DNA of 32,000 nucleotides. Origin: Nitrososphaera viennensis EN76 (lineage in GTDB: Archaea > Thermoproteota > Nitrososphaeria > Nitrososphaerales > Nitrososphaeraceae). Positions 1 through 32,000 of the stretch are shown here, piece after piece. Numbering within the stretch: position 1 is the first letter of the stretch; every line of letters begins with the position of its first letter. The stretch covers positions 2,130,001 to 2,162,000 of the forward strand of contig NZ_CP007536.1 of the NCBI RefSeq assembly GCF_000698785.1, read 5' to 3'. The notes under the pieces were generated by a model, which worked only from the letters and a program-made list of their open reading frames with translations, had not been told where the DNA came from and made no database searches. The position numbers were made by a program, and so were the translations under genes.

Positions 1-116
1 AATTCCCTCTTTGTAAACTCGCTTGCAGGAAAGTTCAACATGCAGTCAAGAATCTTGATGTTGTGCGTATAACCAAAAGTCCTTGACAAGAGCGACAGGA
101 ATTCCATGTAGCTCAT
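1..116 (-). CDS. partial CDS, hypothetical (N-terminus only, continues past left edge)
   Basis: The reverse complement has an ATG at 116-114 and stays open to position 1: MSYMEFLSLLSRTFGYTHNIKILDCMLNFPASEFTKRE. It is absent from the ORF track because there is no stop in the window. Confidence 0.35.
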   Translation of the reverse strand, partial: MSYMEFLSLLSRTFGYTHNIKILDCMLNFPASEFTKRE

Positions 117-200
117 AACTGTACGTCGCCCAAGCGGTTTAAAGGAATTAATTCCAAGAATGATTGAAACGGTTAAAAGCACGTACCTGAAAGCATAGGC

Positions 201-338
201 GTGGCAGAAACAGAGACAAAGGAAGCTATTGAATGCCCGCGCTGTGGCTTTGAAATGAAGAACATGACAGCATGCCACATGATCTGTCCAAATTGCGGAA
301 GTCACCTCGACTGCAGCGACAAATCGTTTTACTGGTAA
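201..338 (+). CDS. small zinc-ribbon protein (45 aa, GTG start)
   Basis: GTG201 to TAA336-338 gives VAETETKEAIECPRCGFEMKNMTACHMICPNCGSHLDCSDKSFYW, with two CxxC pairs. An in-frame TAA lies at 174-176. It is below the 60-aa cut-off of the ORF track. Confidence 0.35.
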   Translation: MAETETKEAIECPRCGFEMKNMTACHMICPNCGSHLDCSDKSFYW

Positions 339-521
339 TTAGAAGGGATTTTTGTCCCAGTTCATCTGATAATCGTCGGCCATCGTCACGGCTTTGCCTT
401 TCATCAATTCAATATATTCGTCGTACGTAGCCGAGTAGCCGCAGAAGTCGCACCTGACGTTTGCCATGTCGTCATCGACCTGCGCCTTTTTTCCGCACTT
501 GGGGCACTTGGCTTCAAGCAC
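339..521 (-). CDS. small zinc-ribbon protein (60 aa)
   Basis: Track ORF with CPKC...CDFC, two CxxC pairs typical of a zinc ribbon. Confidence 0.55.
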   Translation of the reverse strand: MLEAKCPKCGKKAQVDDDMANVRCDFCGYSATYDEYIELMKGKAVTMADDYQMNWDKNPF

Positions 522-609
522 ACCCTGTCTTTGTGGCCGGCGAATATCTGTCTTGTGGATGCGTCATTTGGGGAGTAACGCCTTTTATTCCAAGTGCGGC
601 ATGAGGTAC

Positions 610-693
610 ATGGCAGTAATCCAGAAAATCGCCCCGTGCCTGTGGTTCGACGGGCAGGCAGAAGAGGCGGCCAAGTTCTACACGTCGATTGAA
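610..693 (+). pseudogene. N-terminal remnant of a PhnB/VOC-like (glyoxalase-fold) gene
   Basis: MAVIQKIAPCLWFDGQAEEAAKFYTSI matches, from memory, the conserved N-terminus of PhnB-like VOC proteins. The reading then degenerates into ERGTEGNERRR and stops. Confidence 0.5.
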
Positions 694-749
694 CGTGGGA
701 CGGAAGGGAACGAACGGCGAAGGACACCTGAAGGAAGGAGACAAGAGCG

Positions 750-1523
750 ATGACGCAGCACAGGACCGGGACACGTGAAGAGTGGCTCGCAGCGCGGCTC
801 GGGCTGCTCAAGGCGGAGAAGGAGCTCACGCGGCGCAGCGACGAGCTGGCGCAGCGGCGGCAGGAACTGCCGTGGGTTCGGGTCGACAAGGAGTATCGAT
901 TCGAGACCGACGAGGGGAGCGCCTCGCTGGCGGACCTCTTCCGAGGGCGCTCGCAGCTCCTCGTCTACCACTTCATGTTCGGGCCCGACTACACGGCGGG
1001 CTGCCCGTCCTGCTCGGCGATCGCGGACGGCTTCAACGGGTTCGCCGTGCACCTGGCCAACCACGACGTGATGCTCTGGGCGGTGTCGCGGGCGCCGCTT
1101 GCAAAGCTGCAGGCGTACAAGCGGCGGATGGGGTGGACGTTTCCCTGGGCGTCCTCGCTCGGCAGCGACTTCAACTTCGACTTCAACGTCTGGTTCACCG
1201 AGGAGCAACAGCGAGAGGGGGGCGTCGAATACAACTACCAGCGCGAGGAGGCGTGGCAGTGGCGCGAAGGTCAGGAGAGTGGCGACGAGGGGCCCGTCGC
1301 CCAGATCGCGGCCATGACCGGAACCGACGTGGCCACGTACATACGCGAAAGGCCGGGCATGAGCGCGTTTGCGCTTGAGGACGGCGTCGTCTACCACACC
1401 TATTCCACCTACGCGCGCGGACTGGACGGCCTCTGGGGCATGTACCAGTGGCTCGACCGCACACCCAAGGGGCGCAATGAGACGGGCATCTGGTGGCGCC
1501 GCCACGACGAGTACAAGGGTTGA
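750..1523 (+). CDS. DUF899 thioredoxin-like family protein
   Basis: 257 aa with an LLVYHFMFGPDYTAGCPSCS (CxxC) core and a coiled N-terminus, typical of DUF899. Third codon positions are almost all G/C, unlike the neighbouring genes. Confidence 0.8.
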   Translation: MTQHRTGTREEWLAARLGLLKAEKELTRRSDELAQRRQELPWVRVDKEYRFETDEGSASLADLFRGRSQLLVYHFMFGPDYTAGCPSCSAIADGFNGFAVHLANHDVMLWAVSRAPLAKLQAYKRRMGWTFPWASSLGSDFNFDFNVWFTEEQQREGGVEYNYQREEAWQWREGQESGDEGPVAQIAAMTGTDVATYIRERPGMSAFALEDGVVYHTYSTYARGLDGLWGMYQWLDRTPKGRNETGIWWRRHDEYKG

Positions 1524-1711
1524 GCTGTGTCGTGGCGCAACTGCGGGGCGGAGATCTCACGGCGCATGGCTTCCGATCGAGCCCCTCCAAGCAAGCATTT
1601 TTTTGGCATCTCGGCGCTGCTCTTCGCTGCCAGTGTGGCGGTAACGATCGTCTGGTGCACATCCTTGTCGGCGAGGGGCGAGATGCTGCAGAGTAACGTT
1701 CAAGCATATTA

Positions 1712-2197
1712 CTACTCGAAACAAATCTCTTCTCTGCCCTGTTCAAGATATGATACTATGCCATCGTTGATTTGAAAGCGATGCTCGCGCGTCCAGCTGG
1801 TCTTGTCCTGGTTGGTGTAGATAATGTCCCCGCCTGAGCAAAGAAGGGAAACCTGCAGAATCCTGTGCGACTTTTCGCCCGTTATCACCCACATGTAAAG
1901 ATAAGAATCGCTCCGGACGGCCGTGACATTGGAAGGGTCTATTGGTTTGCCTTCAAACGCGGATTTGCTTATCTCGTGTATGACGAGAATATCTGAACCC
2001 CGTTGAACTGAAGCGGTTGCGTTTGGGTACTTGGCAAGAAAGGCCTGCACTTCAGGCAGCTCTTTTGCTTTAACTATGAGCTCTTTATTCGAGATGAACG
2101 ACGCGCTATCTGAAAAGCTCTTGTATGCCATATACAAAGTGAAAACGATGCTTGCTGCAATGACGGGTATTAGCAGGCCGTAGCCCCATCTGTCCAA
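1712..2197 (-). CDS. membrane-anchored hypothetical protein (paralog of 17345..17773)
   Basis: It has an N-terminal TM helix (LLIPVIAASIVFTLYMAY). ELIVKAKELPEVQAFLAKYPNATASV and LLCSGGD align with the 17345..17773 product. Confidence 0.6.
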   Translation of the reverse strand: MDRWGYGLLIPVIAASIVFTLYMAYKSFSDSASFISNKELIVKAKELPEVQAFLAKYPNATASVQRGSDILVIHEISKSAFEGKPIDPSNVTAVRSDSYLYMWVITGEKSHRILQVSLLCSGGDIIYTNQDKTSWTREHRFQINDGIVSYLEQGREEICFE

Positions 2198-2335
2198 GGC
2201 TTGAAACTCCTACTTTCAATCATAAAAGTTAGCTGTACCCGCCTTTGACAGGCCACTATGAGAGTCGTTTGGGCAATACTTAGCTAAAGATGCTGCCACA
2301 TTGTGATACCATTATAAATTACAGACAACAATTCC

Positions 2336-2845
2336 ATGCCGTTGACCAAGATAGGCGACATGTACCGCAGAGTGCGGGGCCTGACCTCAGACAGGCCGTC
2401 CAACTTTGGCTGGGTGCTTGAGGGCAAGCTAGCCGGCTCTGGCATGCCTGTCACAAAAGCCGAGTTTGACTGGGCGTGCAGCCAGGGGATATCTGCAATA
2501 GTGACAGTGAGGGAAGGGCCGCTGCCGGAAGAATGGGTCAACGGGAGCGTCGACTATCTCCACCTAGAGGTGGATGACTTTGCCGCGCCCGAACTAGAAG
2601 ACATTGACCGCGCAGTCGAGTTTATCGACGGGCAGGTGGCAAAGGGCAAGCCGGTCATGGTCCACTGCGCGGCAGGAAAGGGCAGGACCGGCGTCATCCT
2701 GGCAGCATACCTGATAAAGAAAGAGGGGTTGAGCTCGCAAGAGTCGATAGACAGGATCCGCGCAATGCGCCCCGGCTCTATCCAATCGGATGTGCAGGAA
2801 TGGGCGATACAGATGTACGAAAAATACCTGAAAAGCAAAAAATGA
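2336..2845 (+). CDS. dual-specificity / tyrosine protein phosphatase
   Basis: Has the CX5R P-loop VHCAAGKGRTGV, with an upstream Asp in the DDF region. 169 aa. Confidence 0.85.
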   Translation: MPLTKIGDMYRRVRGLTSDRPSNFGWVLEGKLAGSGMPVTKAEFDWACSQGISAIVTVREGPLPEEWVNGSVDYLHLEVDDFAAPELEDIDRAVEFIDGQVAKGKPVMVHCAAGKGRTGVILAAYLIKKEGLSSQESIDRIRAMRPGSIQSDVQEWAIQMYEKYLKSKK

Positions 2846-2992
2846 TTATTCGGGCACCGAGTCTATCACAAGCTGCCCGTTCTGGATCTTGACAAACAGG
2901 TACCTGTTGTCCTTGAATATCAGCGTGATCTCGTTCTTGGTTTCCTCGACATCAAGTAGCTCCTGACCCTTTATCCCGTCATACTTGGCCAT
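2846..2992 (-). CDS. small hypothetical protein (48 aa)
   Basis: The reverse complement runs from ATG 2992-2990 to TAA 2848-2846: MAKYDGIKGQELLDVEETKNEITLIFKDNRYLFVKIQNGQLVIDSVPE. It fills an otherwise empty gap. Not in the ORF track (<60 aa). Confidence 0.3.
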   Translation of the reverse strand: MAKYDGIKGQELLDVEETKNEITLIFKDNRYLFVKIQNGQLVIDSVPE

Positions 2993-3050
2993 TTCGTTAT
3001 TCTAGACGAATGGGGGCATTAAAAGGTGTTTCCAACCGGCTCCCGGCATT

Positions 3051-3494
3051 TCACCGGGAAACAACCGCCGCCGGCAGAATGCTGACCTTTATCCTGTCAC
3101 CTTCGACCGTGACGCCGTACGTTTTCTGGTCGTACGTCTTGATGTACGACAGGATGTTGTAGGCATATTCAACATTCTTCTTCCAGGCGTCGGGGAGCCC
3201 ATCTGTCGGCGGCGCAGTTGTGTTTGCGTCCCTGACCTTTCTTCCAGTGGTGCAGTCAAACTGCGCTCCGTGGAAGGGGCACGTCACGACATTCCCGCTT
3301 ACCGTCCCCATTGAAAGCCGCGCGCTGCTGTGGCCGCACCTGTCGTCAAAAGCATAGTATTTCCCGCCAATGTTGGCGACCGCTATCTCCTTCCCCTCAA
3401 TCTCGACGTGCTTTATCTTTCCAGCTGGTATCTCTTGCACCCTTGCAACCTCGACTGATTTTCCCTGAAAGCCTTGCTCTTCTCCTTCTTTCAT
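3051..3494 (-). CDS. Rieske [2Fe-2S] domain protein (ferredoxin-type)
   Basis: Has a complete Rieske ligand set, CGH-x17-CPFH (RCGHSSARLSMGTVSGNVVTCPFHGAQFD). Confidence 0.85.
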   Translation of the reverse strand: MKEGEEQGFQGKSVEVARVQEIPAGKIKHVEIEGKEIAVANIGGKYYAFDDRCGHSSARLSMGTVSGNVVTCPFHGAQFDCTTGRKVRDANTTAPPTDGLPDAWKKNVEYAYNILSYIKTYDQKTYGVTVEGDRIKVSILPAAVVSR

Positions 3495-3561
3495 GCTGAC
3501 TTGTACTACTCAAGGCAAGGCTATATCGAGGACGTCCACAAAAATTCTCAAATAACACATT

Positions 3562-4125
3562 GTGGTACATTGTGTTCTTGCCATGAAAGCCAGACAACAA
3601 CAAAAGACCGTTACCCGGACAATCCGCCTGCCAGGCAGCCTTGACAGCGTCCTCCAAAAAGACGCAAAGGAAAAAAGGACGACCGTCAATTCGCTCATCT
3701 CCTCGATAATAACCAGGTACGCCGAGTGGGACAGGTACGCAGACGCGTTCGGGTTCATCTGCCTGCCAAGAAACGGCTTCAAGCTGATACTTGACGCGCT
3801 TGGCGACGAAACTGTCAGGCAAATAGCAGAGACAATCGGGTCCAGGCAGCCCCGCGAGCTCATGATGTTTGTCTTCAAGAAGACAACCCTTGACGCCTTT
3901 CTGTCCCAGATCTCGCTGTTCTCAAGGTACGCCGGGTTTGGGACGTACGAGATTGAAGCTGTCAGCGAGCGAGATTATACCATGGTGGTGCACCACGAGC
4001 TGGGAAGAAAGTGGTCCATCTATCTGGCCCACCTGGGGTCGCAGGGGCTAAAGAGCACCGTAAACGTCGCGCCCAAGGTCCACATAGCAGAGAACTCTGT
4101 CGTGTTCAAGTTTTCTGTCCCTTAG
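3562..4125 (+). CDS. ribbon-helix-helix (CopG/Arc-like) domain protein; start may be ATG 3583
   Basis: RTIRLPGSLDSVLQKDAKEKRTTVNSLISSIITRY looks like a beta-strand plus two helices of an RHH domain. The gene is divergent from the Rieske gene. Confidence 0.6.
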   Translation: MVHCVLAMKARQQQKTVTRTIRLPGSLDSVLQKDAKEKRTTVNSLISSIITRYAEWDRYADAFGFICLPRNGFKLILDALGDETVRQIAETIGSRQPRELMMFVFKKTTLDAFLSQISLFSRYAGFGTYEIEAVSERDYTMVVHHELGRKWSIYLAHLGSQGLKSTVNVAPKVHIAENSVVFKFSVP

Positions 4126-4135
4126 AAAAGCCTAG

Positions 4136-4489
4136 TTAGTCGACTATTTCCTGGTCGAGGCTGTCAAGGCACAGCGCGAGCAGCTCGTTGCTCCTCTTCA
4201 TGATATAGTCTGGAAACTGCTCGAACGTGAAAACGTATTGCTGCTGGAAGTTTGGCGGGATGAATCCTCCGTGCGTGATGACCTGCACGACTACATACTG
4301 CTCGTTCACGGTTGCGATCTCTTCCTCGGCAGACTGGTCCATCTCTTCTATGGTGTGCCTGTACAGCACCACCGGCTTGCCCGTCCTCGTGGCGATGATG
4401 GACGCCCTCCTCAGCCGGTCGCGCAGCCTTGCCGTGACCCAGCTATCAAGAGTGACCTGCTCGTTGGTCAATTGCAGATATCTGGGCAA
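4136..4489 (-). CDS. hypothetical protein
   Basis: 117-aa ORF with host-like composition and no motif I recognise. Confidence 0.5.
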   Translation of the reverse strand: MPRYLQLTNEQVTLDSWVTARLRDRLRRASIIATRTGKPVVLYRHTIEEMDQSAEEEIATVNEQYVVVQVITHGGFIPPNFQQQYVFTFEQFPDYIMKRSNELLALCLDSLDQEIVD

Positions 4490-4659
4490 AAATATCTAGA
4501 AAAGGCAGTATGGCAAGAAACATTGACCTGGTGGTAAACAATAATCCTTACTTGCCAGTACAACTTTAATTGTGCTACCCGCCCCCGATGACAGCAAAAA
4601 GCCGGTTGTCTGATATTACAGTATAGCAGCAAAAATGCGTACTATTTTGTGAAAAATGA

Positions 4660-7600
4660 TCATTCAACCGAAATCCGGAATTCGCGGCCGTCTATTTCCA
4701 CCTGCTTGTAGCTGACGTTGCCAAGAGGCTCTTTTGACAGCACGGCTGCCTTGACCCGTACGAGATACGTCATCTCCTCCTTCATAGCCGACAATGCCGC
4801 AGTCTCTTCTTCGTCGTCAAGGCCGGCGACGTACGCGGCCGCAAGAATGTCCGTCGGGTTGTACTGCCTTTCCTTGCGCAGCTGCTGGAGGTTCCGCGCC
4901 AGGTCGCGCAGCAGCCCCTTTGCAATCAGTTCCTTGTCGCGCTTTGTGGAAATGAAGACGACGAGGTTTCCGCGCTCTGACGACGAGTAGCCTTCCTGCG
5001 CCTTGTACGTGATGTCGACGTCTGCCGGCAGGATCTCTGTCGTTTTCTCATTATTGTATGCCAGCATAAACTTGCCAGACGATTTCAGCTCCTTAATGAC
5101 AGCGATCTTGTCAACGCCCTCAAACGCCTGCAGGACGGAATTGATGTCGGCCTTTACCCGGGGCGCCACGCTCTTTCTTACCAGCGAGATATTGACCGTG
5201 ACAGGCAGGTTGTTTTCAAGCAGGCTGGACACCTTTTCAAGCTGCGAGCCTGCGTTTATCTGGACCATCCTGTACTGCTCGGCGTTCAATTGCGACTTTA
5301 GCGACTCTGAAACACCCTCGACCTCCAGCGGTTTTAACTCTGTATGGGTGCCGCAGATGATCGCGTCGCGTATTGGCCAGCGCCTCTTCAGGCTGGCAAG
5401 GTTCCTTGCCGCGTTTGCCGTCGACACGACTTCCTTTATCATGTCAAAGGCGCCTTCCACCTTGGCGTTTGCCAGCCGCTCGTCGCGCACAGGCCACGTT
5501 TCGAGCAGCACGCTCTTCTTCTTTTTTTTCCTGCTGCCAGAGAAGCACGTGAGGTACATGTAGTCGCTGATGAACGGCGACAGCGGATGCAGCATGATGT
5601 CGATCTGCAAGAGCACGTGGCCCAGGGTCGCGTACACTGCAAGGCGCCTGTCGAGGTTCTCGGCGCTGTCGTCCCATATGACGTTCCTCGTTAATGGAAC
5701 ATAGGTCTGGCTCAGGTGGTTGATTATGAATTCGTCGATGGCCTTGGCGCCTTCGTGGAACCTGCAGCGCTCAAACGCATCAGTGACCTCGGTTATCAAC
5801 CCTTGCATCTTTGACAAAAGCCACACCTCCGTCGGCGCAAGGAGGTTGTTTTCAAGCGCCCACTCGACCGTGTGCTTTTCTCCGTCAAAGTGGTCAAACT
5901 CGCTGTTCTGCCTGAAATAGACGTGCAGGTTGTGGAGCGTGCTCAGTATCTGGTACGTCCTTGTCTTCATCTCGTCGAGGCTGAAGTTGAGCGCCTCGAT
6001 GGGCGACGACTTCCACATGAAATACAAGCGGATGAGGTCTACAGGGTTTTCCGACAAGAGCTTGCGGGCTTCAATCACGTTTCCAAGGCTCTTGCTCATC
6101 TTGTTGCCCTTTTCGTCAAGCACGTGGCCCTGGAACAGGAACGAGCGGTACGGGGCGACACCGTTCATGATGACGTTTTCCATCAAAAGCGTGTACGCCC
6201 AGCCCCTGGTCTGGTCGATGCCCTCCGTCAGAAACTCTGCCGGTATCAGGTCCCTGTATTCCTCGTCGGTCAGCGACGCATAGGGAGCGGCGCCGGAGTT
6301 GTGCCACGTGTCAAGCACGAACGGCTCGCGCTGCATTTCTGCTCCGCATTTTTCGCATTTTATCTTGATCCTGTCTATCCACGGCCGGTGCAGCTCAAAC
6401 TCGGCTCCGTCCGGCAATTCTGCCGCCTTTTTCACGATGTCTGCCCTTGAAAACAGCGGCTCTTTATGACCGCACTTGCCGCACGACCATATCGGGAGCG
6501 GGGTGCCCCAGACCCTCTCGCGGGATATGCACCAGGGGTGCTGCTCTCGGATGATCTCGACGAACCTGTTCTTTGGCTGCTCGAAAAAGTAGTCGACCTT
6601 TTGCGCGGCTTCTAATGGTTTCTGGCCAAGGTTGCTCAGGATGTAGAAATACTCGCGCCTTGCAAGCCACACCACCTTGTGGTGCGAGCGCCAGCACGTC
6701 GGGTACTGGTGCTTTATCTTGCCCATTTTCACGGACGCGCCTTTTGCCTTCATCGCCTCAAACACCTTCATGTCTGCGTCGCGCACAAACATGCCGCCAA
6801 ACGCGCCTGCTTTCTCCGTGAACACGACCCTGTCGTCTATCGGGAGAAATATCGGGACGTTGCGCCTGCTTGCAATGTCAAAGTCCTCCTCGCCGTTTGC
6901 CGGCGACAGGTGCACAAGCCCGCTTCCGGTGGCGGTGTCGACGAAGTCTTCGGCGACTACAAAGTGTATCGAGCCTGTCCTGGCAAGCTCGGCAAGGCCC
7001 GGTATCATGTCAAGCAGCGGGTGGACGTAGTGCCTGCCGTCAAGCTCGCTTCCCTTGAGCGTCCTTTCAACTTTGTAGTCTTCGATGCGCAGTTCCTTCA
7101 TCAGTTCTGCCAGCCTGTCAGAGCCGACAACCCAGCGCTCGCCCCCTTCGTTCGTGTCCTTTGCCACCCAGACGTACGAATAGTCCGCCTTGGGGTTTGT
7201 GCCGACCATCTCGTCCGTGACTATTGTAAAGGGCATCGTCGTCCAGACAATCAGAAAGGCGTCCTCGTCGGCAAGTTTCACCTTGTAGTAGAACGACGGG
7301 TCCTCCACGGTCTCGTAGCCCTGGTTCACCTCGGCGTTTGAAAGCGAAGTCTGGCACGACGGGCAGTACGCGACAACCCGGAACCATTCCTTCAGGACGC
7401 CCGTCTCCCACGCTTTTTTCAAGAACTGCCACTCGCGCTCTATGTACTCGTCCTTGAACGTCCAGTACGCCTTTTCATAGTTGAACGACATGCCGAGCAG
7501 CGCGTCCATCGCCCGCCACTTTTCATTATAAGTCTGTATGAGTTTCTTGCACGTCTCTACTATCTTTTCGATTCCTACCTTGCTGACGTTTTCTGCCTTG

Positions 7601-7908
7601 CTTCCTGTCAGACCAAGCTCCTTTTCTGCGGCAAGTTCGACTGGCAGGCCCTGCGTGTCCCACCCCGCGCGGAATATCACCTTGCTCTTGCGCAGAGTGT
7701 TAAAGCGGTACCACAAGTCCTTGATGACGCGCCCGCGCAGGTGCCCTGCGTGCGGCTCGCCGTTCATGGTGGGCGGGCCCTCTATGTAGCCGACAAGGGG
7801 CCTTCCGGCAAGCTCGTTTTCGAGCATCGCCCTGAGGTCGAGGCCGTCGAGATGAGTGCGAACCTCGTTTTCGATCGCCTTGGCGTCAAAACGAGTGTTA
7901 AATTCCAT
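4660..7908 (-). CDS. ileS: isoleucyl-tRNA synthetase
   Basis: 1082 aa with a HIGH-type motif (PHAGHLRG), KMSKS, a CxxC zinc motif and an editing-domain-sized insertion. Confidence 0.97.
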   Translation of the reverse strand: MEFNTRFDAKAIENEVRTHLDGLDLRAMLENELAGRPLVGYIEGPPTMNGEPHAGHLRGRVIKDLWYRFNTLRKSKVIFRAGWDTQGLPVELAAEKELGLTGSKAENVSKVGIEKIVETCKKLIQTYNEKWRAMDALLGMSFNYEKAYWTFKDEYIEREWQFLKKAWETGVLKEWFRVVAYCPSCQTSLSNAEVNQGYETVEDPSFYYKVKLADEDAFLIVWTTMPFTIVTDEMVGTNPKADYSYVWVAKDTNEGGERWVVGSDRLAELMKELRIEDYKVERTLKGSELDGRHYVHPLLDMIPGLAELARTGSIHFVVAEDFVDTATGSGLVHLSPANGEEDFDIASRRNVPIFLPIDDRVVFTEKAGAFGGMFVRDADMKVFEAMKAKGASVKMGKIKHQYPTCWRSHHKVVWLARREYFYILSNLGQKPLEAAQKVDYFFEQPKNRFVEIIREQHPWCISRERVWGTPLPIWSCGKCGHKEPLFSRADIVKKAAELPDGAEFELHRPWIDRIKIKCEKCGAEMQREPFVLDTWHNSGAAPYASLTDEEYRDLIPAEFLTEGIDQTRGWAYTLLMENVIMNGVAPYRSFLFQGHVLDEKGNKMSKSLGNVIEARKLLSENPVDLIRLYFMWKSSPIEALNFSLDEMKTRTYQILSTLHNLHVYFRQNSEFDHFDGEKHTVEWALENNLLAPTEVWLLSKMQGLITEVTDAFERCRFHEGAKAIDEFIINHLSQTYVPLTRNVIWDDSAENLDRRLAVYATLGHVLLQIDIMLHPLSPFISDYMYLTCFSGSRKKKKKSVLLETWPVRDERLANAKVEGAFDMIKEVVSTANAARNLASLKRRWPIRDAIICGTHTELKPLEVEGVSESLKSQLNAEQYRMVQINAGSQLEKVSSLLENNLPVTVNISLVRKSVAPRVKADINSVLQAFEGVDKIAVIKELKSSGKFMLAYNNEKTTEILPADVDITYKAQEGYSSSERGNLVVFISTKRDKELIAKGLLRDLARNLQQLRKERQYNPTDILAAAYVAGLDDEEETAALSAMKEEMTYLVRVKAAVLSKEPLGNVSYKQVEIDGREFRISVE

Positions 7909-7990
7909 GTGTATGTACGGAAGAGGCGGAGGGCGCGACCCGTTTATATCTTTAGTTCAGGAAAACAAAAAGAAGAGAAAGGGGCTGTCC

Positions 7991-8455
7991 TTATTCCTCT
8001 GAAAATAATGCGTTTAACAACCCTAGTATGACTATGCTGGCAAAGAAGCCGCCCACAATACCCGCAACACTAGTAGTTGTTTCCGGCTTCTTAATAGTGC
8101 CAAACATGCATGCAAGAGAGTGAAAATGTTTGCCATGAGGAATTCTGTATCTATCTAATAATTCTTTAACATAGTGATGACCCGGAGAACTATATTGCTG
8201 ATTAAGGTGTTCTAAATAATCTGTCCTCGGTTCTATCTCTGCTTCAATTCTTCCATTTGGCATGACCTTTATGTGAAACTGCATAGTGTTATCGAGATTT
8301 TTTGCTAATCCGAAAACCTGCCCGTGGTCTTCCTGCATTGGTACAAAGTATCCTTCGTTGAGAAGCTGTTGTCTAAGGCTAGCAATGTATCTTGTGTCGA
8401 TACTAAAGCAGTTGCAGTGGTACTGGTCTCCTTTTACTATAGTAATACCTTCCAT
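7991..8455 (-). CDS. hypothetical tail-anchored membrane protein
   Basis: 154 aa with a single C-terminal TM helix (VAGIVGGFFASIVILGLLNALF) ending in SEE. The gene is AT-rich. Confidence 0.55.
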   Translation of the reverse strand: MEGITIVKGDQYHCNCFSIDTRYIASLRQQLLNEGYFVPMQEDHGQVFGLAKNLDNTMQFHIKVMPNGRIEAEIEPRTDYLEHLNQQYSSPGHHYVKELLDRYRIPHGKHFHSLACMFGTIKKPETTTSVAGIVGGFFASIVILGLLNALFSEE

Positions 8456-8584
8456 GTCGCATTCATAGAAAGTTCTACTATATAAAGATTAGTATAAAAT
8501 GTTACTAGGCAATATACTAAATATTTAGTCCGCTCTTTCCAGCAACAAAATACTAATAGGTATCATTTTGAATTCCTGTATCGT

Positions 8585-8896
8585 TTGGTATCCGTTAGAA
8601 CTACTACTATAGGCGGCATTTCATACCTGCAAGTAGTACGTTATCTCAAGACTCCGGACGGAAAGACGAAGATCGATGTTGTCAAATCGTTTGGAAGAGA
8701 TACTTTGGAGAATAGGTTGAAAGCTGAACAATTTGCAGCTTCGTATGATAAGCTAGAAGAGTTTGCTTCGCAATTTAAACAACAACAAGGAAGAGAATCG
8801 AATGAGCTCCTTTCTGTTGCATTAGCAATATTCGGAGTAGTTCTTGGAGCTGCGATCGTATCTGCAATTATAGCTAACATATTTAGCGACGATTAA
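8585..8896 (+). CDS. hypothetical tail-anchored membrane protein (TTG start)
   Basis: 103 aa with a single C-terminal TM helix (LLSVALAIFGVVLGAAIVSAIIANIF) ending in SDD. It is AT-rich and divergent from 7991..8455. Confidence 0.45.
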   Translation: MVSVRTTTIGGISYLQVVRYLKTPDGKTKIDVVKSFGRDTLENRLKAEQFAASYDKLEEFASQFKQQQGRESNELLSVALAIFGVVLGAAIVSAIIANIFSDD

Positions 8897-8926
8897 GAAT
8901 GCTGTTTGAGATTGATACACGAGCTA

Positions 8927-9448
8927 CTATAGCTCAAACTGCGCCTGCGTCCCTTCCTTCACGCCGTGGCGCTCTGAGAACCCAGCGACGGTTTCAAGTA
9001 CGTACCGCGCGTTCTTGTCAGGCTGGTAATTGGGGCAGTCAAACTGGTTCGGGCACGGCGGAAGTGAATGCTCGACGTGCACCACCGTCTTTTCGCTGTC
9101 AAGCCAGATGATGTCGATTGGGAACTTCATGCCGTTCATCCAGAACGGGTGGGGGTAGTCGGCGTCAAACACGAACAGCATGCCCTCTCCCTCGGTCATG
9201 CTGCTCCTCACCGCAAGCCCCTTGGTCTTTTTGTCGGGCGTGTCGGCAATGTCTGCAAGCAGGTTGACATCTGCTATTGACACTATCGTGTGGTTGTACC
9301 CCTGCAAGCCTCCCTCCGAAGCGACTGGCACGTTGGGCGTGGTGCCTTCCACTATCCGCAGCGCCGGCGTGAAATACAGGACGGCAAAAGCGATTATCCC
9401 TGCAGCTGCCGCGGCACCGATGGCTATCGCAAGCCTTGTTGCCTGCAC
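8927..9448 (-). CDS. DUF192 domain protein, N-terminal membrane anchor
   Basis: KGLAVRSSMTEGEGMLFVF...PFWMNGMKFPIDIIWLD matches the DUF192 core (GL..R..GMLF...FWM..T..PLD) as I recall it. Confidence 0.7.
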   Translation of the reverse strand: MQATRLAIAIGAAAAAGIIAFAVLYFTPALRIVEGTTPNVPVASEGGLQGYNHTIVSIADVNLLADIADTPDKKTKGLAVRSSMTEGEGMLFVFDADYPHPFWMNGMKFPIDIIWLDSEKTVVHVEHSLPPCPNQFDCPNYQPDKNARYVLETVAGFSERHGVKEGTQAQFEL

Positions 9449-9481
9449 GGAAAGCAGTTGGCGCTTTTGCTATTTATGCTG

Positions 9482-10699
9482 TTATATCGGCCTTGCCAGC
9501 CTGACGTGCACCAGCTGCGGGCTCTGCTTGCTCTGCATTATCCTCGGCTCGTTGCCCGAGCGCTTGAAGTAGGATGCCAGCACCACTGCCCAGGGCAGGA
9601 CGTGCTTGCCCTCCGCCTTGGACTGGAGGCTGACTATGTTGTTGCTCTTGTCATGCTTGAGCCCGCCAAGGCAGCTTATCTTTAATGCCGAGTCGACTAG
9701 GTCGAGCATTTCCGGCGCGCTCATGGTCCCCACCCTGAGCCCGTACCTCCTCTCCATCACTTCAAGGAGCTCGCCGGCGGGGTCCTCGTTGTTCATGGCG
9801 TATTCGAGCATGTGCGCGGCAAGGCCGTTTTCCACCGCCCTTGCAAGCTCTATCGCCTTTGCGGCAAGCGCCGGCTGGGCCTCCAGCGCGTGCTTGGCCT
9901 CGCCCGCCCTTGTCCAGGCCTCTTCAAAGTTCTTGGCCTGCAGCGCGCCGTACGCGTCAAGGGACGCAAAGAGCGCTGCCTTGCCGTTGCTTGAATCGAC
10001 AGAGACCATGTGGGTCATGTCGACTATCATGAGGTTTGACGAAACGGTGGCGTCGCTTGCTGCCATGCGCAGCTCTATGCCGTCAGGCAACAAAGACAGG
10101 CTCTCGCTTCCAAGGCACTGCGCGCCGACTATAAATCGGATCCGCGCGCCGTTTGTAGCCGCCTTTATCAGCTGCCCCCTGCACTGCGCAAGCAGCCGCA
10201 GCCCCCACGGGTCCAGGGCCGCGGTTATCGACGACCTTGCGCCTGCGACCAGGCCTGATATCTTTGACAGCGCCGAGTCGGGGTCGAGGATGAAATACCT
10301 CTTTTCTTCCGAGCCCCTGGGCCTCTGGCCCTCGTCGCTCAATCTCTGCAGGCGCTCGACGATCTTGCGCATGTTTCTCACCCTGCGCTCGTGCAAATTC
10401 ACTATCTCGCCAAACGCCTCCTCCGGAGGGATCGCGCTGCAGATGAGCGGCTTTTGCCTTGACACGACTGCCAGCCTCTTTTTCTCCAGCTTTTTCACCG
10501 TCTGGTACACCTTGGTCCTAGGCAGGTTGGCATAGTACGCAAGGTCGCTTGCCGCAAGCGACCCCTTGCCTATCATCGTGAGGTAGGCGCGCGCTTCGTA
10601 TTTTGACAGCCCGAACTCTTCAAGGCTTGCCGGCAGGTCGCCCGAAGCTGGAGAAGTGCTAGAAATGATAGAAGCAGAAGAATGGCTTTTCTGGTGCAT
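9482..10699 (-). CDS. TrmB-family transcriptional regulator with long C-terminal extension
   Basis: Has an N-terminal wHTH, LSKYEARAYLTMIGKGSLAASDLAYYANLPRTKVYQTVKKLEKKRL. At 405 aa it is longer than typical TrmB. It is divergent from the cdvB genes. Confidence 0.75.
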   Translation of the reverse strand: MHQKSHSSASIISSTSPASGDLPASLEEFGLSKYEARAYLTMIGKGSLAASDLAYYANLPRTKVYQTVKKLEKKRLAVVSRQKPLICSAIPPEEAFGEIVNLHERRVRNMRKIVERLQRLSDEGQRPRGSEEKRYFILDPDSALSKISGLVAGARSSITAALDPWGLRLLAQCRGQLIKAATNGARIRFIVGAQCLGSESLSLLPDGIELRMAASDATVSSNLMIVDMTHMVSVDSSNGKAALFASLDAYGALQAKNFEEAWTRAGEAKHALEAQPALAAKAIELARAVENGLAAHMLEYAMNNEDPAGELLEVMERRYGLRVGTMSAPEMLDLVDSALKISCLGGLKHDKSNNIVSLQSKAEGKHVLPWAVVLASYFKRSGNEPRIMQSKQSPQLVHVRLARPI

Positions 10700-10866
10700 C
10701 CGGGATAGACTTGCCCCGCGCCAAGGTAAAACGGTGGGTCAAACATATTGCGTCAAAAGTCAAAAAAATGCCAAGCTGTTACCGCGGAATTGCGTCACCG
10801 CGGTGACAAAACTTTCCGGCACACCGGGCGTCTTATCGCCAGCCCCGGAAGCAAAGCCGTTGCAAA

Positions 10867-11526
10867 ATGACGATGTCAAAATGGGTCAAATCCGAATCAG
10901 TGGTTACCTCTACCGACGATTCACCATCACCAATAGCGGCTGCCGCCGTTTCGCCCAAGCCGGGAGGCCCCCTGAGGCCGCGGCTTGAGGCGGTGCAGAA
11001 GAGGATAGAGAACCAGATAGCCCGGCTCGACGACCTCCTGTCGTCTTTGAAGATGCGCGACGACGAGACGTTCCGCAAGCTCATGGCCTCGATAAAGGAG
11101 AGCAACGCCCAGTACTCTACCGTGCTTTCTGCAGAACTGGCAAAGGCAAGGCAGGTAAGCCGCGTCGTCTCGATAGCCAGGGTGGCGCTTGAGAAGATCC
11201 ACGGCCGGCTTGCGTCCGTGTCGGACTTTGGCGATCTTGTCATAGTCCTGAGCCCGGCGATGGCCGTCGTGAAAAGCGTGAGGTCGTCGCTGGTGCCTTT
11301 TGTGCCAGAGATGGAGGAAGACCTTGGCATAATCTCGGAACTCTTGAGCGGGATACTGGTGGACGCCGGCCAGGTGGGCGGTTACACTATCAACTTCGAG
11401 ACTGCAAACGAGGAAGCCGTGAGGCTTGTTGACGAGGCATCAAGCACTGTAGAGCACAAGATGAAGGAGGAGCTCCCCGGAATCCCAGACCTTCCGATGG
11501 TACCAACAACAACAAAGGTTGCCTAG
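10867..11526 (+). CDS. cdvB: ESCRT-III (Snf7-like) cell-division protein CdvB
   Basis: 219 aa with GPLRPRLEAVQKRIENQIARLDDLLSSLKMRDDETFRKLM, a helical-hairpin pattern like thaumarchaeal CdvB. It has a Pro-rich tail (EELPGIPDLPMVP) and lies upstream of vps4. Confidence 0.8.
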   Translation: MTMSKWVKSESVVTSTDDSPSPIAAAAVSPKPGGPLRPRLEAVQKRIENQIARLDDLLSSLKMRDDETFRKLMASIKESNAQYSTVLSAELAKARQVSRVVSIARVALEKIHGRLASVSDFGDLVIVLSPAMAVVKSVRSSLVPFVPEMEEDLGIISELLSGILVDAGQVGGYTINFETANEEAVRLVDEASSTVEHKMKEELPGIPDLPMVPTTTKVA

Positions 11527-11615
11527 CTTACTTCGTGGCTGTCGTCAGCTAGGCAGCCCCGGTGTCACCACGGGCGAACAGAATGCCCAACATCTTTTGA
11601 CCCTTTGCCTTTTCG

Positions 11616-12200
11616 TTGCTTTTAGCAAAATCTGTAGACGCATATTTGCTGTTTCGCAAGGACTCTACCCTTAGGGAAAGGGCCACTGTAGCCCTCGCAA
11701 GCCTCCAGCGCAACGCCTGCGCGATGGGCACGCTGCGCAGCAGGATAGAGTCGCGGGCAGACTTTATCCTGAAATCGCAGGGACATAGCGACGAGTACCA
11801 GGAGCTTGCACGCGTCCTTGAGCTGGTAAAAAACGGCGAGCTCATCCTGAGCGAGCTGTCCGGCAAGATGGAAGCCGCGCGCTTTTTGGAAGAATTCGTC
11901 CTGATAATCAACGGCGCTGCCGAGTCGGTGAGCGCGATAAAGGGCGACGTCGAGCACCTGGTCCCGCTGGCAGAAAGCGCGCTTGCCGAGATGCACGACG
12001 CCATATCCAAGATATCCGGCGGCCTTTACACGCCGGACCCCGGGCCGGCGCAGATAGACATGCAAAACAGCATCCTTGCAGAGGCGACGGCAGCGGCGGT
12101 CGCGCAGGCGCCGCCCGTACTACACGAGCAGCGTGCTGCCGTGGAACCAAAGGCCGCCGATGCATCTATTGAGGCAAAGGCCGAGGCCGAGCTGGCATAG
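11616..12200 (+). CDS. cdvB: ESCRT-III-like CdvB paralog (TTG start)
   Basis: 194 aa, all-helical with Snf7-like heptad character, sitting between cdvB and cdvC. An in-frame TGA at 11598 forces a TTG 11616 start or a later ATG. Confidence 0.6.
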   Translation: MLLAKSVDAYLLFRKDSTLRERATVALASLQRNACAMGTLRSRIESRADFILKSQGHSDEYQELARVLELVKNGELILSELSGKMEAARFLEEFVLIINGAAESVSAIKGDVEHLVPLAESALAEMHDAISKISGGLYTPDPGPAQIDMQNSILAEATAAAVAQAPPVLHEQRAAVEPKAADASIEAKAEAELA

Positions 12201-12297
12201 GGACGCGCGTGGTGTAAACTTTTCACACGGCAAGCAAAGATAGATTTACACCTAGGTAATTCAAATTGCTAACCAATTTTCTTCTGGAACTGCAATT

Positions 12298-13533
12298 ATG
12301 AGTCTCGCACCCCAAGAACTTGAAAATAGCGCTAGCAAGTATGCAGCCGAGGCGATCAGGCTTGACTCCCAGGGCTCAAGAGGAATGGCTATCCAGTCAT
12401 ACCAGAGGGCAATTGAGGCACTCGTCAAGCTGGTACAGATCTACCCGGATTACAAGTTGAACAAGGTCTACATGGAACGGGCAAACGCGTACCAGAACCG
12501 CATCAAGGCACTCCAGATGTCCCACGGGCTTGACGACGACAGGCCGAACCCGATCGAGGATAATAATAGGGTCGAGCCGGCAAACGGCCACGGCAAGGGC
12601 AGTGCCGGTTCTTCTTCTGGCGGCAGCAGCAAGTCCGGCAACGTGGAGACGCTAAAGGCAGACTTTGACGACCTTGTCATGAAGGACAAGCCAAAGGTGA
12701 GCTGGGACGAGGTTATCGGCCTTGACGACGCCAAGAGGGCTATACGCGAGTCTATCGTTTACCCGATGAAGAGGCCGGACCTGTTTCCCCTTGGGTGGCC
12801 GCGCGGAATACTGCTGTACGGGCCGCCGGGATGCGGAAAAACGCTGCTTGCAGCAGCTGCGGCAGCAGAGATCGACGGCTACTTCATCAACGTCGACGCG
12901 GCGTCGATGATGAGCAAGTGGCTGGGCGAGGCAGAAAAAAACATATCGAAACTGTTCACGATGGCGCGCAAGCTCAACGAAAGCGAAGGCGTGCCCGTGC
13001 TTTTGTTCATAGACGAAATCGATTCGCTCCTTGGCCAGCGCAACAGCGAGGTAGGAGGCGAGGTAAGGGTAAAGAACCAGTTCCTGACAGAGATGGACGG
13101 CATCAACGGCAAGTCAAAAGAGTCGCAGCTCTACGTCATCGGCGCGACCAACAAGCCGTGGAGCCTTGAAGCAGGCTTTTTGCGCAGGTTCCAAAAGAGG
13201 ATTTATGTGACATTGCCGGACAACGCCTCGCGCACAAACCTGTTCAACCAGTACACCCGCCCGCTCAACACAGAAAGCGCGCTCAAGATAGACGAGCTTG
13301 CCAAGATAACGGACGGCTACAGCGCAAGCGACATCAAGGACATCTGCCAGTCGGTGCAGCTGCGCGTCGTCAACGAGCTGTTCGAGAGCGGAAAGGCGAT
13401 GGAGGCTAACGCAAACCCGAGGCCCGTCGGCACCACTGATTTCCGCGAGATACTAAAGATCCGCAAGCCTTCAGTCAGCGTCGACATGATAAGGGCGTAC
13501 ATGAGGTGGAGCGACCAGTTCAAGGCGCTGTGA
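12298..13533 (+). CDS. cdvC: Vps4-like AAA+ ATPase CdvC (MIT domain + AAA)
   Basis: Has an N-terminal MIT-like three-helix region, Walker A GPPGCGKT, Walker B LLFIDEIDS and a second region of homology. Confidence 0.93.
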   Translation: MSLAPQELENSASKYAAEAIRLDSQGSRGMAIQSYQRAIEALVKLVQIYPDYKLNKVYMERANAYQNRIKALQMSHGLDDDRPNPIEDNNRVEPANGHGKGSAGSSSGGSSKSGNVETLKADFDDLVMKDKPKVSWDEVIGLDDAKRAIRESIVYPMKRPDLFPLGWPRGILLYGPPGCGKTLLAAAAAAEIDGYFINVDAASMMSKWLGEAEKNISKLFTMARKLNESEGVPVLLFIDEIDSLLGQRNSEVGGEVRVKNQFLTEMDGINGKSKESQLYVIGATNKPWSLEAGFLRRFQKRIYVTLPDNASRTNLFNQYTRPLNTESALKIDELAKITDGYSASDIKDICQSVQLRVVNELFESGKAMEANANPRPVGTTDFREILKIRKPSVSVDMIRAYMRWSDQFKAL

Positions 13534-13837
13534 GCTTTACTCACTTTTCTTTTTCTTCTTTCTATATTATTACAAAAAAATGGCAACGCGTGTTTGAATG
13601 TCCATAGTTTTGCATAATTACCTGGAAATCCATTATATCCATCCGGCTCTATGATGATATTCTAAATTTCATGCCTATATCCGCACAAATCCGTCCTGTC
13701 CTGAATTTTGCAATCGATTAACCGCGATCGGTTGCCTGAAAATCCGTCCCGCATGCTGTTTTTCTCCATAAAACAATCAAAAATTGACGTGATGATGGGC
13801 TTGTTATGTATATACAAAATTCTTAGAGCATTGTTAT

Positions 13838-16582
13838 ATGACCTTTCAGCAGAATACACACGGCTACGGCGGAACCCGCGCCCTGACCAGAGTCTCTGCA
13901 GCAATAATAGCTGCCATGGTGCTGGTCCTTAACATCGCGGTTTCTGCCCCAGTTCCTGCCAGTGCGGCCCCCATCCCGGGAGCATGCAACTGCGTCATCT
14001 TTAGGCTTGACGACGTTCAGGATTTCTGGCTCAACACGGTCCAGGTTGCAGTCATGGACGAATTTATCGGCGAGAACGAAAAGCTTACCGTCGGCGTGGT
14101 GATGAACTTTGTCGGAAATGACGCGTCCGTGGTGAGCAAGGTTAGGCAGGGCTTTACCTCTGGCACATTCGAGCTTGCAAGCCACGCGTGGGACCACGTC
14201 GACTACAAGACCCTGACTCTTCAGGCGCAGCACGACACGCTGCAGCAGGCCAACCAAAAGATGGTCGCGCTCTGGGGGACCAGCCCGGTAACCTTCATCC
14301 CCCCGTACAACAGCTACGACGACAACACCCTTGCCGCGCTCAAGGACCTGGGCATGAAGGTCATCAGCGCAGAATTTGACCAGGAGCTTTTGAGCATATA
14401 CAACCCTGACGAGCCGGACAGCCCGGACAACAAGGTCTACAAGGCGATAAATGGCTCTGCCATAACAGACTCGCAAGGCATCTACCACCTCCCGCAGGTG
14501 GTGGGCTTTTACACGTATGATTCCGAACCGCCGACCAAGACTCCTGTAAGTACTATTATGGACAGTATCGACAGCACGATCTCTTCGTACGGGTACGCCG
14601 TGGTGACCCTGCACCCCCAGGACTTTGCCGTCAAGTCAAACGGGGTTCCGGTCAACCCTGCTCAAGTTAACAGCGCCGAAATAGCCGATCTGAGGACGCT
14701 CATAGACAGCATTCGCGGTGCAGGATACACGATAAAGAACTATTCAGAAGTTGTCGATGCCTCGCCGCCCCAAATAACTGACATCACTCCGCCCATGATA
14801 ACAGCTCCTCTTGACAAGCAGGTGGTCTCGTCAGAGCCTCTCACTAATGTCGACCTTGGAAGCCCGTCCGTGACAGACAACGTCGACACTTCGCCAGCAG
14901 TCACAAACGACGCTCCCGCCGCAGGATTTCCCCAAGGGACTACTGCCGTAATCTGGACTGCTACAGACGATGCGGGCAACTCCGCCCAGGCAATTCAGTA
15001 CGTTACAGTCCGTACGACTGCAGATACCGTCCGGCCTACGATTGCAATTTCCGAGCCTTTGAGTGGAGCCACAATACGCGGTCCGGCTGCGGGAATTAAC
15101 TTGCTTGTTAAAGGAAACGCGACTGACAGCCAGACCGGGATAAAAACAGTCGAGGTAAAGCCATCCAATACCGTCGCGTACAAGAAAGCCACGCCCGTAT
15201 CTCCGGGCAACTGGACCGAATGGTCCTCTACACTGACCATTACAGCTTCGGGCAATTATACGATTACCGCTAGGGCAGACGACTACTGGAACTGGTCTCA
15301 ATGGTATACCACTCCTGTCACGGTACTCCTTGGCGCCTCTGCTGACATAGATCCTCCGCACATAATCGCGCCGGATGATATTACAACGGAGGCGACTGGC
15401 ATACTAACGCCCGTTTCCTTGGGGAAGCCTGACGTGACCGATAATGTTGATCTCGATCCAACTGTAACCAACAATGCTCCCGGCGGCGCAGAAGGTTCTG
15501 GCTTTACTGTAGGGACCCACATCGTTACATGGAGGGCAGAAGATGATGCTGGAAATGTTGCAACTGCAAACCAGACAGTCACCATAACTGCCGCCTCTCC
15601 AGTACTGCCCAAGCCAAAAGCTGGAGCATACAACGCCCCGCAATCAGTCACCCTGACGCCGCTGCTGGCCAACTCGACAATCCACTACACCACAGACGGC
15701 TCGACGCCTACGGCAAACAGTACCACGTACACCGGGCCAATACAGATATCCAAAAGCACTGACTTGAAGCTCATTGCAGTGGACTTGCAAGGCGACGCTG
15801 GCAACGTCACGACCCTGTCGTATGTCATTGACACTACGGCCCCGACAGTCACAGCTTCGCCTGCAGGCGGCACGTACAGTACGGCCCAATCTGTTGTTCT
15901 TGCGCCAAGCGAATCCAACAGTACAAAGATCTACTACACCACCGACGGCTCGACGCCCACAACGTCCAGTACCGAGTACGTTACCTCAATAGCTATAGCA
16001 TCTACCACGACGCTCAAGTTCGTCGCCAAGGATAGCGTTGGCAACCTTGGCCCCGTCGGCACCGAGAACTATGTCATCAACGTCGTTAGCAGCGGAGGCG
16101 GCGGTGGAGGAGGAGGCGGTGGTGGCGGCGGAGTAGGCTCTGGCGGCAGCATGACTGTCGGAGGCGAGGTCTTTACCTACCCGGACTCGCACTTTGTGAC
16201 GCACCAGCTGGACAAGATCAAGTTCGTCAGCTTTGGAGTCGTGAGCCCGCAGAACAGTAACGTCGTACTCACTACTGCCGCACCCGGACAGCAGGTAAGC
16301 ATATCTGCCACGTTCAAGAACTACCAGAACAAGCCGCAGAATTACGTCTACATAACCCAGGTTGAAAAGAACGGGATCACCTTCCGCATCGACTGGCAGG
16401 CCGGCGCCGTAAACACTGGACAGACAGAGACTGTGTCAAGGTCATGGACGACACCCGTAGAGCCTGGCAACTATGCAATCAAGCTCTTTGTATGGGACAA
16501 GCTGAGCGGGTCTCCTGCCGCGCTGTCTGAAGTGGGCATGTCCCAGATTTCTGTAGCAGAACCGGCGGGATCGCAATCATAG
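13838..16582 (+). CDS. secreted multidomain protein: CE4-like polysaccharide deacetylase + 2 HYR-like + Ig-like + 2 chitobiase-C-like modules + poly-Gly linker + C-terminal beta domain
   Basis: Signal-like N-terminus (AAIIAAMVLVLNIAVSAPVPASA). FRLDDVQD and ASHAWDH are deacetylase-like boxes. The repeated modules are listed as separate features. Confidence 0.8.
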   Translation: MTFQQNTHGYGGTRALTRVSAAIIAAMVLVLNIAVSAPVPASAAPIPGACNCVIFRLDDVQDFWLNTVQVAVMDEFIGENEKLTVGVVMNFVGNDASVVSKVRQGFTSGTFELASHAWDHVDYKTLTLQAQHDTLQQANQKMVALWGTSPVTFIPPYNSYDDNTLAALKDLGMKVISAEFDQELLSIYNPDEPDSPDNKVYKAINGSAITDSQGIYHLPQVVGFYTYDSEPPTKTPVSTIMDSIDSTISSYGYAVVTLHPQDFAVKSNGVPVNPAQVNSAEIADLRTLIDSIRGAGYTIKNYSEVVDASPPQITDITPPMITAPLDKQVVSSEPLTNVDLGSPSVTDNVDTSPAVTNDAPAAGFPQGTTAVIWTATDDAGNSAQAIQYVTVRTTADTVRPTIAISEPLSGATIRGPAAGINLLVKGNATDSQTGIKTVEVKPSNTVAYKKATPVSPGNWTEWSSTLTITASGNYTITARADDYWNWSQWYTTPVTVLLGASADIDPPHIIAPDDITTEATGILTPVSLGKPDVTDNVDLDPTVTNNAPGGAEGSGFTVGTHIVTWRAEDDAGNVATANQTVTITAASPVLPKPKAGAYNAPQSVTLTPLLANSTIHYTTDGSTPTANSTTYTGPIQISKSTDLKLIAVDLQGDAGNVTTLSYVIDTTAPTVTASPAGGTYSTAQSVVLAPSESNSTKIYYTTDGSTPTTSSTEYVTSIAIASTTTLKFVAKDSVGNLGPVGTENYVINVVSSGGGGGGGGGGGGGVGSGGSMTVGGEVFTYPDSHFVTHQLDKIKFVSFGVVSPQNSNVVLTTAAPGQQVSISATFKNYQNKPQNYVYITQVEKNGITFRIDWQAGAVNTGQTETVSRSWTTPVEPGNYAIKLFVWDKLSGSPAALSEVGMSQISVAEPAGSQS
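14789..15588 (+). repeat. two HYR-like modules (about 14789-15012 and 15353-15588) flanking an Ig-like module
   Basis: PPMITAPLD..GSPSVTDNVDTSPAVTNDAP..AVIWTATDDAGNSAQA..VTV aligns with PPHIIAPDD..GKPDVTDNVDLDPTVTNNAP..IVTWRAEDDAGNVATA..VTI. Confidence 0.7.
15608..16083 (+). repeat. tandem pair of chitobiase/hexosaminidase-C-like modules
   Basis: GAYNAPQSVTLTP..STIHYTTDGSTPTANSTTYTGPIQISKSTDLKLIAVD aligns with GTYSTAQSVVLAP..TKIYYTTDGSTPTTSSTEYVTSIAIASTTTLKFVAKD. Confidence 0.7.
16094..16132 (+). repeat. 13-codon glycine run (GGN)13 inside the CDS
   Basis: gga ggc ggc ggt gga gga gga ggc ggt ggt ggc ggc gga. Confidence 0.9.
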
Positions 16583-16618
16583 GAGGTGAAACAGACACAC
16601 AAGAGAAATAGCACACAC

Positions 16619-16626
16619 AAAAAAAA
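16619..16626 (-). terminator. oligo-T tract (T8 on minus strand) downstream of ppa
   Basis: An A8 run on the plus strand lies about 95 nt past the ppa stop. Archaeal termination commonly uses oligo-T. Confidence 0.35.
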
Positions 16627-16674
16627 CCTCTGACGAAAACTGTACTGCCTAAATATCCCTAGGTCAGAAATTCA

Positions 16675-16703
16675 CGGCCGGCCTTCAAAAAGGAGGCCGG
16701 CCG
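16675..16703. terminator. GC-only hairpin between convergent genes
   Basis: CGGCCGGCC (16675-16683) pairs with GGCCGGCCG (16695-16703), giving a 9-bp stem and an 11-nt loop TTCAAAAAGGA. Confidence 0.45.
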
Positions 16704-16718
16704 CGAAATGATAATTTA

Positions 16719-17258
16719 TTACTTTTCGTCCTTCTTGTTGTAGCGTTCCATCGCTTCGCTTATCTTTTTCTTGGCTGATTCTTTGTTCTCCCAGCCCTTG
16801 ACCTTGACGTACTTGCCCTTTTCAAGCTCCTTGTAGTGCTCAAAAAAGTGCTTGATCTGGTCCTGGATGTGCTGGGGCACGTTGTTGATGTCCTTGACGT
16901 CGGAAAACGACGGGTCAATCTTTGCCACCGGGACTGCCACCACCTTGGCGTCCTCCCCCTCCTCGTCAGCGGTTATGAGCACGCCGACAGGGTTCGCGCG
17001 GATGACTGACGATGGCACAACAGGATCGTTTCCCAGCACCAGCACGTCGACGGGGTCTCCGTCCTTTTCCTTTGTCTGCGGCACAAAGCCATAGTTGCAC
17101 GGGTAAAACATCGCGGTGAACAGCTTGCGGTCAACAAAGAGCGCGCCAGTCTCGTCGTCTATCTCGTACTTGATGTTGCTGCCCTTTGGGATCTCGATTA
17201 CCACGTTTAGCTCTTCCGGCGGGTTCTTGCCTGCCTTGAGTGTGTCTACAAGCGCCAA
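16719..17258 (-). CDS. ppa: inorganic pyrophosphatase (family I)
   Basis: VVIEIPKGSNIKYEID, DGDPVDVLVL and the other family I PPase signature blocks are present. Confidence 0.95.
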   Translation of the reverse strand: MALVDTLKAGKNPPEELNVVIEIPKGSNIKYEIDDETGALFVDRKLFTAMFYPCNYGFVPQTKEKDGDPVDVLVLGNDPVVPSSVIRANPVGVLITADEEGEDAKVVAVPVAKIDPSFSDVKDINNVPQHIQDQIKHFFEHYKELEKGKYVKVKGWENKESAKKKISEAMERYNKKDEK

Positions 17259-17344
17259 TTCTTATCGGGACTAGCGGGCCAAAGTCAAGATATATTCATT
17301 CCTATTATTGTTGGCGGCGTTTTCCGAGAAATTTTACCATCATA

Positions 17345-17773
17345 TCACTGTCTGTCGCCAAGGCATCTCGTGTATTCGATATGCGACGTGATGTTTCCTG
17401 ATGCTCTAGTCGATAACGAGCCGCCGCACACGAGCGACGCTTCCGTCCTGCCCGATTGCTCAACGGTCACTGTTAACACAAGCTGGCGAGCACTTGTACC
17501 AGGACCTGATGATGATTCATAATCCTGCCTGCTTGCCCTGTAGGTGACCTGCGAAGACTGGCCGTCAACGCTCATCTTGGCATCGGGGAACCTGTCAAGA
17601 AATGCCTTTACCTCCTGCGTTTCTTGCGCCCTGGCAACAAGCTCGCTGTCAGGAAACGTGGTAAGCGGCTTGAACATGAAGGATAGTAACGCCATAAGGC
17701 CGATTCCAACAGCCATTCCAAACATGGCCGACGCAACATCGCGCTTGTTGTTGTTATTATCCATCGTACGCAA
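17345..17773 (-). CDS. membrane-anchored hypothetical protein (paralog of 1712..2197)
   Basis: Has an N-terminal TM helix. ELVARAQETQEVKAFLDRFPDAKMSV and LVCGGS align with the 1712..2197 product. Confidence 0.6.
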   Translation of the reverse strand: MRTMDNNNNKRDVASAMFGMAVGIGLMALLSFMFKPLTTFPDSELVARAQETQEVKAFLDRFPDAKMSVDGQSSQVTYRASRQDYESSSGPGTSARQLVLTVTVEQSGRTEASLVCGGSLSTRASGNITSHIEYTRCLGDRQ

Positions 17774-17784
17774 AAGCTCGTGCG

Positions 17785-18594
17785 TTGAAATCTATTGAAT
17801 ATTGCGGAAGCAAAAACTACTTTCTTGCCAAATCCAAACTGGCACCTCATTACACTTATAACGTTCAGAGGCCGGTAAAAGCGCGGTTGGCCACCATCAA
17901 GGTCTTTGCAGTCGACATCGACGGCACCCTGACGGAGAACGGGGGCGGAGCGGTGCACATGCCCGCATTGTCGAAACTGCGCTACCTTGACAAGCTCGGC
18001 TACCCTGTAATCTATGTCACCGGCAGGTCGTCGGTAGAGGCGTACGTGCTTGCGGTGTTTGGCGGCACGACAAGAGTCGCAGTGGGCGAGAACGGCGGCG
18101 CAATAACAGTGGCGCCGCAGGAGCACAAACTATTGGCAAGCCGGGAAAAGTGCATGGAGGGGTACGAGCTGTTGAGAAAGAGCCTTGACGGCGTGCAGGA
18201 AAAGCCGGTTTTCCCGCGCATGACGGAGGTCGTGATGCTTCGCACGTTTGACATCAAGGAGGGGCAGAAAATCCTCGACGAGCACGGCCTGCAGCTTTAC
18301 CTCAACGACAGCAAGTACGCGTTTCACATCAACGAAAAGGGGGTGGACAAGGCGCTCGGCCTGAAGGAGGCATTGAAAATATTGAAAGCCGGGCCGGAAG
18401 AAACAGTCGCAATAGGCGACAGCGAGACGGACATACCGATGTACGACATTTGCGGCTGCAGCATCGCGCTTGCGCACGCAGAGGATCACGTGAAAGAAAA
18501 AGCAAGGCACGTCGTTGCAGGAAGGGAAGGCACTGGCCTGATAGACGCCATCGACTATGTCGCGCAGAACTACCTGGGGGTAAAGGCGGAGTGA
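17785..18594 (+). CDS. HAD-superfamily phosphatase (archaeal phosphoglycolate/sugar phosphatase-like); true start probably TTG 17887
   Basis: Has the DxDxT motif FAVDIDGTLT and motif IV GDSETD. ATG 17785 places 38 aa in front of the nucleophile Asp and lies 12 nt from the divergent gene start. The in-frame TTG at 17887 would give MATIKVFAVDIDG. Confidence 0.8.
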   Translation: MKSIEYCGSKNYFLAKSKLAPHYTYNVQRPVKARLATIKVFAVDIDGTLTENGGGAVHMPALSKLRYLDKLGYPVIYVTGRSSVEAYVLAVFGGTTRVAVGENGGAITVAPQEHKLLASREKCMEGYELLRKSLDGVQEKPVFPRMTEVVMLRTFDIKEGQKILDEHGLQLYLNDSKYAFHINEKGVDKALGLKEALKILKAGPEETVAIGDSETDIPMYDICGCSIALAHAEDHVKEKARHVVAGREGTGLIDAIDYVAQNYLGVKAE

Positions 18595-20519
18595 CGTTTA
18601 GGAGATTCAGGCTCCAAACACATGATGCAGTTGCTGAAAGCATGGCAAAGGCAGGATACAATGCAGTGCCGTTTGACGTGTCAGAGCCTCCAAAAAAAGA
18701 GTTTGGCGACCTGACCTGCAATGTCGCGTTCCTGCTCAGCAAGCAGCTGAGGATGGCGCCTCCAAAGATAGCGCAGGAGCTCATCGAAAAGGGCATCAAG
18801 CCGTACCTTGCCGAGAATCAAGATAGGCTCAATTTCATCAAATCCGTAGAGCCGCACCCCGCCGGCTACATCAACTTTCGCTTCGATTACGCGGTGGTGG
18901 CAAAAGACACGCTTGGCTACGCGCTGGAAAAGCCAGACAGGTACGGCTATGTCGATTACGGGGCGCTGGAGCGCATCGTCATCGAGCACACGAGCGTCAA
19001 CCCGAACAAGGCGCTGCACGTCGGCCACATGCGCAACGTGATACTTGGCGACACGCTCTACCGCATAATGAGAGCGGCAAACAACAAGGTTCAGGTCTTG
19101 AATTACGTAGATGATTCGGGGCTTCAGGTCGCCGACATCATCATTGGATTCCTGTACGCAGGCTTTCCACGCGAGCCGCCGGACGGCCGCAAGTTCGACC
19201 AGTACTGCGGCGACGAGGTGTACGTCAAGGTAAACCAGATGTACGAAAAGGATCCGACGCTTGCGGAAAAGCGCAAGCTGGTGCTGCGCGAGATAGAAGA
19301 GGGCAAGTCAGAGGTTGCAAAGTTTGCCGCCGGGATAACAAAGAGGGTGCTTGACGAGCAGCTAAAGACTTGCTGGCGCATGAAGGTGCACTATGACATC
19401 CTGAACTTTGAGTCGCAGATAGTGCACTCGCAGATGTGGAACAAGGCCTTTGAGCTCTTGAAAAAAGAGCGGCTGGTAAGATTCGAGGAAGAAGGCAAGA
19501 ACAAGGGCTGCTGGGTCATCGAGGCAGGAGGCGAGGAGGACAAGGTGGTCGTGAGAAGCGACGGCACGGCGACCTACATCGCAAAGGACATCCCGTACGC
19601 CGCGTGGAAGCTGGGGCTCGTGCCTGACCCGTTCAGCTATGAAAAATATGTGCAGCAGTGGGACGGAACGACGCTGTACGCGACCACTCTTGGCAGTGGC
19701 GCGGAAGCAAGCAGGTTTGAAGGAGGCGACAGAGTGATAACGATAATCGACTCGCGGCAGGCGCGCCTCCAGCGCATCATATCGCAGGTGCTTGGGAAAA
19801 TAGGAAATGCAACAACGGAGCGCAAGCGCCATGATTACCAGCACCTCGGCTACGAGGCGGTGACTCTGAGCGCCAGCACCGCCAGGGCGCTTGGCATAGA
19901 CATCGGCGACAGGCAGTTCATGCACATGTCCGGGAGAAAGGGCATCTACGTCGGGGCGGATTTCGTGCTTGACCACCTGCGGGACAAGGCCCGGGAGGAG
20001 GTAAAGACGCGCAACCCCGAGTTTTCCGACGAGCAGGCCGGCCAGATCGCAGAAGAGATCGCTATTTCCGCAATACGCTACAACATGATAAAGCAGGACC
20101 TCGACAAGATAATCACGTTTGACATCCATGAATCAATGAGCCTGGAGGGCGACACCGGCCCGTACCTGCAATATGCGTACGCGCGCTCGCAGCGCATACT
20201 GGAAAAGTCCGGCATGGCTGTTATAGAAACAGCAGATTACGCGCTTTTGAAGGAAGAGGCAGAGATAGAGCTGGTAAAAGAAATCTCGAAAATGGACCTG
20301 GTGGTTGAAGACGCCGCCAGGTCGCTGAGCCCAAAGGCCCTTGCCCGCTATGCGTACAGCCTTGCCACCATTTTCAACTCGTTTTACGAAAAAGTGCCTG
20401 TGCTAAAGGCGCAGGACGCAGAGACGCTTGCCGCCAGGCTTGCCCTTGTCAGGGCGTCTGGAATCGCGCTAAAGAACGCGCTGTCGATACTCGGCATAAC
20501 GGCGCTCAATAAGATGTAA
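18591..20519 (+). CDS. argS: arginyl-tRNA synthetase (GTG start overlapping HAD stop as GTGA)
   Basis: Has SVNPNKALHVGHMRN (HIGH) and class I ArgRS architecture. The track ORF from 18450 adds an Arg-rich stretch that overlaps the HAD gene. GTG 18591 or ATG 18645 are the plausible starts. Confidence 0.93.
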   Translation: MTFRRFRLQTHDAVAESMAKAGYNAVPFDVSEPPKKEFGDLTCNVAFLLSKQLRMAPPKIAQELIEKGIKPYLAENQDRLNFIKSVEPHPAGYINFRFDYAVVAKDTLGYALEKPDRYGYVDYGALERIVIEHTSVNPNKALHVGHMRNVILGDTLYRIMRAANNKVQVLNYVDDSGLQVADIIIGFLYAGFPREPPDGRKFDQYCGDEVYVKVNQMYEKDPTLAEKRKLVLREIEEGKSEVAKFAAGITKRVLDEQLKTCWRMKVHYDILNFESQIVHSQMWNKAFELLKKERLVRFEEEGKNKGCWVIEAGGEEDKVVVRSDGTATYIAKDIPYAAWKLGLVPDPFSYEKYVQQWDGTTLYATTLGSGAEASRFEGGDRVITIIDSRQARLQRIISQVLGKIGNATTERKRHDYQHLGYEAVTLSASTARALGIDIGDRQFMHMSGRKGIYVGADFVLDHLRDKAREEVKTRNPEFSDEQAGQIAEEIAISAIRYNMIKQDLDKIITFDIHESMSLEGDTGPYLQYAYARSQRILEKSGMAVIETADYALLKEEAEIELVKEISKMDLVVEDAARSLSPKALARYAYSLATIFNSFYEKVPVLKAQDAETLAARLALVRASGIALKNALSILGITALNKM

Positions 20520-20739
20520 AAATCCTGCGCATAGTCGCCTCCCTTGCTAGCCTGCCCTTGTCGCCGTGGTACTGCGGCCGGGTGCGGAGGTTCTTGTTGC
20601 AGCAGGGGCATTTTGTCTCTTCCATGTTGACGAAAATGGCGCGGTCGCACGTGATGCACACCTTCATCCCCTTGGCGTACTCGATCTTTTTTACCGGGGT
20701 GTAGCGCGGGTGTTTCTTGCAGAGGCCCCTGCATGACAT
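20506..20739 (-). CDS. small Cys-rich zinc-binding protein (77 aa from ATG 20739)
   Basis: MSCRGLCKKHPRY...KVCITCDRAIF...KCPCCNKNLRTRP has CxxxC, CxxC and CxCC groups. Its 3' end overlaps the argS 3' end by 14 nt (convergent). Confidence 0.55.
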   Translation of the reverse strand: MSCRGLCKKHPRYTPVKKIEYAKGMKVCITCDRAIFVNMEETKCPCCNKNLRTRPQYHGDKGRLAREATMRRIFTSY

Positions 20740-20870
20740 GTCTATGTGACTGTGGGACAGGCAAGGCCGGCTGCCATACTTAACGTTCTGCAACCCGTGA
20801 CTAGAACAAGGTTACAGAGGCATGCTCCGTTCGGACAAAACCTGATATATTTTCTGGCGCAGGATCAGCT

Positions 20871-22079
20871 ATGGCCGGCACCAGGTTTGCAGTCTATGCT
20901 GCCATTGCCGTCGCAGCCTCCGTCGCGCTCATTGCCGTGTCGCTGTCAGTCGTGCCGGCCCTCACCACAAGCGCCCTCTCGCAGGGCGAGGAAAAAAGGG
21001 TGGTGGCGTTTGAGCAGCGCTACAATTACAGCCTCGGAAAGGAAACATGGGCTGCGCGCAGCCTGAAACTAGGCGACATCAAGCCGGACAGCTATGTAGT
21101 GATTCTGAACCCGTTCAGCACGGACATGGGCAATTTTGTACGCCAAAAGATTGCCAGCGCTGCTTCAGATAAAGTCCAGCAATTCTGGGCCAAGACCGAG
21201 CCCTACTCGCACTACAACCTAGTCAGGCTGCCAGCGTGGCTTGGCGGGCAAAAAGACGACGTTTCGTCGCTGCGGGCGTACAGCGCAATTGCCATCTCTA
21301 GCGGCTGCCTGTCCCGGTACTGGGGCGACGGCAGGTGGGCAATAGAGGACCCATGCCACGGCGACAGGTACAGGCCGTGGGACGGCTTTGCGTTTGAAGG
21401 GCCCGCCGCCGTAGGAATAACCAGCTACTCTGTCCCGGGCACTGCAGAGCCGGTCGCCCTTGCCACGCTTGCGCTTTCAGTCGACAAGGACGGATACATC
21501 ACTGCCAAAAAGCCCGACCTGTCAGCCAACGGTGCGGCAGGGCAGGGCCGCAGGCTGTCTCAAGATGAACTGTCAGAGTCAAACGCGGAAATGCTTGCCG
21601 CTGCAAGCCAGAGCGCCGGCTACGCCCTTCCCTTTCCGACAAGCGCATCTGGCAAGGCTCTTGCCACCATCAAGCCTGCGCAGGTGCAGTGGAACGTGCG
21701 CGTGACGGGCGACCTGAGGGCCTTTGCGGCGCTCTATGTCGACTATTCGACCTTCAACTATGACAGAATAGAGATAGCGGCATATCCAGTAGAGTCGTAC
21801 CCTGACCTTGCGCTTGGCGACCCGCCTGCGGATCTGGCAAAGAACATGCTCAATGCTGCGCCGTCCGAGGGCCAACACGTCAAGAGCGGGCCGGGGATAG
21901 CGGGCAGGTATGCGGTCCTGGTTGCAAACGAAGGTCCGGATCCAGGCTATGCGGAAGCAAAACTGTGGGGCAAGGGAACCGACGGGACAGACCTGTTCGT
22001 GACGATAACGGCCACCGGCATGACAATGGACGAGCTGACATCCTTGGCAAAGAGCCTCGGCCTGGGCCCAGAAGATTGA
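20871..22079 (+). CDS. membrane-anchored extracytoplasmic protein with degenerate Rieske-like segment
   Basis: Has an N-terminal TM helix (FAVYAAIAVAASVALIAVSL). SSGCLSRYWGDGRWAIEDPCHGDRYRPWDGFAFEGPA resembles bc1/b6f Rieske box II (CPCHGS.Y...G....GPA). Confidence 0.65.
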   Translation: MAGTRFAVYAAIAVAASVALIAVSLSVVPALTTSALSQGEEKRVVAFEQRYNYSLGKETWAARSLKLGDIKPDSYVVILNPFSTDMGNFVRQKIASAASDKVQQFWAKTEPYSHYNLVRLPAWLGGQKDDVSSLRAYSAIAISSGCLSRYWGDGRWAIEDPCHGDRYRPWDGFAFEGPAAVGITSYSVPGTAEPVALATLALSVDKDGYITAKKPDLSANGAAGQGRRLSQDELSESNAEMLAAASQSAGYALPFPTSASGKALATIKPAQVQWNVRVTGDLRAFAALYVDYSTFNYDRIEIAAYPVESYPDLALGDPPADLAKNMLNAAPSEGQHVKSGPGIAGRYAVLVANEGPDPGYAEAKLWGKGTDGTDLFVTITATGMTMDELTSLAKSLGLGPED

Positions 22080-22107
22080 TTTTTATCACCTCTCACTCGC
22101 TTGCTGC

Positions 22108-22944
22108 TTGTTGAAGATTCGGGAAGGCTCGTACGTACTCCTGTTCCACACGTCGCGCAAAAAGTGGCTCACCAAGGTGACGCCCGACAAGAAAATCCAC
22201 ACGCACATCGGGATCATCGACGTGGGCGCCACTATAGGCATGGAGTACGGGTCCGTGATAAGGACGACGGAAGGAAAGGTGGTCTTTCTCATCGAGCCCA
22301 CCACCCACGACTTTATCATGAAGTCAGAGCGCAGGACGCAAATAGTCTACCCAAAGGACCTCGGATTCATAGCCGCGCGCACCGGCATGAAAAACGGCTC
22401 CAAGATACTGGAGATAGGAACGGGAAGCGCGGCCGCAGCGACGTTCTTTGCAAGCATCGTCAAGCCCGAGGGCCACGTTTACAGTTTTGACGTCAACCCG
22501 GATTTCATGGAGATTGCCAAGCGCAACCTGGAAAAGGCCGGCATGGCCGACTATGTGACGCTAAACCGCCACGACCCTCACGAAGGCGTCGACGTGAGGG
22601 AGGCAGACATTGCCATAGTCGACCTCGGCGACCCCTGGACGGTGCTTGACCAGGTGCACGACGCGCTCAAGGGAAGCGGCGCGTTTGTGGCCATCTGCCC
22701 CACCATGAACCAGATCGAGAAAACGGCGACAGAATTGAAAAAGAGCGGCTATGCCGACATCGAGTCGATTGAGCTTTTGATACGCACGATGGAGGCGCGC
22801 GAGGGCATGACCCGGCCTTCGATGCGCATGATAGGGCACACCACCTACCTTGTCTTTGCCAGAAAGGTGCAGAAAAAGGCCGAGGCGCCGTCTGACGAGC
22901 CCGGAGAAGGAGAAGGGGAAGAAGGAGAAGAGGCGGGACAATAA
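22108..22944 (+). CDS. trmI: tRNA (adenine-N1)-methyltransferase TrmI/GCD14 family (TTG start)
   Basis: QIVYPKDLGFIAARTGMKNGSKILEIGTGSAAAATFFA is a SAM motif in TrmI context, followed by DLGDPW. It has an acidic EGEGEEGEE tail. Confidence 0.88.
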   Translation: MLKIREGSYVLLFHTSRKKWLTKVTPDKKIHTHIGIIDVGATIGMEYGSVIRTTEGKVVFLIEPTTHDFIMKSERRTQIVYPKDLGFIAARTGMKNGSKILEIGTGSAAAATFFASIVKPEGHVYSFDVNPDFMEIAKRNLEKAGMADYVTLNRHDPHEGVDVREADIAIVDLGDPWTVLDQVHDALKGSGAFVAICPTMNQIEKTATELKKSGYADIESIELLIRTMEAREGMTRPSMRMIGHTTYLVFARKVQKKAEAPSDEPGEGEGEEGEEAGQ

Positions 22945-22955
22945 AATGGGGCGCG

Positions 22956-23531
22956 CTAGGCCGATGACGACGGCATGTCCATGTCCATCGCAAGCGAGCC
23001 TTTGAGCATTTCCCTGAACGACGCGACATCTTCCGTGTTTATCGTGTAGGGCTCTGCGCTGACGGCCTGCTGCGGCGCGGCAGCGGCTGCTGGTGGCGTG
23101 ATTTCCAGCTTTTTCTTTTCAAGAGGAGCTTGTTGCGGCGCCTTCCTTGGGGCCCTTATCCTCCTGTCGGTCAGCGATTTCTGCTTTTTCACGCTTATCT
23201 TGACCTTGAACCCGTACCGGCCGTGGTGATCGCTCCACCTGTCGACCTCCACAATGTTCCCCATGCCCTGCAGGCGGTCGCCTTCCTGCGTCACCACCAT
23301 AAAGTCGGTCCTGTCGCCCTTTTTGATGGTGGATATCTTTTCGTAAAAGTGCTGCCAGTCAAGCGGGTTTGTCACGAGGGCCTCCACCGTGAGCAGGTCG
23401 CCCACGCTGACCTCGCTGACATAGCTTGAAAGGATCTCTATGTTGCATAACCTGGCGTACATAGAAAAGGTATCGCCCGCATTGCATTTAACATTTTTGG
23501 CAAGAAAACCTGCTAGTTTCAAAAGTGACAT
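22956..23531 (-). CDS. hypothetical protein
   Basis: 191 aa with a beta-rich N-terminal half, a Lys/Pro/Ala-rich linker and an acidic/Met tail. No motif I recognise. Confidence 0.55.
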   Translation of the reverse strand: MSLLKLAGFLAKNVKCNAGDTFSMYARLCNIEILSSYVSEVSVGDLLTVEALVTNPLDWQHFYEKISTIKKGDRTDFMVVTQEGDRLQGMGNIVEVDRWSDHHGRYGFKVKISVKKQKSLTDRRIRAPRKAPQQAPLEKKKLEITPPAAAAAPQQAVSAEPYTINTEDVASFREMLKGSLAMDMDMPSSSA

Positions 23532-23595
23532 GGTTTATTCGTATATCAATATAGATAATCTGTAAAAATTACTGTAAAATGCAAATTTTTACAAG

Positions 23596-23781
23596 CTATG
23601 GCATGGAGCGCAGTATCGGGACAAGAGTGGTGGAAGGCAGGTTGGATTCGACAAGGTAATGGTACCCTTTGTATTCGTACCAAACAAACGTCGTTATGCC
23701 GCACGCGTCACAGTATTCCCGTACGCCCGCGGCGCTTCCGTTGATGTGAGTCAGCCTCGCCGGGAAGCCTCTCTGGTTCAA
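23596..23781 (-). pseudogene. out-of-frame continuation of the upstream 489-aa gene (or independent TTG-started 61-aa ORF)
   Basis: This frame stays open upstream to 23955 without any ATG, GTG or TTG. There it reads as plausible protein: GIPYWALGSKDPAGAIKISYDKRTGEDQGDAQEEYQSSIDE. Confidence 0.35.
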
Positions 23782-23786
23782 TTCGT

Positions 23787-25256
23787 CTATGCTGGATTGG
23801 TACTCTTCTTGCGCATCGCCTTGGTCTTCGCCGGTCCGCTTGTCGTACGATATCTTGATGGCTCCGGCTGGATCTTTAGAGCCGAGTGCCCAGTAGGGTA
23901 TCCCTGAAAGTCGTGATCCCAGTATACAAAAACGCCTTCTTCCTGCCTGCCCTGTTCAAACGCGCAATGATACCCGGCGGGCAGCATTGACGGCTCTTTG
24001 ACAGAACCACTTTCCTGGCCTGGCATGCTGTTGTTGCAGAGCGAACCTGCCTTTGCATTTTCAAGGGTGTTTGTCTCTGACTCTGAAGAGTAGATTATCC
24101 TGCCCGTGTTGGCGCCCACAAGATAATACGCGGCATCGTCGTATCCTGCGCTTTTGTCCTTCTTTACGAGCACCTGCACGGCGTACGCCAGCCTGTCCGC
24201 GTTGTTATCTTGCAGATCCAGCTTGCTGTACTCTGGGTAGCAGGCCAGGCTTGCCGGGTCGCACCTGCCAAGGACCCTGTTTTCGCCATTGTCTATCACT
24301 ATGCGGGCCCCGCTGGGCGCAAAATAGTACAGCATGACTGGGAATTTCTTTGACAGCGGGTAGTCTGCTACCTGTGCGCCCGGGTTTCTGGCAAGGATGT
24401 CTTTTGCCACAATGCCTGCCGCGTCTTTTTCTGACAGTATGGGCTTGAGCTCGGAGACAGAGGGAGGCATGCTGGGCATGACCACGACGGTTCCTGTCAT
24501 CCACGGGCCCGGCTCGCCGTGGTATCCGAATTCTCCTGCCCTTGTGAAAGTGAATTCAAACGAGTCTCTGGGCTGCAGCAAACGCGGCCCGTCCTTGGAA
24601 TTGGTGGCTGCGTAGAAATCGGGGTCATGGTCGTTGTCTGCCGCTATGCCATGCGGCACCTCGTCTTCGTTTGTCCACCGCACCGTGTTGTTCATGCCCA
24701 GGAACACCCTGACTGTCTTGGGGTCGTACGTCTTGCCGGACGATTGCACCGACGAGTCCTTCAGAATTCTTACGTCAACGACCTGCGGGAACACCTCCAT
24801 CGTCCTGCTGGTCTTCAGGGTGTCATACTCTGCCGATATCCTGTAAAGCCCTGCCTCCCTGATTATCACGGGGCTTGGGCCGATGCTCTGGTTGTTGTTG
24901 TCGACATATTTCCCGCCCAGCGCCCAGTTGATGTCAACCGGGCGGCTTTGTTCAGGGTCAGTGACGCACAGCACTATGGCATTTCCAGAGTCCCAGATCA
25001 CCTCGGAAGTATTTGCGTTTTTTATGGCGACATGCGGATAAGCGCATGACAAAGTCGTGCCTGTGACTCTTACAGTGATGTCCAGCGCCTGATCTATCCG
25101 GGGCTTTGGCGGGACCTCTATGCTGATTTCTGTGATGTGTGTTTTTTCTGCGGACAGGGAAGGCGAAAAGAAAAGGCCAAAGAGCACGACAAGGGCTATG
25201 CCGGCGGCAAGACCTGCGATGACCGGAATAGTCGTCGCCCCTCCCTCCTCCGCCAT
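23787..25256 (-). CDS. membrane-anchored protein with cupredoxin-like domain lacking the Cys ligand
   Basis: Has an N-terminal TM helix. TVRVFLGMNNTVRWTNEDEVPHGIAAD...SFEFTFTRAGEFGYHGEPGPWMTGTVVV parallels the plastocyanin-like pattern (V.W.N.D..PH......F.F...G.Y.Y.C..H..M.G...V). Confidence 0.7.
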   Translation of the reverse strand: MAEEGGATTIPVIAGLAAGIALVVLFGLFFSPSLSAEKTHITEISIEVPPKPRIDQALDITVRVTGTTLSCAYPHVAIKNANTSEVIWDSGNAIVLCVTDPEQSRPVDINWALGGKYVDNNNQSIGPSPVIIREAGLYRISAEYDTLKTSRTMEVFPQVVDVRILKDSSVQSSGKTYDPKTVRVFLGMNNTVRWTNEDEVPHGIAADNDHDPDFYAATNSKDGPRLLQPRDSFEFTFTRAGEFGYHGEPGPWMTGTVVVMPSMPPSVSELKPILSEKDAAGIVAKDILARNPGAQVADYPLSKKFPVMLYYFAPSGARIVIDNGENRVLGRCDPASLACYPEYSKLDLQDNNADRLAYAVQVLVKKDKSAGYDDAAYYLVGANTGRIIYSSESETNTLENAKAGSLCNNSMPGQESGSVKEPSMLPAGYHCAFEQGRQEEGVFVYWDHDFQGYPTGHSALKIQPEPSRYRTTSGPAKTKAMRKKSTNPA

Positions 25257-25504
25257 GTATGTATACGCCTTTTTCCTCTAGGAAGGCTCTTTTGAAGTTT
25301 TATCCAAACGGCCAGAGTTTCTGGACTGGAGGTTCTGATCGATACGCCCGGAGATGGCGACTCAATTTGGGTCCACTGGACTCGCAAAAGGCTGACACGT
25401 TAGCTTCTCAAGTGCTGCTAATCGCGCGGAGGCCATTTCAATATATAGAAGAATTCTTCGTAAAAAGTTTATCCGTCAAATATTGACTTTAGAGGTTAGC
25501 CCAG

Positions 25505-26596
25505 TTAGGAATAGTCTCCCACAATAGAAAACCCTGTGGGTAGTGGATTTTTGGGAGTGATATTTTTGGTTACTCTTACTCTGTGTTGATAGTCCAAGAT
25601 GTTCCCTTTTCTTTCATAGTATTCTGCCGCTAGAACGGTAGCCGTAATTGATGTATTTCTCGCCAGTTCCTCTCTCAATGATTCATCGAGGTTCAATAGG
25701 TCATCAGATGACGCTCTTTTTTCCAGACCATTCATGTGCACATACAGTATTGCCGGACGTGTCCCACTGAATTGACCACGTTTTTTCTTGACGGAGTTAA
25801 CTATTTTTCCAATACGATCATTCATAGTGCCAGAATCGAATCCCAATACTCTTGGATTCTCACAGAAGTTGGCCGTAAAGATATTTTCTGAATCAAGCTT
25901 CATATTCATAACCAAGTGGTCATATTCATCGAGGACAACTTGCGGTAATCCTGAAACAGGTACTTTTTGATCCTTCCATGATACTATCTGCAGCTTGATA
26001 GTTGTACCATTATCGTAATGAAATTCTCCCTCTTTTTTGCTCTTGAGTAGTTTCTGCATTTCATTTTTTATATGTTCTACATCTTGATCGGTTGGATCGC
26101 TCCGGGTAACTATGTGTACGAAGTAATTAAGACCAACATATTCCATTAGGCTAACCGCAGCTCTCGCCACATTATTCCACTTGTCAATATTCTCTCTGTC
26201 TCTGTCAGTTTTTCTATCCTTCTTGGTACATTCGACTTCTATGTCATCAACCAGTAGATCATAGGTTCTCTTTCCTTCTTGCGGTGTAGTTTTGACAAAT
26301 TGTATATTATTCCCTCTTTCTGCATAAGCGGCCGCCACTTGAATTTCAAAATAGGTCTTCTCGAAAAGATCTTTCTTAGGAGATCTTAGTTCCAGTATCT
26401 TTTCCTTCAGTCCTTCTACTTTCTTATCTTCAAGTATTTTAATGCGTTCGCCCAAGTATGCCGTTCTTAGCGCCGCTTCATCTATGTCTAATATTCTGTT
26501 CTGCAAGCTTTTCTGAATCTGATTTTCAGTTTGATAGACTAGATAGGCCAGCGGATGCCACGTTTCCTCAACGCCTAACAATCCAAGATTACGCAA
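25505..26596 (-). CDS. orphan hypothetical protein, AT-rich; N-terminus probably extends to ATG 26705 across an A8 frameshift
   Basis: 363-aa TTG-started track ORF. FEIQVAAAYAERG...YDLLVDDIEVECTKK is loosely PD-(D/E)xK-like. See the findings for the frameshift. Confidence 0.65.
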   Translation of the reverse strand: MRNLGLLGVEETWHPLAYLVYQTENQIQKSLQNRILDIDEAALRTAYLGERIKILEDKKVEGLKEKILELRSPKKDLFEKTYFEIQVAAAYAERGNNIQFVKTTPQEGKRTYDLLVDDIEVECTKKDRKTDRDRENIDKWNNVARAAVSLMEYVGLNYFVHIVTRSDPTDQDVEHIKNEMQKLLKSKKEGEFHYDNGTTIKLQIVSWKDQKVPVSGLPQVVLDEYDHLVMNMKLDSENIFTANFCENPRVLGFDSGTMNDRIGKIVNSVKKKRGQFSGTRPAILYVHMNGLEKRASSDDLLNLDESLREELARNTSITATVLAAEYYERKGNILDYQHRVRVTKNITPKNPLPTGFSIVGDYS

Positions 26597-26873
26597 GTTT
26601 GTTGGCTTGTATGATCGTATTTTTCCTATTTCTTCAGATAGCCAATCCTCTCCAACTGACTCCCGAACTTTTTTTTACGCTCTCAATGAACACATCGAGA
26701 TTCATATGACGCATAGTCTATTCTGATGAGATACATACAATCTAGTTATGTTTTGCCAACTTATGCCCAATGTAAATCCATCCAAAGCTTACAATCTTGG
26801 CTCGCTACCAATGGGGATATTCGTGGGTATTCATGCAACATTTCATATACAAGGTCAAGCGTGGAATTGGCTA

Positions 26874-26966
26874 GGGCCCGTCGCCTAGTCAGGACAGGGT
26901 GCTGATCTGAAAAAGAGCGCATGCCTCCGGAGCTAGTTGTCGTGGGATCGAAGCCCACCGGGCCCG
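26874..26966 (+). tRNA. tRNA-Arg (anticodon CCG) with an 18-nt non-canonical intron between positions 29/30
   Basis: 7-bp acceptor stem GGGCCCG/CGGGCCC. D arm GCCT-AGTCAGGACA-GGGT. T arm GTGGG-ATCGAAG-CCCAC. Discriminator G. Removing 26905-26922 yields the anticodon arm CTGGC-CTCCGGA-GCTAG and a 75-nt mature tRNA. Confidence 0.78.
26905..26922 (+). other. tRNA intron bounded by a bulge-helix-bulge motif
   Basis: Outer helix 26896-98/26924-26. Bulge 26903-05. Central 4-bp helix 26899-902/26917-20 (G-C, U-G, G-C, C-G). Bulge 26921-23. Inner helix 26906-08/26914-16 with loop GAAAA. Confidence 0.7.
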
Positions 26967-27069
26967 CTTACTCCACTTATCGAGTCCACACCTTAAAAGC
27001 GCAGAAAATACGAAATTAGCGGAGGGAAAACAGGGAAACAAGAGCTGCAAGAAAAGAAGCAAGGATCTT

Positions 27070-28395
27070 TTGAAGGACGACGATGTAAGGAGATGGTACG
27101 AAAACCCGTCCAGAAGCAGCAAGCTGAACGCAGATGTATATCTGCGCAGGCTGAGGCTCTTTTGCGAGCAAAGGCACACGACACCAAGCAAGCTCGTCAC
27201 CATCGGTACCGCCAACCCAAAGCAGGTCGAAGACATGCTGCATGACCACGTTCAGCAGCTGGAGACTGAAGGTTACGCGCCATCCTACATCAAGGGTGTC
27301 CTAAAAGCAGCCAAGTCGTGGCTTTCGTACAACTATGTCGAGCTGAAACGCAAGATAAAGGTGGCAAATGCCGACATGGCAGTCACCTTGCAGGACGAAA
27401 GGGTGCCCACAAGGGAAGAGCTGAAAGCCGTACTGAATCATGCTTCGGTAAGAGCAAGGGCAAGTGCAGGCCTGATCGCATTTGCCGGATTGAGGCCGCA
27501 GGTTCTGGGAAACGCTTCTGCTTCCGACGGGCTGACTGTTGGAGATATACCCGACCTGAAGATAGTCGACGGAAAAGCTGTGTTCCAGACAGTGCCGGCG
27601 ATGGTCATCGTAAGGTCAACATTGAGCAAGGCAAGGCACAGGTATTTTACGTTCCTTACAAGCGAAGGGTGTGAATATCTGGCTGCATACCTTGACAAGA
27701 GAATTGCCAGCGGCGAGATCATCAATGAAAGCTCTGCTCTGATAACCCTCAGCCAGGGATACTTGATGAAAGGGAAAAACAAAGATGCTGGCAAGAAGTT
27801 CATCACCACACCTGCAATCACAAAAGAGATCAGAGAAGCTATACTGCCTGTAATCAAAGCCCGACCTTACGTTCTGAGGGCGTACTTTGACACTCCGCTA
27901 TTGTTAGCTGAAAGCCAGGGCAAGATTGCACACGCTTACAGACAGTTCTTCATGGGACACAAGGGTGACATCGAAGCCCGGTACACCACGAACAAGGGAA
28001 GGCTGCCTGATGAATTGCTGACAGACATGAGAAGAGCTTTCAGAGAATCAGAACGATTCCTGAGTACGGCCACAGCGGAGGTCCAAGAACAAGACAGAAA
28101 ACAGCTGCTGCTTGAAATGTGGAGGGAGCAGGCCAAGCTGTACGGCATCGACCCGATGAAGATAAAGATAGAAAAGCAAAGAGACGGCAAACCTCATGGC
28201 ATCGAAGATGAGATGCTTGCGATAAAGGACGCGATTGCAAAGGCAAGGGGGTTGAATGTAGAAAGCTATGAGGGAAAATTGGTGGCAGAAGAAGAACTTG
28301 TCTCTTACGTCCAGAGTGGATGGGACATAGTGAAGGAGCTGAGGAGCGGCAAGGTTCTGGTCAGGAAGAGGGTCTGTCATCAACTAGCAACTTGA
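27070..28395 (+). CDS. tyrosine recombinase / integrase (TTG start)
   Basis: Box I Arg in FAGLRPQ. Box II-like RPYVLRAYF. FMGHKGDIEARY carries the His/Trp-position His and the catalytic Tyr. About 136 aa follow the Tyr. Confidence 0.88.
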   Translation: MKDDDVRRWYENPSRSSKLNADVYLRRLRLFCEQRHTTPSKLVTIGTANPKQVEDMLHDHVQQLETEGYAPSYIKGVLKAAKSWLSYNYVELKRKIKVANADMAVTLQDERVPTREELKAVLNHASVRARASAGLIAFAGLRPQVLGNASASDGLTVGDIPDLKIVDGKAVFQTVPAMVIVRSTLSKARHRYFTFLTSEGCEYLAAYLDKRIASGEIINESSALITLSQGYLMKGKNKDAGKKFITTPAITKEIREAILPVIKARPYVLRAYFDTPLLLAESQGKIAHAYRQFFMGHKGDIEARYTTNKGRLPDELLTDMRRAFRESERFLSTATAEVQEQDRKQLLLEMWREQAKLYGIDPMKIKIEKQRDGKPHGIEDEMLAIKDAIAKARGLNVESYEGKLVAEEELVSYVQSGWDIVKELRSGKVLVRKRVCHQLAT

Positions 28396-28404
28396 GCAGC
28401 GTCT

Positions 28405-28712
28405 CTACAGCCCCTTCTTCTTTTTGTATGCATCTTCAGATATTGCTGATAAAAGTGTGTTGACCAGTTTCAGATAAGGTTCGATGGCGCTGCTTACAAT
28501 GACATCGACAAATTCATGCCGCAGGGTCTGTAGCGCCCCATCGACATCCAATGAATAGACGAATATGGTATCACCGAGAACTTCACCTTCCTTCTTTGAA
28601 TCTGCTTTGGGAGACCAGACAACCTTAAACTCGGTCTTTATTCCTGCCCTAGCCTTTAGCCTTTTCAGCTCTCGAGGATGAAGGAACCGTTCTGTTCAAG
28701 TCTTGGATTCAT
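28405..28712 (-). pseudogene. frameshifted small ORF
   Basis: ATG 28712 sits about 25 nt downstream of a TTTTATACA box and reads MNPRLEQNGSFILES then stop. Another frame is open from 28695 to the TAG at 28407-28405 (96 codons) with no start near its 5' end: TERFLHPRELKRLKARAGIKTEFKVVWSPKADSKKEGEVLGDTIFVYSLDVDGALQTLRHEFVDVIVSSAIEPYLKLVNTLLSAISEDAYKKKKGL. Confidence 0.3.
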
Positions 28713-28794
28713 TGCCAAGTGATAAGTCAAATGTATAAAAGCCGTGAAACCGCGAGAAAACTACTGAAATTTAGTGCAAAATGAAAGATGGTTT

Positions 28795-29223
28795 TTCGTC
28801 TTAAATATCTTGGATGCATAAAATAGCACAGAGTAGAGTAAATCAAAGCCAAACTACAGTCTGTCCGGCAGGATCAAAAGCTCACCTGTACCTGGACACG
28901 GGGAGACTGCTGTAGCATTTGCCTTTTTTTGAATTATGCTTTGGAAAATGCAGTTTTGATGCGTGACGCATCAAAGAACTTAAGTACAAGGTATGCAAGT
29001 AGCACAAGACAATTGCCGATTGTTCCGCCACAGCAAAAAGAAATTTCGGGGTCAATTTCCGCCTTAAATATTTACGACGTGTATTATGGTGTAGCATAAA
29101 CTAAGAACCGAACGACCGTTGTCCGTCAGGACAAAACCCGTCGGTACCAGTGGTACCAAAAGAACGCGGTGCCGTAGCACCAACCTATTTTGAATTATGA
29201 TTTATCCAGCAGACTGCAGTTTT
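28795..29223. repeat. degenerate tandem units of about 260 bp (second unit interrupted by the IS)
   Basis: Shared landmarks occur at offsets of about 258-266 bp: CTTAAATAT (28799/29063), TGTCCG.CAGGA (28862/29120), GAATTATG (28931/29191) and TGCAGTTTT (28949/29215). AAAGAACTTAA.TACA is at 28973 and after the IS at 29951. Confidence 0.6.
29143..29181. repeat. dyad sites left of the IS: GGTACCAGTGGTACC (29143-29157) and GGTGCCGTAGCACC (29168-29181)
   Basis: Read directly from the sequence. Same motif family as the 29995-30209 array. Confidence 0.85.
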
Positions 29224-29950
29224 GGTGCCCCGGGGGCTCCGTTAACTTAGCCACCATCCTTGGCCAGGAATGTCATAAACCGTATCATGTCTGCGCCCAT
29301 ATGCAGGTACAGTAAAAATAATTTGAACCAGTTCCAGACATGCTGTCTGTCACAATTCTCCTTCCTGCATGGAAAGTGGTCGTCAAAACACTCCGTCCTG
29401 TCCTTGATATGCTGTATAAACCGCTCCATCAAATTCTTCAATTCTGTACCGTACACATAATGGCGTAATCTGAGCCACCTGCAAGCATCATTGTACCACT
29501 GAGCACCGTCTGTGAATATCGGCCTCCTTCCATACCTCCTTTGCAACTGCTTGAAGAACTGGTAACATACGAAAATGGTCCTCTCACGAGACAGATGCAT
29601 CATCAAGCATGTGCCAATAGTTGGTTCGTACGCTATCCATAGCCAATAGTCATGCCCATCTATCTGCAATAGTGTTTCGTCAACAAATATTGCCCTGACA
29701 AGGCGTCTGTCTGTCCGGAACCTGTCTGCAAGGCTGGAATATTTCTGTACCCATTTCCATACAGCAACGTGGCTCCTTCTCTTTATTGGTGATAGCGATC
29801 TGGCTGCCAGCCGAAAGCTCCTAGAATTAAAATACAGGTACAGTGCATATCTGATTATAGCTGGGTCTGTCCTCTTTCTCATGCCAATGAAAAGCTAGGA
29901 CAGTCCTAGCTATACAGATTACCCTAAGTTAACAGAGCCCCCCGGGCATC
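29224..29950 (-). mobile_element. IS6-family insertion sequence (about 727 bp)
   Basis: Terminal inverted repeats GGTGCCCCGGGGGCTCCGTTAACTTAG (29224-29250) and, as reverse complement of 29924-29950, GATGCCCGGGGGGCTCTGTTAACTTAG match at 24/27 positions. It has a single DDE transposase ORF. Confidence 0.8.
29247..29882 (-). CDS. IS6-family DDE transposase
   Basis: 211 aa with FVDETLLQIDGHDYWLWIAYEP (first D), PIFTDGAQWY (second D) and LMERFIQHIKDR (E). The size and the ORF ending inside the IR are typical of IS6. Confidence 0.85.
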   Translation of the reverse strand: MRKRTDPAIIRYALYLYFNSRSFRLAARSLSPIKRRSHVAVWKWVQKYSSLADRFRTDRRLVRAIFVDETLLQIDGHDYWLWIAYEPTIGTCLMMHLSRERTIFVCYQFFKQLQRRYGRRPIFTDGAQWYNDACRWLRLRHYVYGTELKNLMERFIQHIKDRTECFDDHFPCRKENCDRQHVWNWFKLFLLYLHMGADMIRFMTFLAKDGG

Positions 29951-29994
29951 AAAGAACTTAAATACATGATATATAAAGAACGGCTAAACCAACT

Positions 29995-30209
29995 GGCACC
30001 AGTGGTGCCATTCCTGCAGGCTGGTGCCAAATTTTGATACCAGTGGTACCAGTTTTGGCACCAGGGCACGGATATGTGGTACCAGTGGTACCAAAATGAC
30101 TGGTACCAGCATCAAAAAATGGCACCAGTGGTGCCAAACATGTGCAGTGGTACCACTGGTACCAACTTTCAGCAGGATGGACACTCAACCTGGTACCAGC
30201 GATGGCGCC
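29995..30209. repeat. phased array of 15-bp dyad GGYACC-AGT-GGTRCC plus half-sites
   Basis: Full sites at 29995-30009, 30036-30050 (GATACC first half), 30078-30092, 30121-30135 and 30149-30163 (ACT spacer). Partial sites at 30023-28, 30057-69, 30102-09, 30192-99 and 30204-09. Confidence 0.9.
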
Positions 30210-30516
30210 AGACAGGATCAAGTGATACGCCGATGCATAGCCTGCCAACGGTGGGAAATAACATGAAGAACCACAGTCGTGGTCATGACTTGATACGCCT
30301 GACAAAGCGACACATAAGGTGTTATCAAACCCGGTTAACCCTAGCTCACCAAAATGATTGTAAAGATATTTGCCGTCGCAGAGCATTGTTCTTGCGCTTT
30401 CGGACACTGCTCTAGTTCTGCCGCAGAATGGCAATAAAGCTGTGTGTACCTACAATGCAAAAAGATAGTTGCTGCTGGTGCCAGCAATTCCCCCGCATTA
30501 TCCATTTTCATGTCCA

Positions 30517-30683
30517 ATTTTCTTTAACCTTATCATACATTTTCTATCTGTCCAACTACGTTGTATGCTAAGATCCTGTCGTTTGTTTACGATTGATATT
30601 TACCCTAACTCTGTGCCGTTGCTTCCCTATTTTCTATCTGCAATCCGTCTTTAAATTGTGCATTACATCCAATTTTCTATTCG
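30517..30683. repeat. ATTTTCTAT repeats in AT-rich non-coding gap
   Basis: Exact ATTTTCTAT at 30539, 30629 and 30672. The 12-mer ATTTTCTATCTG occurs exactly at 30539-50 and 30629-40. A variant AATTTTCTTTA is at 30516-26. Confidence 0.75.
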
Positions 30684-31038
30684 CGTTATTTTTGATGGTA
30701 CTGTTCCACGTGTGTTAGCTACTACAAGACAGATGCCATTTTGGAAGAATGCATTGATTCCTTTCATTTCAAGCCGATATCAGCTTCGAGCTCTCGCTGA
30801 ATGTTTACCGTATTTTTTACATCATCAAGTTCCATTGCCACTGCCAACAAAATAATCATACTTCAAGAATCCGCTTTATCTGTCTTGGAAATTCATGTTC
30901 TTCTTTCACCATCCTGCTCAGCTGCGAGCATAAACTCGAGTCCCTCTGCAGATGTGCATCTTGAAGCTTCAAAAGGTACAGAATGTTTTATTGTGTAAAG
31001 CTGCCTGGTAACTGTCTGCCAGAGCAGACCTTCCTCAT

Positions 31039-31587
31039 TTACCGGTTTTGAATCATCCTTCTGTCAGGACTGTTCATATTTCTTCTTCTATCGATAAAGT
31101 ACACCACAAACCCTGCCACCGTTGTTATAAATCCAATCATCAGCAAAATGGCCGAGATCGTCAGCGATTGCAGATATGGCTCGCTTGCATCAAACATTGG
31201 TGGATGGCCAAAAGCTGCTACAAACTTGACATTCTGCTCATTGCTGCCCTCTATAGTCAGCTTGTAGTTTCCAGCTTGCTTGACTGGAAAAGTACCAATA
31301 ACTGGCTGGCTCTTGGAGCCTATCCTGGTCTTGAGCACGATGCTACCGTCTGGAGCAGCGACTTGTACTCCAACTTCCTTTCCCTCCTTGAGCACTACAG
31401 CAAACATGCCGACTGTCTCTCCATTGCCAGTACCTGCAAAATATTTGGTCATGCTGAATATCTGCCCGGGTTCTAGTGATATGCCCGGCTGCTTTGATGC
31501 AAATGTGTCAGTGTACATGACCAGTAGCAACACAGCTGCAAAAACCATCGCTATTCCTGCCTTGAGCACCAGTATACCTCGGCTCAT
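31039..31587 (-). CDS. hypothetical surface protein (signal/anchor N-terminus, beta-rich ectodomain, C-terminal TM + RRR)
   Basis: 182 aa with hydrophobic segments at both ends (AGIAMVFAAVLLLVMY; ISAILLMIGFITTVAGFVVYFI followed by DRRRN). Confidence 0.6.
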   Translation of the reverse strand: MSRGILVLKAGIAMVFAAVLLLVMYTDTFASKQPGISLEPGQIFSMTKYFAGTGNGETVGMFAVVLKEGKEVGVQVAAPDGSIVLKTRIGSKSQPVIGTFPVKQAGNYKLTIEGSNEQNVKFVAAFGHPPMFDASEPYLQSLTISAILLMIGFITTVAGFVVYFIDRRRNMNSPDRRMIQNR

Positions 31588-31833
31588 ACAGCCGTATGCA
31601 TCGTGACTTTAAAAGGCGTAAAAATGCCCTTCAATTTTTCTGCCTTTTATGAGCACATGGCCGTTTGGCTTGTGGATGTATTCGTGACGTTACTATCAAC
31701 ATTGGTAATAGTGGTATTATTTTCCTCATCAGCTGTTGTTGATTCCGCCGCTACTACTATCATCGACAACATGCAGCAACAACCGCCACAGCAGCCGTCT
31801 GGTCCCGATCTGCCGGGCCAATTTATGTCGCTT

Positions 31834-32000
31834 CTATTCAAGCTCTTCAGTGACGGCGTTGCCGGCTCGTTTGCCTATCTTGTAGACAGCCTGGGCGGCG
31901 AGCATGGAATATACTTCTTTTTGGTGTACCTGCCTGTAGTACCTGATCCTTCCAGCTCTTCCTTTGTTACAAGCGGCAGTAGCAGCACAGATACAGTCGG
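31834..32000 (-). CDS. partial CDS (C-terminus only; enters from right edge), hypothetical
   Basis: The reverse complement is open from 32000 to the TAG at 31836-31834: ...DCICAATAACNKGRAGRIRYYRQVHQKEVYSMLAAQAVYKIGKRAGNAVTEELE. A plus-strand reading of the same DNA is also open, so the strand is uncertain. Confidence 0.3.
   Translation of the reverse strand, partial: DCICAATAACNKGRAGRIRYYRQVHQKEVYSMLAAQAVYKIGKRAGNAVTEELE

Follow-up and report, generated by a model that had tools for sequence, protein, structure and literature searches.

A conserved, helically phased dyad array of the genus Nitrososphaera within the integrated element NitVie-E4 of Nitrososphaera viennensis

Arrays of short sites bound by ribbon-helix-helix (RHH) proteins act as operators or centromeres in several systems, including the met-boxes of MetJ, the omega heptads of pSM19035, the parC sites of ParG and ParR, and the sites of CopG and of Sulfolobus SegB. 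The sub-sites of these proteins are short (7-9 bp), the met-box being an 8-bp palindrome, and location of the repeats upstream of a small RHH gene is the layout of type Ib and type II par loci, as in the omega, ParG, ParR and SegB systems. In archaeal chromosomes the replication origin (oriC) contains ORB elements with an adjacent orc1/cdc6 or whiP gene, and winged-helix (WH) proteins are found among replication factors, namely the iteron Rep proteins and Sulfolobus WhiP/Cdt1. To our knowledge, very few cis-regulatory or architectural DNA elements have been described in ammonia-oxidising archaea, and we know of no genetic system for these organisms.

Iteron-type origins have been treated by Konieczny et al. 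(2014), as cited in Krupovic et al. (2019; PMC6563490). The latter paper lists NitVie-E4 as a cryptic integrated element of Nitrososphaera viennensis with a type I-B CRISPR-Cas system and a span of CP007536 2156955-2177247. The DNA analysed here, referred to as the window, comprises 32,000 nucleotides of the N. viennensis EN76 genome (contig NZ_CP007536.1, positions 2,130,001 to 2,162,000), and all coordinates below follow its numbering. A preliminary description of the window, made from the letters without database searches, had drawn attention to a cluster of dyads and proposed it as a candidate iteron, origin or centromere-like site of the integrated element. The non-coding, phased cluster inside the element was borne out, but its interpretation as the element's own maintenance site was not.

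Anatomy of the array in N. viennensis

NitVie-E4 begins at a tRNA-Phe gene in which attL (CCACCGGGCCCGCT, 26955-26968, plus strand) was located from the supplements of PMC6563490 and the sequence, followed by a tyrosine integrase (27070-28395, plus strand) supported by the same supplements and a PHROG integrase match. The tRNA-integrase junction noticed previously is real; the tRNA-Phe has an intron and was called by neither ARAGORN nor Rfam. The array sits within the published coordinates of the element, between the integrase and the genes for a membrane protein and a VirB6-like protein. The remaining genes encode a transposase, a hypothetical protein, a PF01637 ATPase with a wHTH domain and Cas proteins, and among all these genes neither a recognised initiator of replication nor a partition ATPase of the ParA/ParM type was found. 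The searched portions of the main text and supplements of PMC6563490 describe neither an origin nor a repeat array for NitVie-E4. A search of 28396-29137 for remnants of lost genes returned only two 14-bp promoter-like fragments (E ~3), out of order.

The repeat unit is the 8-bp half-site TGGYRCCA; two of them, 9 bp apart, form a 17-bp dyad, and the array consists of six dyads of the form TGGYACCA-N-TGGTRCCA plus six lone half-sites. The 15-bp unit originally proposed is a genuine repeat, but conservation extends outwards to a T and an A on its flanks, so that the actual unit is larger. Its six full sites (29143, 29995, 30036, 30078, 30121, and 30149) and their spacing of 41-43 bp were found as reported, whereas the lone half-sites, put at about five, number six (30022, 30056, 30101, 30191, 30203, and 30476). 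Two full sites depart from the common form, 30036 having one mismatch (GATACC) and 30149 a central ACT. A dyad scan of the window gave 12 strand-matches against 0.00 expected from 100 dinucleotide shuffles. Exact half-sites occur 17 times in the 32 kb, 14 of them within 29994-30210 and 16 within 29151-30483. Outside the array, in a sample of ~60 kb of N. viennensis DNA, two were counted in 41.6 kb and one in a further 18 kb, with a chance expectation from composition of ~2.7 per 41.6 kb; the motif is thus at chance level in this sample of host DNA, on which the alternative of an even spread through the chromosome was assessed. A search of the literature for the dyad and half-site sequences gave no match, and the earlier remark that no described archaeal site of this sequence was known agrees with the absence of TGGYRCCA from the literature searched.

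The array is interrupted by an insertion sequence (IS). To its left are located dyad 1 (CGGTACCA-G-TGGTACCA, 29142-29158), an outlying dyad also present in Nitrososphaera gargensis and Nitrososphaera evergladensis, and the variant palindrome GGTGC-CGTA-GCACC (29168-29181), formerly listed as a swapped-half site and kept as GGTGCAGTAGCACC in the same two species. To its right, motif scanning placed dyad 2 (TGGCACCA-G-TGGTGCCA, 29994-30010), a lone half-site TGGTGCCA (30022-30029), dyad 3 (TGATACCA-G-TGGTACCA, 30035-30051), whose single mismatch is kept in other genomes, a lone TGGCACCA (30056-30063), dyad 4 (TGGTACCA-G-TGGTACCA, 30077-30093), a lone TGGTACCA (30101-30108), dyad 5 (TGGCACCA-G-TGGTGCCA, 30120-30136), dyad 6 (TGGTACCA-C-TGGTACCA, 30148-30164, placed also by alignment) and two lone half-sites within 30191-30210 (TGGTACCA at 30191 and TGGCGCCA at 30203). 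A distal half-site (TGGTGCCA, 30476-30483), the position of which is kept in N. gargensis and N. evergladensis, is followed by a block of ~55 bp (CCCCGCATTATCCATTTTCATGTCCAATTTTCTTTAACCTTATCATACATTT, 30484-30540) that is near-identical in the alignment of the three species, among which no ORF is conserved through it; a stretch of 63% AT also opens at 30484 and runs to ~30740. With the IS subtracted, the whole conserved non-coding block covers 29138-30574 and is colinear with N. gargensis and N. evergladensis by blastn and alignment.

The interrupting element (29235-29939, minus strand) is a 705-bp insertion sequence with the features of the IS6 family: a transposase (29247-29882) matching Pfam DDE_Tnp_IS240 (PF13610), 16-bp inverted repeats (GGCTCCGTTAACTTAG / CTAAGTTAACAGAGCC), a target duplication CCCCGGG (29228-29234 and 29940-29946) and six genomic copies, which lie at unrelated loci with identical ends and target duplications of 7-8 bp. 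It entered the hairpin loop of the second copy (29188-29234 plus 29947-29972) of a ~68-bp module that is intact at 28927-28994 and contains the hairpin TTTGATGC-GTGAC-GCATCAAA. The duplicated flanks are neither IS ends nor a MITE but target DNA, since the other IS copies end at GGCTC...GGAGCC. An IS-free allele was found neither among metagenome contigs L002-L004, which are identical to the window and break at the IS, nor in two extra complete assemblies, also identical to the window. The comparison with IS-free loci that had been recommended was provided by N. gargensis and N. evergladensis, whose uninterrupted homologous loci have the same layout, with the 29143-type dyad and the variant palindrome (GGTGC-NGTA-GCACC) at the same relative position and contiguous with the main array, confirming that the IS has split the array in N. 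viennensis.

Homologous arrays and the neighbouring gene pair in Nitrososphaera

Homologous arrays were detected in at least seven other Nitrososphaera genomes. The loci belong to N. gargensis (L227, with 12 exact half-sites), N. evergladensis (L230), the metagenome-assembled genomes (MAGs) L110, L159, L167, and L169 and the metagenome contigs L240 and L257, the copies beyond the two complete genomes amounting to at least five loci among the genome-collection matches listed. By blastn, window positions 29138-29205 and 29998-30574 align with 8137-8755 of the N. gargensis locus and 9762-9168 of the N. evergladensis locus at 62-63% identity over 516-573 bp, and the homology is colinear over ~600 bp, non-motif blocks included. 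Each locus examined has one array, of 10-16 half-sites over ~250-350 bp, about half of them paired into dyads. Motif columns are better conserved than spacers (0.63 vs 0.38; 0.91 vs 0.80) and the sites are kept in position across species, evidencing selection on them. In agreement with the preliminary description, no credible ORF is encoded here: multiples of three make up only 15% and 23% of the indel runs, and the reading frames diverge between species with none conserved, so that a protein-coding repeat was rejected. A motif scan of viral contigs yielded nothing but single chance sites and one family whose hit spacing, in multiples of 81, 90 or 162 bp, looks like that of coding repeats and which was discarded.

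The array of N. gargensis (CP002408) is in the core chromosome between the SOD and PEPCK genes, and that of N. evergladensis (CP007174), likewise in the core chromosome, between the nuo operon and the AdoHcyase gene; both are outside every catalogued integrated mobile genetic element (iMGE). Clustering of the motif only in integrase-linked islands, raised in the preliminary description, was not observed, the sister arrays being linked to a conserved gene pair and to no integrase. The array is a conserved, non-coding, helically phased cluster common to the genus Nitrososphaera and, judging from these sequence comparisons, is not specific to NitVie-E4. Because its relatives are chromosomal in the sister genomes while it is found in an element here, the array in NitVie-E4 is probably cargo or captured flank rather than the maintenance site of the element.

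The pooled loci reveal a strict grammar. Of the 32 full sites from eight loci, 31 have their half-sites 9 bp apart and the remaining one has them 8 bp apart, and the inner positions read TA/TA in 17 dyads, CA/TG in 13 and mixed in one, with no other combinations; the site aligned with dyad 6 is TGGCACCA-C-TGGTGCCA in N. gargensis and N. evergladensis, a symmetric double change. Dyad centres are 21-23, 41-43, and 62-63 bp apart (Rayleigh R = 0.71 at a 10.5-bp period, eight loci pooled) and thus share one helix face at 2, 4 or 6 turns, and this phasing is seen in two subgroups with different layouts. The lone half-sites, which the preliminary description had assigned to the same face, are out of helical phase (R = 0.27). 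They flank the dyads symmetrically across spacers that are not complementary, which favours protein geometry over a nucleic-acid stem. The spacing of 21-43 bp between 17-bp sites rules out a CRISPR-like array.

In every other Nitrososphaera genome examined the array lies 5' to a small, highly conserved gene with a product of ~78 aa (Ngar_c24180 / NTE_02456). The start of this gene is 60-250 bp from the array and a TATA box lies ~25 bp upstream of the start codon. In L169 the half-site closest to this box is found 47 bp upstream of it; for N. gargensis and N. evergladensis the distance is ~250 bp, and for L110/L234 it is 3.5 kb. The array does not overlap the TATA box and is consequently not a simple operator of the small gene. 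The protein is under strong purifying selection and has a strand-helix-helix pattern of secondary structure, and its AF2 monomer (pLDDT 67) is made up of an extended segment and two helices, the second of them long. The Nitrososphaera protein had no Pfam or NCBIfam match, and results were non-significant in PHROGs, PADLOC, a PDB sequence profile and Foldseek against PDB and BFVD; the best thematic matches, weak ones, were ParD antitoxins (E = 2.1 with Foldseek, 0.15 with the PDB profile). One of 80 relatives matches Pfam RHH_1 and two are named "Arc/MetJ-type RHH regulator" by JGI, while a home-made panel of RHH and control proteins did not discriminate the fold. Weak as they are, the RHH signals point the same way, as does a tandem-duplicated member of the family, and the small protein may be an RHH protein.

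The small gene is paired, even in distant archaea, with a gene (Ngar_c24170 in N. gargensis) encoding a widely conserved protein with three WH domains. Members of its family share ~50% identity across Thaumarchaeota, Bathyarchaeota and Asgard MAGs and have an architecture like that of Rpc34/Rpc82/TFIIIC. Neither gene was found in the N. viennensis data searched. Next to distant homologues of the small gene (L231, L233) there was no array and no significant k-mer enrichment, and there is accordingly no co-variation of protein and motif to draw on.

Candidate functions of the array

Tentatively, and at slightly less than an even chance, we read the array as a genus-wide cis-element, a candidate docking array for a dimeric DNA-binding protein (likely the small protein), that has been orphaned in N. 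viennensis. It would offer multiple docking sites on double-stranded DNA to a dimeric, sequence-specific protein, and the putative binder would occupy the individual dyads and, by cooperative assembly, build up a nucleoprotein complex of higher order. The ~78 aa protein would be the most likely binder, but the triple-WH protein could equally be it, and the likely role would be the control of the promoter of the two-gene module and/or the marking of the locus. The copy in N. viennensis is most likely an orphan because the partner genes are missing from the data searched, the array is inside NitVie-E4 and an IS6-type element has cut it; it may be a relic or may be bound in trans by another factor. 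The 14 exact half-sites kept in the main array without partner genes would be odd for a relic and suggest another binder or function.

This latter point is shared by an explanation in which a host factor, a chromatin protein or global regulator, docks on the array in all Nitrososphaera, N. viennensis included, and the small gene is adjacent only through inherited synteny. Despite the absence of the small and large genes, the array of N. viennensis has stayed as intact as the arrays of related genomes, the array of L110/L234 is intact 3.5 kb from the small gene, and distant homologues of that gene have no arrays. Even so, we consider a host factor unlikely, since the array keeps to the same side of the same gene pair in eight independent loci with otherwise unrelated flanks, and the single array per locus, together with chance-level half-sites elsewhere in the ~60 kb of N. 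viennensis DNA, would be unusual for a global factor.

A replication origin, whether an iteron origin of NitVie-E4 or a chromosomal or captured secondary origin with the adjacent multi-WH protein as initiator and the small protein as regulator of copy number or expression, is quite improbable. The 17-bp sites are phased at ~21 and 42 bp as iterons are, the neighbouring protein has three WH domains and the 200-bp window abutting the array is the most AT-rich of its locus in N. evergladensis, N. gargensis and L169 and ranks second in N. viennensis; the AT-rich windows abutting the arrays in three other loci are ordinary intergenic or promoter DNA. Against an origin, NitVie-E4 has no Rep, Orc1/Cdc6 or helicase gene close to the array, and at none of the loci does one occur within 6-10 kb, the search for an AAA+ Orc/Cdc6 gene at this distance being negative in the N. 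gargensis and N. evergladensis loci and in the window. In addition, the sites are perfect dyads and not direct repeats, members of the WH family are common in places where there is no array, the putative initiator is absent from N. viennensis and the sister copies lie outside iMGEs, among housekeeping genes. In every genome the surrounding genes point towards the array, the reverse of what is usual at an origin, and their orientation alone accounts for the local skew maxima at the arrays, which were thus rejected as an origin signal.

A wider conjecture, in our judgement very improbable, is that of an unrecognised archaeal chromosome-maintenance locus, centromere- or origin-like, in which the array would act together with the small RHH-like and triple-WH proteins and its dyads would nucleate a nucleoprotein complex; NitVie-E4 would then have captured such a locus or landed beside one. 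Highly unlikely, too, is a partition centromere like parC/parS or the Sulfolobus SegB sites, bound by the small RHH-like protein to segregate chromosome or element: in seven other Nitrososphaera loci the short repeats precede a small gene for a putative RHH protein, and they are phased on one helix face, but no ParA, ParM or SegA-type NTPase gene is adjacent in any locus examined, a Walker motif is missing from the consensus of the large partner, the binder is no more than a putative RHH protein and the small gene is absent from N. viennensis.

There is scarcely any likelihood that the array represents a structured non-coding RNA, in which successive GGYACC-NNN-GGTRCC units would fold into short hairpins. 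Covariation is indeed seen at the inner Y/R positions of the dyads (with one mixed exception), non-motif blocks are also conserved among the three species and TATA-like boxes are nearby. On the other hand, Rfam 15 gave no match at the gathering threshold and, with E values up to 1 admitted, only two chance-level matches. The central base, a G or a C, shows no preference for one strand, and the strand that carries a mismatch variant differs between lineages. A lone half-site of 8 bp is unable to fold by itself, complementarity is lacking in the spacers that separate symmetric half-sites, and the helical phase of the dyad centres is a feature of DNA in duplex form. Finally, a by-product such as a restriction-type palindrome cluster, a repeat prone to slippage or cruciform formation or translated repeat peptides has next to no chance of being correct: gene callers do predict ORFs across the array and its core GGYRCC is the BanI-type recognition sequence, a classical one of type II enzymes, but the conserved flanking T and A make the unit 8 bp, positional conservation across species with motifs above spacers indicates selection, indel lengths do not follow multiples of three, the frames vary from species to species, and unrelated coding repeats with the same 17-mer are spaced in multiples of 9, unlike the array.

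Significance and comparison with known systems

With a conserved 17-bp dyad of sharp definition and two candidate binders, the array lends itself to direct testing, and it points to an uncharacterised module, a small putative RHH protein plus a triple-WH protein, kept across several archaeal phyla. It also carries a caution for the annotation of mobile elements, in that phased repeats beside an integrase need not be the origin of the element; as comparison with the sister genomes places the relatives in the core chromosome, this case shows how a chromosomal element would have ended up inside the boundaries of an integrated one.

Like archaeal origins with ORB elements, the array consists of repeated dyad-like elements close to AT-rich DNA in an archaeal chromosome, but it has no orc1/cdc6 gene within 6-10 kb. 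With iteron origins it shares the two- and four-turn spacing beside an AT-rich stretch and, in sister genomes, an adjoining WH gene; iteron origins have direct repeats and an initiator, whereas the array has dyads, no recognisable initiator or helicase, core-chromosomal relatives and converging genes.

RHH operators overlap the promoter that they regulate, while the array is upstream of the promoter and in some loci 0.25-3.5 kb away. RHH centromere systems have a partner ATPase that is missing from the array loci, the N. viennensis array is without any partner gene and the RHH fold of the neighbour is putative. Nonetheless, the array resembles RHH arrays in its short palindromic sub-sites, side by side and clustered near the gene of a small dimeric DNA-binding protein (putative here), its centre-to-centre spacing of 9 bp falls within the ~7-11 bp of RHH-type sub-sites, and cooperative binding on one helix face, as in those systems, would by analogy be expected for the array.

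Array structure and insertion sequence in Nitrososphaera viennensis

The preliminary description proposed six full sites in N. viennensis EN76 (CP007536, positions 2,130,001-2,162,000), and all were found, at 29143, 29995, 30036 (one mismatch), 30078, 30121 and 30149, where shuffled sequences would be expected to contain none. The repeat unit, however, is wider than the 15-bp dyad described there, consisting of an 8-bp half-site, TGGYRCCA, paired 9 bp apart to form a 17-bp dyad. The 32 kb contain 17 exact half-sites, 16 of which are located within 29151-30483. The host background was sampled on ~60 kb of N. viennensis DNA beyond the array, with two half-sites in 41.6 kb and one in a further 18 kb (~2.7 per 41.6 kb are predicted from base composition). 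The region has the same sequence in two more complete assemblies compared with the window.

The array is interrupted by a 705-bp insertion sequence (IS) of the IS6/IS240 type (29235-29939), with 16-bp inverted repeats, target duplications of 7-8 bp (CCCCGGG in the array) and a transposase assigned by Pfam to the IS240/IS6 group. The direct repeats beside the IS were rejected as its ends and represent target DNA, since the ends are fixed by six genomic copies of its transposase gene that occupy unrelated loci. Identical IS copies occur at six or more N. viennensis loci (29235-29939 and the retrieved loci L098-L103), two of which (L098 and L100) carry a partial second IS end (agggtaatctgtatagctaggactgtcc) in the left flank. 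The insertion point is the hairpin loop of a ~68-bp module comprising a T-run, a hairpin with an 8-bp stem (TTTGRTGC-N5-GCATCAAA) and a TATA-like AAAGAACTTAARTACA. This module is present as an intact copy (28927-28994) and an IS-interrupted copy (29188-29234 plus 29947-29972), 261 bp apart, which differ at one stem position by a change that is G:U-compatible on the + strand.

Homologous arrays and their conservation

Protein-guided look-up in complete genomes identified related arrays in N. gargensis (L227, 8140-8461, 12 exact half-sites) and N. evergladensis (L230, ~9527-9760), and a metagenome scan for two dyads added those of contigs L240 and L257. N. viennensis 29138-29205 and 29998-30574 are colinear with L227 8137-8755 and L230 9762-9168 (62-63% identity), and the three loci have in common an outlying dyad, a GGTGC-NGTA-GCACC variant, a distal half-site (30476) and a ~55-bp block (30484-30540). 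As both homologous loci are free of the IS and form a single uninterrupted array, they prove the earlier proposal that the IS split one array. The hairpin-bearing ~55 bp of the ~68-bp module is missing from both. The 30484-30540 block, near-identical in the three species, is located on the array side opposite the neighbouring small gene; it contains no ORF conserved among these species, an indel shifting the frame past 'MKMDNAG', and could be a promoter or an additional binding site.

When 185,579 species genomes were scanned for TGGYACCAGTGGTRCCA, at least 120 stretches were detected. Among the 120 matches listed, five derive from MAGs of ammonia-oxidising archaea, four of these five with 10-11 half-sites within 400 bp, and none of the listed bacterial stretches had more than six. 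The same 17-mer also recurs in unrelated viral contigs (L018, L033, L063, L072) and metagenome sequences (L248, L251-L253) at multiples of 9 bp (or 81, 90 and 162 bp); most likely, they belong to repetitive coding sequence for Gly/Thr/Ser-rich proteins and have no relation to the archaeal array.

Sequence comparison provides evidence that the array is a selected, non-coding, DNA-level element. Identity is higher in motif than in spacer columns (0.63 vs 0.38; 0.91 vs 0.80), and a symmetric double change was observed at one aligned dyad between species. Among 31 dyads at 9-bp spacing from eight loci, whose sites are not independent events across loci, 17 are TA/TA, 13 CA/TG and one mixed, with no other combination. 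The earlier view that no credible ORF exists here was supported, as indel runs come in multiples of three in just 15% and 23% of cases (two alignment groups) and frames differ between species. Dyad centres are separated by 21-23, 41-43 or 62-63 bp in both subgroups despite their different layouts. The proposed helical phasing holds for full dyads (periodicity peak at 10.5 bp, R = 0.71) and fails for lone half-sites, which lack phase and are placed symmetrically about dyads. The spacers between them are non-complementary and the dyad central base is G or C with no strand preference, which favours recognition of the array as duplex DNA rather than as RNA or a cruciform stem; an Rfam search of the array gave no match.

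The integrated element and the origin or centromere alternative

In the published catalogue of integrated elements from thaumarchaea (PMC6563490), window 26955-47247 is assigned to NitVie-E4, a cryptic element of 20.3 kb whose integration site is tRNA-Phe. Its genes encode an integrase, the transposase of the IS described above, membrane and VirB6-like proteins, an AAA+ ATPase and type I-B CRISPR-Cas; the published gene order matches the extended loci. The integrase is NVIE_RS12275 (27070-28395; 2157070..2158395). By direct reading, an intron-containing tRNA-Phe(GAA) (26877-26968) terminates at the att sequence (26955-26968); it was missed by ARAGORN and by Rfam at the gathering threshold, and can be identified only by visual inspection and from published work. 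The type I-B cas genes (cas8-like, cas7/DevR, cas5, cas3, cas6) start ~5.5 kb downstream of the array and lie beyond the window end (L001 1-5822, window coordinates ~35766-41587); the gene between them and the array encodes a PF01637 AAA+ ATPase bearing a wHTH at its C terminus. GC falls to 0.42-0.45 at 25000-27000, beginning left of tRNA-Phe/attL; this stretch, with a 363-aa ORF (25505-26596) lacking a family match, may be the remnant of another acquired segment.

A less likely reading is that the array is a replication origin or centromere, in line with its phased dyads and the adjoining AT-rich DNA. Against this, neither a replication initiator nor a partition ATPase was recognisable among the genes of NitVie-E4, its sites form dyads, not direct repeats, and the array is a point of gene convergence. 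In addition, related arrays are chromosomal: those of N. gargensis (flanked by SOD and PEPCK genes) and N. evergladensis (flanked by the nuo operon and AdoHcyase) lie outside all catalogued integrated elements.

A putative docking array beside a two-gene module

The anatomy of the array is that of a putative multi-site docking array for a dimeric DNA-binding protein. In every array locus examined except N. viennensis, a small gene (~78 aa) has the array on its 5' side and is convergent with a large one (~585 aa). A TATA box precedes the start codon of the small gene by ~25 bp, and the gap to the array measures 60-80 bp in the group of the MAG locus L169 and ~250 bp of AT-rich DNA in N. evergladensis and N. 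gargensis. One MAG has a 3.5-kb insertion (L110 1070-4578 = L234 59-3566) between the array and the promoter of the small gene; it encodes a 289-aa protein of unknown type and a PD40 beta-propeller protein of 499 aa. Together with the IS of N. viennensis and the AT-rich spacer, this suggests that the junction tolerates or attracts insertions. A simple operator was ruled out because the array is clear of the promoter and persists far from the gene.

The two-gene module is apparently missing from N. viennensis, as judged from protein collections and 60 kb of DNA: tblastn detected neither gene in positions 1-41587, and none was present among protein-search matches or inside 90%-identity clusters. 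The N. viennensis array is most likely an orphan within NitVie-E4, which it may have entered by capture, by landing of the element beside it, or through deletion of the module.

The most parsimonious candidate for the binder is the small protein encoded next to the array, the large protein or a host factor being alternatives. The small protein is almost invariant within the genus and has 124 distant relatives in a profile search, one with a tandem double domain. Weak signals suggest a ribbon-helix-helix (RHH) fold: its model has a strand-helix-helix pattern, one of 80 relatives matched RHH_1, two were named 'Arc/MetJ-type RHH regulator' by JGI and, although no search or comparison for this fold was significant, the best thematic PDB matches were ParD antitoxins, below significance. 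The module (L227 6001-7888, L230 10001-11957, L169 4197-6168, L231, L233) occurs in Thaumarchaeota, Bathyarchaeota and Asgard MAGs, in multiple copies in some (HRF40, ABI347, mag.109f), and both genes stay adjacent in distant archaea, at whose loci no array was detectable. The large protein (520-590 aa; invariant core ...RIGHNWEA... / YVLECKWG) keeps ~50% identity in Bathyarchaeota and Asgard MAGs. Its model (pLDDT 80) combines three winged-helix domains with a helical tail and an alpha/beta domain in which an ECK motif is invariant, and its only significant structural matches are the multi-winged-helix proteins TFIIIC tauB, Rpc34 and Rpc82.
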